Shown here: in pieces, positions 1 through 64,000 of the stretch
Layout of the letters: the number at the start of each line of letters is the position of its first letter
Numbering within the stretch: the first letter of the stretch is position 1
Source of the DNA: Erythrobacter sp. ANT-B3C2
GTDB lineage: Bacteria > Pseudomonadota > Alphaproteobacteria > Sphingomonadales > Sphingomonadaceae
Direction: 5' to 3'
Length of the DNA stretch: 64,000 bases
NCBI GenBank assembly: GCA_001683845.1
Contig: LXQI01000011.1
Coordinates: 13,790-77,789 of the forward strand
Notes under the pieces: model-generated
What the model was told of the DNA's origin: nothing
Database searches by the model: none
What the model saw: only the letters and a program-made list of their open reading frames with translations
Program-made: the position numbers and the translations under genes

Positions 1-49
1 GCGGATCACTAGATAGGCCCGCACAGACAACGGGATCCCGCGCAGCATC

Positions 50-832
50 ATGGCCACCTTTACCCTCCCCAAGAACAGCGTCATCGGCAAGCGCGGGCGG
101 AACCACACGGCAACGGGCGCGGCGCGCATCGGCCGGCTGAAGATCTATCGCTGGGATCCGGAAAGCGGCGAAAACCCTCGCTACGATACGTTCGAAGTCG
201 ATCTCGACGATTGCGGCCCGATGGTGCTAGACGCACTGCACAAGATCAAGAACGAGATCGATCCCACGCTCACCTTCCGCCGCTCGTGCCGCGAGGGGAT
301 CTGCGGCTCGTGCTCGATGAACATGAATGGCCGCAATGGCCTTGCCTGCACCACCGCCATGGCTGATCTGAAGGGCGAAATCCGCATCACCCCCCTGCCC
401 CATATGGAAGTGGTCAAGGACCTGGTGCCCGATTTCAGCCACTTCTACGCCCAATATGCTTCGATCCGCCCCTGGCTGCAGACCGTCACCACCACCCCCT
501 CGGGCAAGGAGCGGCTGCAGACGCCGGAGCAGCGCGAGAAGCTCGATGGGCTGTACGAGTGCATTCTGTGCGCCTGCTGCTCCACCGCCTGCCCGTCCTA
601 TTGGTGGAACGCGGACAAGTTCCTCGGCCCCGCCATCCTGTTGCAGGCCTATCGCTGGCTGGCCGACAGCCGTGACGAGATGACCGGCGAGCGGCTCGAC
701 CAGCTGCAGGATCCGTTCCGCCTCTATCGCTGCCACACCATCATGAACTGCGCCAACGTCTGCCCCAAGGGCCTGAACCCGGCCAAGGCGATTGCCGAAA
801 CCAAGAAGATGCTGGTGGAGCGCGACGCGTAA
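50..832 (+). CDS. sdhB: succinate dehydrogenase iron-sulfur subunit
   Basis: 260-aa ORF carrying the three SdhB/FrdB Fe-S cysteine clusters: [27 protein letters not shown] and [14 protein letters not shown]. Confidence 0.95.
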
Positions 833-1976
833 GGGAGCGCGCGCGCTGCCTGCCATTCTCGATCGGTACCGGGCGCTCGTCGCCGCGGGTGAGCTGCGCC
901 CCGATCCAGAGCAGGCCGCCGCGGTCACGCGCCTCGCCCGCCTCCAGCGCGATCTCGAACAGGCCAGGCCCCGGCCCGGCCTCCTCGGCCGCCTGTTCGG
1001 CAATCGCGCACGGCGACCCCGCGGGGTCTATCTGTGGGGCGGCGTCGGGCGCGGCAAATCGATGCTGATGGACCTGTTCCACGCCACCCTCGCCATCGAG
1101 GACAAGCGCCGGGTCCACTTTCACGCCTTCATGCAGGAGGTCCACCAGCGCCTGCACGCAGCCCGCCGCAGCGAGACGGGCGACCCCATCCCGCCCGTCG
1201 CCGCCGCCATCGCTGCGAAATTGCGCTGCCTCTCGTTCGACGAGATGGTGGTCAACAATTCGGCCGATGCGATGATCATGAGCCGGCTGTTCCGCGCGCT
1301 CGTCTGCGAGGAGGGCGTGGCCATCGTCACCACCTCCAACCGCCCGCCTGGCGCCCTGTACAAGGACGGGCTGAACCGCGAGCATTTTCTCCCCTTCATC
1401 GAGCTGATCCATCAAGAGCTGGACGTGCTGTCACTCAACGGCCCCACCGATTACCGGCTCGACCGCATCGGTGGGATCAACCGCTGGCTCACGCCCATGG
1501 GTCCCGAGGCCACCGCCCGCCTCAGCGAGGCGTTCTTCCGCCTAACCGATTATGCAGTGGAGGATAGGGCGAACGTCCCCTCCACCGAGCTGGACCTCTC
1601 AAGCGGAGGCGGCGGCGGGCGCACATTGTTCGTGCCAAAGGCGCTGAAGGGCGTGGCCGTGTTCAGCTTCAAGCGGCTGTGCGGCGAGGCGCGCGGCGCC
1701 GCCGATTACCTCGCGGTCGCCCGCGAGTTCCATACAGTGATCCTTGTCGGCATCCCGGTAATGGGGCCGGACATGCGCAACGAGGCCTCCCGCTTCGTGA
1801 CGCTGATCGATGCACTGTACGAACACCGGGTGAAGCTGTTCGCCGCCGCCGCCGCCCAGCCGGAAGACCTCTACACCGGCGGGGACGGCCATTTCGAATT
1901 CGCCCGCACCGTCAGCCGGCTGCACGAAATGCAGAGCGATGCCTACATGGCGCTGGGCCACGGCACGGCGGATTGA
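792..1976 (+). CDS. zapE: AFG1/ZapE-family ATPase (cell division factor ZapE)
   Basis: Walker [18 protein letters not shown] and an N-terminus [16 protein letters not shown] typical of ZapE. The start is uncertain. The track start is a TTG at 792 that overlaps sdhB by 41 nt. A CTG at 846, 8 nt after AAGGGAG, is an alternative. Confidence 0.85.
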
Positions 1977-1992
1977 AGGCGCTGACCCGCGC

Positions 1993-3195
1993 TCACACCA
2001 GCAATTCGCGCGCCGGCCCCTGCCCGAGAAATGCCGCCGGGCTGGCGCTGGCCCCGTAGGCCCCGGTGCAGAACACCGCCACCAGATCGCCCACCCCGGC
2101 CCGGGGGAGCAGCGCCTGCTCGGCCACCCGGTCGAGCGGCGTGCACAGGCAGCCGACCACGCTCGCCACCTCCTCGGGCTCGCTCGAAAACCGGGTGGCA
2201 ATCGCCACCGGATAGTTACGCCGCACCACCGTGCCGAAATTGCCGCTCGCGGCGAGCACGTGGTGCAACCCGCCATCGGTGACGAGGAAGGTGGCGCCAT
2301 GGCTCTCCTTCCGGTCGAGCACCCGCGTCAGGTAGACCCCCGCCTCCCCCACCAGATAGCGGCCGAGTTCGAGCACCAGCGTCGTTTGCGCCAGCTCCGG
2401 CGGCAACGCGGCGATCCGCTCGCCCAGCGCCCCGCCCACCATCGCCAGGTCGAGCGGCCGGTCGCCCGCGAAATAAGGAATGCCGAAGCCCCCACCCATG
2501 TTTAAATGCGGCAGCGGATGGCCGATCTCCCCCGTAAGCCGCGCGGCAAGCTCCAGCACCCGGCCCTGCATCTCGACGATCGCTTCGGCATCCAGCGCTT
2601 GGCTACCGGCGAACACATGCAGCCCGCGCCACTCGGCCCCCGCCCCGATCACCTCCCGCGCCAGCGCCGGCACCAGCGCCTCGCCCACCCCGAACGGCTT
2701 GGCGCCCCCGCCCATCTTCATGCCCGATCCGCGCAGCTCGAAGCTGGGGTTTACCCGGATTGCAAGACGCGGCTGCACGCCAACCTGATCGGCAATGGCC
2801 AACGCCCGCCGCGCCTCGCCCGCCGATTCGAGGTTCAGCGTCACCCCAGCAACGATCGCAGCCTCCAGCTCCGCATCGCGCTTGCCCGGGCCGGCAAAGC
2901 TCAACGCCTGCGCCCGCTGACCCGAGGCCAGCGCCCGCTCCAACTCGCCGCCCGAGGCGATATCGAACCCGTCCACCAGCCCGCGCATCAGCGCCAGCAG
3001 CGGCGGAAACGGGTTGGCCTTTACCGCATAATGCAACCGCACCCGCTCATGCAGGCAGGCGCGCAAATGCGCCACCCGATCGGCGATCATCGCGCCCGAA
3101 TAGACGAACAGCGGCGTCCCGCCCGCCTCCTCTACCAGCGCGCTCGCCTTCCGGCCGCCGATCGCCAGCTCTCCATCCAGCGCTACAAAGCCCAT
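1993..3195 (-). CDS. PLP-dependent decarboxylase, Orn/DAP/Arg decarboxylase fold; resembles the exosortase-A-system-associated family (TIGR03099-like)
   Basis: 400 aa from the ATG read at 3195 (MGFVALDGE...). Motifs are HYAVKANP (PLP lysine), MGGGFGIPY and GCLCTPLD. Track ORF 1993..4200 over-extends into the next gene. It sits 20 nt downstream of the acyl-CoA ligase on the same strand. Confidence 0.8.
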   Translation of the reverse strand: MGFVALDGELAIGGRKASALVEEAGGTPLFVYSGAMIADRVAHLRACLHERVRLHYAVKANPFPPLLALMRGLVDGFDIASGGELERALASGQRAQALSFAGPGKRDAELEAAIVAGVTLNLESAGEARRALAIADQVGVQPRLAIRVNPSFELRGSGMKMGGGAKPFGVGEALVPALAREVIGAGAEWRGLHVFAGSQALDAEAIVEMQGRVLELAARLTGEIGHPLPHLNMGGGFGIPYFAGDRPLDLAMVGGALGERIAALPPELAQTTLVLELGRYLVGEAGVYLTRVLDRKESHGATFLVTDGGLHHVLAASGNFGTVVRRNYPVAIATRFSSEPEEVASVVGCLCTPLDRVAEQALLPRAGVGDLVAVFCTGAYGASASPAAFLGQGPARELLV

Positions 3196-3215
3196 GGGGA
3201 TCGGGCCGAGCGGCT

Positions 3216-4748
3216 TCACGCGCCCGTCGCCTCGCGCAGGAGGGCGGCCCGGTCGAGCTTGCCGTTCGGTCCCAGCGGCATCGCCTCCACCCAGCGGATC
3301 GCCTGCGGTTGCATGAAGCCCGGCAGCTCCCGCTTCAGCGCCGCCCTCAGCGCCTCTTCCCCGGAGGGGGAGCCCCGCACCACCAGCCACACCGCCTGCC
3401 CCAGCCGCGCATCGGGCACCCCCAGGGCCGCCGCCTCCGCCACGCCCCCGCTGGCAATCGCCGCCTCCTCGACCTCCTGCGGGCTGATCCGGTTGCCCGA
3501 ACTCTTGATCATCGCATCGTCCCGCCCGATGAAGTGCAGCAGCCCCGTCGTATCGCGCACCACCCGGTCGCCCGACCACACCGCCATGCCACCATAGCGC
3601 GATTGCGGCGGCGCGGGCCGAAAGCGCTCGGCGGTGCGTACGGCATCGCCCCAGTAGCCCTGCGCCACCAGCGGCCCGCAATGCACCAGCTCGCCCTCCT
3701 CGCCCGCGCCTGCCAGCGTTTCGACATCGCGCATCCCCAGCACCTCGGCAAAGGGGATCGCCCGCCCGATCGAGGTGGGGTGCGCATCGACCAGCGCCGG
3801 ATCGAGGTAAGTCGAGCGGAACGCCTCCGTGAGGCCGTACATCGAAAACAGCGCTGCTTGCGGGAAGCTTGCGCGCAGGGTTCGCACCAATTGCTCCCCC
3901 ATTGCACCCCCGCTGTTCGTCAGGCGCAACAGCGATGCAACGGCCTCTTGCGGCCAGTCTTGCTCCACCAGCTGCACCAATAACGGCGGCACCGCAGCCA
4001 GCGTGGTCACCCGGTGCCGCGCACAGGTTTTGACCACATCGCGCGGCGTGAGATAGTCGAGCGGCACCACGCTCGCCCCTGCCGCCCAGGCGCTCAGCAG
4101 CTGGTTCTGTCCATAATCGAACGCCAGCGGCAACACCGCCAACACCACGTCGCTTGGCCGCAAGGCCAGGTAATGGGCGACGCTCACCGCACCGAGCCAC
4201 AGATTGGCATGGCTCAACATCACCCCCTTCGGCCGCCCGGTGGAGCCGCTTGTGTAGAGCAGCGCGGCAAGATCATCGGGCGCGGCGCGCGACGGTTCAA
4301 GCTCTATGCCGAGTGAGGAAGCCGATCCAAGTGCTTCAATCTCGGAGAACTTTCTGCACCCCGCTGGCACATCCGCTAGCTCAAGCGTGCCGAGACGCGC
4401 CCCCGTCCCCAGCAGCAGCGCTGCACCGCTATCGGCGAGAACATGCGCCACCTGCGCGCGCTTCAGCAGCGGGTTAATCGGCACGTGCACCAGCCCCGCA
4501 CGCGGCGCGGCGAGCGGCAGCAGACAGGTGAGCTCGCCCTTGGCCGCCCAGCTCGCCACCCGCGCGCCCTCGGCCAGGTCCAGGCTGCGCAGCCAGCCCG
4601 CCAGCAACGCCACGCGGCGGCGCACCTCCGTCCGGGGCAGCGTGCCGTCGCGCAGCACCAGCGCCGGCGAGGCATCGTAGCCTCCCTCGACCAGATGGTC
4701 GAGCGGGCGCGACACAGGGTCCGGCTCGCCGGGGTTCGGGCGGATCAT
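3216..4748 (-). CDS. AMP-forming acyl-CoA ligase / acyl-ACP synthetase-like adenylating enzyme; resembles the exosortase-A-associated family (TIGR03098-like)
   Basis: 510 aa from the ATG at 4748 (MIRPNPGE...). AMP-binding core LLYTSGSTGRPKGVMLSH; C-terminal SGDRVVRDTTGLLHFIGRDDAMIKSSGNRISPQEVE. It is paired with the PLP decarboxylase and a divergent ACP. Confidence 0.8.
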   Translation of the reverse strand: MIRPNPGEPDPVSRPLDHLVEGGYDASPALVLRDGTLPRTEVRRRVALLAGWLRSLDLAEGARVASWAAKGELTCLLPLAAPRAGLVHVPINPLLKRAQVAHVLADSGAALLLGTGARLGTLELADVPAGCRKFSEIEALGSASSLGIELEPSRAAPDDLAALLYTSGSTGRPKGVMLSHANLWLGAVSVAHYLALRPSDVVLAVLPLAFDYGQNQLLSAWAAGASVVPLDYLTPRDVVKTCARHRVTTLAAVPPLLVQLVEQDWPQEAVASLLRLTNSGGAMGEQLVRTLRASFPQAALFSMYGLTEAFRSTYLDPALVDAHPTSIGRAIPFAEVLGMRDVETLAGAGEEGELVHCGPLVAQGYWGDAVRTAERFRPAPPQSRYGGMAVWSGDRVVRDTTGLLHFIGRDDAMIKSSGNRISPQEVEEAAIASGGVAEAAALGVPDARLGQAVWLVVRGSPSGEEALRAALKRELPGFMQPQAIRWVEAMPLGPNGKLDRAALLREATGA

Positions 4749-4831
4749 GCAGGCCCTATCGGTACGCGCGGCGCCATGCGCAAGAGAGGTCGCTTGTCTC
4801 GCCGCCTGCCGCTGGCTAGGGCCGTGCGCCC

Positions 4832-5134
4832 ATGAACCCGACTGCACCCAGCGCCCCAACGGGCACAGCCGCAACCGATCGCATTCTGCGCGAGGTGCTG
4901 TCCGAGGTGCTCGGCCTCGCGCCCGATCGGGTCGACGGCTTCGAACTTGATACCGGCCTTTTCGGTTACTTGCCCGAACTCGATTCGATGGCTGTCGCAG
5001 GCCTCCTCACCGGAATCGAGGACCGGCTCGGCGTCGTCATCGAGGATGACGAGGTCGATGGCGATATGCTGGAGACCTACGGCGCGTTGCTCGCCTTCGT
5101 CGCTGCCAAGCGCCCGGAGCCGCACGAGGCCTGA
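4832..5134 (+). CDS. acyl carrier protein-like (phosphopantetheine attachment LDSM motif)
   Basis: 100 aa, acidic, with a four-helix ACP layout and a candidate Ppant serine in LPELDSMAVAGLL. It is transcribed divergently from the acyl-CoA ligase across an 83-bp spacer. Confidence 0.75.
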   Translation: MNPTAPSAPTGTAATDRILREVLSEVLGLAPDRVDGFELDTGLFGYLPELDSMAVAGLLTGIEDRLGVVIEDDEVDGDMLETYGALLAFVAAKRPEPHEA

Positions 5135-5136
5135 GC

Positions 5137-6351
5137 TCACCGCACGAACAGGCTGGCTACCTCCACGTGAGTCGACCAGCGGAACTGGCCCACCGGGCGT
5201 AACTCGGCAAGCGTGTAGCCCGCCTCGGCCAGCACCCGAGCGTCGCGTGCCCAGCTTGCCGGGTTGCAGCTGACATAGGCGATGCGCGGCACCTCGCTCC
5301 CGGCGAGCTGCGCCACCTGCTCGCGCGCACCGGCCCGCGGCGGATCGAGCAGCACGCCATCGAGGCCGCGCAATTCCTCCACGCGCATTGGGCTGCGGAA
5401 CAGGTCGCGGTGCACCGCCTCCACCGGCAGGCGATAGCGGCGGCCGGCGGCGCGGCAGGCGAGATGCGCCTCGCGCGCGGCCTCCACTGCCAGCACGCGC
5501 CCACCCTGTCCCTCTGTTCCGGCCAGCGCGAAAGCAAAGGTGCCCAGCCCGGCGAACAGATCGGCCACGGCGCTGCATCGGCCCAGCCAGTCGCGCGCTG
5601 CGGTGGCGAGCGCCGCCTCACCATCGGCGGTCGCCTGCAGGAAAGTCCCGGGCGGATAGTCGACCGATACGCCCGCCAGCATGGCGGTGACCGGCTCGGG
5701 CTCCCACAGCGGCTCGGGGCCGTAGCCCTGGTCCAGCGTGAAGCGGGCGAGCCGCTGGTCACGACAGAAATCGAGCAGCGCCTCTGTCTGTTCGAGGCCT
5801 TCGACGGAGATGCCCTTGAGGGCACAGTCAACCCCCTGATCGGTGAGCGCCAGCGTGATGTCCGCCGCCCAGCGGCCCCGGCGGGGCGTCAGCAGGCGGC
5901 GCAGCGGCTCGATGAGCGCGAACAGCTCGGGGGCGAGCACATGGCATTCGCGCATGTCGACGATCCGGTGCGAACCCGCCTCGCGAAAGCCGATCATCGG
6001 GCGCCCGCCACCGCCGCTCACGTGCAGCGTGGTCCGGCGGCGCGTGCACGGCGGCGAGAGGTGAACCGGCGCCACCATTTGCGCCGCGAGGCCCTGCCCC
6101 TCCGCCGCCAGCACCACGCGGTCGCGCACAAAATCGGCCAGTGCCGCTTCGCTGAGATGCTGCAGCTGGCATCCGCCGCAGCGGCCGTAATGGCGGCAGG
6201 GCGGCTCAGCGCGGTGCGGCCCCGGTTCGAGCGTGCCATCGTCCAGCAGCAGGTCACCCGGAGCGGCGAGCGGCACGTGCCGGCCGCTGGCGGTGACCCC
6301 GTCGCCCTTGGCGGCAACGCGGAGGATCGGCTCGCCCGCGCTCACAGGCAT
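5137..6351 (-). CDS. class I SAM-dependent RNA (uracil-5-)-methyltransferase, RumA/RlmD/TrmA family
   Basis: Fe-S cysteine cluster CRHYGRCGGCQLQH, SAM motif DLFAGLGTF, and catalytic region YVSCNPASWARD. The ATG at 6351 was read from the sequence and overlaps the nnr stop by 10 nt. Confidence 0.85.
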   Translation of the reverse strand: MPVSAGEPILRVAAKGDGVTASGRHVPLAAPGDLLLDDGTLEPGPHRAEPPCRHYGRCGGCQLQHLSEAALADFVRDRVVLAAEGQGLAAQMVAPVHLSPPCTRRRTTLHVSGGGGRPMIGFREAGSHRIVDMRECHVLAPELFALIEPLRRLLTPRRGRWAADITLALTDQGVDCALKGISVEGLEQTEALLDFCRDQRLARFTLDQGYGPEPLWEPEPVTAMLAGVSVDYPPGTFLQATADGEAALATAARDWLGRCSAVADLFAGLGTFAFALAGTEGQGGRVLAVEAAREAHLACRAAGRRYRLPVEAVHRDLFRSPMRVEELRGLDGVLLDPPRAGAREQVAQLAGSEVPRIAYVSCNPASWARDARVLAEAGYTLAELRPVGQFRWSTHVEVASLFVR

Positions 6352-7730
6352 GCGGCGTGGGCGGCGGGCAACGCGCGGATCAGCCCGCTGGCGCTGAAGG
6401 CGACGCCGGCCAGCCGCGCCGCCTCTCCGTGCAGCCACAGCCCCTCTTCGGCTGCCTCCAGCGCCCGGCGACCCGTGGCGAGGCGGCTGGCGATCAGCCC
6501 GGCGAGCACGTCCCCGGTGCCTGCGGTCGAGAGCCAGCTTGGCGCGGGCGGCGTGAACCGCAGTGCGCCCTCGGGCCCCGCGACCAGCGTATCGGGCCCC
6601 TTGGCGACCACCACAGCCCCGCTTGCCCGGGCCAATTCGAGCACGCGGGCGATCCGGTCTTCGGTCTCGAGTCCGAATGCCTGCCCTAAATGAGCGAGTT
6701 CACCGGCATGCGGCGTCAGCAGCAGCGGCGCGGTGCGTTCGGCCAACATCGCGGGGCTCAGCAGCATGAGCGCATCAGCGTCGAGCACAGTCGGAAGGTT
6801 GCGCGCGAGCACCGCCCGGAGCCGCTCGCCGGCTTCGGCGTCCCGGCCGAGCCCGGGGCCGACCAGCAGTGCATTGATCCGCCCATCGGCGAGCGCCCGA
6901 TCCAGCGGGCGATTGTCGAGCACCAGCTCGTCGGGCGTGGCGGGCGACCGGTGAGCGGCCAGCAGCTTGAGATAGCCTGCCCCGCCGTGCATCGCCGCAC
7001 GCGCCGCCAGCACGCCCGCGCCCGGCATCGCGCCGCCAACCACCGCGAGCAGGCCGCGCGTATATTTGTGCGTGTCGCTTTGCGGGGCAGCGAGATGCGG
7101 CCGGCGGATCAGCCGTGCTGCATCAGTGGGCGGCATAATGCCGAGATCCACCAGTCGCCGCTCGCCCATGCGCGCCATGGCCGGCATCAGCCAGTGCGCG
7201 GGCTTCCAGGCGCCGAGCGCCAGCGTCAGCCGGTATTCGGGAAGCGCCTCGTTCAGCATCGCGCCGTTCTCCGCATCGACGCCGCTGGGGAGATCGACCG
7301 CCACCGCTGCCGCGTGGGATGCGGCCAGACGGGCCAACAGCGCCGCATGAGGCGGTTCCAGCGGCCGCGTCAGACCGCTCCCGAAAAGGCAATCGACCAG
7401 GGCTCCGCCCATTGCGTCCTCGACGATCGGCCCGCTGTAGGTGTGTCGCGCGGCTGTAGCGGCCTCGGTCCGCGGCTCCAGTGGCGCTATTACCCGCACG
7501 GGCGTGCCGCGCATGTGCAGTTCTCGAGCGATTACGTAGCCATCGCCGCCATTGTTGCCAGGGCCGCACAAGATGGTCACCGGCCGTCCGGCGGCCAATC
7601 GCCAGACCCATTGCGCTGCACCGATGCCAGCGTATTCCATCAGGCCACCGATGCTGTTGCCGCTATCGATCAGCGCCTGTTCGCACCCGCGCATCTGCGC
7701 CACGATGAGGACGGGTTCAGCGGCCGCCAT
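6342..7730 (-). CDS. nnr: bifunctional NAD(P)H-hydrate repair enzyme (epimerase/ADP-dependent dehydratase)
   Basis: N-terminal YjeF_N motif GPGNNGGDGYVIAREL; C-terminal carbohydrate-kinase motif GTGDVLAGLIA. Confidence 0.9.
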   Translation of the reverse strand: MAAAEPVLIVAQMRGCEQALIDSGNSIGGLMEYAGIGAAQWVWRLAAGRPVTILCGPGNNGGDGYVIARELHMRGTPVRVIAPLEPRTEAATAARHTYSGPIVEDAMGGALVDCLFGSGLTRPLEPPHAALLARLAASHAAAVAVDLPSGVDAENGAMLNEALPEYRLTLALGAWKPAHWLMPAMARMGERRLVDLGIMPPTDAARLIRRPHLAAPQSDTHKYTRGLLAVVGGAMPGAGVLAARAAMHGGAGYLKLLAAHRSPATPDELVLDNRPLDRALADGRINALLVGPGLGRDAEAGERLRAVLARNLPTVLDADALMLLSPAMLAERTAPLLLTPHAGELAHLGQAFGLETEDRIARVLELARASGAVVVAKGPDTLVAGPEGALRFTPPAPSWLSTAGTGDVLAGLIASRLATGRRALEAAEEGLWLHGEAARLAGVAFSASGLIRALPAAHAACL

Positions 7731-7774
7731 GGGCTTGCCTTGCCGCTCTTGTCACAACATACGGCGCCAAGGGC

Positions 7775-9496
7775 TCAGATGTCGGCATAGACATGTGTTT
7801 CGGCCGCGGCGCCCGGGTGGGTGACTGCGCCGCTTACCGCCGGGCCGACATTCTGGGCGTAGCGCCACAGGGCGCCGGCCTGGTAGTCGTTCGAGCGGGG
7901 TCTCCAGGCGGTGCGGCGCTGTTCCAGCACAGCTTCTTCGACCAGCAGGTCGATGGTTCCGGCCGCAGCGTCGATGGCGATTGCATCGCGGTCTTCGACC
8001 AGTGCAATGGGGCCGCAATCGGCTGCTTCGGGCCCCACATGGCCGATGCAAAAGCCCCGCGTGGCACCCGAAAAACGGCCGTCGGTGATCAGCGCTACGC
8101 TTTCGCCCATGCCCTGCCCATAGAGCGCGGCGGTGGTGGAGAGCATCTCGCGCATGCCTGGGCCGCCCTTGGGCCCTTCATAGCGGATCACGATCACGCA
8201 ACCTTCGGCGATGGTGCGCGCCTCGACGGCGGCGAAGGCGTCTTCCTCGCAGTCGAACACGCGCGCCGGACCGGTGAATCGCAGCCGGTGCATTCCGGCA
8301 ACCTTGACGATGGCGCCCTCGGGAGCGAGCGAACCGCGCAGGCCGACCACTCCGCCGGTGGGGCTGAGCGGATTGGCGACGGAGTAGATCACCTTCTGGT
8401 CAGGGTTCCAGGTGACCTCCTCGATATTCTCGCCCAAGGTGCGGCCGGTGACGGTGAGCGGTTCGGGATCGAGGAATCCGCCATCGAGCAACGTCTTCAT
8501 TACCATGTAGACCCCGCCCGCCTCGTGCATGTCCTTGGCGACATATTGCCCGCCGGGCTGGAGATCGGCGATGTAGGGGGTGGATTTGAACACCTCGGCC
8601 ACGTCGAACAGGTCGAACGCGATGCCGCATTCGTGTGCCATAGCGGGCAGGTGCAGCGCTGCGTTGGTGGAGCCGCCGGTGGCCGCGACGACGCGGGCGG
8701 CGTTCTCGAAAGCCGCACGGGTGCAGATGTCGCGGGGGCGCAAGTCACGCTCCAGCAGTGCCATGACCTGCCGTCCGGCGGCCAGAGCGATCTCTTCGCG
8801 ACTTGTGTAAGGAGCGGGGACCATATTGCTGTTGGGCAATGATAATCCGATCGCCTCGCCCACGCAGGCCATGGTGTTGGCGGTGAACTGGCCCCCGCAG
8901 GCACCGTGGCCGGGGCAGGCGACCTTTTCCAGTGCGATCAGCTCCTGCAACGGGCAATTGCCCGCGGCATAGCGGCCGACCGCCTCGAACACGTCCTTTA
9001 CATTGACATCGCGGCCGTTGAACGAGCCCGGCAGGATCGAGCCGCCGTAGACGAAGATCGAGGGAACGTTCAGGCGGAGCATGGCCATCATCATGCCGGG
9101 CAGGCTCTTGTCGCAACCGGCGAAGCCCACCAGCGCATCGTAGCAATGGCCGCGCACCGAGAGCTCGATAGAATCGGCAATCACCTCGCGGCTTACGAGC
9201 GAACTTTTCATGCCCTGGTGGCCCATGGCGATGCCGTCTGTCACGGTGATGGTGTTGAAGCGACGGGGCGTGCCGCCGCCTTCCTCCACGCCGCGGCGGC
9301 AGATATCGGCCTGCGGATCGAGTGCGATATTGCAAGGCGCACTGTCGTTTCCGGCCGAGGCGATGGCCACGAAGGGGCGGGCGATCTGCTCCTCCGTCAT
9401 GCCCATCGCGTAGTAATAGGAGCGGTGCGGCGCGCGCTCAGGGCCGACTGAAACGTGGCGGCTGGGCAGGCGCGACTTGTCGAATGGGGAGGTCAT
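7775..9496 (-). CDS. ilvD: dihydroxy-acid dehydratase
   Basis: 573 aa from the ATG at 9496 ([15 protein letters not shown]...). IlvD/Edd signatures [12 protein letters not shown] and [14 protein letters not shown]. Confidence 0.95.
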
Positions 9497-10275
9497 GGGC
9501 GGCTTTCGCGAAAGGATCGTGCGGTGTCCTGCCCCTCCCGCAGAGCCAGTGCAACACCGTTGGCGACCTCTGCCACCAGTGCGGCCCAGTGCGCCTGCCC
9601 CTCCGCATCGGCGATGAGGTCCTGCCGGATTTCGATCGCGCAATAGGGGCGGCCGTGTGCCTCGGCATGGCGGTTCATCGTGGCGTTCAGCTGGCGGCCG
9701 GAATAGGGCTGGTTGTCGCCCACGGTGAGGCCGTGCTGTTCGAACAGGCGAATGGCGTGGCGTGCGGCGGAACCGTCTCGGTTATAGAGCAGGCCGACGT
9801 GCCAGGGGCGTTCCTCCGAGCGGCTTTGAAGCGCGGGCGTGAAGCTGTGGACCGCGAGGATCAGTGCGGGGTTTGCTGCGTCCAGCCAGTGTGCGAGCCC
9901 ATCGTGATAGGGGCGGTGGAAGGCGATAAGGCGCGCCTCACGGTCGGCGCCGACGTTGCCGGGGATGGGGTACCCGTCGCTGATTTCGGGGATCAGGCCG
10001 GGCGAATCCTCCTCGCGGTGGAGGTCGATGACGAGGCGGCTGACGCAGGCGAGATGCGCTGGGATGGCATGATCGTCAGCGAGGCGCTCGCAGACGCCGG
10101 CGGTGCCGATGTCCCACGCGATGTGTTCGGCCAGCAATTCGGGCGCGATGTCCAGGCCGATCCAGGAGGGCACGCGGTTGGAGGCATGATCGCACACCGC
10201 GACGATGCCGCCCGGGCTGGGCGTGCCGAGTTGGCAGAAGATTGCGCTCACCGGAGCTTGCCCTGCATCTGCCAC
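9493..10275 (-). CDS. N-formylglutamate amidohydrolase family protein
   Basis: FGase-family layout ([38 protein letters not shown]). Its stop overlaps the ilvD ATG (ATGA). The start is GTG at 10275, or GTG at 10251, which overlaps the ispE stop as GTGA. Confidence 0.8.
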
Positions 10276-11054
10276 CAGGCGGGCTCGGCCGAGGCGATGG
10301 CGTTGGCGGCGGATTGGCGCTGCGCCTCACTCGGGTAGAGCGCGAAGCAGGTGGCGCCCGAACCGCTCATCCGAACAAGACTGGCGTCAGTATCCTGCAG
10401 GCAGGCGAGCACCTCGGCGATCACCGGGCACAAGGCGATGGCGGGAGGTTGCAGATCGTTGCGTCCGGTTTGCGAGATGGCCGAAGCGGGGCCGGTGGGC
10501 AGTGGGCCGCGATCCTTACCGTCCCAGGCGGCGAAGACCGGGCCGGTGGCGAGCGGCACGCGCGGGTTCACCAGCAGAACGGGGATGCCGGCCATGTCGT
10601 CATCGACGGGCTCGATGACGGTTCCGGTGCCGCGGCCGATGGCGGTGCGGCTCTCGATGCAGGCGGGGACATCGGCGCCGAGCACGGCTGCGCGGCGCTC
10701 CCAATCAGCCGACATCGGCTGGGTTTCGCGCAGGATGCGGAACATGGCGCCGGCATCGGCCGAGCCGCCGCCGAGGCCGGCGGCGACCGGCAGGTTCTTC
10801 TCCAGCGTGACGGCAAGCCCGGTGGAGCGCGGCACGGTGGAGAGCGCGCGGGCGACCAGATTGGCGAACGGATCAGCCAGTTGGCCAGCGAACTCGCCAG
10901 TGATCGTCAGTTCGTCGCGCTCGGCAGGACGGGCGGTGATCTCGTCCCCCGCATCGACGAAGGCGAACAGCGTTTCGATCTCGTGATAGCCATCCCGGCG
11001 GCGGTGGCGGACGTGCAGCGCCAGGTTGATCTTGGCGAAGGCGGTGTCGCGCAT
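10248..11054 (-). CDS. ispE: 4-(cytidine 5'-diphospho)-2-C-methyl-D-erythritol kinase
   Basis: N-terminus AKINLALHV and GHMP kinase motif PVAAGLGGGSADAGA. The track start at 11057 is a TTG; the ATG lies one codon in, at 11054. Confidence 0.9.
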   Translation of the reverse strand: MRDTAFAKINLALHVRHRRRDGYHEIETLFAFVDAGDEITARPAERDELTITGEFAGQLADPFANLVARALSTVPRSTGLAVTLEKNLPVAAGLGGGSADAGAMFRILRETQPMSADWERRAAVLGADVPACIESRTAIGRGTGTVIEPVDDDMAGIPVLLVNPRVPLATGPVFAAWDGKDRGPLPTGPASAISQTGRNDLQPPAIALCPVIAEVLACLQDTDASLVRMSGSGATCFALYPSEAQRQSAANAIASAEPAWWQMQGKLR

Positions 11055-11196
11055 CAATCGGCTCGGGCGATGGCGGTGTGCGGGCGGGCGGCTTTGGGGC
11101 TCGACTTGAGTCTGGGCGGCTGCCCGCGTGTATCATTGGGGACGGCCATGGCGGGCGGCTTGATCGCTGGCGGTGGGCAGGTCAAGAGACGAGGCG

Positions 11197-11982
11197 ATGG
11201 AACGGCCCGCTGCCCTCTCGCCCGATATGGGCCTCGACCGGAGCATCGCCGCTGTGCTCGACTGGTGGCGAGAGGCGGGGGTGGACTGCGCCTATTCCGA
11301 TGCGCCGCAGCGGTGGCTGGCGGAGCCCGGGGAGCCGCCTGCCGTGGCTTCGCCCGCGACGGGAGGCGCTGCCCCGGATCGCGCTGCCTACCCCGGAAAG
11401 CCCGCGGTTCCCCAATCCGCGCGGATCGGTGGCGAGCCGGTGGGCTGGCCGGGCGACCTGCCCGCCTTTCGCCGCTGGTGGTGCGAGGAGCCGGGCCTTG
11501 CTCCTGCCGGCGCGTTGCGCGTACCGCCGCGTGGGGAGCCCGGAGCGGCGCTGCTGGTGCTGGTGGCGATGCCTGAGGCCGAGGATCGCGATGCGCTGCT
11601 CTGCGGACCGGAGGGGCGCTTCGTCAGCGGCATGGCGCGGGCGATGGGCGTGCCGGCCGAGCGACTCTACCTCGCTAGCGCCCTGCCCGCTCACATCGCT
11701 CTGCCTGATTGGCCGGCGCTGGCCCGCGATGGCCTGGGCGAGGTGCTGCTCCACCAGATTGCGCTGGCGGCGCCCGAGCGCGTGCTGGCGATGGGCAACG
11801 ACATCCTGCCGCTGCTGGGGCACGACCCGGCGCACGGCGCTCCCGCCGTTAACCGGATCGCTATTCAAGGCCGGCCAGTGCCGCTGCTCGGCTCGATCTC
11901 GCCCCGGCACCTGCTGGGGAGTTCGCGATTACGGGCAAAGCTGTGGCGGCAATGGCTCGACTGGACACACGAGGGACGATGA
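11197..11982 (+). CDS. uracil-DNA glycosylase superfamily-like protein with degenerate catalytic motifs
   Basis: ATG at 11197 follows GAGG. The N-terminus VLDWWREAGVD and the overall layout resemble alphaproteobacterial family-4 UDG-like proteins. However, the GEAPG..ED and HPAYLLR motifs are replaced by AMPEAEDRD and SPRHLLG. Its stop overlaps the next ATG (ATGA). Confidence 0.55.
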   Translation: MERPAALSPDMGLDRSIAAVLDWWREAGVDCAYSDAPQRWLAEPGEPPAVASPATGGAAPDRAAYPGKPAVPQSARIGGEPVGWPGDLPAFRRWWCEEPGLAPAGALRVPPRGEPGAALLVLVAMPEAEDRDALLCGPEGRFVSGMARAMGVPAERLYLASALPAHIALPDWPALARDGLGEVLLHQIALAAPERVLAMGNDILPLLGHDPAHGAPAVNRIAIQGRPVPLLGSISPRHLLGSSRLRAKLWRQWLDWTHEGR

Positions 11983-13733
11983 AAACCTGGCTTTCCGCGC
12001 TGGCCCTGGCCGGCGCCGCGCTCTCGCCCACGCCGGCGCTGGCGCAGACGACCTACGATTACTTCACCGCGCATGCGGCCGGCCGGGCCGCGCCGGATCA
12101 GCTGAGTGGGCCGGATCGCGCCTATTACGGCGCGGTGTTCGGCGCGATCGAGCGGCAGGACTGGGCCGGGGCTGAGGCGCTGCTCGCACAGCGTGGGGAT
12201 GGCCTGCTGCACCCGATGGCACGGGCCGAGCTGTATGTGGCCGCGGGTTCGCCGCGGGTGGAGCTGCCGCAGATCGAGGCGTGGCTGGGGCGCGGACGCA
12301 CGCTGCCGCAGGCGCCGCTACTCGCGCGGCTGGCGGTGACTCGCGGAGCGACGCGCCTTGCGGACCTGCCGGCCGAACGCACCTTCCGACCCGCCGGCGG
12401 CATTCCCAAGCGTGTGCGCCCGGCGGAGGTGCAGGACGGCACCATGCCGGCCGAGATCCGCACCGCCATCCTCGAGCGGATTTCCGCCGACGACCCCGAT
12501 GGGGCGCGTTTGCTGCTCGATGGGATCGATTTCTCGCTCAGCTCCGAAGCACGGGCCGAGTGGCGCCAGCGCGTTGCATGGAGCTATTACATCGAGAACA
12601 TGGACGCGGCCGCGCTCGGCCTCGCCCGCACGGTGGCGGCCGGCAGCGGGGCGTGGGTGGCGGAAGGCGAGTGGGTCGCCGGGCTGGCCGCGTGGCGGCT
12701 GGGAGATTGCGCCGAGGCGGGCGGTTCGTTCGAGCGCGCGGCCTACAATGCGGTCAATTCAGAGCTACGGACGGCGGCGCTCTACTGGGCTTCGCGCGCG
12801 GCGCTGCGGTGCCGGCAGCCCGAGCGGAGCACCGAGTTGCTGCGCTCTGCCGCGGGGGCGGACGAGACGCTCTACGGAATGCTCGCCGCCGAGCGGCTGG
12901 GCATTGCGCTGCCAGCCACCGTGTCTTCCGCCGAGTTCACGGCGGACGATTGGCGAAAGGTGGGCGGGCTTGAGAATGTGCGGGTGGCCGCAGGCCTGAT
13001 GGAGATCGGCCGTGATCGGCTTGCCAGTGCGGTGCTGCTGCACCAGGCGCGGATCGGCGAGCCGGACGATTATGCCGCGCTCTCCCGGCTGGCGCGCGAC
13101 TTGGGCATGCCGCAGACGCAGATCTACATGGCCTACAACAGCCCGCCGGGCGGGCGGAGCGACCCGGCGGCGCATTATCCCGCGCCCAAATGGGTGCCGA
13201 CCACCGGCTGGCGGGTCGATCCGGCGCTGGCCTATGCGCTCACGCTGCAGGAATCGAACTTCCGCGCCAGTGCGGTGAGCCAGGCGCAGGCGCAGGGGCT
13301 GATGCAGATCACCCCGATCACCGTGCGGCAGCACGCGCCACGGCTGGGGCTGAGCGCGAGCACGGTCGACATCTTCGACCCGGCGGTGAACCTCGCCTTC
13401 GGGCAGCGAAACCTGGAAATGCTGCGCGACCATCCGGCCACGCGCGGTGCGCTGCCCAAGATCATGGCCGCCTACAATGCCGGGCTGACCCCCATTACCC
13501 GCTGGAACGACGAGATTCGCTACCAGGGCGATCCGCTGCTCTATATGGAATCGATCCCCTATTGGGAGACCCGCGGCTATGTCGCGATCGTGATGCGCAA
13601 TTACTGGATGTACGAGCGGCAAGCGCGGGCGGGCTCCGCCAGTCGGGTGACGCTGGCGCAGAACGGGTGGCCGGGCTTCCCCGAGGCGGCGCCCAGCAGT
13701 GGGCGGGTGTACCTTTCAGCCGGGGACGATTGA
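11979..13733 (+). CDS. soluble lytic murein transglycosylase (Slt family)
   Basis: Signal peptide MKTWLSALALAGAALSPTPALAQ, a long helical N-domain, and an SLT catalytic motif LTLQESNFRASAVSQAQAQGLMQI ... AYNAG. Confidence 0.9.
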   Translation: MKTWLSALALAGAALSPTPALAQTTYDYFTAHAAGRAAPDQLSGPDRAYYGAVFGAIERQDWAGAEALLAQRGDGLLHPMARAELYVAAGSPRVELPQIEAWLGRGRTLPQAPLLARLAVTRGATRLADLPAERTFRPAGGIPKRVRPAEVQDGTMPAEIRTAILERISADDPDGARLLLDGIDFSLSSEARAEWRQRVAWSYYIENMDAAALGLARTVAAGSGAWVAEGEWVAGLAAWRLGDCAEAGGSFERAAYNAVNSELRTAALYWASRAALRCRQPERSTELLRSAAGADETLYGMLAAERLGIALPATVSSAEFTADDWRKVGGLENVRVAAGLMEIGRDRLASAVLLHQARIGEPDDYAALSRLARDLGMPQTQIYMAYNSPPGGRSDPAAHYPAPKWVPTTGWRVDPALAYALTLQESNFRASAVSQAQAQGLMQITPITVRQHAPRLGLSASTVDIFDPAVNLAFGQRNLEMLRDHPATRGALPKIMAAYNAGLTPITRWNDEIRYQGDPLLYMESIPYWETRGYVAIVMRNYWMYERQARAGSASRVTLAQNGWPGFPEAAPSSGRVYLSAGDD

Positions 13734-14260
13734 TGGCGATTGACGAGGACCGCTCGTTCAAGCCGATCAACATGGCACTCCTTACCATTTCCGACACTCG
13801 CACGGCGGAGGACGATAGCTCCGGCGACATCCTCGCGGGGCGCATCGAGGGCGCGGGCCATCGGCTGGTTGCGCGCAAGATCGCGCGCGACGATGCCGAG
13901 GCGATCGTTCGCTTGCTGGAGCAATGGATCGACGATCCTGCGGTGGATGCGGTGGTCACTACCGGCGGTACGGGGCTGACCGGCCGCGATGTGACACCCG
14001 AGGCGCTGGAGCGGGTGAAGGAAAAGGACATCCCAGGCTTCGGTGAGCTGTTCCGCTGGCTGAGCCATGGCACGATCGGCACCAGCACCGTGCAATCGCG
14101 CGCTTGCGCGGTGGTGGCGCGGGGCACCTATATTTTTGCACTGCCCGGATCGAACGGCGCGGTGAAAGACGGGTGGGATGGGATCCTCGCTGAGCAGCTC
14201 GACAGCCGCAACCGGCCCTGCAATTTCGTCGAGCTTATGCCGCGCCTGCGGGAGCGGTAG
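13733..14260 (+). CDS. moaB: molybdenum cofactor biosynthesis protein B
   Basis: 175 aa with MoaB/MogA-fold motifs: LTISDTR, TTGGTGLTGRDVTPEA and LPGSNGAV. Its ATG overlaps the slt stop (TGATG). The upstream part of track ORF 13190..14260 is out of frame inside slt. Confidence 0.88.
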   Translation: MAIDEDRSFKPINMALLTISDTRTAEDDSSGDILAGRIEGAGHRLVARKIARDDAEAIVRLLEQWIDDPAVDAVVTTGGTGLTGRDVTPEALERVKEKDIPGFGELFRWLSHGTIGTSTVQSRACAVVARGTYIFALPGSNGAVKDGWDGILAEQLDSRNRPCNFVELMPRLRER

Positions 14261-14448
14261 GACGCGCTCTGGTAACAACAATCTGATTGGTTCGGAGCTG
14301 ACTCTTTGCGAGCGCTGAAGGCTGCGTGCCGAACTACTTCCGCAAGCGGGCTGTTCGATCAGTTCACGAGGGAGCAACGGCTGTCGCTCCGGCCCCAGCA
14401 CTCTCGCCCGGCACTTGCCTGCGGAGATCGTTCGCTGTATGTTCCTTC

Positions 14449-15534
14449 ATGGAACGGCGTGAAGAACCCGCTTTGCGTGGCCGGGGCGCGCAATCGGGTG
14501 CGGCCTCCGCCCGCTTTGCCCTGCCCCCGCGAGAGGTCGATGGCGATTGGCGCGATCACATCGAGCGGCTCGACGGGCCGCCGGTAAAGCTGCGGACCTC
14601 GGTGACGCAGGAGCATCCCAAGTCGATCCTGAGCTTCAACAGTTCGCCCGATATCGGCTTTGACCGTTCGATCAACGCCTATCGCGGGTGCGAGCATGGC
14701 TGCATCTATTGCTTCGCACGGCCCACCCACGCGTTTCACGATCTCTCGCCCGGGCTCGATTTCGAGACCAAGCTTTTTGCCAAGCCGAATGCCGCCGCGC
14801 TGCTGCGCACCACCTTCGCGCGGCCGAACTACCGTCCGCGCCCGATCGCGATGGGCACCAATACCGATCCCTACCAGCCGATCGAGGCGAGCCACCGGAT
14901 CACCCGCCAGCTGCTCGAAGTGTGCCTGGAGGCGCGCCACCCCGTCACCATCACCACCAAGTCCGATCGGGTGCTGCGCGATCTTGACCTGCTGGTGGAG
15001 ATGGCGCGGCAGCGGTTGGTGGCCGTGTGCGTGTCGGTCACCTCGCTCGATGCCCGGCTTTCCGCGTTGCTGGAGCCGCGCGCGCCCACGCCGGCCCGGC
15101 GGCTGAAGGCGCTGGGAACGCTGGTGGAAGCAGGCGTGCCGGTCCATTGTTCGGTCTCTCCGATCATCCCCGCGATCACCGACGAATATATAGAAGATAT
15201 CATCGAAACGGTTGGGGTGCTCGGCGTGCGTTCGGCCGGTTGGATCCCGCTGCGGCTGCCGCATGAGGTGGCGCCGCTGTTTCGCGAATGGCTGAGCGTC
15301 CACTTTCCCGATCGTGGGGAGAAAGTGATGGGCATCGTGCGGTCGATGCGCGGAGGGCGGGACAACGATCCCGGCTTCTTCACGCGCATGCAGCCGAGCG
15401 GCGTGTGGGCCGACCTGCTGCGCGACCGTTTCCGCCTCGCGTGCAAACGCGCGGGAATCGGGAAGCTGCGGTTCGAGTTGGATACCAGTGCATTTCGCCC
15501 GCCCGAAACCGGAGCGCAGCTGCGGCTGCTGTAG
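14449..15534 (+). CDS. PA0069-family radical SAM protein
   Basis: CxxxCxxC motif in RGCEHGCIYCFARPTH; 361 aa from the ATG at 14449. Confidence 0.85.
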   Translation: MERREEPALRGRGAQSGAASARFALPPREVDGDWRDHIERLDGPPVKLRTSVTQEHPKSILSFNSSPDIGFDRSINAYRGCEHGCIYCFARPTHAFHDLSPGLDFETKLFAKPNAAALLRTTFARPNYRPRPIAMGTNTDPYQPIEASHRITRQLLEVCLEARHPVTITTKSDRVLRDLDLLVEMARQRLVAVCVSVTSLDARLSALLEPRAPTPARRLKALGTLVEAGVPVHCSVSPIIPAITDEYIEDIIETVGVLGVRSAGWIPLRLPHEVAPLFREWLSVHFPDRGEKVMGIVRSMRGGRDNDPGFFTRMQPSGVWADLLRDRFRLACKRAGIGKLRFELDTSAFRPPETGAQLRLL

Positions 15535-15697
15535 CCCGGAAGCCACAGCTCGCGAGCCGGTCTGCAACGAGTTTGCAACATATCGGAACCATGGAGGAGC
15601 GATCGCGCCCTGCAACGACTGGGCGTGACAAAGGGTTCAGATGCAGGGAACGCCCGGCGACGGGTTCGCCGGCCGCCGCACAGAGGGAATTTGAGGC

Positions 15698-16843
15698 ATG
15701 CACAGGACGATCATTGCGCTTGCGGCCGCCGGCACGGTATTCGCCAGCCCGGCGCTGGCGCGCGACGGCCAGAGCTATATCGGTATCGATGGCGGCGCCT
15801 TTTTCCCGGGGGCGTTCGGTTACGTGCTGGAGCCGCCCGCAGGCGATGGCCGGGAGATCTTCATCGAGGCTGACAATGGCTGGGAAGCCGCGCTGGTCGG
15901 AGGGCATGATTTCGGCGCAATCCGGATCGAAGTCGAGGCTGCTTACAAGGTCTCCCAACAGATTGAAACGGTGGTGGCACCGGTCGAGTTTCTACCCGGC
16001 GCCGGCACGGATGTGGGCTACCGCACCTACACGCCCGCCGGCGGCGACCTTGACGTGCTGAGCGGAATGGTCAACGCGCTGCTCGATTTCGGCGGTAATA
16101 CCGGCCTGGGTGTGTTCGCCGGCGTGGGCGTGGGCGTGGCGCGGGTGAGGGCGGAGATCGCCACCAATAATTCGGCGGAGCGCTTCATCGACGATAGCGA
16201 CACTGGTCTGGCCTACCAGGGCATTGCGGGCCTGCGCTTTCCGATCGGCCGGACGGCGGATCTCGGGCTCAAGTACCGCTATTTCAACGCACCCGACCTG
16301 AACTACGTGGACAATCGCGGGCGCGAACTTACGAGCGCGTTCGACAGCCATTCGGTGCTCGCCTCGCTGGTGTTCAACCTCGGCGGCGCGCCGGCGGCGA
16401 TGGCACCGGCGCCGCTGCCGCCAGTGCCGCGCCCGGCACCCCAACCGGCCCCCGCCCCGATGGCGGCCCCTCCCCCACCGCCGGTCGTGCAGTGCAACAG
16501 CGGACCTTACATCGTGTTCTTCGAGTGGGACGAAGCGAACATCACGCCCGAGGCTGCGAGCATCCTCAACAGCGCGGCCACGACCTACCAGAATTGCAAC
16601 AACGTGCCGATCATGCTGGCCGGCTACACCGACCGTTCGGGCACCGTGCAGTACAACCTTGGACTGGCCGCCCGTCGCAACGAGAGCGTGCGCAACTACC
16701 TGACCAGCCGTGGCATCCCCGCGGCGCGGATCAGCAGCGATGCGTTTGGCGAAGCCAACCCGCGCGTGCCGACCGCCGACGGCGTGCGCGAACTGCAGAA
16801 CCGCCGGGTGGAGATCACCTACGGACCGGGTTCGGGCATGTAA
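15698..16843 (+). CDS. OmpA-family outer membrane protein (beta-barrel N-domain, Pro-rich linker, OmpA_C peptidoglycan-binding domain)
   Basis: Signal peptide ending ALARD, alternating beta-strand N-domain, linker APAPLPPVPRPAPQPAPAPMAAPPPPP, and a C-terminal GYTDRSGTVQYNLGLAARRNESV...NRRVEI. Confidence 0.9.
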   Translation: MHRTIIALAAAGTVFASPALARDGQSYIGIDGGAFFPGAFGYVLEPPAGDGREIFIEADNGWEAALVGGHDFGAIRIEVEAAYKVSQQIETVVAPVEFLPGAGTDVGYRTYTPAGGDLDVLSGMVNALLDFGGNTGLGVFAGVGVGVARVRAEIATNNSAERFIDDSDTGLAYQGIAGLRFPIGRTADLGLKYRYFNAPDLNYVDNRGRELTSAFDSHSVLASLVFNLGGAPAAMAPAPLPPVPRPAPQPAPAPMAAPPPPPVVQCNSGPYIVFFEWDEANITPEAASILNSAATTYQNCNNVPIMLAGYTDRSGTVQYNLGLAARRNESVRNYLTSRGIPAARISSDAFGEANPRVPTADGVRELQNRRVEITYGPGSGM

Positions 16844-16872
16844 CCCTCGCCATCAGGCAATCAGAAACAGTG

Positions 16873-16900
16873 CCGGGGGAGCGATCCTCCGGCCCCTTTG
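16873..16900 (+). terminator. candidate intrinsic terminator after the ompA-like gene
   Basis: Hairpin ccggggga-gcga-tcctccgg (8 bp including one G.U pair) followed by cccctttg. The U-tract is weak. Confidence 0.35.
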
Positions 16901-16925
16901 TGGCCGCTGGTGCGGCGCGCTCGAA

Positions 16926-16988
16926 GCGCATCGGAAAATCCCGATCGGACTTGTCTGCGGGTATTCGCATCGGCTAATTACGATGCGA
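16926..16988 (+). promoter_or_regulatory. candidate ArsR operator pair
   Basis: A perfect 8-bp inverted repeat TCGCATCG-N8-CGATGCGA (16965-16988) ends on the A of the arsR ATG. A second CGCATCGG copy lies 40 nt upstream, inside ATCGG-N6-CCGAT (16930-16945). Confidence 0.35.
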
Positions 16989-17317
16989 TGCTGGAAGACG
17001 AAGCCCTCGGTGCGCTGGCTGCGCTGGCCCATCCCACGCGGCTGGCCACCTTTCGCCTGCTGGTTCGGCACGAGCCGGACGGGCTGGCGACGGGGGCGCT
17101 GGTCGCCGCAACCGGACTGTCGCAGAGCACCTTCTCGACCCACCTCGCCGTGCTGCAGAGGGCCGGGCTCGTACGATCGGAGAAGCGCGGGCGGCATTTC
17201 ATCCAGCGTGCGCGGATCGATGCGCTGGGCGTGCTGATGCTCTTTCTCGCCCGCGATTGCTGCGAGGGCCGCGCCGATCTGTGCGAGCCGCTGCTCGCCG
17301 AACTTGCCCGATGCTGA
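16988..17317 (+). CDS. arsR: ArsR/SmtB-family metalloregulator
   Basis: Winged-HTH ALAHPTRLATFRLL...TGLSQSTFSTHLAVLQRAGLV. It has a C-terminal cysteine triad DCCEGRADLC and lacks the ELCVCDL site, which resembles the AfArsR-type As(III) site. It is the first gene of arsR-arsC-acr3. Confidence 0.85.
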   Translation: MLEDEALGALAALAHPTRLATFRLLVRHEPDGLATGALVAATGLSQSTFSTHLAVLQRAGLVRSEKRGRHFIQRARIDALGVLMLFLARDCCEGRADLCEPLLAELARC

Positions 17318-17330
17318 CAGGAGACCGGCT

Positions 17331-17789
17331 GTGCCCCTCGACCGACCCTTCGATATCGTGAAGTACCACAATCCCGAATGCGGCACCTCGCGCAATGCGC
17401 TGGCGATGATCCGCCATGCCGGGTTCGAGCCGCATGTGGTGGAATATCTGAAAACACCGCCCTCCCGCGCCATGCTCGAGAGCCTGGTCGCGCGGGCCGG
17501 CATCGCTCCTCGCGCGCTGCTGCGCGAGAAGGGCACGCCCTTTGCTGAGTTGGGCCTCGACGATCCTGCCCTAAGCGACGACGCGCTGATCGATGCAATG
17601 GTGGAGCACCCGATCCTTATGAACCGGCCGCTGGTGGTCTCGCCGCTGGGCGTGAAGCTGTGCCGGCCTTCGGAGGAGGTGCTCGGCCTGCTGCCCGAGG
17701 GCCAGCTCGGCGCCTTCGCCAAAGAAGACGGCGAGCGGGTGATCGATGCCGAGGGGCGGCGGGTGGAGCCGGGCGCGGCGCACCCATGA
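17331..17789 (+). CDS. arsC: arsenate reductase (glutaredoxin-coupled ArsC family)
   Basis: Catalytic motif [16 protein letters not shown] at 17331 lies 6 nt after AGGAGA; the track start at 17304 is a TTG. The stop overlaps the acr3 ATG (ATGA). Confidence 0.88.
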
Positions 17790-18856
17790 AGGGCGGTGTC
17801 GCGGCGCCGGCTGTTGCGTCATCCCCGCTGGGGCTGTTCGAGCGGCTGTTGTCCGTCTGGGTGGCTCTGGCGATTGTCTTTGGAATCGCGCTGGGGCTGG
17901 TTGCGCCGGGGCTGGTGGCGGCCGTGGCGGGGCTGGAATATGCCTCGGTTAATCTCGTCGTGGCGGTGCTGATCTGGGCGATGATCTACCCGATGATGGT
18001 CGGCGTCGATTTCGCGAGCGTGCGCGGGATCGGCCGCAAGCCCAAGGGGCTGGTGATCACGCTGGTGGTGAACTGGCTGATCAAGCCCTTCACCATGGCG
18101 GCGCTGGCGGTGTTGTTCTTCGATTACATCTATTCCGGCCTGCTCTCCGAGACCCAAGCCGACCAGTACATTGCCGGGCTGATCCTGCTGGGCGCGGCGC
18201 CGTGCACGGCGATGGTGTTCGTCTGGTCGCAGATGACCAAGGGCGATCCGGCCTACACGCTGGTGCAGGTGGCGGTGAACGACCTTGTGATGATCGTCGC
18301 CTTCGCCCCCATCGTGGCGCTGTTGCTCGGGGTGACCGACATCGAAGTGCCGTGGGAGACGCTGCTACTATCGGTGGGGCTCTACGTGGTGGTGCCGCTG
18401 GTGGCCGGCATGCTGACCCGGCGGCAGGTGATCGCCAGCCACGGCGGGAGCGAGGCGGCGGTGGAAGCTTTCACGGCGCGGCTGAAGCCATGGTCGATCA
18501 TTGGCCTGCTGGCAACGGTGGTGCTGCTGTTCGCGCTGCAGGCGGAGACGATCGTGCGCAGCCCGCTGCTGATCGTTCTGATTGCGATCCCGATCATCAT
18601 CCAATCCTATGGCATTTTCGCTCTCTCCTATGCCGCCGCCTGGGCCTGGAAGGTGCCGCACAATATCGCCGCGCCCTGCGCGATGATCGGTACGTCCAAC
18701 TTCTTCGAACTGGCGGTGGCGGTGGCGATTGGCCTGTTCGGCCTTTCGAGCGGGGCGGCGCTGGCAACGGTTGTCGGCGTGCTGGTGGAGGTGCCGGTGA
18801 TGCTCTCGCTGGTCGCATTCGCCAACCGTACGCGCCGTCACTTTCCGGCGTCGTAG
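17786..18856 (+). CDS. acr3: ACR3-family arsenite efflux transporter
   Basis: 356 aa and about 10 TM segments. ACR3 signatures [16 protein letters not shown] and [12 protein letters not shown]. Confidence 0.9.
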
Positions 18857-19047
18857 AGGTGGGTGAGGGTTTCAGCAATACGCCCATATTTACTACAATG
18901 TAGAGCTATATGCCAAGCAGGATTGCTCTGTAGTTGCTGTTTCTTGTTATTTCGTCTAAGCGTGATGACTGGAATCGACGAACAGGGTCGCCCCGGATCC
19001 AGGTTGAACGGCACGCGAGCTTGCGCGCCGACTTTGGCGGGACTCTC

Positions 19048-19488
19048 ATGAACAAGATGCTGTTGGCTGCTACGACGGCCCTTTTGGCGCTGTGTGCGCC
19101 TGCTGCCGCCCAGGATGCCTATCCGATGATCCCGGGCGACTGGGTCGAAATCGGGATAATCTCGATCGAGGACGGCCACGGGCTTGATTATGCCAACCAT
19201 ATCGCCGCCAATTGGCGGCGCGGGCAGGAATTCGCCAAGCAGCAGAACTGGATCAGCGATTACGAGGTGCTGGTGAACACCCACCCGCGCGAGGGTGAGC
19301 CCGATATCTACCTAATTACTCGCTTCAGCGAATTCGAATTACCGGAGGAGGGCGAGGCGCGCGGGCGCCAATATCGCGAGCACATGCAGCGCACGATTGC
19401 CCAGTTGCAGCAGGAATCGGGCGAGCGGTCCGATTATCGCACCGTTCTCGGTGGCATGCTGCTGCGCGAGATGCACTTTCGCGACTGA
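19048..19488 (+). CDS. secreted hypothetical protein
   Basis: 146 aa from the ATG at 19048, with signal peptide MNKMLLAATTALLALCAPAAAQD. I recognised no family. Confidence 0.6.
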   Translation: MNKMLLAATTALLALCAPAAAQDAYPMIPGDWVEIGIISIEDGHGLDYANHIAANWRRGQEFAKQQNWISDYEVLVNTHPREGEPDIYLITRFSEFELPEEGEARGRQYREHMQRTIAQLQQESGERSDYRTVLGGMLLREMHFRD

Positions 19489-19694
19489 ATTGCAGGTGGC
19501 TTGAGATTGAGCGCCAGGGCGCCTTTCGGCGCCCCGCCCTCAGGGATCCTGCGGGCCTTGCAGCTTGCCGGGGGCGGGCCTGACGGCTGCCGACCGGTGT
19601 CAATGCGGAAAGAAAGCCACTTTGAGCAGATTTCGACCGCTACGGGGCGGTGAAGGACATTAGGGGCAGGCGCTTCGGAGAAAAAGCGCGCACG

Positions 19695-22600
19695 TCAGGC
19701 GACGAGCCGCAGATTGGCGCGGGTGCTATGCGGCTCGAGCACGATCTCGGACAGGCCGGGCACCCCCGTCAGCCTGTCGACCAGCTCGCCATCGAGCGCG
19801 AAATCGCGACCGAGTCGGACGCATGGCGCCTCGCCGCTCTCAAGCAGCAGCCGCGCGATCACCTCGCCGCGGCCGCACTCACCCTCGACAAGGGCTGCGC
19901 GCAATTCCCCCAGAGCGGTGGGGCTCTCGACGCCTAGCGTCATCCGCATCCGCGCCGCGCCGGTAACTTCGGAAAGCGGCCGGGCGCCGCGCACGGTGAT
20001 GCGCGGAGGCTCGTCCGCGCTGGGCGCATCCAGCTCCACCTGCAACAGCACGCAGGTGCCGTCGGCCGCCCAGCGCTGGAACTGTTCGACCAGCCCCTCT
20101 TCGAAGCAGGCGGCGGTGAACTGGCCGCTGGGGTCCGAGAAATCGGCGCGGATGAAGGCGGTGCCCTTGCGCGTGCGGCCCTTGTTGACACCCTCCACCA
20201 GCGCGGCGATCACCGCCGGCTTGCGCCCGCCCGCGACGCCCTCGGCCATCAGCGAGGCATAGGAGCGGGCGCCGTTGGCCGAGGCGACCGCGCGGTGCTG
20301 CCCAACCGGGTGCGCGGCGAAATAGAAACCGAAATTGTCGCGCTCGGCCGTCATCTGCTCGGGGCGGGTCCAGGGTTTCGCCTCGACCAGCCGCAATGCC
20401 GGCGCCTCGTGGTCGTCCGCGCCGAATAGCCCGGCCTGCCCGCTGTCGCGCTCGCGGCTGGCGGCATCGGCCACCGCCAGCAGCATGTCGGCATTGGCGA
20501 GCACCCTCGCCCGGTTCGGCTCGAGCCCATCGAACGCCCCCGCGCCCGCCAGCGCTTCTAGCTGGCGGCGGTTCATCGCGCCCGGCGGCATGCGGGCGAA
20601 GCAATCCTCCAGGCTGGCGAAGGCGCCGCGGGCGAGCCGCTCCTCGACGATCTGCTCCATCGCCGCTTCGCCCACGTTGCGGATGCCGGCCAGCGCATAG
20701 CGCACCGCCCGCCCCTCGTCGGTCGGCTGGACGGTGAACTCGGCTTCCGAGGCGTTGATGTCGGGCGGCAGGAGCGCCCAGCCCGCGCGGCGGATGTCGT
20801 CCACGAACACCGCCAGCTTTTCGGACTGGTGCATGTCGAAACACATTGAGGCGGCAAAGAATTCATGCGGGTAATGCGTCTTCAGCCAGGCGGTCTGGTA
20901 GGAGAGCACGGCATAAGCGGCGGCGTGCGACTTGTTGAAGCCATAGCCGGCGAACTTGTCGATCAGGTCGAACAACTCGTTGGCCTTCTTGGCCTCGATC
21001 GCGCTCACCTCGGCGCAACCGGCCACGAAGCGGGCGCGCTGGGCGTCCATCTCGCGCTGGATCTTCTTGCCCATCGCCCGCCGCAGCAAATCTGCCTCGC
21101 CCAGAGTATAGCCGGCGAGCAGCTGGGCGGCCTGCATCACCTGTTCCTGGTAGACGAAGATGCCGTAAGTCTCTGAAAGGATGCCTTCGAGCTTGGGGTG
21201 CGGATATTCGATCTCCGTCTCGCCGTTTTTGCGGCGGCCGAACAGCGGGATGTTGTCCATCGGGCCCGGCCGATAGAGCGAAACAAGCGCGACGATGTCC
21301 TCGAACCGCGTCGGCTTCACCGCCGCCAGCGTGCGCCGCATCCCTTCCGATTCAAGCTGGAACACGCCCACCGTGTCGCCGCGCTTGAGCAGCTCGTAGA
21401 CTTCCGGATCGTCCCAGCTAAGCGTATCGAGCTGGAACGATATGCCGCGCGCTTCCAGCAGGTCGATCGCCTTCTGCAACACCGAGAGCGTCTTCAGCCC
21501 GAGGAAGTCGAACTTGACGAGGCCGGTGTCCTCCACCCACTTCATGTCGAACTGGGTCACCGGCATGTCCGAGCGCGGATCGCGGTAGAGCGGCACCAGC
21601 TGCGCCAGCGGCCGATCGCCGATCACCACGCCGGCCGCATGGGTGCTGGCGTTGCGCGGAAAGCCCTCGATCTGCATCGCCAGATCGATCAGGCGGCGGA
21701 CCTCGTTGTCATTGTCGTATTCGCGGCGGAACTCGGCAAGACCGTTGAGCGCGCGGTCGATAGTCCACGGGTCGGTCGGGTGATTGGGCACCATCTTGCA
21801 GAGGCGATCGACCTGGCCGTAGCTCATCTGCAAGATTCGCCCGCAATCGCGCAGCGCCGCGCGCGCCTTCAGCTTGCCGAAGGTGATGATCTGGGCAACG
21901 TGGTCTTCGCCATATTTGGCCTGCACGTAGCGGATCACCTCGCCCCGGCGGGTCTCGCAGAAATCAATGTCGAAATCCGGCATCGAAACGCGTTCGGGGT
22001 TGAGGAAGCGTTCGAACAGCAGGCCCAGGCGGATCGGGTCGAGATCGGTGATCGTCAGCGCCCAGGCGACCAAGCTGCCCGCACCAGAGCCACGCCCCGG
22101 CCCCACCGGGATGCGCTGCGCCTTGGCCCATTTGATGAAATCGGCGACGATCAGGAAATAGCCGGGAAAGCCCATCCGGGCGATAACGTCGACCTCGAAA
22201 TCGAGCCGCTCGGCATAGCCAAGCACCTCCTCGCCAACGCCGATCGCCTCGAGCCGGACGGCCCGGGCGTCGGCCGGCGCGGCCAGGGCGCCGAGCAGCG
22301 CCGCGCGCTCCACCTGCGGGTAGCGACCGAGCAAGCGGTCGGCGAGGCCGGCGCGGGCATCCTCGGCCAGCATCCGCGCCTCGCCCGCCAGATCGCCGGC
22401 AAGGCTGGGCAGGATCGGCTTGCGGCGGGGTGGAGCAAAGGCGCAGCGCTGGGCCAGCACCAGCGTGTTGGCGGTCGCCTCTGGCAGATCGGCGAACAGC
22501 TCGGCCATCGCGCCCGCGTCCTTCACCCAGGCCTCGGGCGCGGAGCGGAGGCGATCGGCGCTGTCGATCTGGCTCGAATGGGCGATGCACAGCAGCGCAT

Positions 22601-23249
22601 CATGCGCGGCATGCATTGCGGGGTCGGCGAAATTGGCGGGGTTGGTGGCGACCAGCGGCAGGCTGTGCGCATAGGCGAGATCGACCAGCGCATCCTCGGC
22701 CGCCTCCTCCACGGAGTCGCCGCGGCGGGCGAGCTCGACATAGAGTCGGCCGGGGAACAGCGCCGCCAGCCGCTCCAGCAGCGCTGCGGCGCGCGTAGCG
22801 CGGCCGTCCGCGAGCAGCCGGGCCACGGCGCCCTCTCCCGCCCCGGTCAGCGCGATCAGCCCGCCGGTGCGCCCCTCCAACTGGCCGAACGCCACATGCG
22901 GCTCCAGCTCCAGCGGCCGATCGAGATGCGCCGCGCTGACGAGGTGGCACAAATTGGTCCAGCCCTCCTCGTCCTGCACGTACAGCGGCAGGTAATCGAT
23001 CGGCCCGCTGGTGCCATCGGCTTCGGGTCGGGCCACTCCGAGCAGCGCCCCGACGATCGGCTGCACCCCTGTACCCTGGCACGCAGCAGCAAAAGCCCCG
23101 CTGCCGTAGAGGCCGTTGCGGTCACAGATGGCGATGGCTGGAAACCCGTGCCGCTTAGCGAGCTTTGCGATATCCTTCGGATCTATCGCCCCCTCGAGCA
23201 TCGAATAGCTCGACAGGATACGGAGCGGGACGAACGGCGCATGCGGCAT
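19695..23249 (-). CDS. dnaE: DNA polymerase III alpha subunit
   Basis: 1184 aa from the ATG at 23249. PHP domain FVPLRILSSYSMLEGA, the polymerase core, and an OB-fold C-terminus. Confidence 0.97.
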   Translation of the reverse strand: MPHAPFVPLRILSSYSMLEGAIDPKDIAKLAKRHGFPAIAICDRNGLYGSGAFAAACQGTGVQPIVGALLGVARPEADGTSGPIDYLPLYVQDEEGWTNLCHLVSAAHLDRPLELEPHVAFGQLEGRTGGLIALTGAGEGAVARLLADGRATRAAALLERLAALFPGRLYVELARRGDSVEEAAEDALVDLAYAHSLPLVATNPANFADPAMHAAHDALLCIAHSSQIDSADRLRSAPEAWVKDAGAMAELFADLPEATANTLVLAQRCAFAPPRRKPILPSLAGDLAGEARMLAEDARAGLADRLLGRYPQVERAALLGALAAPADARAVRLEAIGVGEEVLGYAERLDFEVDVIARMGFPGYFLIVADFIKWAKAQRIPVGPGRGSGAGSLVAWALTITDLDPIRLGLLFERFLNPERVSMPDFDIDFCETRRGEVIRYVQAKYGEDHVAQIITFGKLKARAALRDCGRILQMSYGQVDRLCKMVPNHPTDPWTIDRALNGLAEFRREYDNDNEVRRLIDLAMQIEGFPRNASTHAAGVVIGDRPLAQLVPLYRDPRSDMPVTQFDMKWVEDTGLVKFDFLGLKTLSVLQKAIDLLEARGISFQLDTLSWDDPEVYELLKRGDTVGVFQLESEGMRRTLAAVKPTRFEDIVALVSLYRPGPMDNIPLFGRRKNGETEIEYPHPKLEGILSETYGIFVYQEQVMQAAQLLAGYTLGEADLLRRAMGKKIQREMDAQRARFVAGCAEVSAIEAKKANELFDLIDKFAGYGFNKSHAAAYAVLSYQTAWLKTHYPHEFFAASMCFDMHQSEKLAVFVDDIRRAGWALLPPDINASEAEFTVQPTDEGRAVRYALAGIRNVGEAAMEQIVEERLARGAFASLEDCFARMPPGAMNRRQLEALAGAGAFDGLEPNRARVLANADMLLAVADAASRERDSGQAGLFGADDHEAPALRLVEAKPWTRPEQMTAERDNFGFYFAAHPVGQHRAVASANGARSYASLMAEGVAGGRKPAVIAALVEGVNKGRTRKGTAFIRADFSDPSGQFTAACFEEGLVEQFQRWAADGTCVLLQVELDAPSADEPPRITVRGARPLSEVTGAARMRMTLGVESPTALGELRAALVEGECGRGEVIARLLLESGEAPCVRLGRDFALDGELVDRLTGVPGLSEIVLEPHSTRANLRLVA

Positions 23250-23338
23250 GTCCGCAGAATACGCACGCTGGCGCGGTTCAGGAAGGGTGTGCCGGGCGTT
23301 TTTGCACAAAGCTGCCGGTGGCGGGCAAGCCCACAGTT

Positions 23339-23614
23339 TCAGCCGGGAAAGTCCGGCCGCGCGGCCAGTTTCAAGATTTCGGCCGTGTCCAACCGCCGGT
23401 CACCGGCCTTCTGAATGGCGAAACCGGCACGCTCGCCGGCCGGCATGTTCGCGATCCGCGCTACCATCTCGGCCAGCGTTCCGCGATGCAACGCGGACAG
23501 AGCGCCGAACACGCCCTGACCATCGCCCTTGGAATGAATGGTGGCATGATCGTTCCACTCTATGCCTTGGGACTTCGTGCCCTCGGCGTCGATGGTGCCC
23601 GGATGGTCGATCAT
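23339..23614 (-). CDS. small conserved-looking hypothetical protein
   Basis: 91 aa from the ATG at 23614, preceded by GGAGGAG. GC3-rich codons sit between dnaE and the carbonic anhydrase. No family recognised. Confidence 0.5.
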   Translation of the reverse strand: MIDHPGTIDAEGTKSQGIEWNDHATIHSKGDGQGVFGALSALHRGTLAEMVARIANMPAGERAGFAIQKAGDRRLDTAEILKLAARPDFPG

Positions 23615-23665
23615 GCATTTCTCCTCCGCCCCGCCCCGGCACAATTGCCGGGGCCAGAGCGCGGC

Positions 23666-24409
23666 TCAGGCGAGATCGATGAAATCGACCTTGCCGCTTT
23701 CCAGATTATAATAGGCGCCCACCACCTTCACGCGACCCGCCCGCAGCGGCTCCTGCATGATCGGATCAGTCTGGTTGCGCAGATAATCGACCACGCGGCG
23801 CACATTGGCGCGCACGGAATTGTCCATCAGCTCGCCCGGCTCGTTGCGCGCCTGCAGCACCGCGGGGATAATCGGTTCGATCATGCGGCCGATCTGGCCT
23901 GGGAAGGTCGCATTCTCTGTCACGACCTGCACCGCCGCCGCCACTGCGCCGCAGCTCTCATGACCCATCACCACCACCAGCGGAACGTTGAGGATGGCCA
24001 CGGCATATTCCACGCTGCCCAGGGCCACGGTGTCGACGGTGTTACCCGCATTGCGAATGATGAACAGTTCGCCCAGCCCTCGGCCGAACAGCAGTTCGGG
24101 CGGTACGCGGCTGTCGGAGCAGGTAACATACGCTGCGAACGGACGCTGCGTCTGCAAGAGCTGAAGCCGGCGCTGCGCGTTGGTCATGTCTTGCGCGAGT
24201 TCGCCGCTCAGGAAGCGGGCGTTGCCCTGCCGCAGCAATTCCAGCGCCTCATCCGGTGTCAGGTTCTCCGGGCTCCGCGCTCCCAAGGCCGGGGCAGCGC
24301 CAGCCTGGGGCGCGTAGCCTTGCGCGGCCGATGCACACCCGCTCAGGGCACCCGACAGCGCGACGGCGCCACCCATCGACGCAAGAAAGGTTCGGCGTTC
24401 GGTCTTCAT
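23666..24409 (-). CDS. beta-class carbonic anhydrase with Tat-type signal peptide
   Basis: MKTERRTFLASMGG (twin-arginine), a lipobox-like LSGC, and the zinc ligand context CSDSRVPPE ... VMGHESCGAV. Confidence 0.88.
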   Translation of the reverse strand: MKTERRTFLASMGGAVALSGALSGCASAAQGYAPQAGAAPALGARSPENLTPDEALELLRQGNARFLSGELAQDMTNAQRRLQLLQTQRPFAAYVTCSDSRVPPELLFGRGLGELFIIRNAGNTVDTVALGSVEYAVAILNVPLVVVMGHESCGAVAAAVQVVTENATFPGQIGRMIEPIIPAVLQARNEPGELMDNSVRANVRRVVDYLRNQTDPIMQEPLRAGRVKVVGAYYNLESGKVDFIDLA

Positions 24410-24414
24410 ACAAT

Positions 24415-24450
24415 GCTCTCCCGGTTCCCGGCGCTCTCCCGGTTCCCGGC
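24415..24450. repeat. perfect 18-bp tandem duplication (2 copies) in the carbonic anhydrase leader
   Basis: gctctcccggttcccggc occurs at 24415-24432 and again at 24433-24450. On the coding (minus) strand each copy reads GCCGGGAACCGGGAGAGC, so the proximal copy supplies the GGGAGAG Shine-Dalgarno. Confidence 0.95.
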
Positions 24451-24529
24451 GCAAACGGTCGAGCCGCCCTTTTGGGTCCCGGAAGGTAGAGGATTTGCAG
24501 TCAATGGCGCGTTGCGCGACGCGGCAGCG

Positions 24530-25234
24530 TTATTCCAGCACGCCCTCGTGCAGACGGACCACCCGGTCCATCCGTGCAGCCAGCCGCTCGTTGTGCGTGG
24601 CCACCAGCGCGGCGCTACCGTGGCCGCGCACCAGCTGGAGGAATTGCGCCAGCACTTTGTCGGCGGTGTGCTCGTCGAGGTTTCCGGTGGGCTCGTCGGC
24701 CAGCACCAGCCGCGGGCCGTTGGCCAATGCGCGGGCGACGGCTACGCGCTGCTGCTCGCCGCCCGAAAGCTGGCTGGGGCGGTGTTCGAGCCGGTGTTCG
24801 AGGCCGAGCGCGCCCAGCAGTTCTTGCGCCCGGATGCGTGCCGCGCCGCGCTCCTTGCCGGAGACGAGCTGCGGCAGGATCACGTTCTCCTCGGCGTTGA
24901 AATCAGGCAGCAGATGGTGGAACTGGTACACGAAGCCAAGATGATCGCGCCGCATCCGGGTGCGCTGGGCCGCGTCCAGCCCGCTCGCCTCGATGCCGGC
25001 GATGGCGATGCGCCCGCCGAAGCCGCCCTCAAGCAGCCCAACCGCCTGCAGCATGGTCGACTTGCCCGAGCCGGAGGGGCCGAGCAGCGCGACGATCTCG
25101 CCGGCCCCGATGGTGAGATCGACCCCGCGCAGCACCTCGATGGTCACCCCGCCCTGCACGAAGCTGCGGGTCAGCCGCTCAAGCTGGACGATCGGCTCGC
25201 GCTCGCCTAGTACCTGCGTTGCAGCCTCATTCAT
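24530..25234 (-). CDS. lolD: lipoprotein-releasing ABC transporter ATP-binding protein
   Basis: Walker [10 protein letters not shown], signature [15 protein letters not shown], and Walker [13 protein letters not shown]. It overlaps the upstream permease gene by 8 nt. Confidence 0.9.
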
Positions 25235-26468
25235 AGCGCAGCACCTCGACCGGATCGGTGCCCGCGGCGCGATAAGCCGGGTAGAGCGTGGCGAGGAAGC
25301 TGAGGCCCATCGCCATGCCGCAGATCATCAGCACCTCCACCGGATCGGTGCGTGCGGGCAGTTCGGTCAGGAAGCGGATCTGCGGGTCCCACAGGCTCTG
25401 GCCGGTGATCGCCTCGATCCCGCGCACGATCGGCTGGCGGAACAGCAGCACGGTGAAGCCCAGCGCCAGCCCCGCAAGGGTGCCCATCGCCCCGATCACC
25501 GAACCGGCGGTGACGAAGATCTTCAGCAGCGATTTGCGCGTGGCGCCCATGGTGCGGAGGATGGCGATATCCCGCGTCTTGGAGCGCACCAGCATGACGA
25601 GGCTGGAGAGGATGTTGAACGCTGCCACCAGAACGATGATCGAGAGCGCGAAGAACATCGCCACCCGTTCCACCTGCAACGCTTCGAACAGGGTGCGGTT
25701 GATGGTCCGCCAGTCGGTCACCACCGCGGTGCCCTGCAATTGCGCCGCCACCGGCGCGAGGATCTCGCCCACCTTGTCGGCGTCGACGGTGGTGACCTCG
25801 ATCATGCCGATCGCATCACCGGTGAGCAGCAGCGTCTGCACCTGCGGGATCGGCATGACGACAAAGGCCTGGTCATAATCGTAGATTCCGATTTCGAAGA
25901 TCGCGGTGACGGTGTAGCCCACCTGCCGGGGCACGGTGCCGAACGGCGTGGAGCGGCCCTGCGGGTTGATGATGGTGACCACGTCGCCCACGCGCATGCC
26001 CAGGTTCATCGCCAGCCGGGAGCCGATCGCCACGTTGTCCGCGCCCGGGCGCAGCGTGGCGAGATCGCCGGCGACCACGGCATCGGCCAGCTGGGCAATG
26101 TCCTCGGGCGTGTTGCCGCGCACCGACACCGCTTCGGCCCGGCCGTTGAAGGTGGCGAGCAGCGGCTGTTCGATCAGCGGAGAGGCGCTGACCACGCCCT
26201 CGGTCGCCCGGACCCGCTCAAGCACCTGCTCCCAATTGTCCAGCCGGCCACCATAGGCCTGGATGATCGCATGGCCATTGAGCCCCACGATCCGGTCGAG
26301 CAGTTCGGCGCGAAAGCCGTTCATCACGCTCATAACGATCACCAGCATGGCGACCGAGAGCATCACCACGCCGATGCTGATCGAGGCGACGAGCGCGATC
26401 ACCGCCTCCCCGCGCCCCGGCAGCATGTATCGCTTGGCGATGGTCCATTCGAAGGGAGAGAGGATCAA
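25227..26468 (-). CDS. lipoprotein-releasing ABC transporter permease (LolC/LolE family)
   Basis: MacB/FtsX-type permease with the N-terminus [21 protein letters not shown] prefer the TTG at 26468, which gives 413 aa, the typical LolC/E length. The track start at 26585 adds 39 Pro/Ala-rich residues. Confidence 0.85.
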
Positions 26469-26750
26469 GGGGTGCTTCGCGCCGGGGCCAGAGGGGGCAG
26501 GTGGTTCGCGCGGCTGTAGGTGCGGTGCGGGTGCGAAGCAATGGGTTTGCGGGGCGGTGCCGGTGTGTATGAGGGCGCGGTTCAATGATGCTGCCGGGCT
26601 ATGAGATTACCGAGCGAGGGGATTGTCGAAGCCGACTGGCAGCTTAGTGGAAAGTGAAGCCGGCGCCGAGACCGGTACCAGCGCTGGTAGGATAATGCCC
26701 CGCCCGTTTACGGCGGCAGCGGGGACAGTCGCTCGGAGCCCGGACGCCGC

Positions 26751-28208
<1,458 letters not shown>

Positions 28209-28210
28209 TC

Positions 28211-28855
28211 ATGGCCGATACGACCAACACAACCAACCCGGGTGCTGCGACCACGCCGGTGAGCCCGGTGAATCCTGGGTCATCGTTCGGGAATACCGCG
28301 GGGACCGGCATGGGGAGCAGCCTTGGTGGGCTGCAGAGCATGGACAGCAGCGGCATGGATGCGGGATCTTCCGAACATACCGGCGAGGCGCGCTCGCATT
28401 TTTCGGCGGCTCTGGCGGAGGCCAAGGCCGGCGCGGCGGCGCTGAGCGAGGAGGCTCGGTTACGCGCCAGTTCGTACAAGGAGCAGGCGCGGAGCGCGGC
28501 GACCGAATATGGCGAGCAGGCCCGCACCACCGGCAGCGAGTTTTCGACCGAGGCGCGAACTCGTGCGAGCGAACTCGCCGTGGAAGGCAAGTCCAAGCTG
28601 AGTGAAGGTTTGAGCGGATTGAGCCGGGTGGTGGCGGACAATGCCCACACGGTCGACGACAATTTGGGCGCGGAGTACGGCGATTACGTTCGCACCGCCT
28701 CGAAGTCGTTGCAGGAGGTGGCCACGCGGTTCGACGAGCGTTCGCTGGAGGAACTGGGTGAGGATGTGCGCCAATTCGTGCGCAGCAGCCCGGGCACGGC
28801 GATCGGTCTCGCGGCGATGACGGGCTATCTGTTCGCTCGCATCCTGCGCCGATAG
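28211..28855 (+). CDS. DUF883 (ElaB/YqjD-like) C-tail-anchored stress protein with Gly/Ser/Thr-rich N-terminus
   Basis: 214 aa. It has a low-complexity N-terminus, a long Ala/Glu/Arg helical region, and the C-terminal motif VRSSPGTAIGLAAMTGYLFARILRR typical of DUF883. Confidence 0.75.
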   Translation: MADTTNTTNPGAATTPVSPVNPGSSFGNTAGTGMGSSLGGLQSMDSSGMDAGSSEHTGEARSHFSAALAEAKAGAAALSEEARLRASSYKEQARSAATEYGEQARTTGSEFSTEARTRASELAVEGKSKLSEGLSGLSRVVADNAHTVDDNLGAEYGDYVRTASKSLQEVATRFDERSLEELGEDVRQFVRSSPGTAIGLAAMTGYLFARILRR

Positions 28856-28867
28856 AGCGTGGTCGGG

Positions 28868-29329
28868 ATGAACGACCAGCTTGCCGCGCCGCCGCGGGGC
28901 GAGCCGGATTGGCGCGGCGAAGGCTCGCCTGAAGAGCCGTCCCTTCGCTATGAAGCGCCTGACGACCGGATGGTCGACGCCATCGAGGACCGTTCGCTGC
29001 TCGAGGATCTCGAGGCGCTGTATCATGACGGGCGGACTTATGCTTCGGCCGAGCTGGCGTTCCAGAAGACCCGCGCGTCGTTTGCTGCGGACCGGGCCAA
29101 GAAGGGGCTGGTATTTGGCGCGATCGGAGCGGGAGCAGCGCTGCTGGCGGCGATCGGGCTGACGGTGGGGCTGATCCTGACCCTCGCTACGCTTGTCGGG
29201 CCCTTGCTGGCGACCATCATCGTGGTGGCGGCGCTGCTGATCGTGGCGTGGCTGTGCGTCTCGAGGGCGACCAGCCGATTTGGCGAGCTGTCACGGGCGT
29301 TCGCGTCTAACGGGGAGAACCGGACATGA
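28868..29329 (+). CDS. YqjE-like / 'phage holin family' (holin-X, PF07332-like) two-TM membrane protein
   Basis: ATG at 28868 (MNDQ...); the track start is a GTG at 28859. Two adjacent TM helices (GLVFGAIGAGAALLAAIGLTVGLIL / GPLLATIIVVAALLIVAWLCV). Its stop overlaps the next ATG (ATGA). Confidence 0.7.
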   Translation: MNDQLAAPPRGEPDWRGEGSPEEPSLRYEAPDDRMVDAIEDRSLLEDLEALYHDGRTYASAELAFQKTRASFAADRAKKGLVFGAIGAGAALLAAIGLTVGLILTLATLVGPLLATIIVVAALLIVAWLCVSRATSRFGELSRAFASNGENRT

Positions 29330-29667
29330 GCGCGAGCGAACGGCAGCTGTCAGAGGACCGGGCCATGCGTGACGCGGCCCGGCGGCTGTTCAAGGCCGAT
29401 CTGGCGCTGGTGCGCGACGACCTTGCGACGCGAGGGCCAGGCGCGCGGGCGTCCGACCGGATTTCCGATGCAGCTCTCGACACGTTCGATGAGGCCGTGG
29501 GTTTCGCGGCCGAAAACCGGGGCAAGGTGGCCGGCGTGCTCGGGCTGATCGCGCTATGGTTCCTGCGCGGGCCGATCCTCGACGGATTGGGTGCACTGAC
29601 CGGGGCGAACGATGACGACGATGCTCGGGACGACCGACAGGACGAGGACGCGCGGGCCGGTCACTGA
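29326..29667 (+). CDS. hypothetical single-TM protein (third gene of the stress cluster)
   Basis: 113 aa with TM VAGVLGLIALWFL and an acidic tail. It is translationally coupled at both ends (ATGA, TGATG). Confidence 0.6.
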   Translation: MSASERQLSEDRAMRDAARRLFKADLALVRDDLATRGPGARASDRISDAALDTFDEAVGFAAENRGKVAGVLGLIALWFLRGPILDGLGALTGANDDDDARDDRQDEDARAGH

Positions 29668-30227
29668 TGCCTCTGTGGCCGGTTCGGGACGAGACAATGA
29701 CAGACGAAGGGGGATTGACGATGCACCATGATGAAACGCGCCAGGAGATCAGGCACCGGCTGGCAATGGGCGAGGCTTCGCTGCTCGACCGTGTGGGAGA
29801 AACCGCGATCGAGGCCAAGGACCGAGTGACTGCCTTTGTCCGCGAGCATCCGCTGACCACCATTGGCGCGGCACTGGCGATCGGCGTGCTGATCAGCGGC
29901 CTGTTCGAGCGCTCGCCCACACGCAGGGCGGGCCGCAAGGCTGCGGGCCTTGCCACGGTGGGAGCGGAGGCAGTGGTCGCGTTCCTGCACGAAGCGCTGG
30001 AAAGCGCGGGCGATGCCGCGAACTCGGCTGGACGCACGGCGGGCGAGCTTGGCCGGGCGGGCGCTCACCGGGCCGAGGACCTTGGGGGTACTCTTGCCGA
30101 CACCATGCGCTCGCTGCGGCACGATGCAGCCGATGCGCTCGATTCCGCTGGAGACAGCTTCGACGCCACGCAGCGGGGTGCACGCAAAAGCCTTCGCCGC
30201 TCCCTCGGGAGTTGGGGCCGGGTGTAA
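29667..30227 (+). CDS. hypothetical DUF883-like membrane protein (fourth gene of the stress cluster)
   Basis: 186 aa with an internal motif FVREHPLTTIGAALAIGVLISGLF resembling the DUF883 anchor. The start could be further downstream (MTDEGG or MHHDE). Confidence 0.55.
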   Translation: MPLWPVRDETMTDEGGLTMHHDETRQEIRHRLAMGEASLLDRVGETAIEAKDRVTAFVREHPLTTIGAALAIGVLISGLFERSPTRRAGRKAAGLATVGAEAVVAFLHEALESAGDAANSAGRTAGELGRAGAHRAEDLGGTLADTMRSLRHDAADALDSAGDSFDATQRGARKSLRRSLGSWGRV

Positions 30228-30303
30228 CGAGCTCCCGCTTGTCTCCGGCAGCGGAACGGGCCAGTGATCGGGCGAATGCGACGGACCTGGAGGGCTTTTA
30301 CGG

Positions 30304-30531
30304 ATGAGCAAGCAGCTGCTGCACCTGGTGATGGGCGGGCGGGTGACCGACCCGCAGGCCCTCGAATTTCAGGATCTGAGCCAGATCGACTTCGTCGGCG
30401 TGTTTCCCGATTATGAGACGGCCGAGGATGCTTGGCGCGCCCATGCCCAGCGAACTGTCGACGATGCCGAAATGCGCTATGTGATCGTCCATCTGCACCG
30501 ACTGCTGGAGCCTGCGCTCAAGGGCGAGTAG
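30304..30531 (+). CDS. DUF4170 domain-containing protein
   Basis: 75 aa. LLHLVMGGRVTDPQALEFQDL...VGVFPDYETAEDAWRAHAQRTVDDAEMRYVIVHLHRLL matches my recollection of the DUF4170 pattern. Confidence 0.75.
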   Translation: MSKQLLHLVMGGRVTDPQALEFQDLSQIDFVGVFPDYETAEDAWRAHAQRTVDDAEMRYVIVHLHRLLEPALKGE

Positions 30532-30815
30532 CTGAAGCGAGAGAGCTTTACGAATCGCCGCAACTGTCGCTGAGCGCTTTTACTTTTGTCGGCCGCCATC
30601 GAGCGCGTGCTGCGTGGCTCGGTAGAGCGGACTAATCGCGCCGGCGTGGGCCATTGCCCCGGTAAGTGGGGTGAGCCGAACTTCGGTACGGGGCGAGCAT
30701 TGGCGATGAGCGTTCCGCGAACCTTTGCGGAGATGGCTTCGGAGCAGTCGCTGATGCAGCGGAACAGGCAAGATACCCTGCCCCGCCCTGCGCCGCCGTG
30801 TGCATGAAGACGTTC

Positions 30816-31994
30816 TTAGGGGGTCAGCGGCGTGGCGGCGGGCGAGGCAGGTGCGGGTGGTGTGACCGGCGCTGCGGGGGAATGGGTCGAGGCGAACACG
30901 CCAGACTGCGCGATGGCGACGGCGATGGCATCGGCGACGATGGCGTTGTCGGCGAGGCTGGGATGGTAGTCGCACCCGTTCAGGGCGAGTCCGCTGACGG
31001 TGATGAAGGCGAGCCGGTCATCGCCCGCGCTCAGGGCCTCCGCCAGCGGGGCGGCCTCGACGACCTCACCATAGGCGCTATCGGTCACCCAAACGATAAT
31101 TTGAGCGTGGGGATGGCGCGAGCGCAGATCACGCACGAACTGGACATAGCTGGCCTCGAAGTCGCGATAGAGCGCATCCCTGTCGGGCCACTTCTCGCCG
31201 CTGGCCAGAGTGGTGGAGAAATCATTGGTGCCAAGGCCGACAACAACCGCTTGCGGCGACCAGCGGCCACCCGTGGCGGGTTCGCCCTGATCGAACAGGC
31301 CATAGGGGTACGCCTCGGGAATAGTGGCGCCTGATTTGCCAGCATAATTGCGGACCACGCCGCGGCCCGAGATGGCGATGACCTGGTAATCCGCGCCGAA
31401 GCGGTGCGCCACGCGCGGGGCGATGCCCCGGGCGGTGTCCGTCGTCAGCCAGACCTCCTCCGGCGTGCACTGGCGGGTGAGGGAGGTGTTGCCATAGCCG
31501 AGGGTATGCGAATCGCCGATGAACTCGATCTGCTGGCGGCGGTGGCGGAGCGGTAGCGGGAAGGCGCCCTCGCCCAGCAGGAAACCGCCGAAGGTGGTGG
31601 GGCCCGCGATGCTTTCGTTCAGCACGTCGATCCGCAGGCTATGGGCACCGGGTGCGAGCCGGTCGATCCGGTAAAGGCCGGGAGCGGGCCGAAGCAGCGT
31701 GATCGGCGGGGCATCGTCGATGGTGATGCGCAGGTGCACCTCGCCCGGGCCGATGCGGAAGCCGGCGCTCTCGCCCGCAAAGGCCGTCTCGAAATAGGTG
31801 GCCGGCCATTGGCGAGTGACCGGGCCCATGCGTGGCCCTTCTGCCGTCGGAGTGACCCGACCGCCGGTGAGATAGGGCAGCGGGGTATCGAATGCGGTCG
31901 CTTGGTCGCTGATCCGCTCGACCCGCTGTGCGGCCAGCGGCGTGGCCGCCAGCACCGCCAGCACGGCCAGACAGCGCGTGAAACCCCTCGTCAT
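30816..31994 (-). CDS. secreted SGNH/GDSL hydrolase (carbohydrate-esterase-like, N-terminal beta-sandwich domain)
   Basis: 392 aa from the ATG at 31994. Signal peptide CLAVLAVLAATPLAAQ, block I FIGDSHTLGYG, block III VVVGLGTNDF, and a Pro-rich C-terminal tail. Confidence 0.8.
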   Translation of the reverse strand: MTRGFTRCLAVLAVLAATPLAAQRVERISDQATAFDTPLPYLTGGRVTPTAEGPRMGPVTRQWPATYFETAFAGESAGFRIGPGEVHLRITIDDAPPITLLRPAPGLYRIDRLAPGAHSLRIDVLNESIAGPTTFGGFLLGEGAFPLPLRHRRQQIEFIGDSHTLGYGNTSLTRQCTPEEVWLTTDTARGIAPRVAHRFGADYQVIAISGRGVVRNYAGKSGATIPEAYPYGLFDQGEPATGGRWSPQAVVVGLGTNDFSTTLASGEKWPDRDALYRDFEASYVQFVRDLRSRHPHAQIIVWVTDSAYGEVVEAAPLAEALSAGDDRLAFITVSGLALNGCDYHPSLADNAIVADAIAVAIAQSGVFASTHSPAAPVTPPAPASPAATPLTP

Positions 31995-32061
31995 CCTGCT
32001 CCCCTCCTCGTCCCGCGAGGAGCCTAGGCGAGCAGAGCCCGTGAGGCCAGCCTGCGAGGCA

Positions 32062-32529
32062 CTAGATGAATTCGATCTTCTGGACCACGTAGAAGCGATC
32101 GCCGTTGGGCACGGTGACTTCGACATCCTCGCCCGCCTGCTTGCCGATCAGTGCGCGGCCGAGCGGCGAATCGTAGGAGATGCGGCCCTGCTTGGCGTCC
32201 GCCTCCGTCTGCCCGACGATCTGGTAGCGCTGGGGCTTCTCATCATCGTCGAGCACCGTGACGGTGGCGCCGAACACGACCTTGTTGCCCGAAAGCGTGG
32301 CGGGATCGATAATCTGCGCGCGGGTGACCTTGTCTTCCAGATCGGCGATCTGCGCCTCGATCTGGCCCTGACGCTCCTTGGCGGCGTGGTACTCGGCGTT
32401 TTCGGACAAATCGCCGTGGGCGCGCGCCTCCTCGATCGAATCGACCACGATGGGCCGCTCCTGCCGCAGCGCCTTAAGGTTGGCGGTGAGCTTCTCGTAG
32501 CCCTCGGCCAGCATCGGCACTCTTTCCAT
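32062..32529 (-). CDS. greA: transcription elongation factor GreA
   Basis: 155 aa with [17 protein letters not shown] and a C-terminal FKBP-like domain. Confidence 0.95.
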
Positions 32530-32602
32530 GTGTCTTCCCTGTCTTCCTGGTCGCTCCCGTCAAACGGGCCGCGCCGCCCTTGGTGAGCGGTGAGCGGCCT
32601 GT

Positions 32603-35600
32603 TCATGTCGGGGAGCGCGTGTTTTGCGCATAATAGTCTTGCAATGAGCGCACTTCAAGTTCGCTGGCCTTAACAGAGGCGATCGCGCGCACCGCGGCGG
32701 CCGATGCGGCGGCGGTGGTGTAGTAGGGAACCCGGGCCTGGATGGCCGAGGCGCGGATCGACTGGCTGTCGCGATGGCTCTGCCAGCCCTCCGTGGTGTT
32801 GAAGATGAGCGCGATATCGCGATCGACGATGCGATCGACGATGTGCGGGCGTCCTTCGGCCACCTTGTTGACGCGCTCCACCGGAACGCCGGCCTCGGCG
32901 AGGAAGCGCTGGGTGCCGCCGGTGGCGATCGCCACGAAGCCCAGCTCCACCAGCTCGCGCACGGGGCCGAGGATGTGCGGCTTGTCGCTGTCTTTCACCG
33001 AAACGAACAGGCGGCCGCGCTCCGGCAGGATGGTGCCGGCGGCGACTTGAGACTTGTAGAAGGCGCTGGGAAAGTCATAATCGATTCCCATCACTTCGCC
33101 GGTGGACTTCATTTCCGGTGTGAGGACGGGATCGGAGCCGGGGAATCGGCTGAAGGGAAATACCGCCTCCTTCACCGCCATATAAGGAAGATCGCGGACC
33201 AGCGGCGGCAGGTCGGCCAGCTTCTCGCCTGCCATCACCCGCGCAGCATATTTGGCGACTGGCTGGCCAATCGCCTTGGCGACGAAGGGCACGGTTCGGC
33301 TGGCGCGTGGGTTGACCTCGATCAGATAGACCTCGCCTTCTTTGACCGCGAACTGCACGTTCATCAGCCCGCGCACGCCCAGCGCCATTGCCAGCGCCTC
33401 GGTTTGGCGCTCCATTTCGGCGATGATTTCGGCGGGCAGGCTGTAAGGCGGCAGGGTGCAGGCTGAATCGCCCGAATGGACCCCAGCCTCCTCGATGTGT
33501 TGCATCAGGCCGGCAATGACTACCTGCTCGCCATCGCACAGGGCGTCGACGTCGCATTCGATGGCATCGCGCAAATAGCGATCGACCAACACTGGGCTAT
33601 CCCCCGATACATTGACTGCGGTGGCGATGTAATTGTCGAGCTGGGCTTCGCTGTCGACGATCTCCATCGCGCGGCCGCCGAGCACGTAAGAGGGGCGCAG
33701 CAGCACCGGATAGCCGATGCGGGCGGCGACGGCAGCGGCCTCGTCGCGGCTTTTGGCGATGCCGTTTTCGGGCTGCTTGAGGCGCAGCTGATTGACTAGG
33801 CGAGCGAAGCGCTCGCGGTCTTCGGCCAGATCAATCGCATCGGGGCTGGTGCCGAGAATGGGGATGCCGGCGGCCTCGAGCGCTCTGGCGAGCTTGAGCG
33901 GGGTCTGTCCGCCGAACTGCACGATGACGCCGACGAGTTCGCCGCTCGAATGTTCGACGCGCAGGATCTCGAGCACGTCCTCGGCGGTGAGCGGTTCGAA
34001 ATAGAGCCGGTCTGATGTGTCGTAATCGGTGCTGACGGTCTCGGGGTTGCAGTTGATCATGATGGTTTCGAAGCCCGCTTCGGCGAGAGCGAAGCAGGCG
34101 TGGACGCAGCAATAATCGAACTCGATGCCCTGCCCGATGCGGTTTGGGCCGCCGCCCAGGATAACCACCTTGCGCCGGTCCGACGGCCACGCCTCGTTCT
34201 CGGCCTGCTCTCCAAAGCTGGGCGCTTCGTAGGTGGAGTACATGTAGGGAGTGATCGCCTCGAATTCGGCGGCGCAGCTGTCGATCCGCTTGAAGACGGG
34301 CAGTACGCCCAGCTTCTGGCGCAGTTCGCGCACCTCGCGCTCGCTGGTGGCGCCGGCCATGGCGCGCAATGCATCGTGCAGCAGGCCTGAGCGGCGAGCC
34401 TGGGTCTCGGCGAGGCCGCCGGCGACACCGACCGAGCGGACGGCGAGCGTGGCAAGGCGCTTGTCGGAGAAGCCCATCGCCTTGAGGCGGCGCAGGCCCG
34501 CGGCATCGCCGGGGAGGCCGTGCTGGCCAATCATCGCCTCTTCGTAGATGATCTCGTCGATGTGGCGCAGGAACCACTTGTCGTAATGGGTGATCGCGTG
34601 GACCTCTTCCACGGTGAAGCCCTCGCGGAAGGCCTGTGCGACCTGGAGGAGGCGATCGGGCGTGGCGCGACTAAGCGCGGCGGTGATCTGGTCTCGCTGG
34701 GCGCCTTCGAGCTCGAGCACGCGGTTGAAGCCGTCCAGCCCGGTTTCAAGGCCGCGCAGCGCCTTTTGCAGCGATTCCTTGAAGCTGCGGCCGACCGCCA
34801 TCACCTCCCCCACCGATTTCATCGCGGTGGAAAGCTCGACCTTGGCGCCCTTGAACTTCTCGAAGGCGAAGCGCGGGATCTTGGTGACCACGTAGTCGAT
34901 GGTCGGCTCGAAGGCGGCGGGGGTGGCGCCGGTGATCTCGTTGGTGATCTCGTCCAGCGTGTAACCCACGGCGAGCTTGGCGGCGATGCGGGCGATGGGG
35001 AAGCCAGTGGCTTTGGAGGCGAGCGCACTGGAGCGGCTGACTCGCGGGTTCATCTCGATGACGATCAGCCGTCCGTCCTTCGGATTGACTGCGAACTGGA
35101 CGTTGGAACCGCCTGTTTCCACACCGATTTCCCGCAGCACCGCGATGCTGGCGGTGCGCATGATCTGGTATTCCTTGTCCGTTAGCGTGAGCGCCGGGGC
35201 CACGGTGATGGAATCGCCGGTGTGGACGCCCATCGGATCGACGTTCTCGATTGAGCAGACGATGATGCAATTGTCCGCCCGATCGCGCACCACCTCCATC
35301 TCGAACTCTTTCCAGCCGAGCAGCGATTCCTCGATCAGGACCTCGTTAGTGGGGCTGGCATCGAGGCCGGAGCGGACGACATCCTCGAATTCGGCGCGGT
35401 TGTAGGCGATGCCGCCGCCGGTGCCCCCAAGGGTGAAGCTGGGGCGGATGATCGAAGGCAGGCCGGTGCGTTCGAGCACGGCGTAGGCCTCCTCCACATT
35501 GTGAGCGGTGCCGCTGCGCGCGCTTTCGAGCCCGATCCGGTCCATCGCCTCGCGGAAGCGCTGGCGGTTTTCCGCCTTGTCGATGGCATCGGCATCGGCA

Positions 35601-35950
35601 CCGATCATCTGCACGCCGTAATTGGCGAGCGTGCCGTCCTCGAACAGCTTGAGCGCGCAATTGAGCGCGGTCTGCCCGCCCATCGTGGGGAGGACCGCAT
35701 CGGGCCGCTCCTTGGCGATGATCTTGGCGACGAATTCTGGGGTGATCGGCTCGATATAGGTGGCGTCCGCCATGTCCGGATCAGTCATGATCGTTGCGGG
35801 GTTGGAGTTGACGAGGATGACGCGGTAGCCCTCCTCCTTCAGCGCCTTGATCGCCTGCGTGCCGGAATAATCGAACTCGCAGGCCTGGCCGATGATGATC
35901 GGGCCGGCGCCGATGACGAGGATGGAGGAGATGTCAGTACGTTTGGGCAT
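32603..35950 (-). CDS. carB: carbamoyl-phosphate synthase large subunit
   Basis: 1115 aa with duplicated ATP-grasp halves and the N-terminus [33 protein letters not shown]. Confidence 0.98.
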
Positions 35951-36279
35951 TATCCGAGTATCGCCTCGCTAATTACGTAAAACAGTTCACAAACTCCAAT
36001 AATTGCTAAGCCCCGCTCAATCAACTTCCAAATCAGATCTGATGGAGGTTCCGGAGCATCAGCCAACGCAGACATTGCCACCAAGAGCGACTTCGCCTGC
36101 GCTTTTTCAGAATTTGACGCCCCAATCGCATCCAAATCGGAATTCGCTTTTTCGATTGCGGCCTTCAATCGCTCTAAGCGAGGACTATCGAATACCGTAT
36201 CAACCGAAATACCAAGCCAACGGGTTGAGTTTATTTCGACTTTCCGAGGCGCCGGATGCGGGATGTTTTGTACGATCAC
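35950..36279 (-). CDS. hypothetical 109-codon ORF inserted between carA and carB (compositionally foreign)
   Basis: Its GTG at 36279 overlaps the carA stop (GTGA) and its TAA overlaps the carB ATG (TAATG). G+C is about 48% (160 of 330 by hand count) against 68% in adjacent carA sequence. Codons are A/T-ending. The predicted product is helical with a hydrophobic C-terminus ([20 protein letters not shown]). No ATG start and no family recognised. Confidence 0.45.
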
Positions 36280-37442
36280 CTCAACATCCCCACGAAACGC
36301 TCGAACAGGTAGAAGCTGTCCTGCGGGCCGGGGCTCGCCTCGGGGTGGTATTGGACGCCGATTGCCTTCTTGCCGATGAGGGCGATGCCGCAATTGGAGC
36401 CGTCGAACAGGCTCTTGTGGGTTTCCTCTACGCCTGCTGGGAGCGTCGCGCCGTCGACGGCGAAGCCGTGGTTCATGGAGGTGATCTCGACCACGCCGTC
36501 TTCCATCCGCTTGACGGGATGGTTGGCGCCGCGGTGGCCCTGGTGCATCTTGATCGTGCGCGCACCCGCCGCAAGGGCGAGGAGCTGGTGGCCCAGGCAT
36601 ATGCCGAAGATCGGGACGTCGTGCTCCAGCAATTCACGGATGACCGGGACAGCGTAGGTGCCGGTTGCCGCCGGGTCGCCGGGGCCGTTGGATAGGAACA
36701 CGCCGGCGGGGCGCATGCGGAGGATCTCGTCCGCCGTGGTGGCGGCGGGGACCACGGTGACGCGGGCGCCGGCTTTCACCAAGTTGCGGAAGATGTTGTC
36801 CTTGCTGCCGTAATCCACCGCCACGACATGCGGGGCGTCCTTGCTTCCGGCGCCCTCCCCGTAGCCGGTGCCCAGCTGCCATGGGCCGCCTTCCCAGCCG
36901 TGGTGCTTCTGGCGCGACACTTGGCTGGCGAGGTCCGTCCCCTCCAGCCCGGGCCAATCCTGTGCTCGGGCGAGTAGTGCGGGAATGTCGAACATGCCGC
37001 GCGGATCGTGCGCAATCACCGCGTTGGGAGCGCCCGAGAGGCGGATACGGCGGGTGAGCGCGCGGGTGTCCACGCCCGAGAGGCCGATCTTGAGGTGGCC
37101 CGCCATCCAGTCAACGAATTCGCGTGTCGCGCGGAAGTTGGAGTGCGGGGTGACCTCCTCGCGGGTGATGCAGCCGACCGCGCCTTCCACCTCGGATTCG
37201 ATGTCTTCCGCATTGGCGCCCACATTTCCAATGTGCGGGAAGGTGAAGGTGACAATCTGCGCCATGTAGGAGGGATCGGTCATCACCTCCTGGTAGCCGG
37301 TCATCGCGGTGTTGAAGCACAGCTCGCCGACCGCAGCGCCGACATGGCCGAAGCCCTGGCCCCAGACGAGCGACCCATCGGCCAGCACCAATACGCCCGT
37401 CGCGCCTTTCGGCGGCGCAGACGAGGATGCGGTAAAAGCCAT
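36276..37442 (-). CDS. carA: carbamoyl-phosphate synthase small (glutaminase) subunit
   Basis: 388 aa from the ATG at 37442. GATase active site FGICLGHQLL and N-terminus VLVLADGSLVWGQGFG. Confidence 0.96.
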   Translation of the reverse strand: MAFTASSSAPPKGATGVLVLADGSLVWGQGFGHVGAAVGELCFNTAMTGYQEVMTDPSYMAQIVTFTFPHIGNVGANAEDIESEVEGAVGCITREEVTPHSNFRATREFVDWMAGHLKIGLSGVDTRALTRRIRLSGAPNAVIAHDPRGMFDIPALLARAQDWPGLEGTDLASQVSRQKHHGWEGGPWQLGTGYGEGAGSKDAPHVVAVDYGSKDNIFRNLVKAGARVTVVPAATTADEILRMRPAGVFLSNGPGDPAATGTYAVPVIRELLEHDVPIFGICLGHQLLALAAGARTIKMHQGHRGANHPVKRMEDGVVEITSMNHGFAVDGATLPAGVEETHKSLFDGSNCGIALIGKKAIGVQYHPEASPGPQDSFYLFERFVGMLR

Positions 37443-37586
37443 GGGCGAGGCTCCCGTTCGAGGTTTGACCGATGATGTCGCTAAGGCACGGCGGCTAAAC
37501 CTGCGGCCCGGATCCGTCAAGCTGTGCCCGGCGCGCGGCTTGCGCTATGCACCATCGCTACACCGATATCGCGGACAGGAAGAACC

Positions 37587-38051
37587 ATGCTGAGGGACCG
37601 GATCAAGGGCGAGACCGTGGCCGCGATGAAGGCGGGGGACAAGGAGCGGGTGGCGGCGCTGCGGCTGATCGCCGCGCGGATCAAGGATCGCGATATCGAG
37701 ATGCGACCGAAGATCGCGGCTGGCGCGACTCCGATGGATGACGATGCGATGGTGATCGACGCCTTGCAGAAAATGGCCAAGCAGCGGCGCGAATCGATTG
37801 CCATGTACGAGGATGGCGGGCGCGAGGAGCTGGCGGCGCAGGAGCGCGGCGAGCTGGCGGTGATCGACGAGTTCATGCCCCGGCAGATGGACGAGGAAAC
37901 CACCCGCGCGGCGATCGAGCGGGTGAAGACGGAGCTGGGCGTGGGGGGCGTAAAGGACATGGGCCGGGTGATGGCCGAACTGAAGGCGCGGCACGGCGCG
38001 GAGCTGGACATGGCGCGCGCGAGCGGCTGGGTGAAGGAGAGCCTGGCGTGA
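37587..38051 (+). CDS. GatB/YqeY domain-containing protein
   Basis: 154 aa, with MLRDRIKGETVAAMKAGDKERVAALRLIAARIKDRDIE typical of YqeY. Confidence 0.85.
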   Translation: MLRDRIKGETVAAMKAGDKERVAALRLIAARIKDRDIEMRPKIAAGATPMDDDAMVIDALQKMAKQRRESIAMYEDGGREELAAQERGELAVIDEFMPRQMDEETTRAAIERVKTELGVGGVKDMGRVMAELKARHGAELDMARASGWVKESLA

Positions 38052-38728
38052 GGGCGTGGCTGGTCGCCTCAGCCGCGCTTGTTCTCGCCAGCTGCGGCGG
38101 CGCGGCGGAGGAGGAAGCGCCGGCGCCTGAGCCCGCCCCCGCCCCTACGTTCGATGCCGGGCCGCGCACGCTTGTGGCAGCCGATCTCGACCTCGACAGT
38201 CTGGGCGCGCGAATCGAGGGGCCGGAGGGCAACGAGGTGGAGAGCGAGATACCCGGCCTTGGCACGATGGTGAGCTTCGTCGCCTGCCCTGCTGCTGTCG
38301 AGGCGCCGGAGTGCGACCCGGACGTGCTGCCCGAGGGCACGGTCTACACCTATGTGCACCGGGTCACGCTGGACACGCCGGCGGGCAAGCAGGACGACAA
38401 GCGGGCCGGCGGGGCCACCCTGTTCCGAACCACGCAGGCGGCGGCGGGCTTTGCCAACGTGATCGGCTTTTCGCGCGAGCAGGCCGAGCAGGTGCTGGGC
38501 GCCAATGGCGACATCAAGGTGCAGCTGGATGGCGGGCGGCTTGTCTGGCGGATCGCCGCGGGCGACGGATGGGTTCCGGGCGAGACGTTGACCTTCTTCT
38601 GGCGCTCCACGCTTCCGCCAGTGGGCCCACAGGAGGCCTTTCGCCTAGAGGGCGAGGGGCTGAGCGGCATGGCGACCGGGCCGTTCCCGCAGGAGCTGCC
38701 TGTGGATGAAACGCCCCCGCGTAGCTAG
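38048..38728 (+). CDS. hypothetical lipoprotein
   Basis: The GTG start overlaps the preceding stop (GTGA). Lipobox LVLASC is followed by a Pro/Ala/Glu linker. No family recognised. Confidence 0.6.
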   Translation: MRAWLVASAALVLASCGGAAEEEAPAPEPAPAPTFDAGPRTLVAADLDLDSLGARIEGPEGNEVESEIPGLGTMVSFVACPAAVEAPECDPDVLPEGTVYTYVHRVTLDTPAGKQDDKRAGGATLFRTTQAAAGFANVIGFSREQAEQVLGANGDIKVQLDGGRLVWRIAAGDGWVPGETLTFFWRSTLPPVGPQEAFRLEGEGLSGMATGPFPQELPVDETPPRS

Positions 38729-38763
38729 GCGCGAATCGGTACGGCGGTCTATGCTGGGCCGCG

Positions 38764-40614
38764 ATGGCGCTGACCCCTGAATGGCTGGACGAATTGCGCG
38801 CGCGGATCACACTTTCGGGCGTGATCGGGCGCACGCTCAAGCTGCGCCGCGCGGGGCGCGAGTGGAGCGCATGCTGCCCGTTCCACAACGAGAAGACGCC
38901 CAGCTTCACCGTCAGCGACGAGAAGGGCTTTTACCACTGCTTCGGCTGCGGGGCGCACGGCGACGCGATCCGCTGGCTGACCGATCAGCGCGGGCTGGCG
39001 TTCATGGATGCGGTGCAGGAGTTGGCCGCGCAGGCCGGGCTGGAGGTGCCCCGCCCCGACCCGCGCGAGGCGAAGCGCGCCGAGCAGCAGGCGGGGCTGC
39101 ACGACGTGCTGGCGGCGGCGCAGGAATGGTTCGCGGGCACGTTGCGCGGCACAGAGGGGGCGAAGGCGCGCGCCTATCTGCAGCAACGCGGGCTGGATGC
39201 GCATACGATCGAGCGGTTCGGCTTCGGTTATGCGCCCGATGGGCGCGGCGCACTGGCGCGGGCACTGGCGCCGTTCGACGAGGTGTTGCTGGTGGAGGCG
39301 GGGCTGCGGATCGCAGCGGAGGATCGCGACCCGTACGACCGGTTCCGTGACCGGCTGATGCTGCCGATCCACGATCCGCGCGGGCGGGTGATCGGGTTCG
39401 GCGGACGAATCCTCGACCATACGCGAAGTGATGCTCCCAAGTACCTTAATTCGCCCGAAACCCCTTTGTTCGACAAGGGGCGAACGCTCTACAACCTGCA
39501 CCGGGCCGCGGCACCTGCGCGCAAAGCGGGACGGATCGTGGTGGTGGAAGGCTACATGGATGTGATCGCGCTGGCCGCGGCGGGCATCGAGGAGGTGGTG
39601 GCGCCGATGGGCACCGCACTGACCGAGCGACAGATCGAGCTGCTGTGGCGCCAGTGCGACAAGCCGATCCTGTGCTTCGACGGCGATGCGGCCGGGCGCC
39701 GGGCGGCGTTGCGCGCAGCCGAGCGGGTGCTGCCGATGCTGCGGCCGGGCTGCTCGCTGCAATTCGTCGCATTGCCGGCGGGGATGGACCCGGACGATCT
39801 GGTGCGAAGCAACGGGCGCGGTGCTCTGGACCGCTTGCTGGGGGCGCCGGGCAGCCTGCTCGATCTCGTGTGGGATCATGAGCGGGAGGCTGCGCCGCTT
39901 GCCGGTCCTGAGGACAAGGCTGGGCTGAAGGCGCGGTTGCTGGCGCATGTGGAGGCGATCGCCGACCGCGACATCGCGGCGCTTTATCGCCGGGAATGGC
40001 TGGAGCGCTTCTCCGCCTTCGCCTTTCCGCCCCGGCCGGCGCGCGAACGGAGTGAGTGGCGGGGTGGGTCTCAGGGCGGCAGGCGCCCTGCCCCGCTGGC
40101 GCTCGCCCCCGGCTCGGCCGAGCGGCTGGCGCCCGGCGGGAGCGTGGTGCGCGATGCGCTGGGGCAGGCGGTGATGGCCGGGCTTGCGCGCCATCCCGGC
40201 GAAATCGCCCGCCATGCCGAGGCGCTGCTGGGCCTTGCCGCCGCCAGCCCCGCCCTCGCAGCCGAGGTCGACCGGCTGCTGCAGCTTGCCGAAACGCTTG
40301 AAGCGGGCAGGGAAGCGCCCATATCCAACGCCAATGCGGTGCAGCTGCCGCCCGACGCCATGCGCCTCTCCTTCCTCGACGATGGTGGAGACACGGATGA
40401 GGCGCGGGCGGACTTGGCAGAGGCTATGGCGCTCTTGGTGGAGAAGCCGGCGCTCGATGCGGCGATCGCTGCGGCGACGGCCCGCTTCGACAGCGACCCG
40501 GAAGGCGCCTTTGCCGACCAGCAGCGGCTGCGCGAACGAAAGCTGGAATTCGAGTCGCGGTTCGGGCACATGGCCAGGAAACGGGCTGCCGAGGCGGCCG
40601 GAGAACAAAATTGA
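38764..40614 (+). CDS. dnaG: DNA primase
   Basis: Zinc ribbon [30 protein letters not shown] and [18 protein letters not shown] ... [12 protein letters not shown]. Confidence 0.96.
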
Positions 40615-40670
40615 AACCGCCACCGGTGACGGTGCGTATTGCAAGACCTGGAAACGGACAAGCGACTAGC

Positions 40671-42692
<2,022 letters not shown>

Positions 42693-42773
42693 GCGTTTGC
42701 GCGGCTCCGCTCGGCGGGGGACATATTCGCGTTTCATGTGGCAAGCTGCGCGCCCAGCCCCTATGTGCGGCGC

Positions 42774-43226
42774 ATGATCGTCGCCATCGCATCGGACCAT
42801 GCCGCACTGGAATTGAAAGCCGAACTGGTTCGCTGGCTCGGTGAGCAGGGGCACGAGATCGCCGACCTTGGTCCGCATAGCGAGGGTTCGGTCGATTATC
42901 CCGATTATGGCTATCGGCTAGCCGGGTATCTTTCGCGCGGCGAAGCCACGTATGGAATTGCCCTTTGCGGGAGCGGGGTCGGCATTGCGATTGCCATGAA
43001 CCGCCACCCGGACGTGCGCTGTGCCCAAGTGGCCGAGCCGCTTTCGGCCGCCCTCGCCCGCTCCCACAACGATGCCAACGCGATCGCGCTAGGGGCGCGG
43101 CTGGTCGGGCCGGAGATGGCCAAGGCCTGCGTTGCCGCGTTCCTTTCTACCGAGTTCCTGGGCGGGCGCCACCAGCGCCGCGTCGAACAATTGTCGCACC
43201 CCAAACTGACCGAGGAAACGGCATGA
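42774..43226 (+). CDS. rpiB: ribose 5-phosphate isomerase B
   Basis: 150 aa with [11 protein letters not shown] and [17 protein letters not shown]. Confidence 0.92.
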
Positions 43227-44545
43227 GCTCCGTCGCCGCCCCTACCAAGCCGGCCACTTCCGGGCCGCGCACCCGCTTCTGGCACGATAGCCTCGCCGAA
43301 GCCGATCCCGCCGTGGCCGCCATCATCGGGCAGGAGCTGCAACGCCAGCGCGACCGGATCGAGCTGATCGCCAGCGAAAACATCGCCAGCCCTGCTGTAC
43401 TGGAAGCGACCGGCTCGGTCTTCACCAACAAATATGCCGAGGGATATCCGGGCAAGCGCTATTATGGCGGGTGCGAGCATGCCGATGCGATGGAGCGGCT
43501 GGCAATTGAGCGGGTGACTCAGCTGTTCGGCTGCAATTTCGCCAATGTGCAGCCCAATTCGGGCAGCCAGATGAACCAGGCGGTGTTCCTGGCCCTCTTG
43601 ACCCCGGGCGATATCTTCATGGGTCTTGACCTGGCGAGCGGCGGGCATTTGACCCACGGTTCGCCGGTGAACATGAGCGGCAAGTGGTTCAATGCGGTGC
43701 CCTATGGGGTGCGGCGAGAGGATCATCTGGTCGACATGGAAGCGGTGGTACGCCTCGCCCGCGAGCACCGGCCCAAGCTGATCATCGCAGGCGGCACCGC
43801 CTATCCGCGCCAGTGGGATTTTGCCGCTTTCCGGGCAATCGCCGACGAAATCGGCGCCTGGCTGCTGGTGGATATGTCGCATTTTTCGGGGCTGGTGGCG
43901 GGCGGTGTCCATGTCTCGCCCTTCCCGCATGCCCATGTGGTGACCACCACCACGCACAAGAGCCTTCGAGGGCCCCGCTCGGGCGTGATCCTGACCGATG
44001 ACGAGGACCTGGCGAAGAAGTTCAACATGGCCGTGTTCCCCGGCATGCAGGGCGGGCCGCTGATGCATGTGGTCGCCGCCAAGGCGGTGGCTTTCGGCGA
44101 AGCGCTGCGGCCCGAGTTCAGGGACTATGCCGCCGCGATCCTGGCGAATGCCCGCGCGCTGGCTGCCAGCCTGGCTGACCACGGCCTCGGCATTGTTTCC
44201 GGCGGGACCGACAACCACCTCGTGCTGGTCGACCTGACCGCCAAAGAGGTGACCGGCAAGGCGGCCGAGATCGGCCTGGACCGGGCGTTCCTCACCTGCA
44301 ACAAGAACGCGGTCCCCTTCGATCCGCGATCGCCTTTCGTCACCTCGGGCATCCGGCTCGGTGCCCCGGCGGGCACCACCCGCGGCTTCGGCACCGGGGA
44401 GTTCGCCCAGGTGGGCGCGATGATCGCTGAGGTGGTCGAGGGCTTGCGCCGCAACGGGCCCGAGGGCGACACGCAGGCGGAGGAAAGCGTGCGGCGACGC
44501 GTCAGCGAGATGTGCGATGCCTTTCCAGTCTATCCCGGGAGATGA
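43223..44545 (+). CDS. glyA: serine hydroxymethyltransferase
   Basis: The ATG overlaps the rpiB stop (ATGA). Motifs [36 protein letters not shown] and the PLP lysine context [14 protein letters not shown]. Confidence 0.97.
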
Positions 44546-44549
44546 GCCA

Positions 44550-44771
44550 ATGAACGACCCAGACCAGCCGCGCGGCGAGAACCTGATCGACGACGCCACC
44601 ACCGAGATCAAGGGCATGGCGAAGGGTGGCATGGCCCACCCCTCCACCAAGCCGGTGCTGATTGGCGCGGGCGTGGGCGCGGTTGCCGGCGCCCTGCTGC
44701 CGATCGTGAGCCTGCCGCTGGGCCTCGTAGCCGGGGCGGGCTTCATGCTGTACAAGCGCTTGCGCCCCTGA
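44550..44771 (+). CDS. small hypothetical membrane protein
   Basis: 73 aa from the ATG at 44550, after GGGAGA. Gly/Ala-rich TM pair VLIGAGVGAVAGALLPIVSLPLGLVAGAGFMLY. It lies between glyA and nrdR. Confidence 0.55.
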   Translation: MNDPDQPRGENLIDDATTEIKGMAKGGMAHPSTKPVLIGAGVGAVAGALLPIVSLPLGLVAGAGFMLYKRLRP

Positions 44772-44774
44772 GGC

Positions 44775-45239
44775 ATGCGCTGCCCGTTCTGCGCGCATGA
44801 GGACAGCCAGGTAAAGGATTCGCGCCCCGCGGAGGACAGTTCCGCAATCCGTCGCCGGCGCCAGTGCGAGAGCTGCGGCGCGCGCTTCACCACCTTCGAA
44901 CGGGTACAACTGCGCGAGGTGTTCGTGGTGAAGAGCGGCGGCCGGCGCGAAGTATTCGACCGGGGCAAGATCGAGAAATCCGTCGCGCTCGCCTGCCGCA
45001 AGCGCGCAGTGGAGCAGGAGCGGATCGACCAGCTGGTCTCCGGTATCCAGCGCCAGGTGGAGACCGCGGGAGAGAGCGAGGTTGGCTCCGCCCGGATCGG
45101 CGCGATGGTCATGGAGGGGCTGCGGCAAATCGATTCGGTCGCCTACATCCGCTTCGCCAGCGTCTATCGCGATTTCGGCGAGGCGCGCGACTTCGAGGAG
45201 TTCGCCAGCGCGGTGCGCGGGGTGGGAAGTGCGGAGTGA
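44775..45239 (+). CDS. nrdR: transcriptional repressor NrdR
   Basis: Zinc ribbon [17 protein letters not shown]...[17 protein letters not shown] plus an ATP-cone. Confidence 0.96.
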
Positions 45240-45264
45240 GCGGGCAGCAGAAACGTTGGCCGAA

Positions 45265-45984
45265 ATGACCGCCCTGCCCCCGATCTTCGTCCTCGTTCGG
45301 CCGCAGCTGGGTGAGAATATCGGCAAGGCGGCGCGGGCGATGCTCAATTTTGGGCTCACCGAGCTGCGGCTGGTGGATCCGCGCGACGGCTGGCCCAACC
45401 CCTCCGCCGGCCCCGCCTCCGCGGGTGCCGATCTCGTGCTGGAGGGCGCGCGGGTGTTCGCCAGCACGGCCGAGGCAGTGGCCGAGTGCGCACATGTCTA
45501 CGCCACCACGGTGCGCAAGCGCGGCGTGAGCAAGCCCGTGCTCACGCCTGCGGAAGCGGCCGAAGCGATTGCTGTGCAGCCGGGGCGGAGCGCGATCCTG
45601 TTCGGGCCGGAGCGATCGGGGCTGCAAGCCAAGGATGTTGCATTGTCCCGCGCGATCGTGACGGTTCCGGTGAACCCGCAATTCGGTTCGCTCAACCTGG
45701 CGCAGGCGGTGGTCCTCATGGCCTATGAATGGGGGCGCTTGCAGGATCTGTCGCAGCCGACCGTCGAGCCGGTGTTGCCGCCTGCGCCGCAGGAAGAGCT
45801 GGAAGGGCTGATCGCGCATTTCGAGCAGATGCTGGAGCCCCGCGGCTATTTTCTGCCGCCGAGCCGAGCGGATGGAACACGGCGCACCTTGCGCTCCATG
45901 CTCACCAAGCCCGGTTGGAACCATCTGGAGGTGCGCACCTGGCGCGGCATCCTCTCAACGCTGGAACGCAGGCGCGGGAATTAG
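45265..45984 (+). CDS. SpoU/TrmH-family RNA 2'-O-methyltransferase (TrmJ-like)
   Basis: 239 aa from the ATG at 45265, with LVRPQLGENIGKAARAMLNFG, LFGPERSGL and GSLNLAQAVVLMAYEW. Confidence 0.85.
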   Translation: MTALPPIFVLVRPQLGENIGKAARAMLNFGLTELRLVDPRDGWPNPSAGPASAGADLVLEGARVFASTAEAVAECAHVYATTVRKRGVSKPVLTPAEAAEAIAVQPGRSAILFGPERSGLQAKDVALSRAIVTVPVNPQFGSLNLAQAVVLMAYEWGRLQDLSQPTVEPVLPPAPQEELEGLIAHFEQMLEPRGYFLPPSRADGTRRTLRSMLTKPGWNHLEVRTWRGILSTLERRRGN

Positions 45985-46307
45985 CCGCGCAGCCGGTCCC
46001 ATTCGGTAAGCTCATACGCGATCGAGGCCTCCACCAGATCGTCCCACAGCCCGGCGATCGCCTGCGGGGGCAGCCCCCGTGAAGCGGCATCGGCGCGGGC
46101 GGCTTCGATCACCTCGGCCTTGCGCGCCTCGTCGCGCACCTGTCCGCGGCTCTGCTTGATCCGCGCCGCCGCGGCCATGTAGGCAAAGCGCTGCTGCAGC
46201 AGGGCCATCATCGCCCGGTCGGTCGCGTCCACCCCATGGCGGACCTCCTGCATCGTGGTGCAATTTTCGGGTGGCGCGGCGGCCGAATGGTGCGGTTCGA
46301 TGGTCAT
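45981..46307 (-). CDS. chorismate mutase (AroQ class)
   Basis: 108 aa from the ATG at 46307. MQEVRHGVDATDRAMMALLQQRFAYMAAAARIK...VRDEARKAEV fits the CM_2 helix pattern. The upstream part of track ORF 45981..46598 is Arg/Pro-rich and unlikely to be coding. Confidence 0.75.
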   Translation of the reverse strand: MTIEPHHSAAAPPENCTTMQEVRHGVDATDRAMMALLQQRFAYMAAAARIKQSRGQVRDEARKAEVIEAARADAASRGLPPQAIAGLWDDLVEASIAYELTEWDRLRG

Positions 46308-46612
46308 CGGCGTGCCTCTGCCGATGCCAGGGCGCTTTGTCGAGCGGGCGCTGCGGCGCAGGCGGGCTGTGCCGACCGGGGTTCGGCGTAAGGGCCGGAG
46401 CCGCTGTTCACCGGGCGGACCGGGAGGCCGGCGCTTGACTTTGCGCGCCCATCCCGCCAATGGCGCCGCTCGCGATTGGCCCCGCACCCCGGTGAAGCGG
46501 TGGCCGCGCTCGAGGCTGCGCGTCAGCGCTCGAGCGGTGCGATACCGGGTCATAGCGCACCCAAGCCCCTCGAACCGTTCGAAGGGCAGCGCCCGCAAGT
46601 TGGAGACATTCG

Positions 46613-47227
46613 ATGTCGAAGCGCAACAGCGCCAAGCACAAGCTCGATCGCCGCATGGGCGAGAATATCTGGGGTCGGCCGAACAGCCCCGTCAACCGCC
46701 GCTCCTACGGCCCGGGCCAGCACGGCCAGCGCCGCAAGGGCAAGATGAGCGATTTCGGCCTGCAGCTGCGCGCCAAGCAGAAGCTGAAGGGCTATTACGG
46801 CGACGTCACCGAAAAGCAGTTCAAGCGCACTTACCAGGAGGCCGCCTCGATGAAGGGCGACACCGGGCAGAACCTGATCGGCCTGCTGGAGCAGCGGCTG
46901 GACATGGTGGTGTATCGCGCCAAGTTCGCACCGACGGTGTGGTCGGCCCGGCAGATCGTCAACCATGGCCACATTCGCGTGAACGGGGTAAAGTGCAACA
47001 TCGCGAGCCGCCGCGTGAAGGTGGGCGACGTGTTGAGCCTGGGCGACAAGGCCAAGGAAATGGCGCTGGTGATCGAGGCGCAAAGCCTGCCCGAGCGCGA
47101 CGTGCCCGAATATGTCGCCGCTGATGGCACCGAGAGCGTGACCTTCACGCGCGTGCCGACGCTGGATGAAGTGCCCTATCCAGTGACGATGGAGCCGAAC
47201 CTAGTGGTCGAGTTCTACTCGCGCTGA
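46613..47227 (+). CDS. rpsD: 30S ribosomal protein S4
   Basis: 204 aa with [23 protein letters not shown] and an S4 RNA-binding domain; GGAGA lies upstream. Confidence 0.97.
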
Positions 47228-47369
47228 TTCACGTCAGGGCTTGAGCAAAAAGGGTGGCCCCTCGGGGTCGCCCTTTCTTGTCGCCTCGCGTGCCGATTGA
47301 GGAGCAGAGACGAAAACGGCGGTCGCGGCGCATTCGCCACGACCGCCGCTCGGGTGTTACGGGCTGGGT

Positions 47370-48308
47370 CTAGACCGTGCCGAACTCCTGACTCCGCGCC
47401 GGCTGGCCGCCGGAGCCGCCATCGCGCACCTGCTGGTCGGCCTTGTCAATCAGCTCGTCCTTCTTGTCGAGCGCCTGTTCGGCGACTTGATGGGCGGTAT
47501 CCTTCACCTGATCCCCGACCTGACGCGCCTTGCTTTGCGCCTGGTCGAGGGCCTGTGATCCCATCTTGCCGAACTGCTCCTCCTCGGTGCGGGTAACGGG
47601 CAGGAGGCTGCCGGCCACTGCGCCGACCAGCGCCGCTGCCAGCCCGCCGAGCAGCGGGCTTTCGCGATAGAGGCTGCCAGCCTTCGAGGCCATGCGCGAA
47701 GCACCATCGGACGCGTCTTGCGCCAGATTGCCGGCGCCCTGATAGGCATCGTGCGCCAGATTGCGGGCATATTCGGCGGCATCCTCGCGGCGCTGGCGCA
47801 TGCCGTCAGTCGCTTCATCCAGCCGCTGGCGGAAGCTGGTCTCGTCCTCGTCATGACGCGGCTCGACCATCAGGTAGCTGGCACGTGCATGATCACGCCG
47901 GCGCCGCCAGGCGTCCCAATCCTCCTCGGGGCGGTGCTCGAGCGTGCCCATGTGGCTCGCATAGCCGCGGTGGAAATCATGATCCGGATGAGCGCTGCTG
48001 CCCTTGGAACTGTCATCGCTGCTGCCGAGGAAGCCGGGCTTGAGCGATGAGGCGCGGGCGTCGCTGTCGCTGACCAGCCACAGGCCGCCAATCGCGATCA
48101 TGCCGAGGGCAATCGGATTGCGGCGCGCCTGATCGAGCAGGTAGCGCCCGTCAACGCCATTGGCGTCGCTCTTGTCGAGCAGCGTGTTCATGATGTTGCG
48201 AGGGGTCAACTGCTCCTCGAGCTTGTTGACGGTGTCGCTCATATCCTGCTGGGTCGTACGGATATCGCGCTCGATCTCGGCGGGATTGCGGGTGTCGTTA
48301 GCGTTCAT
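47370..48308 (-). CDS. DUF3618-like membrane stress protein
   Basis: 312 aa. N-terminus NPAEIERDIRTTQQDMSDTVNKLEEQL (DUF3618-like), TM PIALGMIAIGGLWLV, and a second anchor-like segment SPLLGGLAAALVGAVAGSLLP. Confidence 0.7.
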   Translation of the reverse strand: MNANDTRNPAEIERDIRTTQQDMSDTVNKLEEQLTPRNIMNTLLDKSDANGVDGRYLLDQARRNPIALGMIAIGGLWLVSDSDARASSLKPGFLGSSDDSSKGSSAHPDHDFHRGYASHMGTLEHRPEEDWDAWRRRRDHARASYLMVEPRHDEDETSFRQRLDEATDGMRQRREDAAEYARNLAHDAYQGAGNLAQDASDGASRMASKAGSLYRESPLLGGLAAALVGAVAGSLLPVTRTEEEQFGKMGSQALDQAQSKARQVGDQVKDTAHQVAEQALDKKDELIDKADQQVRDGGSGGQPARSQEFGTV

Positions 48309-48759
48309 TGGTGCCTCCGGGGCTCGTCATGTGGCCGGTCACTGCGGCGGGGGTGTCCTCGGCCGTGCGAATTGATCGCTCGGGCTTGAGGTTGGTGGCG
48401 GTCATTTTCTTGGTGGCGCTGGAATACATGATGTAGGCGACGATCGCTGCGATACCGCCCACGATCAGAACGCCAAGGCCATCGTTGTTGAGGGCGATGC
48501 CGAGCCATAGACCGAGGCCCATCAGCGTCACGCCGAGCGCGGCAATGGCAACCACCGCAGCGCTGACCAGTGCGGTAATGGCCTCCTTGAGATCCGTGAT
48601 GGATTCTCGCATCTCGGCCTGGACCAGGCTGACTTGTTCCTGCGCCAGATGCGCGCCCTGCTGGGTCAGGCGGCTGAGCAGATCGCCGAGACCCTCGCTG
48701 GGCTCGGCGGTCTCGGTTCGGACGACCCGCGGCCCTTCATGGAAGGTCTGGTCGTTCAT
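48298..48759 (-). CDS. YqjE-like / 'phage holin family' (holin-X, PF07332-like) two-TM membrane protein
   Basis: 153 aa starting MNDQ, like the 28868 paralogue. Two TM helices. Its ATG overlaps the upstream stop (ATGA). Confidence 0.7.
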   Translation of the reverse strand: MNDQTFHEGPRVVRTETAEPSEGLGDLLSRLTQQGAHLAQEQVSLVQAEMRESITDLKEAITALVSAAVVAIAALGVTLMGLGLWLGIALNNDGLGVLIVGGIAAIVAYIMYSSATKKMTATNLKPERSIRTAEDTPAAVTGHMTSPGGTNER

Positions 48760-49427
48760 CGGCCCGCCCCTCCGGTTTCGCCACTGCCGCCAACTGGTGT
48801 GGATCCAGCCGTCGTAGAGCCGGTCGAGCCTGCGCCGTAGCCGCTCGTGCCCACGCCTCCGGTACCACCATAGCCGCTGCCGGACGTGGAGCCGGCTTCC
48901 CTGGCGTAGCTGGTGCCGCCTGTGCTACCGGATCCGCTCATACCGCTTGATCCGGACTGGCCGCTCAGAGCTATCCGGCTGCCGGGCGCATTCGCACGGT
49001 CCGCATCATAGCGATGGTCGTACTTGTACTCGGCGCCGGCGCGAAAGAACCGCGCGGCGGCGAAGCCCGCCGCAGCCGAGGCGGCAAGGAAGGTCGTGGG
49101 GTGTTGGCGCGCATAGCGCGACAGGTCGCCGGCCAGTTGGTCGGCACTGCGGCCCTCCATGCTGCTTGCGAACTGCTCGATGCTGCTGGCGGTCTGCTTG
49201 AACGCAGCGCTGAGCCATTGCGGAGCATCGCCATCCTGTTCCATTTCCTTCGCCGCACGATCGAGCGCCGAGGCAGTGGACTTAGCCGCCCCGGTCGCCT
49301 GGTCCTTGCGGGTATCGGCTTCCTGCCGCGCGCGATCCGCAGCGGCATCGCCGAGGCGGCTCGCATCCTGCGACAATTCGTTCTTGATCGTCGAGGCGTC
49401 GGTCGCCGAAGTGTCTTGTGGCGTCAT
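48756..49427 (-). CDS. hypothetical DUF883-like membrane protein with Gly/Ser/Thr/Tyr-rich C-terminal tail
   Basis: 223 aa with GAAGGAGAG before the ATG. Helical N-domain, anchor motif YARQHPTTFLAASAAAGFAAARFF, then a low-complexity tail of about 70 aa (SGSSGMSGSGSTGGTSY...GYGGTGGVGTSGYGAGSTGS). Confidence 0.7.
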   Translation of the reverse strand: MTPQDTSATDASTIKNELSQDASRLGDAAADRARQEADTRKDQATGAAKSTASALDRAAKEMEQDGDAPQWLSAAFKQTASSIEQFASSMEGRSADQLAGDLSRYARQHPTTFLAASAAAGFAAARFFRAGAEYKYDHRYDADRANAPGSRIALSGQSGSSGMSGSGSTGGTSYAREAGSTSGSGYGGTGGVGTSGYGAGSTGSTTAGSTPVGGSGETGGAGR

Positions 49428-49514
49428 CCTGGCTCTCCTTCTGTAGATGTTACCCTACAGAAGCGTTCGGATGGGGGATGGTTTCCAAACTTACTTAGAT
49501 TGCACAGGCGATGG

Positions 49515-50645
49515 TTAGGCGGGCGCGGAATGGTATTCCGCGCGAAAGCCGCGCGCGAAAGCGGCGAATTGCTGCTTTGCTATTGCCCCGCGCACGGCCC
49601 CCATAAGTTCCTGATAAAACGCGAGATTGTGTTCGGTCAGCAGCATCGCGCCAAGGATTTCGCCCGAGCGGTGCAGATGATGCAGATAGGCGCGGCTGTA
49701 TTCTGCACAGACCGGGCAGCCGCAGCGCTCGTCGAGGGCGCCGATGTCTTCGGCGAAGCGTGCGTTTCGCAGGTTGAGCGGGCCGCTCCAGGTGAAGGCC
49801 TGGGCCGTGCGGCCCGAGCGGGTGGGCAACACGCAATCGAACATGTCCACCCCGCGCTCGACCGCGCCGACCAGATCGTCCGGCTTGCCGACGCCCATCA
49901 GATAACGCGGTGCGTCCGCCGGCAGCTGGGCAGGAGCGAAATCGAGAGTGGCGAACATGGCCGCCTGCCCCTCCCCCACCGCCAGCCCGCCGATCGCATA
50001 GCCATCGAAGCCGATCGCCCGCAGCGCCTGGGCCGACCGGGCGCGGAGCCCCTCGTTCAGTGCGCCCTGCTGGATGCCGAACAGCGCCGCAACGGAGGCA
50101 TGCTCGCCCCCGGCATCGAAGGCCGCTCGGCTGCGCCGGGCCCACCGCATCGAGAGCTCCATCGAAGCCTGGATCTCTGCCGGCGGACGGTCGGCACGGG
50201 GGCATTCGTCGAAGCACATCACGATGTCGGAGCCGAGCAGGCGCTGGATCTCCATCGAGCGTTCCGGGGTCAACAGATGCCTGGAGCCATCGAGATGGCT
50301 GCGGAACGAGACCCCCTCTTCGGTCAGCTTGCGCAGATCGGCGAGGCTCATCACCTGATAGCCGCCGCTGTCGGTGAGGATCGGGCGGGCCCAGTTCATG
50401 AACCGGTGAAGTCCGCCCAACCGTGCGACCCGTTCCGCGCCCGGGCGCAGCATGAGATGATAAGTGTTGCCCAGAATGATGTCCGCGCCCGCAGCCAACA
50501 CGTCCCGCGGCTTCATCGCCTTGACGGTGGCGGCGGTGCCCACGGGCATGAAGGCCGGCGTGCGGATCGAACCGCGGCGCATGGCGATATGGCCTGCACG
50601 CGCGCGGCCGTCGACCGCATCGATGGTAAAGGAGAAGCGGCTCAT
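49515..50645 (-). CDS. tgt: tRNA-guanine transglycosylase (queuine tRNA-ribosyltransferase)
   Basis: 376 aa from the ATG at 50645. Motifs [15 protein letters not shown] and DSGGYQ, and the zinc site [17 protein letters not shown]. Confidence 0.96.
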
Positions 50646-51651
50646 CGGGCAGCTCGGTAGCGAACAGCCGCAGCTGCCCGATCGTGGGGCCACGTACGCC
50701 GGTCAAGCGAGCGAGCCGCAGTCCCGTTTCCACCCGCACGGGATGGAGCAGAGCATCGCCGAACTCGATGATCGCCTCTGCGCAGCGTTCGAGAAAGTGC
50801 GCCCGGCTCCTGGCATTCAGGGTCGAGAGGGGGGTGAAGGCCTGCGCCGCCAGCGCAGGCCCGTTCGCCCTCCGAACCGCTAGCCGCGCTCAATGGCGGT
50901 TCGAGCGCGACACCTGTAGCGGGACCGTAAGCCGTGAAACGCTCCTGCGTGCGCTCCCGCGCTAGGCGGCGGCTGAATATCTCTCCGGTCACTTCATGCC
51001 GACCCCCTCTCGCCGCGATTCAGACATTTGGCCCCAAAGCGCAAGGCGCAATGTGGGGGACGAGACCATCCCGCACCGGCGCGCACCAATGGCCTATGGC
51101 ACACCATCGATGAGAATTGCGCGGAGTCCGAGATGGGGGTTGATCACGCGATCGGTGGCGGCGGTCTCCGCTTTACTAAGCAGTTCCTGACAAGATGTTC
51201 GGGCTCGCTGAGGAATGTCCCGAATTTCGGAGACTGCCCGCATGCCCTAGCAGGACATATAGCGATGGGGCCGGATGGATGAGCGCAGTTTCTGGCCCAC
51301 GGTCGAATCTGGTTCAATCGTATCGGTGGAGTGACAGGTCCACTAGCCCGGTTTGCAGAAGGATCGCCTGCAGCAGGCAGCTCCCTCCCCGGCTCATCGA
51401 TCAAGAGTACTCCATCGTCTCTCGGGAGCCGTCTGCCATCAACTGACAGCGTCCGGAGTTCGCTTCGTCGCTTCCCGATTCCGCGGGCGCGCAATAGGTG
51501 TAATTATCGTTAATGCACCAGCAAGGGATCTGCCGAAGCGATTGATCCAACGCTGGAATGGACGCGCAAACTTCTCAAGGTTATGAAATAGGCACGGCGC
51601 GGAGAGCGTCGCCTGACGGGTGGGTCGGAGCTTACTAAGGGGGGCTCGTTT

Positions 51652-52422
51652 ATGCTGCTGGATTTGAGTAATCCGCCTATGCGCGGAGTGTACGGTCGCG
51701 CCAATCGTTTCGAGCCCTGCAAATCGGTTCTTTACCGGAGAAAAGGCCCTCACGGGGAGTTTACGATCAAGGTTGCCGAGTGTGACGATGATCGAGAGGC
51801 CGCCAAGGCAGTCGTCAATCGTCTTTATGGATGGCGCGGCTACGGCGAACATCACCAATTGGCCGAGCGGGCGAGTTGCACGACCTTCATTGCCTCCTTC
51901 AACAGCGAGGTGGTGGGCACTCTGACGCTCACCGTCGACTCGCCCAAGCGATTGAATGTCGACGAGACCTTTGTTGACGAGCTAATCCACATCCGATCCG
52001 ATCATGAAGCAAGTTTGTGCGAGCTGACGAAGTTCGCGTTCGATCCAACCGTCGGTTCCCAGCCCATGTTGGCCGCACTGTTCCATGTCATCTTCGCTTA
52101 CGGCACACAGATCTATGACTGCACCGATCTTCTGATCGAAGTGAACCCCCGCCACGTGCGTTTCTATGAGACCATGCTGGATTTCTCCCGCTTGGGCCCA
52201 TTGCGCACCAATGCATCCGTCAATGCGCCATCGCAGCTGCTTCAGCTGAGGGTTGCCGAAATCGAGCGGCGGATCGCGCTGTTCGCCGGTCGCGATCATG
52301 GAGGCCGTTCGCTCTACCCGCACTTTCTCGGCAAAGTGGAGGAGCGCGCGGTACGGCGACGGATCGAGAATGCGACCGGCAGGACCAGGCCGAGCCGACC
52401 CGCGATCAGACAGGCGGCTTGA
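51652..52422 (+). CDS. FeeM/NasY-type long-chain N-acyl amino acid synthase-like GNAT-fold protein (PEP-CTERM/exosortase-associated acyltransferase family, TIGR03694-like)
   Basis: 256 aa with AAGGGGGG 8 nt before the ATG. Layout FTIKVAE..REAAKAVVNRLYGWRGY, VGTLTLTVDS, CELTKFAFDP and LLIEVNPRHVRFYETMLDF matches my recollection of this family. G+C is in the mid-50s % in hand-counted stretches. Confidence 0.65.
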   Translation: MLLDLSNPPMRGVYGRANRFEPCKSVLYRRKGPHGEFTIKVAECDDDREAAKAVVNRLYGWRGYGEHHQLAERASCTTFIASFNSEVVGTLTLTVDSPKRLNVDETFVDELIHIRSDHEASLCELTKFAFDPTVGSQPMLAALFHVIFAYGTQIYDCTDLLIEVNPRHVRFYETMLDFSRLGPLRTNASVNAPSQLLQLRVAEIERRIALFAGRDHGGRSLYPHFLGKVEERAVRRRIENATGRTRPSRPAIRQAA

Positions 52423-52454
52423 GTTAGCTGCCGCATTGCCCTGTTCACAAGAAA

Positions 52455-52481
52455 GGGGGCAGCGGGATCGCCGCTGCCCCC
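52455..52481. terminator. bidirectional intrinsic terminator between convergent genes
   Basis: 11-bp perfect stem gggggcagcgg / ccgctgccccc with a 5-nt loop. It is flanked by aagaaa on one side and tcattct on the other, giving a T-rich run on both strands. Confidence 0.65.
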
Positions 52482-52503
52482 TCATTCTGGTGTGGAAAGC
52501 CGC

Positions 52504-53100
52504 TTAGGCGTAGCTTACCCGCATAGTATCCTGGCGACGGCGGCGCATCACGAAACCGACGGCACCGAAACCGAGAACCATCATCGCCCAAGTGGCAGGC
52601 TCAGGGATTGGGCTCACCGCCGGAGCGAAGGTCAGGTTTCCGCCATAGGAGCCCTGCCCGCGCGACAGATAGGTCACCGATAGGGTGTTCTGAACGTTCA
52701 TCATGATCGGCAAGTTGGCCAGACCGCCACTTTCCATAAACCCGAAGTTCGTCATCGTCGGCACGACAAACGTTCCACTACCGTTGCTGAACGTGACGTT
52801 CAGGAAATCGAGGTCGGTCGCACCACCGGTAAGGCCAGCAAGGATCGTGGTGATCGAACCGCTTCCGAGACCGGTCTGGGGAATGGTGAATAGGAAATTA
52901 TCGGTAAATTCGCCCATGCCGATACCCGCACGACCGAAGGTCGCCGAGATCGGGCCGTCGAAGATGTCATCGCTCTCGACGCTGAAGAAGGCGCCGGGCA
53001 CATTCGTCGGATTGTCGACGAAGATGTTGTTCTGGGCCTGGACTGCCGGGGCAGCGCAGACTGCGGCCGTTGCGGCAATAAGCTTAAGGAGTGATCTCAT
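52504..53100 (-). CDS. FxDxF-family PEP-CTERM (PEPxxWA-CTERM variant) sorting-domain protein
   Basis: 198 aa from the ATG at 53100. Signal peptide MRSLLKLIAATAAVCAAPAVQAQ and FTDNF (FxDxF) motif in GEFTDNFLFTIP. The C-terminus is PIPEPATWAMMVLGFGAVGFVMRRRR, that is PEPxxWA, a TM segment and an Arg cluster. Confidence 0.85.
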   Translation of the reverse strand: MRSLLKLIAATAAVCAAPAVQAQNNIFVDNPTNVPGAFFSVESDDIFDGPISATFGRAGIGMGEFTDNFLFTIPQTGLGSGSITTILAGLTGGATDLDFLNVTFSNGSGTFVVPTMTNFGFMESGGLANLPIMMNVQNTLSVTYLSRGQGSYGGNLTFAPAVSPIPEPATWAMMVLGFGAVGFVMRRRRQDTMRVSYA

Positions 53101-53438
53101 ATGAGTGACCTTCCGAGTCGGGGTTGAACCATCCAGAGGCTGGCTAGGCGATTGCACCTACAACCACAACAAGAAAACAGTAACTACCGTAGCAGCTTAA
53201 AGATGTGTCCCAAACGGGAACAATATCGGAATGGCCGGAACCGCTGGGGCTTCACCGAAGGAAAGCACGCGCCAGCTTCGTTCCCTGCCGGCGCGGAACT
53301 GCGGCAACATTCCGGCTGGTGATGCTGGATATGCGAGATCACACCACAAGCAACACTCCACAGACCGTGGCTTCTGGTATGGAACAAGCCGCGAAGAGCC
53401 TGCACGCTCATACTGGCCCCATGGTAAGCACACGAAAA

Positions 53439-53468
53439 GGGCGGCAGGATCAAGCCCTGCCGCCTTTT
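53439..53468. terminator. intrinsic terminator downstream of the 76-aa microprotein gene
   Basis: Stem ggcggcagg / cctgccgcc with a 7-nt loop. It is flanked by cgaaaag and ttttt, so there is a U-tract on either strand. Confidence 0.6.
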
Positions 53469-53490
53469 TCGTCAATCCTTAAAACCCGGG

Positions 53491-53721
53491 TTACGGGCTC
53501 GTCGGGAGGTCCTCGTCATTGTCAGCGAGGATCACGCCAATCACGCCGGCCGCAATCAGCAGCGCAACAATAATGCCGAAACCGCTGGAGCCGCCAAGCT
53601 CCTCGCTTTCGGCAATCGCCGAACCCATCCGCAACTCAGCCCCAGGAGCCGCGATTGCAGCAGTCGATCCGAAGATCAGCGCCGACGTCGCCGCGGCGAC
53701 GAACGCTTTACGAATAACCAT
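53491..53721 (-). CDS. secreted, C-tail-anchored microprotein (hypothetical)
   Basis: 76 aa from the ATG at 53721, after GGAAGGG. Signal peptide ...STAAIAAP, a short mature segment, TM GFGIIVALLIAAGVIGVIL, and an acidic tail DNDEDLPTSP. It has its own terminator. Confidence 0.5.
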   Translation of the reverse strand: MVIRKAFVAAATSALIFGSTAAIAAPGAELRMGSAIAESEELGGSSGFGIIVALLIAAGVIGVILADNDEDLPTSP

Positions 53722-53943
53722 ATGATGCCCTTCCGTTACTTCCAACCGTCGCATATCACGACCTATTCCGCCGTCAAGCACGATCTCGCCTCGTATCCAC
53801 AGCCTGTGGAGCCTCGGTATCGGAGATGCGCGCCAACAGCCCCTTCGGTTTGCAACCCTTCAGCCGCATACTGGCGGCCGGAGCGAGCAATCCTGTGCAC
53901 TTGGCGGTTTTGCCGAGCGCATGAATGGCTTACCCGCTAATCT

Positions 53944-54921
53944 ATGAAGCGTTCCTTACCGCTCGCGCTTGTGCTTCAGGCTATGGCTTTGACGCAACAG
54001 GCTCACGCCGAGCCAGCCACTGCAGTCGACCAACTGCTCGAACAGGATCACCGGCTGGCGAGCCTTGCCCAGGGGATGCTCGGTGCCAATGCGCGGCTGT
54101 GCCGCCAGGCGATGCCGCTGACAGGCTTCGTGCTGCACAGCCGCGACCAGTACGCGGCCGGCACGGTGGAGGCGCTATTTGCCAACGGCCCCCTCACCAT
54201 AGCGCTGATCCTGCCCGGCTCGCCGGCGGAGCGCGCAGGGCTGCGCCAGGGCGATGCGCTGGCGGCGATCGGGGAACGCCGCACAGCCACCCTGCGGCCC
54301 GAGGGCGGGGCGCCGCTGCGCGATACGGCAATGGACGCGCTGGCCGAGCACTGGCCGGGTTCCGGCCCGCTGGTCCTCAGCATCGTGCGGGACGGCACCG
54401 AACGGCAGGTCTCACTCCAGCCTGACGCCGGCTGTCGCGCGCTGGTAGAGATCCGCACGCGTAATTCGCTGGCGGCGCGTTCCGATGGGCGGGTGATCCA
54501 ACTCGATTGGGGCCTGGCAAGCACCGCGACCGATGACGAGATGGCGGTGATCCTGGCGCATGAACTGGCGCATCTGGTGCTCGAACATCGCCGACGGCTG
54601 AGCGAGGCGGGCGTCGTCAAGGGCTTCTTTGGCGAATTGGGTCGCAACCAGCGGCTCAACCGGCAGGTGGAGGTGGAGGCCGATCGCCTGTCGGTTCACC
54701 TGCTGGCCAATGCGGGCCTCGATCCGCGGATCGCTCCTGCCTTCTGGCGCGGTGCGTTGGCCCGGCGTGCGGCGGGCGGGCTGCGGATCAGTGCCACCTA
54801 TCCCTCGCCAGAAGCCCGTGCAGTGCTGATCGAGCGCGAGATCGCCGATTACCTGGGCGAGGTTACCGCTCCGAGCACCCCATGGCATCTGCTGGCCCGG
54901 CGCGACCGGCCGTTCGACTAA
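53944..54921 (+). CDS. secreted M48-family zinc metallopeptidase with PDZ-like domain
   Basis: Signal peptide ...QQAHAE, PDZ-like segment ILPGSPAERAGLRQGDALAAIG, the HExxH motif in AVILAHELAHLVLEH, and a downstream EVEADR. Confidence 0.8.
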   Translation: MKRSLPLALVLQAMALTQQAHAEPATAVDQLLEQDHRLASLAQGMLGANARLCRQAMPLTGFVLHSRDQYAAGTVEALFANGPLTIALILPGSPAERAGLRQGDALAAIGERRTATLRPEGGAPLRDTAMDALAEHWPGSGPLVLSIVRDGTERQVSLQPDAGCRALVEIRTRNSLAARSDGRVIQLDWGLASTATDDEMAVILAHELAHLVLEHRRRLSEAGVVKGFFGELGRNQRLNRQVEVEADRLSVHLLANAGLDPRIAPAFWRGALARRAAGGLRISATYPSPEARAVLIEREIADYLGEVTAPSTPWHLLARRDRPFD

Positions 54922-55442
54922 AGCGGACCGGTTGCCTGCTCGGGCGCGGCGCTGATGTCGATATAGTGCCGGTCGTAATAGGTTAGCGGGGCGGCATCGG
55001 CGCGGTGCTTGGCGTCGATCAACTCCCCGATAAAGATCGAGTGCGTGCCGAATTCATGGCAATGCGCGCGGCGGCAAACGAAGCTCGACTGCGCTGTGGC
55101 GAGAACGGGGACGCCATGCAGCTCCTCCCATTCGCCGACCGCGAAGCGATCGGCGCCGCGCCCGGTCATGAACTGCTCGGCAACGTCGCGATTGCCCAGG
55201 CCCAGCACATTGACGCAGAAGGTTTCCGCGCTGGCCAATGGCGCATGGAGCGAGGCAGAGCGATTGACGCACACCAGCAGCGAGGGTGGCTCGAAGCTGA
55301 GCGAGCTGACCGCCGTGGCCAGAATGCCGTAGCGATCGCCGCCATGGCCGGTGGTCACCGCATAGACCGTCGATGCGACGTGGCGCATCGCGAGGCGGAA
55401 GGCATCCAGGGTTTGCTGGCGGTTTGCATCGGGTTTGCTCAC
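54918..55442 (-). CDS. flavin reductase family protein
   Basis: 174 aa from the GTG at 55442 (VSKPDANRQQTLDAFRLAMRHVASTVYAVTT...). Flavin_Reduct pattern ATAVSSLSFEPPSLLVCVN. An alternative ATG lies at MRHVAS. The long upstream part of the track ORF is antisense to ribB. Confidence 0.75.
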   Translation of the reverse strand: MSKPDANRQQTLDAFRLAMRHVASTVYAVTTGHGGDRYGILATAVSSLSFEPPSLLVCVNRSASLHAPLASAETFCVNVLGLGNRDVAEQFMTGRGADRFAVGEWEELHGVPVLATAQSSFVCRRAHCHEFGTHSIFIGELIDAKHRADAAPLTYYDRHYIDISAAPEQATGPL

Positions 55443-55538
55443 CGGTTGCTCATGGGTTGCAAGCGCACAGGCTGCAAGTGCATTTCGATGTGACGTACAT
55501 GCTTTTGCTGCACATCCTGATGTGATAACAGGGACGGC

Positions 55539-56879
55539 ATGTCCAACATTGTCATCACCCAAACCCGCAAGCTGATCGAGGAGGGTCGGATGACCCGCGC
55601 CGGCCTTGCGCGGGCTTCCGGCCTCCATTCCAACACCCTGCGCGATTGCACCGAGCCCGGCTGGAACCCCACTGCCGAGACTCTCGGCAAGCTCGAAGCG
55701 TTTCTCGAGGAGAGCGAGGCGGGGCCGGTGCTGGTCGGCATCGAGGAGATCATCGACGAGGCGCGCAATGGTCGCATGGTCATCCTGGTCGACGACGAGG
55801 ACCGCGAGAATGAGGGCGATCTGATCATCCCGGGCCAGATGGCGACACCCGATGCCATCAACTTCATGGCCACCCACGGCCGCGGGCTGGTCTGCCTTGC
55901 GCTCAGCAAGCGGCGGGTCGAGGCGCTCGGGCTGCAGCCGATGAGCCGCAGCAATCGCAGCCGGATGGAAACCGCCTTCACGACTTCAATCGAGGCACGC
56001 GAGGGGATCACCACCGGCATCAGCGCGGCCGACCGGGCGCGCACCATTGCGGTGGCGATCGATGCCGGCAAGGGGCCGGACGACATCGTCAGCCCGGGCC
56101 ACGTCTTCCCGCTGGTTGCGCGTGAGGGCGGCGTGCTGGTGCGCGCGGGGCACACCGAGGCCTCGGTCGATATCGCTCGTCTGGCCGGGCTGAACCCCAG
56201 CGCGGTGATCTGCGAGATCATGCGCGAGGATGGGTCGATGGCGCGGCTGGACGATCTGATCGGCTTCGGGCGGCGGCACGGACTGAAGATCGGCACCATC
56301 CGCGACCTGATCGCCTATCGCCGGCGGCACGACCATCTGGTTGAGAAACGCGCGGAGAGCAGCTTCCGCAGCCGCTGGGGCGGCGAGTGGCGCACCATCA
56401 GCTTCTGGAACAAGGCCACCAAGGCCGAGACGATGGCGCTGGTGAAGGGGCGGATTGATCCGGAGCGGCCAACCCTCGTGCGGATGCATGCGCTGAGCCT
56501 GTTCGACGACGTGTTCGGCCGCGCCACCGAGCGGTTCGGGCTGCTGGAAGGGGCGATGCGGATGATCGGGCAGGAGGGCGCCGGCGTGGTGGTGCTGCTG
56601 CACCGCCCCACCCCCACCCATGCCACCCGCGCGATCCAGGGGCTGGAGGAAAGCGGATCATCGGGCGAGCCACTCTCCGAAGCGCAGGATGACAGCCAGT
56701 TGCCGCCCGAGCAGCGCGAATATGGCGTGGGCGCGCAGATCCTGTTCGAGCTGGGCGTGCGCGACATGATCCTGCTGACCAACACCCGCCACGCGCTGGT
56801 GGGGCTGGAGGGCTACGACCTATCGATCGTGGGTGAGCGCCCGATCCCTGATCTGGGCATGTTGGGGGAGCTGGGCTGA
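55539..56879 (+). CDS. ribB: 3,4-dihydroxy-2-butanone-4-phosphate synthase fused to a Cys-less GTP-cyclohydrolase-II-like domain (RibBX type), with an N-terminal XRE-like HTH extension
   Basis: DHBP synthase motif [22 protein letters not shown]. The C-domain [20 protein letters not shown] lacks the RibA zinc cysteines. The first 65 aa or so ([21 protein letters not shown]...[14 protein letters not shown]) look like a Cro/C1 HTH and use GC3-rich codons in frame. Confidence 0.85.
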
Positions 56880-57298
56880 TGGCAAAGTTCCTGCTGGTGG
56901 AGGCGCGATTCTACGGCCCTCTCAACGACCTGCTGGTGGCCGGTGCGCAAGCCGCGCTGGAGGCGGCGGGGCATGAGGCCGAGCTGGTGAGCGTGCCCGG
57001 CGCGCTCGAGGTGCCGGGGGCGATTGCCCTTGCCGCCGAGAGCGGGCGGTGGGACGGCTTCGTGGCGCTGGGCGTGGTGATCCGCGGCGAAACCTATCAT
57101 TTCGAGATCGTCGCCGGCGAAAGTGCGCGCGGGATCATGGCGTTGACGATGGACGGGCTGGCGATCGGCAACGGCATCCTGACCACCGAGAACGAGGCGC
57201 AGGCAATCGTCCGCGCAGACCCCGGGCAAGGCGACAAGGGCGGCGGCGCGGCGGAGGCGGCGATGGCTTTGCTGGCGCTGCGCCAGCGGTTTGCGTGA
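56879..57298 (+). CDS. ribH: 6,7-dimethyl-8-ribityllumazine synthase
   Basis: 139 aa with [10 protein letters not shown] and [14 protein letters not shown]. Its ATG overlaps the ribB stop (TGATG). Confidence 0.92.
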
Positions 57299-57596
57299 GG
57301 AGTGCAAGCACGCCGAAGCGCGCGTCAAAGCGCGCCGCATGGGGCATGCAGCGGCGGTTGTTCGCGTTCCTGAGCGCCTGGCGGCGAGTTGCCGCGCGAT
57401 CACAGCCGATCACATTGGAATGGGTTGGATTGAGCTGGTCTCCTATTTCGGCTCTGTTTGCGCCGGCTTGCAAGCGAGTTGCAGCAGGTCTGCACCGCAC
57501 CTGCATCGCTGACGCTGCGCAGTGCGCCCTCCCCGCATGGCGGCTGCTTTTCAGCCGCTTTGCGGAACCCCTTCGCCAGGCGGGCGCTTAGCGGCG

Positions 57597-57896
57597 ATGG
57601 ACGGACCGCTCGAATGGATCGCTGCTGTCGGCACGGCGATCGCCGCAGGATTGATCGCCGCCGATCTGGGCCGCAAGGCGACCGGCTGGGGCTTCGTGCT
57701 GTTCTGCGCGGTCTCGGTGACCTGGATCGTCTCGGGCCTGACCAGCGATGCCATGCCGATCGCCGTGATGAACGGGGTGCTGCTGGGCATCAATGGCTGG
57801 GGCGTGTGGCAATTTCTGCTCAGCCCGAAGAACCGCAAGAAGCTCGAGAAGATCGAGAAAAAAGCGGAAGGGGAAGTGGAAGCGGAAGACGGTTGA
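57597..57896 (+). CDS. small hypothetical inner-membrane protein (3 TM)
   Basis: 99 aa from the ATG at 57597. Three hydrophobic segments and a Lys/Glu-rich tail. No family recognised. Confidence 0.5.
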   Translation: MDGPLEWIAAVGTAIAAGLIAADLGRKATGWGFVLFCAVSVTWIVSGLTSDAMPIAVMNGVLLGINGWGVWQFLLSPKNRKKLEKIEKKAEGEVEAEDG

Positions 57897-58079
57897 GATT
57901 GCCCGGTTCCGCTGCGACTCGTCTCAATGGCGATCTGGAACGGGAGCGCGGCGTTGCTCAACGCAATGATTGTGGTGATCCGCCGTTGCGGGCAGTCTCG
58001 TCGAACTAACGCTCTGGTAACCTTAGCGCTTCGTTGACGAAGTGGTGCCCTGCGTGGCATAGATCGCGTCGGAGATGCT

Positions 58080-59126
58080 GTGAAGAACGCTTACGAGGTC
58101 CTCGGTATTGCGCCCGAAGCGCCGGACTTCATCCTCCAGGCGGCCTATCGGGCCTGCCTGAAGCGTTACCATCCCGACCGTTTTGCCGGTGCCGATGCCC
58201 GGGCCCGTACCGAAGAGGTGCTGGACGCCTATCGGACCCTCAACGACCCGCTCAGGCGGGCCCGCCTCGACCGGCGGATCGCGGCCGAGAAGGGCGAGCA
58301 GGCCGGCTCCGCTTTCCAGAGCAGGCCGGGCCCGGCACAAGCGGCGGCCGGACCGGCTCACCGGCGCAGCCCCGCTGCCACTCGCCGATCCTGGACCGGC
58401 TGGAACTGGACCACGCCGGTGATCCTCGCCGGCCTCGCGATGATGCTGATCGCCGTGGCGGCCCGGTTCGACCAGCAGCGGTGGGACAGGACCGCCGCCG
58501 AAGAGGGTATGTTCGTGGCCGAGGTCACCCGCCCCGCAGCCGCGCTGGCCCGGTCTTACGATCCCGACGGCCTGCCCGGGGGGACGCTGGCGGCGATGGA
58601 ACTGGCCGAGCCGCTGGCCGATGCCCGCCCGCCACTGGGCGAAAGCGCGCTCGACTTCGCCACGGTGGAGCGCGGCGCCAGGCGCTTCCTTGCGGTCTGG
58701 ACGCGCGAGGGGATGGAGGGCGCCCGCGGCTTCAGCGAGCGGTGCCACGCCGGTGCGGACCAGCAGCCCCATTGGGAGCGGCTCGATTTTTGCGCGGCCT
58801 TCGATTTCGCGGCCGGCGCGGTGGACAATGCCGGCATCCGCCTGCCCGCTTCCGCTCAGGCCTCTAATAGCGCACCTCTGCCGGCTATTCCCGCTCGCGA
58901 TGCCTATTTCAGGTACCAGACCGATTATCAGGCCGAGCATTATGCCGACCCGACCGGCCTTGCCACCAACCGGCTGCTGAGGGTCAAGCTGATCGTCAAC
59001 AATGTCGTCGAGCAGGATCTGCAGGCACATTCGGAGCGCGTCGCCCGGCGCGACCTGGAACCGGAGGGCGCAGGCTCCTCCTCGGATAATGCTTCGCGGT
59101 CCGATCTTTTCAGGGTGCATTACTGA
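58080..59126 (+). CDS. J-domain (DnaJ-like) membrane protein
   Basis: GTG start 5 nt after GGAGA. J-domain NAYEVLGIAPEAPDFILQAAYRACLKRYHPDR, then TM VILAGLAMMLIAVAA and a C-domain of about 220 aa with no recognised family. Confidence 0.75.
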   Translation: MKNAYEVLGIAPEAPDFILQAAYRACLKRYHPDRFAGADARARTEEVLDAYRTLNDPLRRARLDRRIAAEKGEQAGSAFQSRPGPAQAAAGPAHRRSPAATRRSWTGWNWTTPVILAGLAMMLIAVAARFDQQRWDRTAAEEGMFVAEVTRPAAALARSYDPDGLPGGTLAAMELAEPLADARPPLGESALDFATVERGARRFLAVWTREGMEGARGFSERCHAGADQQPHWERLDFCAAFDFAAGAVDNAGIRLPASAQASNSAPLPAIPARDAYFRYQTDYQAEHYADPTGLATNRLLRVKLIVNNVVEQDLQAHSERVARRDLEPEGAGSSSDNASRSDLFRVHY

Positions 59127-59169
59127 CCGCCCGCTGACCCGAACCGGCGGCGCAACAATCGGCAGCCGC

Positions 59170-61236
59170 TTACCCTCCGCGCAGCAATTGCACGCCCCAA
59201 TCGCGCTCGAACAAATAGAGCAGGATCCGTGCCGCCTCTCCGCGCTCGCCGGTGAGCCCGCCATCACGCTCCAGCAGCAGGCGGGCATCGTCCTGCGCCA
59301 TTTGCGCGAGACGCTGCGTCTGCCCCAGATCGGCGATGCGAAAGCCCTCCTCGCCCGACTGCCGGGTGCCCAGCACCTCGCCGCCGCCGCGCAGCGCGAG
59401 GTCCTCTTCGGCCAAGCGGAAGCCGTCCTGAGTCTCGCGCATCAGAGCGAGCCGCTGGCGGCCGGTTTCGGACAGGGCGTCTCCACGCAGCAGCAGGCAG
59501 ACCGATTTTTCACTGCCCCGCCCCACCCGGCCGCGCAGCTGGTGCAGCTGGGCGAGGCCGAACCGTTCGGCCTGTTCGATCACCATCAGCGTGGCGTTGG
59601 GCACGTCTACCCCCACCTCGATCACGGTGGTGGCGACCAGCAGGCTGGCATGGCCGCTGGCGAAGCGCTCCATCGCCGCGTCCTTCGCCGCTGGCGGCAG
59701 CTGGCCGTGGACCAGCACCACCGCGTCGTGGAAGCGCTCGCGCAGATTGGCGAAGCGGGCCTCGGCGGCGGCGAGATCGGCGCGCTCGCTCTCGCTTTCG
59801 CGCACCATGGGGCACACCCAATAGGCCTGCCCGCCGGCTTCGAGATGGCGTGCCACGCCCTCGATCACCTCGCCCAGCCGATCGAGTGCGACAACGCGCG
59901 TATCGATCGCCTGGCGGCCGGGCGGCAGTTCGTCGAGCCGGCTGACATCCATCTCGCCATGGTTGGCCAGCACCAGCGTGCGCGGGATCGGCGTGGCGGT
60001 CATCGCCAGCAGGTGCGGGGTGCGGCGGCCCTTTTGCGCCAGCAGCAGCCGCTGCGAGACGCCGAAGCGGTGCTGCTCGTCGATCACCACCAGGCCGAGA
60101 TTGCGATAGGCGACCGTCTCCTGGAAGATGGCGTGCGTGCCGACCACGATGTCGATGCTGCCATCGAGCAGGCCCATCAGCGTGCTCTCGCGTGGCCGGC
60201 CCTTGTCTCGCCCTGTCAGCAGCGCGATCGATATTCCAGTGGGTGCGGCGAGCTTGCGCAGCGTCTCGTAGTGCTGGCGGGCGAGGATCTCGGTCGGTGC
60301 CAGCATCGCGCCCTGCGCGCCGGCCTCCACCGCCAGCAGCAGCGCTTCGAGCGCAACCACCGTCTTGCCCGCGCCCACATCGCCCTGCAGCAGCCGCAGC
60401 ATGGGCGCCTCCTGCGCCATGTCGCCCGCGATCTCGGCGATGGAGCGCTGCTGCGCGCCGGTGAGCGGGAACGGCAGCTGGAGCTTGCCGCGCAGCGAGC
60501 CATCGCCCTGCAGCGATTGCCCGCGCCGCTTGCGCCCCTCCTGCCGCACCAGCAGTAGCGCCAGCGCATTGGCCAGCAGCTCGTCATAGGCGAGCCGGTC
60601 GCGGGCGTGATCGTCCGGGCCGCGATGCGCCAGCGCCAATGCCTCGCGCCAGGCCGGCCAGCCCTGCCGCGCGAGCACGCCGGGCTCGATCCATTCGGGC
60701 AGCGCGGTCGCGCGGGTGAGTGACTGTTCGGCGAAGGAGGCGATGCGCGGCTGGGTCAGCCCCTCGGCCAGCCGATACACCGGCTCAACCAGCTGACCGT
60801 TGGCCTCGGCGCTTTCCTCCGCAATGTGGTCGGGGTGCACGATCTGCAGCATCTGCCCGTACTGGTCGAGCCGGCCCGCGATCCACCGGCGCGCGCCCAC
60901 CGGCAGCTGCTTGCGCGCCGCGAAGGCCGCCCGGCCGAAGAAGGTGATGGCGCAGACATTGCCTTTCGCGTCCTCCGCCATCACGCGGTAGGGCGCGCGG
61001 GCCGAGCCGCCGGAGCGATGTTCGCGCACAATCAGCGCCACCACCACCTGCTCGCCCACCTGCGCCGCGTCGAGATCGGGCACCGCGCGGCGCGTTACAA
61101 AGCGTTCGGGCAGGTGGTACAACGCATCCCGCACCCGCGTGAGGCCGAGGCGGACGAGCGGCTTTTTCAGCTTGGGGCCGACGCCTTCAAGGCCCTCGAT
61201 CTCGGCGAACAGCGGGTTGAGCGTCTCAGGGCGCAT
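59170..61236 (-). CDS. recG: ATP-dependent DNA helicase RecG
   Basis: Wedge domain plus SF2 helicase: GDVGAGKT, DEQHRFG and TATPIPRT. The track start at 61239 is a TTG; the ATG lies one codon in. Confidence 0.96.
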   Translation of the reverse strand: MRPETLNPLFAEIEGLEGVGPKLKKPLVRLGLTRVRDALYHLPERFVTRRAVPDLDAAQVGEQVVVALIVREHRSGGSARAPYRVMAEDAKGNVCAITFFGRAAFAARKQLPVGARRWIAGRLDQYGQMLQIVHPDHIAEESAEANGQLVEPVYRLAEGLTQPRIASFAEQSLTRATALPEWIEPGVLARQGWPAWREALALAHRGPDDHARDRLAYDELLANALALLLVRQEGRKRRGQSLQGDGSLRGKLQLPFPLTGAQQRSIAEIAGDMAQEAPMLRLLQGDVGAGKTVVALEALLLAVEAGAQGAMLAPTEILARQHYETLRKLAAPTGISIALLTGRDKGRPRESTLMGLLDGSIDIVVGTHAIFQETVAYRNLGLVVIDEQHRFGVSQRLLLAQKGRRTPHLLAMTATPIPRTLVLANHGEMDVSRLDELPPGRQAIDTRVVALDRLGEVIEGVARHLEAGGQAYWVCPMVRESESERADLAAAEARFANLRERFHDAVVLVHGQLPPAAKDAAMERFASGHASLLVATTVIEVGVDVPNATLMVIEQAERFGLAQLHQLRGRVGRGSEKSVCLLLRGDALSETGRQRLALMRETQDGFRLAEEDLALRGGGEVLGTRQSGEEGFRIADLGQTQRLAQMAQDDARLLLERDGGLTGERGEAARILLYLFERDWGVQLLRGG

Positions 61237-61281
61237 CAAACGGCCCTAGCCGATCCCGCCGCGCGCCGGTAGGAGGACACC

Positions 61282-61584
61282 ATGAATGCTGTGCCTGCTC
61301 CCGAGACCGCCGATCCTCTCACCGATACTCTAGCCCCCCGCCTTGCCCGGGCGCGGTTCCGCGCCTGGCATCGGGGAACGCGCGAGGCCGATTACATGAT
61401 CGGCGGCTTTTTCGATCGCTACCACGCCGGTTGGGACGAGCGCGAACTCGCCTGGTTCGAGGCGCTGCTGGACGAAGACGAGGTGGATGTGATGGCCTGG
61501 GCGCTCGGGGCGGCGCCGGCGCCGGAAAACTTCACAGGGCCGCAACTCGATGCTCTCAAAATGCTCGATTACGTTTCCATATAG
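61282..61584 (+). CDS. sdhE: FAD assembly factor SdhE (succinate dehydrogenase assembly factor 2)
   Basis: 100 aa with AGGAGG upstream. Motif RARFRAWHRGTREADYMIGGFFD...W..LL..DEVDVMAW (RGxxE motif family). Confidence 0.88.
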   Translation: MNAVPAPETADPLTDTLAPRLARARFRAWHRGTREADYMIGGFFDRYHAGWDERELAWFEALLDEDEVDVMAWALGAAPAPENFTGPQLDALKMLDYVSI

Positions 61585-61639
61585 AGGAAGGTCCAGCAGG
61601 CGCCCCCTCGAGGGGTTCCCCTTAGAACCTGCACAACCA

Positions 61640-61681
61640 CCCGCCCGCGTGCCCTTCCACCCCTTGCGCGGGCGGGTTTCT
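61640..61681 (+). terminator. candidate intrinsic terminator after sdhE
   Basis: 10-bp GC stem cccgcccgcg / cgcgggcggg with a 17-nt loop, followed by tttct. Confidence 0.45.
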
Positions 61682-61762
61682 GCGCTCATGGCCTTGCCCC
61701 CCTGCCTCCGAAGCGTCCTCACGGGAACGCGCGCGGACTTTCGCTGCTTCCATTCCTCGGAC

Positions 61763-64000
61763 ATGCCTGACCTCTCACGGATCCTTCAAGCCGACCACCC
61801 GCTGACCCTCGCCTCGCTGCCGCGGGGCAGCCAGCCGCTGGTTATGGCCGATCTCGCCCGTGCCGCGCATGCGCGGGGCGCGCGGGCGGTGTTCGTCGCG
61901 CCTGACGAGCAGGCGATGCGCGCGGTCACAGATGCCGCCCGCTGGTTCGCCCCCGAGCTGCAGGTGATCGAGCTGCCCGCGTGGGACTGCCTGCCTTACG
62001 ACCGCGCCAGCCCGGCGCTATCGGTCAGTTCGCGGCGGATCTCGGCGCTTCACCAGCTGCAGGCGAGCGGGCCCGACGGGCAGCTGCTGGTCACCACGGT
62101 GAATGCCGCGCTGCAGCGGGTGCTGACCCCGTTCCGCATCCGCGAGGCGGTGCGCGAGCTGAAGCCGGGCACGCGGATCGGCTACGAGAGCCTGATCGCG
62201 CTGCTCCAGCGGCAGGGTTACGTGCGCACGGACACCGTGGTCGATACGGGCGAATATGCGGTGCGCGGCTCGATCTTCGACATCTTCCCCGCCGGGCTCG
62301 ACCTGGGGCTGCGGCTCGACTTCTTCGGCGACGAGCTGGAGTCTTTGCGCCTGTTCGACCCGGGTACGCAGCGCACCACCGCGAGAGTCGATGAGCATTT
62401 GCTGCTGCCCGCGAGCGAGGCGCTGGTGGATGAGGAGACGATCCGGCGCTTTCGCACCCGCTATCGCGACAGCTTCGGCGCGCATGCCACGCAAGACCCG
62501 CTGTACCAGGCGGTGAGCGACGGGCGGCGGCTTGCCGGGATGGAGCACTGGCTGCCGCTGTTCGAGGACCGGATGGCGACGCTGTTCGATCATCTGGGCA
62601 AGGACGATCTGGTGGTGATCGAATCCGGCGCGATCGCCTCGGGCGAGGAGCGGCTGGTCGACATTGCCGATTATCACCGCCAGCGCAGCGAGGTCACCGG
62701 GCCGAAACCCGGCACCGCGGCCGGCAGCTACCGCCCGCTGCCGCCCGATGCGCTGTACCTGACAGGGCAAGAATTCGGCGCCGTGGTGGAGCAGCGCCCG
62801 GTTCATCGCGCGGTGATCTTCACCGAGCCGGAGAGCGACAGGGTGGTCGATTTCGGCTTCCGCTCGGCGCGCGATTTCACGCCCGAGCGCGGCCAGGCGG
62901 CCAATATATACGAAGCCGCCGCCCTGCACTTCAAGGCGGTGGCAAAGAGCGGCAAGCGCCCGCTGTTCGCGGCCTATTCGCCCGGTTCGCTCAGCCGGAT
63001 CGCTGCTATCCTGGGCGAAGCCGGGACGAAGCTGAAGACGGCCGAAAGCTGGCAGGAGGCGCTCGGCCTGTCGGCCCCGAAATCGGGCACCGCCACGCCG
63101 GTCGCCATGGTGCTGCCGCTGGACACCGGTTTTGCCAATGACGAGGTGGAGCTGATCACCGAGCAGGATCTGCTGGGCGACCGGCTGGTCCGGCGGCGCA
63201 AGCGGCGCAAGGATTCGGACGCCTTCCTGGCCGAGCTTTCCGCCCTCAATCGCGGCGATCTGGTGGTGCATTTCGATCATGGCATCGGCCGCTACCTGGG
63301 CCTCGAGCCGATCAACGTGGGCCAGAGCCAGCACGATTGCGTGATGCTGGAGTATCACGGGGGCGACAAGCTCTACATCCCGGTGGAGAACATCGACGTC
63401 CTCACCCGCTATGGCAGCTCGGAAGAGGGGGCGACCCTCGACCGGCTGGGCGGGGAGGCGTGGCAGAAGCGCCGGTCGCGCCTGCGCGAACGGATCCAGG
63501 AGGTCGCCGGCGAGCTGATGCGCACCGCCGCCGCCCGCGCGCTGCGCCGGGCGCCGGTGTTGGAGCCCGAGGAATCGAGCTGGCGGCAGTTCCTCGATCG
63601 TTTCCCCTGGGAGGAGACCGAAGACCAGGACCGCGCGATCGAGGACGTGCTGAACGATCTGGCCGGGGGCCGCCCGATGGACCGGCTGGTGTGCGGCGAT
63701 GTCGGCTTCGGCAAGACCGAGGTCGCGCTGCGGGCCGCCTTCGTCGCCGCGATGCAGGGGCAGCAGGTGGTGATGGTAGCGCCCACCACGCTGCTCGCCC
63801 GGCAGCATTACCAGAACTTCACCGAGCGCTTTGCCGGCTTCCCGCTCAAGGTGGGCCGCCTCAGCCGCCTCGTGCCGCCCAAGGAGGCGAAGGAGACCCG
63901 CGACGCGCTTGCCGATGGCACGATGGATGTCGTCATCGGCACGCACGCGATCCTGTCCAAGAGCACGAGTTTCAAGCACTTGGGGCTCGTCATCGTCGAT
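61763..64000 (+). CDS. mfd: transcription-repair coupling factor (5' part, continues beyond window)
   Basis: It is absent from the ORF track because there is no stop in the window. Read by hand from the ATG at 61763 (MPDLSRILQADHPLTLASLPRGSQPLVMADLA...). In frame it carries WDCLPYDRASP and the helicase motif I VCGDVGFGKTEVALRAAF (from 63689), and it ends ...LGLVIVD at 64000. Confidence 0.93.
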   Translation, partial: MPDLSRILQADHPLTLASLPRGSQPLVMADLARAAHARGARAVFVAPDEQAMRAVTDAARWFAPELQVIELPAWDCLPYDRASPALSVSSRRISALHQLQASGPDGQLLVTTVNAALQRVLTPFRIREAVRELKPGTRIGYESLIALLQRQGYVRTDTVVDTGEYAVRGSIFDIFPAGLDLGLRLDFFGDELESLRLFDPGTQRTTARVDEHLLLPASEALVDEETIRRFRTRYRDSFGAHATQDPLYQAVSDGRRLAGMEHWLPLFEDRMATLFDHLGKDDLVVIESGAIASGEERLVDIADYHRQRSEVTGPKPGTAAGSYRPLPPDALYLTGQEFGAVVEQRPVHRAVIFTEPESDRVVDFGFRSARDFTPERGQAANIYEAAALHFKAVAKSGKRPLFAAYSPGSLSRIAAILGEAGTKLKTAESWQEALGLSAPKSGTATPVAMVLPLDTGFANDEVELITEQDLLGDRLVRRRKRRKDSDAFLAELSALNRGDLVVHFDHGIGRYLGLEPINVGQSQHDCVMLEYHGGDKLYIPVENIDVLTRYGSSEEGATLDRLGGEAWQKRRSRLRERIQEVAGELMRTAAARALRRAPVLEPEESSWRQFLDRFPWEETEDQDRAIEDVLNDLAGGRPMDRLVCGDVGFGKTEVALRAAFVAAMQGQQVVMVAPTTLLARQHYQNFTERFAGFPLKVGRLSRLVPPKEAKETRDALADGTMDVVIGTHAILSKSTSFKHLGLVIVD

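Follow-up and report, generated by a model that had tools for sequence, protein, structure and literature searches.

The three adjacent genes at positions 1993–5134 of the 64-kb stretch of DNA analyzed here (the window) make up the remaining core of an accessory cassette for exosortase A (XrtA). This trio—a ligase, a decarboxylase, and an acyl carrier protein (ACP)—arose by deletion from a full XrtA locus and is not a free-standing invention. It is held by purifying selection, its genes are intact, and the ligase and decarboxylase are translationally coupled in this order. In bootstrapped trees, reduction to exactly these three genes took place on at least four occasions. Taken together with a chemistry drawn from homologous systems, in which an amino acid would be decarboxylated while tethered to the carrier, this remnant under selection forms an explanation that we consider, on balance, somewhat probable.

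The ligase gene (3216–4748, minus strand, 510 aa) encodes a stand-alone adenylating enzyme of the TIGR03098 family ("acyl-CoA ligase, exosortase A system-associated") and the decarboxylase gene (1993–3219, minus strand) a BtrK-like, fold-type III PLP decarboxylase of the TIGR03099 family. Divergent from the ligase, the ACP gene (4832–5134, plus strand, 100 aa) encodes a stand-alone acyl/peptidyl carrier protein. None of the three ORFs is truncated, and their catalytic residues are intact. The decarboxylase starts at the GTG at 3219, with a 4-nt overlap (GTGA) into the ligase stop; this start is backed by gene call P0001 (408 aa) in the database and by a conserved N terminus, (V/M)KPLGPIP. An ATG at 3195, 20 nt past the ligase stop, is a less likely start, and the 20-nt gap described in the original prediction gives way to this overlap. 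The GC3 of the trio (0.77–0.86) is like that of the neighboring genes (0.81–0.86), in agreement with the lack of a compositional anomaly noted before.

Profile HMM searches confirm the trio at this position and its membership of the exosortase A-associated families, as originally proposed. The ligase scores 602.5 bits with TIGR03098—marginally above the cutoff of 592.35—and the decarboxylase 555.4 bits with TIGR03099 (cutoff 478.45). The ACP passes the Pfam model PP-binding (PF00550; 28.1 bits, cutoff 20.8) and bears the expected candidate site, with Ser52 within an LDSM motif (codon 4985–4987) as the putative phosphopantetheine-attachment serine; its top NCBIfam match, weak, is the aryl carrier AsbD. 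These searches also bear on whether genes of ordinary metabolism have simply been misnamed, the decarboxylase being a LysA and the ligase a FadD-type fatty acyl-CoA ligase. The database naming is indeed ambiguous, as JGI labels many orthologues "diaminopimelate decarboxylase," and so is the fold, which is shared with LysA at TM-scores of ~0.8; Foldseek TM-scores do not separate BtrK from LysA. However, the lysA model TIGR01048 reaches only 233.5 bits with the decarboxylase, under its cutoff of 297.9, and the motif C359-T-P-L-D363 stands where LysA has CESGD (Thermotoga LysA, 2YXX), BtrK CTPED, and SbnH CTPKD. For the ligase, which matches both Pfam AMP-binding and AMP-binding_C, every FadD or long-chain-fatty-acid CoA ligase model lies far under its cutoff; the runners-up to TIGR03098 are the fatty-acid CoA ligase PRK06187, the best of these models (233.7 bits, cutoff 476), and the amino-acid adenylation domain TIGR01733 (233.2 bits). 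The ligase furthermore aligns best with nonribosomal peptide synthetase (NRPS) A domains and retains the amino-group-binding Asp. Better scores to ordinary FadD or LysA models, which the original prediction had named as evidence against itself, were not found, and we give such a misnaming next to no probability.

The origin of the trio can be read from its chromosomal slot. As predicted before, it is flanked by a ZapE/AFG1 ATPase gene (792–1976), with SdhB beyond (50–832), on one side and by a U5-type RNA methyltransferase gene (5137–6351) on the other; only 16 bp lie between the decarboxylase and zapE stops and 2 bp between the ACP and methyltransferase stops. In most Erythrobacteraceae, the same slot reads FGase–IlvD–YjeF–RNA methyltransferase, full XrtA locus, ZapE–SdhB. 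In Altererythrobacter atlanticus, a full XrtA locus sits in this slot, with genes above the cutoffs of TIGR03100, TIGR03027, TIGR03015, and TIGR03019, a partial XrtA that matches TIGR03109, and an ACP orthologous to that of the trio (67% identity). In the window, profile HMMs covering XrtA, the two hydrolases, the two FemAB proteins, and seven genes of the EPS block, built on sequences from dozens of relatives, gave no match within the 64 kb. Hydrolase 1 (TIGR03100) and hydrolase 2 (TIGR03101) were not found there by tblastn either, and XrtA/EpsI and PEP-CTERM-type EPS export genes are absent from the locus and the 64 kb, so that the trio stands without exosortase, hydrolases, or EPS genes nearby, as had been stated from the outset. 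The window also holds zero tRNA genes and zero Rfam matches. The ancestral locus, flanked by zapE and the RNA methyltransferase gene, carried hydrolase 1–hydrolase 2–ACP–FemAB, divergent from ligase–decarboxylase–EPS export/assembly–XrtA/EpsI. Deletions took the EPS/XrtA block, both hydrolases, and the FemAB-like gene, and a small lipoprotein gene between ilvD and yjeF was likewise lost.

Related loci display this loss at several stages. In a first set of 81 loci, 59 are full, six besides the window are trio-only, and two are true intermediates; this set was anchored on the decarboxylase and is biased toward loci retaining that gene. A sample of 80 metagenome loci gathered through the RNA methyltransferase, and hence independent of the trio, contains 35 loci with hydrolases, 12 trio-only loci, and one in which all is lost. 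Remnants of the block are found in place: C-terminal stubs of the XrtA-associated ATPase directly after the decarboxylase (L020, L032, and L053), a fusion of Poly_export (aa 3–31) and an outer-membrane protein (aa 394–503) together with a GT1 stub (aa 1–46) in L036, and a truncated GNVR gene joined straight to ZapE in L149. Fitch parsimony on 200 bootstrap trees, all of them neighbor-joining, places full-to-trio changes at four or more, usually five to six, both on the flanking-gene and on the ligase-plus-decarboxylase trees, with the window sister to the full-locus A. atlanticus in 195–198 of the 200 replicates.

Such a decaying locus raises the question of whether the trio is a nonfunctional relic, caught midway through a stepwise loss. 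Intermediates do exist in the family, the trio itself is gone from locus L121, and the decarboxylase anchoring of the first set favors retained genes. Yet the methyltransferase-anchored sample holds trio-only loci over complete loss by 12 to 1, and no reduced locus with all three positions visible keeps just one or two of the genes, although the ligase of L136 is split in two fragments. Within the window's trio-only clade, whose members are separated by dS ~0.6–0.8, dN/dS amounts to 0.12–0.21 for the decarboxylase, 0.16–0.22 for the ligase, and 0.06–0.32 for the ACP, equal to that of the flanking housekeeping genes (0.05–0.29, at dS ~0.4–1.2), and hence the trio is kept by selection. In addition, the ORFs are full length with intact catalytic residues, and pocket and catalytic positions of the trio are conserved, nearly all of them without variation; a relic is very improbable. 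The window lineage may have undergone some drift or a functional change, since its proteins score below other members (TIGR03098, 602 versus 618–646; TIGR03099, 555 versus 578–589) and bear four to five substitutions at columns invariant among full-locus sequences. Trio-only proteins from other lineages score like full-locus proteins, and the nearest relatives of the window (81–85% amino acid identity) are all trio-only.

A trio still under selection in turn suggests a function of its own after the loss of the XrtA locus. The autonomy put forward in the original prediction is thereby supported, because the exact trio was repeatedly retained and is under purifying selection; what that prediction had missed is the ancestry from a full XrtA locus in the same slot. 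Alternatively, the trio might still serve an XrtA/PEP-CTERM system whose xrtA, hydrolase, FemAB, and EPS export genes have moved or been duplicated elsewhere. The 64 kb are the only part of the genome in view, and they contain an intact PEP-CTERM protein gene (52504–53103), from which it follows that some exosortase is probably encoded in the genome. However, this protein is of the PEPxxWA type (NF038126, 78 bits; NF035944, 46.9 bits; both above cutoff), and its orthologue in Tsuneonella amylolytica lies in an XrtV, not an XrtA, locus. The relatives show the XrtA block destroyed in place by truncation rather than cleanly excised, the identical reduction occurs in several lineages, and the XrtA set is without any match in the 64 kb. 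We therefore regard continued service to a relocated XrtA system as unlikely, albeit worth keeping in mind, and retain the reading of a trio with its own function.

A trace of the deletion might be preserved between the ligase and ACP genes. The divergent 83-bp spacer (4749–4831), correctly located in the original prediction, is a probable deletion scar of the FemAB-like gene and contains the promoter-like elements CCTATC (4755–4760), GCAAG (4780–4784), GCTTGTCTC (4792–4800), and GCTGGCTAGGGC (4811–4822). In reverse complement, GCCCTAGCCAGC matches the FemAB_1 stop-codon region of A. atlanticus in 12 of 12 positions, and CTTGC-N19-GATAG has the same spacing as an element inside FemAB_1 codons ~7–17 in ~60 full loci. 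Blocks of the spacer are conserved across trio-only loci. This reading, of an internal deletion within the FemAB-like gene that retained promoter-like elements, is only suggestive, because the local-alignment scores are by themselves no higher than those of shuffled controls.

The predicted chemistry of the trio starts with the ligase. In the PDB it matches NRPS A domains best and, among stand-alone enzymes, VinN (3WV4/3WVN), which is also the top match for the pocket segment. Pockets for β-amino acids are marked by VinN D230, F231, S299, and K330/R331 and by a shortened β13–β14 loop (PMC11253843). VinN D230, F231, S299, K330, and R331 correspond to D211, Y212, S279, F310, and R311 of the ligase, with Phe replacing the VinN Lys, and the alignment is gapless across the β13–β14 loop. 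Across 74 orthologues, these positions never vary, except that S279 is Thr in three. The ligase thus has a β-amino-acid pocket like that of VinN and is a predicted aminoacyl-ACP ligase.

The decarboxylase aligns with BtrK (7RU7/2J66) at 220 bits and 33% identity, while SbnH- and LysA-type enzymes reach at most 130 bits, which places it nearer to BtrK than to either LysA or ODC; a Foldseek search with its AlphaFold model likewise ranks BtrK first and second, with SbnH next. It bears Lys67 in YAVKAN, and one orthologue in UniRef is already named after BtrK. From these relations, at ~30% identity, we infer substrate, activated carboxyl, and order of steps. The ligase would bind an amino-dicarboxylic acid—an Asp-type being favored and a Glu-type possible—in the "β-amino acid" orientation of VinN and join its side-chain carboxyl as a thioester to the ACP phosphopantetheine arm. 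From the tethered amino acid, the BtrK-like enzyme would then strip the free α-carboxyl, leaving an ω-aminoacyl-S-ACP of the β-alanyl or γ-aminobutyryl type. As originally proposed, an aminoacyl intermediate on the ACP would lose CO2 to give an amine, which agrees with the closest characterized relatives, BtrK and VinN; the "lipid head group" envisaged as its product finds no support here. Full loci presumably use their FemAB-like transferase and two α/β hydrolases to process the aminoacyl unit or deliver it for the XrtA/EPS system. In the genome of the window, the unit would have to go to an acceptor or transferase encoded at another site or else be set free.

No linked transferase or protecting-group enzymes of the VinM/K/J or BtrH/G types and no assembly line or acceptor pathway occur at the locus, where the neighbors are housekeeping genes. 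With neither a linked transferase nor a thioesterase, the proposed pathway has no visible outlet. That the trio is a self-sufficient generator of such an ω-aminoacyl-S-ACP (β-alanyl/GABA type), put to a use independent of XrtA, is a tentative proposal, to which we give a limited chance. Possible uses are an amine unit for the XrtV/PEPxxWA system, a substrate of which is encoded in the window, the decoration of another envelope component, or β-alanine supply. Literature searches found neither biochemical data on any TIGR03098 or TIGR03099 member nor an experimental paper on the XrtA accessory genes.

The original prediction had also pointed to the FeeM-like N-acyl amino acid synthase encoded 47 kb away (51652–52422), to which the ACP-bound product would be passed to form an amine-containing lipid. 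This gene is truly of the FeeM family (PF21926, 142 bits), FeeM-type enzymes use acyl-ACP donors, and the trio is short of a linked transferase of its own. But such enzymes draw on long-chain fatty acyl-ACPs rather than aminoacyl-ACPs. The FeeM-like gene is paired, in convergent orientation, with the PEPxxWA-CTERM gene described above, the orthologous pair of T. amylolytica lies inside an exosortase V (XrtV/EpsI-V) polysaccharide locus, and in none of the loci examined is a FeeM gene near the trio. A link of N-acyl amino acid synthases to PEP-CTERM systems is already described, according to a passage of PMC8776678 citing Craig, Cherry & Brady 2011. The proposed FeeM connection thus finds no support, and a transfer to this enzyme seems highly doubtful.

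Ligase, ACP, and decarboxylase behave as a separable evolutionary unit, which survives under selection after the loss of XrtA, EPS, hydrolase, and FemAB-like genes; naturally occurring strains with only the trio thus offer minimal systems ready for use. Erythrobacter sp. SD-21 and Altererythrobacter lutimaris JGD-16 are examples of such trio-only genomes. Since its proteins map to the well-studied VinN and BtrK—and by analogy SbnH—a concrete prediction arises, namely side-chain loading and on-carrier decarboxylation of an Asp/Glu-type amino acid. The separable trio and this mapping make the XrtA accessory chemistry testable. If the prediction is true, the amine unit in full XrtA loci might be the chemical link hitherto missing from exosortase sorting—a nucleophile or anchor on the polysaccharide—and an amine-bearing product would suggest how exosortases anchor their substrates.

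Among known systems, the most distant parallel is DltA–DltC (D-alanyl carrier protein ligase and its carrier), used for cell-envelope modification, which likewise pairs a stand-alone A domain with a small dedicated carrier. DltA is among the PDB matches of the ligase (111 bits), but its pocket is for an α-amino acid, no decarboxylase is part of the system, and the relation is far more distant. SbnH of staphyloferrin B and FslC-type decarboxylases, with the motif CTPKD, are the next closest structures to the decarboxylase after BtrK; they, too, remove CO2 from an amino acid moiety attached by its side chain (citryl-diaminopropionate), but one that is amide-linked to citrate rather than bound as a carrier-protein thioester, and their identity to the decarboxylase is ~25%.

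Closer is the BtrI–BtrJ–BtrK system of butirosin. Of the solved structures, BtrK (L-glutamyl-[BtrI ACP] decarboxylase) stands nearest to the trio's decarboxylase, with which it has the motifs CTPxD and GG(L/M)HH...AAS...R(R/S)NYP in common. Loading in butirosin biosynthesis is done by an ATP-grasp ligase, BtrJ, in contrast to the adenylate-forming loader of the trio, which also has no equivalents of BtrH or BtrG. The VinN–VinL–VinO set of vicenistatin and related macrolactam starter-unit cassettes resembles the trio in combining a stand-alone ACP with an adenylation enzyme, likewise stand-alone, that has a β-amino-acid pocket, and with a PLP decarboxylase for an ACP-tethered (methyl)aspartate, VinO being a parallel in role. 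The VinN pocket shares Asp, a bulky aromatic residue, Ser, Arg, and the shortened β13–β14 loop with the ligase, but has K330 where the ligase has Phe. A VinM-type second ligase, a VinK acyltransferase, a VinJ peptidase, and a polyketide synthase are missing from the trio, whose host is alphaproteobacterial and whose ancestral context is exopolysaccharide/exosortase, not polyketide.

Closest of all are the accessory genes of the XrtA (type 1 PEP-CTERM) system, which comprise the TIGR03098 ligase, the TIGR03099 decarboxylase, the ACP, and the TIGR03100/TIGR03101 hydrolases. The trio differs by a locus and 64-kb surroundings devoid of the hydrolases, the FemAB-like transferase, XrtA/EpsI, and EPS export/assembly genes. 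It shares with this set a ligase and a decarboxylase that are orthologues above the curated cutoffs, an ACP orthologous to that of full loci, the adjacency of ligase and decarboxylase with a divergent ACP, and the chromosomal slot of its relatives' full loci.

At 1993–5134 of the window, three open reading frames correspond to the trio of ligase, decarboxylase and acyl carrier protein (ACP) of the original prediction, and all three genes are members of known families recognised by NCBI curated models. The ligase (3216–4748, minus strand, 510 aa) scores 602.5 bits against TIGR03098, 'acyl-CoA ligase (AMP-forming), exosortase A system-associated' (cutoff 592.35), with the next-best models at about 234 bits and all FadD-type models far under their own cutoffs. 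The decarboxylase (minus strand, starting with GTG at 3219) reaches 555.4 bits against TIGR03099 (cutoff 478.45) and 233.5 bits against the lysA model TIGR01048, which lies under the cutoff of 297.9. Hence, the alternative that both are ordinary FadD and LysA enzymes is not borne out. The ACP (4832–5134, plus strand) passes Pfam PP-binding and carries Ser52 within an LDSM motif as its Ppant site. One detail had to be corrected: the database gene call of the decarboxylase (P0001) is 408 aa long with a GTG start, and the residues (V/M)KPLGPIP upstream of the previously chosen ATG are conserved among its orthologues, so that the start is placed at GTG 3219; the 400-aa ATG-start version has no exact-sequence match on record. 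This GTG overlaps the ligase stop as GTGA, making ligase and decarboxylase a translationally coupled pair instead of two genes lying 20 nt apart.

The flanks are the expected zapE and rRNA methyltransferase genes. SdhB (50–832) and the AFG1/ZapE ATPase (792–1976) lie on one side, and an RNA U5-methyltransferase (5137–6351) on the other, together with YjeF, IlvD and N-formylglutamate amidohydrolase. The junctions are tight—16 bp from the decarboxylase stop to the zapE stop and 2 bp from the ACP stop to the methyltransferase stop. The G+C content is 67% over the whole window and the trio does not differ from its neighbours in GC3, in line with the earlier impression of no compositional anomaly; the best protein matches of the window come from Erythrobacteraceae (Sphingomonadales), namely Croceibacterium, Porphyrobacter and Altererythrobacter. 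Neither tRNA genes nor Rfam families were found by scans of the whole 64 kb. Likewise, tblastn and profile HMMs of relatives found no trace in the window of exosortase A (XrtA), the hydrolases, either FemAB or the seven EPS genes, as had been noted of exosortase, hydrolases and polysaccharide genes for the vicinity of the trio.

In relatives, the same slot holds the full XrtA locus. The decarboxylase orthologue of Altererythrobacter atlanticus is 74% identical and likewise follows FGase–IlvD–YjeF–RNA methyltransferase. Its locus encodes hydrolase 1, hydrolase 2, ACP and a FemAB-like GNAT on the side divergent from the ligase; from the ligase on, it continues with decarboxylase, polysaccharide export protein, chain-length determinant, ParA-like kinase and outer-membrane protein, and ends with ATPase, deacetylase, FemAB, glycosyltransferase and XrtA/EpsI. 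Judged by NCBIfam—with TIGR03100, TIGR03027, TIGR03015 and TIGR03019 above cutoffs and a partial XrtA matching TIGR03109—this locus is confirmed as a canonical XrtA system. A first set of loci, anchored on the decarboxylase, was obtained by scanning a single genome for each GTDB species and comprised 80 loci plus A. atlanticus. Within it, 59 loci show the full arrangement and six (L020, L032, L045, L049, L053 and L067) are trio-only exactly as in the window, with the RNA methyltransferase on one flank and ZapE–SdhB on the other. Two (L021 and L036) are true intermediates; the remaining loci end at contig ends.

The trio-only state, also seen in the genomes of Erythrobacter sp. SD-21, Altererythrobacter lutimaris JGD-16, Altererythrobacter sp. 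MF3-039 and Sphingomonadales bacterium BRH_c3, arose by deletion, and relatives carry the scars. Directly after the decarboxylase, the C-terminal 50–70 residues of the XrtA-associated ATPase are left as a stub in L020 (11293–11466), L032 (11361–11522) and L053 (9298–9456), and the ATPase gene is whole in L045 and L049. With the ATPase whole, stubbed or absent by lineage, the junctions differ, which agrees with independent deletions. In L036 (11521–15169), residues 3–31 of the export protein are fused next to residues 394–503 of the outer-membrane protein, and a 46-residue glycosyltransferase stub precedes ZapE. A truncated chain-length determinant runs straight to ZapE in L149 (15126–17142), and hydrolase 1 is split in L021 (5591–6495). 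Across relatives, the fused fragments, ATPase stubs and split hydrolase 1 form a graded decay series of the XrtA locus.

A further scar might be the 83-bp spacer between ligase and ACP (4749–4831), which takes the place of the ~1-kb FemAB-like gene of full loci. On the ACP side, it matches the stop-codon region of the A. atlanticus FemAB-like gene at 12/12 positions; on the ligase side, it bears CTTGC-N19-GATAG, whose spacing equals that of an element within codons ~7–17 of the FemAB-like gene in ~60 full loci. When the two spacer halves were aligned locally with the FemAB gene of A. atlanticus, the scores did not exceed those of shuffled controls; the 12/12 match and the conserved spacing are suggestive of a deletion scar of this gene. 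Several lineages share the blocks in their trio-only spacers, with diverged sequence in between, and the blocks might, equally tentatively, be read as retained promoter elements. A promoter-like TTGCGC-N17-GATAGG lies 6 nt before the ligase ATG, and a facing TTGTCT-N16-CTAGGG lies 10 nt before the ACP ATG; both predicted elements would give very short leaders, and their blocks are conserved in the clade. In a σ70/terminator consensus scan of 1900–5300, uninformative for this GC-rich alphaproteobacterium, terminators were absent and the one promoter hit, within the ligase gene, was at chance level. A σ54-like GG-N10-GC upstream of the ACP ATG was ruled out as too near the start codon.

The reduction to the trio happened repeatedly. 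Fitch parsimony was used to count changes between the full and trio-only states on neighbour-joining trees with 200 bootstrap replicates. Trees of the flanking genes (FGase, YjeF and methyltransferase) require five or six changes between these states in every replicate, and trees of ligase and decarboxylase, as well as of all five genes together, require four to six. The window is the sister of the full-locus A. atlanticus in 195–198 of 200 replicates. Since the decarboxylase-anchored set is blind to loci without a decarboxylase and cannot show its loss, a second sample of metagenome contigs was anchored on the neighbouring RNA methyltransferase. Here, the hydrolase side is present in 35 loci, 12 are of the trio type and one (L121) has lost everything; the remaining loci are cut too short or come from lineages whose synteny differs. 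In L121, 817 bp (5411–6227) lie between the RNA methyltransferase and ZapE, the trio is gone and an unrelated 176-aa ORF is found inside. Where all three positions are visible, no reduced locus keeps just one or two trio genes, and in L136 the ligase is in two fragments.

The closest relatives of the window—four contigs with 81–85% identical decarboxylases—are all trio-only, and the state is therefore older than this clade. Within the clade (dS ~0.4–1.2), dN/dS amounts to 0.12–0.21 for the decarboxylase, 0.16–0.22 for the ligase and 0.06–0.32 for the ACP, compared with 0.08–0.19 for the RNA methyltransferase, 0.16–0.21 for YjeF, 0.08–0.29 for ZapE and 0.17–0.22 for FGase. Constraint on the trio is as strong as on its housekeeping neighbours; nearly all catalytic and pocket residues are invariant, and the others are conserved. 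In the TIGR models, the proteins of other trio-only lineages reach scores like those from full loci; the window lineage is somewhat more diverged, with lower scores (602 and 555 bits) and 4–5 changes at columns invariant in 57–59 full-locus sequences. Among these changes, Q321V affects the GGLHHQLAAS motif of the decarboxylase (codon at about 2257–2259), at a position that is invariant in 59 full-locus sequences. The change is clade-wide, found in the window as well as in its three nearest trio-only relatives, and may be an adaptive or a relaxed change following the loss of partner genes.

Between ilvD and yjeF, ~2.6 kb from the cassette, relatives may bear a 117-aa predicted lipoprotein gene without family match (2803–3156 of L002). 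Of 59 loci with hydrolases, 53 carry it, compared with none of 16 trio-only loci; the IlvD–YjeF gap of the window spans just 7731–7774. This suggests that the lipoprotein gene belongs functionally with the hydrolase/FemAB module. The dihydroxy-acid dehydratase comes in two types of ~38% identity at the same syntenic position, a window type and an A. atlanticus type (window 7775–9643, minus strand; L002 944–2803). Both types are found among full and trio-only loci, which looks like an in-place replacement by a paralogue or xenologue.

It had also been proposed that the ACP feeds a FeeM-like synthase in the window. This FeeM-family N-acyl amino acid synthase gene (51652–52422, plus strand; PF21926, 142 bits) is convergent with an intact gene of a PEP-CTERM protein of the PEPxxWA/FxDxF kind (52504–53103, minus strand), which has a signal peptide, the tail PEPATWAMMVLGFGAVGFVMRRRR and matches above cutoffs to NF038126 (78 bits) and the PEPxxWA-CTERM model NF035944 (46.9 bits). 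In Tsuneonella amylolytica, the orthologous pair sits within an exosortase V (XrtV) polysaccharide locus (L170, 10001–11523 and 2648–4250) with XrtV itself (NF035943, 373 bits), EpsI type V, glycosyltransferases and a second PEPxxWA protein. Hence, the pair belongs to an XrtV-type context, and nothing ties the FeeM gene to the trio. [quoted passage not shown] 2011, as cited in PMC8776678). XrtV is absent from the 64-kb window, none of the best 120 XrtV homologues could be matched to a trio-only locus by the length of its contig, and a regex scan of 87 trio/XrtA loci returned no PEP-CTERM tails. Elsewhere in the window, a DUF3618 protein and a Phage_holin_3_6 family membrane protein are encoded in tandem (47370–48308 and 48298–48759, both minus strand), with an unassigned ORF beside them (48756–49427).

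As for the chemistry of the trio, the decarboxylase matches BtrK (7RU7/2J66), the L-glutamyl-[BtrI ACP] decarboxylase of butirosin synthesis, with 220 bits (E = 4e-64), and all other PDB entries with at most 130 bits; BtrK is thus far closer than any LysA or ornithine decarboxylase. A structure search with its AlphaFold model (pLDDT 81, pTM 0.83) ranks BtrK first, followed by the staphyloferrin B decarboxylase SbnH—whose substrate is a diaminopropionate tethered via its side chain—and UniRef names one orthologue after BtrK. The window decarboxylase, BtrK and SbnH have C-T-P-x-D in common at a site where LysA bears C-E-S-G-D. A PLP α-decarboxylase requires a free α-amino and α-carboxyl group, and because of this an amino-dicarboxylate would have to be loaded via its distal carboxyl.

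For the ligase, NRPS adenylation domains give the best alignments, and the best stand-alone match, also for the pocket segment, is VinN (3WV4/3WVN) of the vicenistatin pathway. VinN activates 3-methylaspartate or aspartate as a β-amino acid and loads it onto the carrier VinL (PMC11253843), where the PLP decarboxylase VinO next acts on the tethered substrate. Hallmarks of VinN are D230, F231, S299, K330/R331 and a β13–β14 loop shorter by one residue (PMC11253843). The window ligase carries D211, Y212, S279, F310 and R311 at these positions and aligns to VinN without gaps through the β13–β14 loop, whereas HMMER needs a two-residue gap against the α-amino-acid domain of LgrA. Across 74 orthologues from trio-only and other loci, these pocket residues do not vary, apart from S279, which is Thr in three.

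Based on this homology at ~30% identity, we infer that the ligase would thioesterify an amino-dicarboxylate via its distal carboxyl onto the ACP—with an Asp-type substrate favoured by the VinN-like pocket and a Glu-type one possible in view of BtrK—and that the decarboxylase would remove the α-carboxyl on the carrier, giving an ω-aminoacyl-S-ACP. The earlier idea of an ACP-tethered aminoacyl intermediate that is decarboxylated to an amine appears coherent with the likeness to BtrK and VinN. Taking the Vin and Btr pathways as a model, one might speculate that transfer or protection/deprotection steps in full loci could fall to the FemAB-like GNAT and the two α/β hydrolases; neither the FemAB-like protein nor hydrolase 1 has a sequence match in the PDB, and the trio of the window has no linked FemAB-like or hydrolase partner.

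Literature searches on exosortases with decarboxylase, ligase or ACP, or on PEPxxWA, found no relevant paper, and the trio gene families are mentioned neither in Haft 2006 nor in a paper on Aquincola flocs. What is new is that the trio is a separable unit, repeatedly retained and still selected after the rest of the XrtA locus was lost, and that co-loss points to a second module of hydrolases, FemAB-like gene and small lipoprotein. In addition, a concrete and testable chemical model is now available for genes for which these searches found no function report.

Follow-up and report, generated by a model that had tools for sequence, protein, structure and literature searches.

Locus and annotation

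Two facing genes, encoding an enzyme and a surface protein (the cargo), lie side by side in the 64-kb stretch of DNA that was analysed (the window). The features are listed below with the evidence for each.

51000–53900, lower-G+C stretch (56–61%) holding the gene pair, long non-coding flanks and an orphan small ORF (composition profile)
51652–52422, + strand, FeeM-family N-acyltransferase gene (PF21926, 2G0B profile match, AlphaFold/Foldseek)
52021–52023, + strand, Glu124 codon in LCELTKFAFD (HMM alignment with the FeeM 2G0B segment KLAEVVQFAMD)
52454–52482, G+C-rich hairpin between the two stop codons, which are 81 nt apart (sequence, terminator match, folding energy)
52504–53100, − strand, FxDxF-family PEPxxWA-CTERM surface protein gene (NF038126 and NF035944 above cut-off)
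52507–52608, − strand, PEPxxWA-CTERM signal (residues 165–188: PEPATWA, transmembrane helix, RRRR) and tail (NF035944)
52894–52908, − strand, FxDxF motif FTDNF, F65-T-D67-N-F69 (sequence and conservation in 72 homologues)
53035–53100, − strand, signal peptide, residues 1–22, MRSLLKLIAATAAVCAAPAVQA (read from the sequence)

The enzyme is 256 aa long and carries the motifs LCELTKFAFDP and LIEVNPRHVRFYETMLDF. Its start codon is backed by homologues starting MLLDLS or MLLDC. A signal peptide is absent and a cytoplasmic location is predicted. Residues 51–199 match Pfam FeeM (PF21926) over model positions 2–157 of 158 (E = 1.7e-41, 142.1 bits, cut-off 27); this was the sole Pfam family matched, and autoinducer synthase (Autoind_synth) was not. 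Profile search aligned the enzyme with FeeM 2G0B at E = 6e-19. The AlphaFold model (pLDDT 88.9) returned FeeM 2G0B chains as its top six matches in a Foldseek PDB search (E down to 6e-13), with a best TM of 0.80 and 0.78–0.83 on the target across the six chains. GNAT-fold protein N-acyltransferases were also among the structural matches, as was the autoinducer synthase LasI (1RO5), at a TM of 0.55 against 0.80 for FeeM. The original prediction, made from the sequence alone, had called this GNAT-looking protein a FeeM-type synthase, and both the family and the fold agree. Among 74 homologues Cys123 never varies, and Glu124 is conserved in at least 90%. Glu124 aligns with the Glu of KLAEVVQFAMD, which is reportedly FeeM's proposed catalytic base (Van Wagoner & Clardy 2006).

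The same prediction had placed the enzyme near TIGR03694, and this part did not hold. That model gave nothing at E ≤ 1 on the window enzyme and nothing at E ≤ 0.01 on ten relatives, including the betaproteobacterial copies adjacent to PrsT; because it was run without a positive control, the result is weak negative evidence.

Counted from its ATG, the cargo is 198 aa. NCBIfam models matched it as FxDxF (NF038126, 78.4 bits, cut-off 50) and PEPxxWA-CTERM (NF035944, 47.1 bits, cut-off 35, residues 165–188), and TIGR02595 scored 24.1 bits (cut-off 16). The proposed secreted protein with FTDNF and PEPATWA motifs thus has a scored PEP-CTERM domain, and RefSeq names its homologues as FxDxF family PEP-CTERM protein. 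In the 72 homologues the signal peptide keeps its position and character, conservation of F65 and D67 is 90% or more, and F71 is invariant. Beyond RRRR lies a 10-residue tail, QDTMRVSYA, whose motif, V-x-[FY]-A(F) or AQ[LF]A, is found again in neighbours at other loci. The AlphaFold model (pLDDT 89.5) has an N-terminal helix, a beta-sandwich and a C-terminal helix; residues 2–15, within the signal peptide, are modelled as helix. Fold searches gave weak matches (TM 0.3–0.45) to carbohydrate-binding modules and an enterotoxin C-domain, a hint from the model that the cargo may be glycan-binding.

The hairpin reads GGGGGCAGCGG/GATCG/CCGCTGCCCCC, with this sequence occupying 52455–52481. The genes do converge on one hairpin as predicted; its stem, put at 11 bp, is 12 bp (12–13 pairs once folded). 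Folding energy is well below that of shuffled sequence (z = −3.6 on the + strand and −4.05 on the − strand; 0 of 200 shuffles fold as well). A terminator-like match on the − strand at the hairpin is followed by CCCCTTTCTT, and the hairpin is probably a bidirectional terminator. An Rfam scan of 50.5–54.1 kb returned sub-threshold matches only, on a terminator hairpin.

No PEP-CTERM ORF other than the cargo occurs in the window. When the six-frame translation of the 64 kb was searched with an HMM made from three exosortase V sequences, nothing was found (best E 0.75). Just two ORFs have many transmembrane segments, and they are ACR3 and LolCE, in keeping with the expectation that the window holds no exosortase. 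The XrtV accessory protein (NF045607) is absent from the window, including the small ORF at 53491–53781.

Composition and origin

G+C content is 58.5% in each gene and 67.3% in the rest of the window. The predicted drop below the flanks is real, at values in the high 50s rather than the mid-50s. It had been read as horizontal acquisition, and a corresponding explanation of the adjacency is that the low-G+C 3-kb stretch is a recent island between tgt and the M48 peptidase gene, with the two genes brought together by shared mobility and not by function. The 8.8-point difference fits this reading, as do the long non-coding flanks and the orphan small ORF, which have no relatives at other loci. 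The genomic context of the pair also varies among genomes, and several partnerless enzyme copies adjoin IS elements. Synteny with one relative stops just upstream of M48: at L092, the one usable metagenome M48 neighbour, M48 and a flavin reductase are kept and the genes upstream are unrelated.

Against an island, G+C below that of the flanks is a family trait, seen for the enzyme gene at 56 of 59 loci and for the cargo gene at 50 of 59. The flanks of the pair in the window contain no integrase, transposase, IS remnant or other Pfam match; no tRNA was found near the pair, and no meaningful direct repeats flank it. Recent horizontal acquisition is therefore not shown. Only two plasmid records carry the enzyme family, neither of them mobilisable, and mobility alone leaves unexplained why the family recurs beside XrtV, PrsT and PepA (below). 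Adjacency through a recent island is considered unlikely.

Conservation of the pair

Enzyme loci from related genomes were compared. At 64 of 80 loci the enzyme gene has a PEP-CTERM ORF no more than 1.5 kb away. Such ORFs number 3.05 per 10 kb around the enzyme gene and 0.14 per 10 kb in the flanks, a 22-fold enrichment, and 53 of the 56 neighbours scanned are FxDxF proteins with PEPxxWA-CTERM. Starting from the cargo, two of three independent look-ups confirmed the association: in Tsuneonella amylolytica and in a metagenome, the cargo homologue and a PF21926 gene converge. The nearest relatives of the window are the same three for enzyme and cargo, and the two families co-diversify (Mantel test, 0/2000). 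Within ±6 kb of the pair no third gene recurs; the enzyme and cargo families alone do. These results strongly support the prediction that cargo and acyltransferase genes travel together as a minimal module: enzyme and cargo form a two-gene unit conserved across Sphingomonadales.

The module was seen in more than 60 loci of Sphingomonadales genomes and MAGs, with Sphingomonas elodea ATCC 31461 and Tsuneonella amylolytica among the cultured carriers. A genome often has several copies of it, and tandem copies of the cargo occur. Sixteen of the 80 enzyme loci have no partner, among them that of the closest relative (P0002), and a close cargo relative likewise stands alone in the same metagenome sample, so adjacency is not obligatory. 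Enzyme and cargo genes lie on opposite strands at 51 of the 64 paired loci, so that the two may or may not be co-expressed.

The partnerless loci are what would be expected if the two genes were unrelated neighbours, with the enzyme serving general envelope physiology by making a membrane aminolipid and its place beside the cargo meaning nothing; N-acyl amino acid lipids with general membrane roles are described (review PMC11631085). The comparative data disfavour this explanation. Apart from the local enrichment, the association is found from both the enzyme and the cargo side, and it extends over two proteobacterial classes, unrelated cargo folds and different exosortase types. An adjacency that means nothing for function is extremely improbable.

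Association with exosortase and PrsT loci

At some related loci the pair lies close to a sorting system. Exosortase V (NF035943, cut-off 313) scored 326 bits at L003 and 374 bits at L071, and 307.8 bits, just below the cut-off, at L036. The accessory protein NF045607 is encoded at all three and at L088 and L023. An EpsD-like isomerase, a priming sugar transferase and a chain-length determinant are also encoded near the pair in XrtV-linked relatives. XrtV is within 10 kb of the pair at 7 of 80 loci, against about 0.5 of 80 expected by chance, an estimate that assumes a single gene in about 3.5 Mb of genome. One of these XrtV-linked loci, L003, belongs to Croceibacterium ferulae, a fairly close relative of the window genome (RpoD 86% identical). 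By its RpoD, the bacterium that carries the window was placed in the Erythrobacteraceae.

In Betaproteobacteria the enzyme family adjoins PrsT in Sulfuricella (995 bits) and Rugamonas (808 bits). In Duganella an enzyme-family gene is followed directly by a true PepA (177 bits, cut-off 80), next to prsT. The PepA model NF033554 scored 25.6 bits on the window cargo, below that cut-off. Homology between FxDxF proteins and PepA was considered and rejected, as the profile–profile alignment covers the 25-residue sorting signal alone (probability 28%). Since PepA and FxDxF proteins share only that signal, the enzyme follows PEP-CTERM cargo in general and not one fold.

The pair had been described as detached from any XrtA/EpsH. 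Within the 64 kb this is correct, and the enzyme gene lies outside any exosortase or EPS locus; in relatives the description fails, with the pair beside XrtV, its accessory protein, the EpsD-like isomerase and EPS genes. It is ordinary for PEP-CTERM cargo genes to be distant from their exosortase. Because the pairs of relatives lie near XrtV and the enzyme family sits beside PrsT and PepA, the window pair is, judging by gene context, probably a detached satellite of the XrtV system rather than an independent system.

Proposed function

The preferred reading is that the pair is a chromosomal copy of a conserved two-gene module of the XrtV/PEPxxWA-CTERM sorting system, and that it works as follows (probability about 0.6). 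The two genes would be transcribed separately, converging on the shared hairpin terminator. Sec would export the cargo by its signal peptide, and the C-terminal PEPxxWA helix would hold it in the inner membrane, leaving RRRR and the tail on the cytoplasmic side. Cleavage and hand-over of the cargo would then fall to an exosortase V whose gene lies in another part of the genome. The enzyme, acting like FeeM, would N-acylate an amino acid from acyl-ACP, and the amphiphilic product would serve in the pathway of the cargo, most likely by helping to attach the processed protein to the envelope or exopolysaccharide matrix, or to keep it there. As the enzyme is predicted to be cytoplasmic and the mature cargo extracytoplasmic, the product would have to cross or sit in the membrane; no transporter is conserved near the pair, which counts against this reading.

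In a narrower version, the enzyme product is the lipid partner or acceptor of the exosortase reaction. The FeeM-type enzyme would supply a dedicated N-acyl amino acid that bears a free amine (for example of the N-acyl lysine or ornithine type), and XrtV would attach the FxDxF protein to this lipid by its freshly cut C-terminus. To our knowledge, no acceptor is known for any exosortase. A model for such a reaction exists in archaeosortase ArtA with PGF-CTERM and rhombosortase with GlyGly-CTERM, where a dedicated membrane enzyme removes a tripartite signal (motif, transmembrane helix, basic cluster) and a lipid is then linked to the new C-terminus; the lipids used there are those of the bulk membrane and not the product of a dedicated neighbouring synthase. 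The acceptor version is a long shot. If true, each pair would be a self-contained cassette of a protein with its own lipid anchor plugged into a shared exosortase, the long-sought acceptor of the exosortase reaction would be identified, and the tracking of PEP-CTERM systems by N-acyl amino acid synthases would be explained.

The enzyme might instead act on the cargo directly, acylating the cytoplasmic tail after RRRR or the precursor before export. Nearly one-to-one pairing and co-diversification suggest enzyme–cargo specificity, GNAT-fold protein N-acyltransferases are among the structural matches, and the conserved tail, which extends past the curated 24-residue sorting model, would face the cytoplasm, where the enzyme is. 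However, the characterised FeeM (by the molecule name of 2G0B) acylates a free amino acid. Neither a conserved Lys nor a free alpha-amine is present in the tail, which exosortase cleavage would take off. Tails of this type occur on PEPxxWA proteins away from the enzyme, and the enzyme also pairs with PepA, which has no such tail. Direct acylation is very improbable.

A further explanation is that the enzyme is a signal synthase whose diffusible N-acyl amino acid controls expression of the cargo and matrix genes, with no part in sorting or anchoring. The FeeM-type fold is related to that of LuxI-type synthases, and LasI is among the structural matches. Genes on mostly opposite strands, with their own promoters, are common in regulator–target pairs, and in S. 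paeninsulae a Crp/Fnr regulator gene sits between enzyme and cargo. Sigma-54 promoters occur on cargo genes in one sphingomonad subclade and mark those genes as regulated; in the window, sigma-54 promoter matches were no commoner than chance and none with intact GG/GC lay upstream of the cargo gene. Against signalling, no receptor, regulator or LuxR-type gene recurs beside the pair within ±6 kb, FeeM is structurally far closer than LasI, and the autoinducer synthase family is unmatched. Several pairs per genome and tandem cargo copies would be odd for a signalling circuit, and the association with PrsT and XrtV loci points toward the sorting machinery itself. Signalling is distinctly unlikely, and a role of the enzyme within XrtV-dependent sorting is preferred.

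Comparison with known systems

Environmental bacteria widely possess exosortases and PEP-CTERM proteins, which are tied to biofilm, floc and exopolysaccharide biology. The general link of N-acyl amino acid synthase genes with PEP-CTERM/exosortase systems is already published (Craig et al. 2011, as cited in PMC7293339, PMC11072679 and PMC4897644), and a Methylomonas mutant without such an enzyme loses its polysaccharide band (PMC11072679). The window enzyme resembles the 2011 synthases in that its relatives lie in XrtV/EPS loci and beside PrsT. It differs in matching Pfam FeeM where TIGR03694 (run without positive control) misses it. The 2011 synthases each sit once in a large exosortase/EPS cluster; the type found here is coupled to one cargo gene, is often multi-copy and is of the XrtV/PEPxxWA flavour. 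This cargo-coupled form, with an enzyme that lacks a curated family, appears undescribed; a literature search for FxDxF, PEPxxWA and XrtV returned only unrelated eukaryotic FxDxF motifs.

FeeM, an N-acyl tyrosine synthase from soil eDNA (2G0B), shares the Pfam family, the fold and the aligned active-site Glu with the window enzyme at 26–29% identity. The latter adds an N-terminal extension of about 45 residues, in which a beta-hairpin is modelled with confidence, and also has an RSLYPHF motif and a helix in its C-terminal part. FeeM is part of the biosynthetic fee gene cluster and not of a sorting system. LuxI-type acyl-homoserine-lactone synthases use acyl-ACP on a related GNAT-like fold; as set out above, they differ in the much weaker structural match, the unmatched autoinducer synthase family and the lack of a nearby LuxR-type gene. 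The stieleriacine cluster of the planctomycete Stieleria maiorica (PMC7293339) is a multi-gene biosynthetic cluster with N-acyl tyrosines as its known product, and a conserved one-to-one module is not in evidence there.

The PepA/PrsT flocculation system of Aquincola and Zoogloea (PMC9850573) likewise has a small Sec-exported PEP-CTERM protein working with exopolysaccharide. PepA moves exopolysaccharide from the soluble to the bound fraction and has several processed forms (PMC9850573). Its gene is RpoN-dependent, a likeness to the sphingomonad subclade with sigma-54 promoters on cargo genes and a difference from the window cargo gene. The sorting signal in the window is PEPxxWA (XrtV), whereas that of the PepA system is of the XrtA type, and the PepA paper makes no mention of an acyltransferase.

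Classical loci are large and complex; a module of the enzyme and one small cargo offers a much simpler, testable model for the role of these enzymes. The protein family of the enzyme comprises 544 clusters at E ≤ 1e-30 and is currently annotated only as acetyltransferase or hypothetical, and a family of this size could receive a name based on its context.

Results and Discussion

ORF A encodes an enzyme of the FeeM family of N-acyltransferases, and ORF B encodes the cargo, an FxDxF / PEPxxWA-CTERM surface protein. The pair is part of the exosortase V (XrtV) sorting system, since in relatives it lies next to genes for XrtV and its accessory protein; the window copy is detached. We put these protein identities and this system membership at a probability of about 0.8.

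51652–52422, + strand: ORF A, FeeM-family enzyme gene, 256 aa, Pfam FeeM PF21926
52504–53100, − strand: ORF B, cargo gene, 198 aa, starting at an ATG that follows GGAAGG
53491–53781, − strand: orphan small ORF, 76 aa when started at MVIRK; signal-like N-terminus, C-terminal TM segment

Both genes lie where they were predicted, and the FeeM assignment of the 256-aa protein was confirmed by a match to PF21926 (E 1.7e-41, residues 51–199). The predicted structure is confident (pLDDT 88.9), and its top structural matches were all FeeM chains (TM ~0.8), with GNAT acetyltransferases and LasI, an AHL synthase, ranking next. Glu124 is conserved and aligns to the Glu in the FeeM KLAEV segment. Two features set the enzyme apart from FeeM: a beta-hairpin that extends the N-terminus, and an RSLYPHF motif with a helix at the C-terminus; the second of these recurs in the betaproteobacterial copies. 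The enzyme has no signal peptide or TM segment. The family comprises 544 clusters at E ≤ 1e-30. No curated NCBIfam model was found for it, the sole hit being a weak one to PRK14852, a fusion protein, at its N-terminus, and RefSeq names one homologue plainly as "acetyltransferase". FeeM-type enzymes use acyl-ACP. They make N-acyl amino acids, according to the title of PDB entry 2G0B.

ORF B scored 78.4 bits against NCBIfam NF038126, "FxDxF family PEP-CTERM protein" (cut-off 50), and 47.1 bits against NF035944, "PEPxxWA-CTERM" (cut-off 35), as expected from the original prediction. Its model (pLDDT 89.5) is a beta-sandwich flanked by a signal-peptide helix and a C-terminal TM helix, and has only weak similarity to carbohydrate-binding modules. 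Past the basic cluster, PEPxxWA-CTERM proteins carry an extra conserved tail outside the 24-residue NCBIfam model (window 52507–52536, − strand; neighbours in loci L002–L081). The tail ends in V-x-[FY]-A(F) or AQ[LF]A (QDTMRVSYA in the window cargo), is also found on non-FxDxF PEPxxWA proteins and, judged by topology, should be cytoplasmic. Sigma-54 promoters, perfect or with one mismatch (TGGCACG-N4-TTGCT), lie 44–50 bp upstream of the cargo start in L064, L065, L066, and L068. Their position is fixed before FxDxF cargo genes of one Sphingomonas subclade, and they are absent in the window and most other loci.

Exosortases process PEP-CTERM proteins after export, and the genes for these proteins commonly lie scattered away from their own exosortase. 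The pair had been described as detached from any exosortase, which is correct for the window and incorrect for some of its relatives. In the 64-kb window, ORF B is the sole PEP-CTERM ORF, the multi-TM ORFs are ACR3 and LolCE, an HMM from three XrtV sequences found nothing in the six-frame translation (best E 0.75), and a search with the core of the XrtV accessory protein found no copy. Among 80 loci encoding ORF A relatives, an exosortase lies within 10 kb of the enzyme gene in seven (XrtV HMM), against ~0.5 that we estimate for chance, given one gene in a genome of ~3.5 Mb. Near the pair, exosortase V (NF035943, cut-off 313) scored 326 bits in L003 and 374 bits in L071, and a multi-TM ORF in L036 scored 307.8 bits, slightly below the cut-off. 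The XrtV ORFs near the pair are accompanied by an EpsD-like isomerase, a priming sugar transferase, and a chain-length determinant. In L088, looked up through its cargo, the small gene adjoining the cargo encodes the "XrtV sorting system accessory protein" (NF045607, 104.8 bits, cut-off 35). Among all fetched sequences its core recurs in L036, L003, L071, and L023, where ~350 bp separate it from the enzyme gene. The second-nearest homologues of both window proteins are in L003, from Croceibacterium ferulae, to which the source organism is fairly closely related; the gene order there is XrtV, accessory, EpsD-like, enzyme, cargo.

The 80 loci, with 10-kb flanks, are nearly all from Sphingomonadales. 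As predicted, the pair travels together: an HMM of the sorting signal detected a PEP-CTERM ORF within 1.5 kb of the enzyme gene in 64/80 loci, and 53 of the 56 such neighbours scanned matched both NF038126 and NF035944. Three homologues were looked up independently from the cargo side: those of Tsuneonella amylolytica and of one metagenome contig each face a PF21926 gene in convergent orientation, and the third is solo. Pairing by chance is a rival explanation. The enzyme is partnerless in 16/80 loci, including copies adjoining IS elements and one frameshifted copy; the window enzyme's own closest relative, 66% identical, is likewise partnerless. PEP-CTERM ORFs occur at 3.05 per 10 kb near the enzyme gene versus 0.14 in the flanks, a 22-fold enrichment. 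When all ORFs within ±6 kb were clustered, the enzyme and cargo were the only recurrent families (81 and 62 loci); shadow ORFs of these two aside, no third family exceeded 12 loci. The three nearest relatives of the window enzyme and of the window cargo are L002, L003, and L004, in identical order, and pairwise identity among enzymes tracks that among cargo proteins (r = 0.62, Mantel 0/2000), with a contribution from shared organismal descent. Judged by contigs of equal length in both lists of homologues, many more pairs are probably co-located in metagenomes. The unit stays together, yet is no operon, with 27 convergent, 24 divergent, and 13 co-directional pairs in the 64 loci. Some loci have two cargo genes, and some genomes several enzyme copies.

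The closest enzyme relative (P0002, L082) and a close cargo relative (P0129, L086) are solo on different large contigs of JGI sample 3300025875 and may be one pair split within a single genome. A frameshifted enzyme gene in Sphingomonas quercus (L075, 9863–10853) and partnerless copies beside IS/transposase genes (L021, L032, L051) are signs of turnover of extra copies. L002, the nearest genomic relative of both window proteins, is on a 6-kb contig binned as a Hoeflea sp. MAG (Rhizobiales); the other close relatives are all Sphingomonadales, and either misbinning or gene transfer could account for this. A GTTAAC-containing word (TTGGTTAAC / ATCGTTAAC) occurs in up to 11 intergenic regions upstream of enzyme or cargo genes (e.g., L044, L045, L050, L056, L057, L070). 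It may reflect descent rather than a shared operator, because these loci may be closely related.

The predicted single hairpin between the facing genes was recovered in the 81-nt gap between their stop codons (GGGGGCAGCGG-GATCG-CCGCTGCCCCC). Its folding is much stronger than that of shuffled sequence (z = -3.6 and -4.05 on the two strands), and a T-rich run follows it on the cargo strand. G+C is 58.5% for each ORF and 67.3% for the rest of the window, so the predicted dip stands with its figures (mid-50s against 68%) revised; the low-G+C stretch spans ~51.0–53.9 kb. The dip is real but a family trait: enzyme genes fall below their flanks in 56/59 loci (mean -4.7 points) and cargo genes in 50/59 (-3.5 points). 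Horizontal acquisition, as first proposed, was not supported. At the window pair, the flanking non-coding stretches hold no recognisable gene remnants, and no tRNA or flanking repeats were found. The window is ordinary chromosome (sdhB, carAB, dnaG, rpoD, tgt, ribBA/ribH, recG, mfd), and its RpoD is 86–91% identical to those of Croceibacterium, Porphyrobacter, and Altererythrobacter, which places the organism in the Erythrobacteraceae, within the Sphingomonadales. A rival explanation has the pair co-mobile on an island. The genomic context of the pair varies among genomes and synteny with one relative stops just upstream of the M48 gene, which makes relocation over evolutionary time likely; recent insertion at the window site is not demonstrated.

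Betaproteobacteria account for a few of the fetched loci. Those of Sulfuricella and Rugamonas have the enzyme gene, frequently duplicated in tandem, beside PrsT, the XrtA/PEP-CTERM TPR protein (TIGR02917; 995 and 808 bits). A ThiF-like gene follows the enzyme genes in both, with an Acg-like oxidoreductase gene too in Sulfuricella.

L052, 9815–13559: tandem FeeM-like genes beside PrsT; ThiF-like gene (PRK08223) and Acg-like FMN oxidoreductase scanned
L074, 9812–13729: tandem FeeM-like genes and ThiF-like gene; gene identities from ORF translations alone
L077, 8895–11504: tandem FeeM-like genes beside PrsT; ThiF-like gene (PRK08223) scanned

PRK14852 (NCBIfam, 989 aa) seems to fuse at least the FeeM-like and ThiF-like kinds of protein, because both match it, FeeM-like genes at the model N-terminus and ThiF-like genes at ~311–591. 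The gene runs suggest a longer, uncharacterised pathway. In Duganella the order is prsT, enzyme, and a true PepA (NF033554, 177 bits, cut-off 80). Aquincola PepA, encoded upstream of prsT, is an RpoN-dependent flocculation protein with several processed forms that raises bound and lowers soluble exopolysaccharide (PMC9850573). In profile–profile comparison, FxDxF proteins have just the sorting signal in common with PepA. The enzyme thus goes with PEP-CTERM proteins whose folds are unrelated, under two types of exosortase; this favours a function connected with the pathway of sorting or anchoring over one specific to a single cargo fold.

The lipid product of the enzyme would act in the pathway of the neighbouring cargo, most likely at envelope or matrix attachment of the processed protein; we consider this specific mode of action tentative. 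Loss of a polysaccharide band in a Methylomonas mutant without such an enzyme has been reported (PMC11072679). One rival gives the enzyme, with LasI among its structural matches, a signalling role. Another has it acylate the cargo directly.

The general synthase–exosortase link is 15 years old, from a 2011 study as cited in PMC7293339, PMC11072679, and PMC4897644, and the cargo family, PEPxxWA sorting signal, and exosortase V are all NCBI-curated. Our literature search found no description of the tight pairing of a FeeM-family enzyme with one cargo gene in a cassette that is dispersed and sometimes multi-copy, of its membership in the XrtV system, or of the parallel enzyme–PepA arrangement beside PrsT. 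The pair is valuable mainly as a minimal, genetically tractable way into a long-standing question.

The small ORF at 53491–53781 (− strand) has no family match and no relative in any other locus; it sits inside the low-G+C stretch and has its own terminator-like hairpin (53440–53464) and T-run. The ~960 bp from tgt to the enzyme gene (50694–51651; G+C 56–65%) hold no convincing gene and no Rfam or Pfam match, and nothing similar was found upstream in other loci. An ACR3 arsenite efflux gene (17660–18856, + strand; TIGR00832, 399 bits) and adjoining small ORFs are probably an ars cluster. Two alike three-gene clusters (28142–29667, + strand; 47370–49427, − strand) each encode a Phage_holin_3_6 (PF07332) membrane protein (28859–29329 and 48298–48759) between small charged or Gly/Ser-rich proteins, and are probably paralogous stress-type membrane protein operons.
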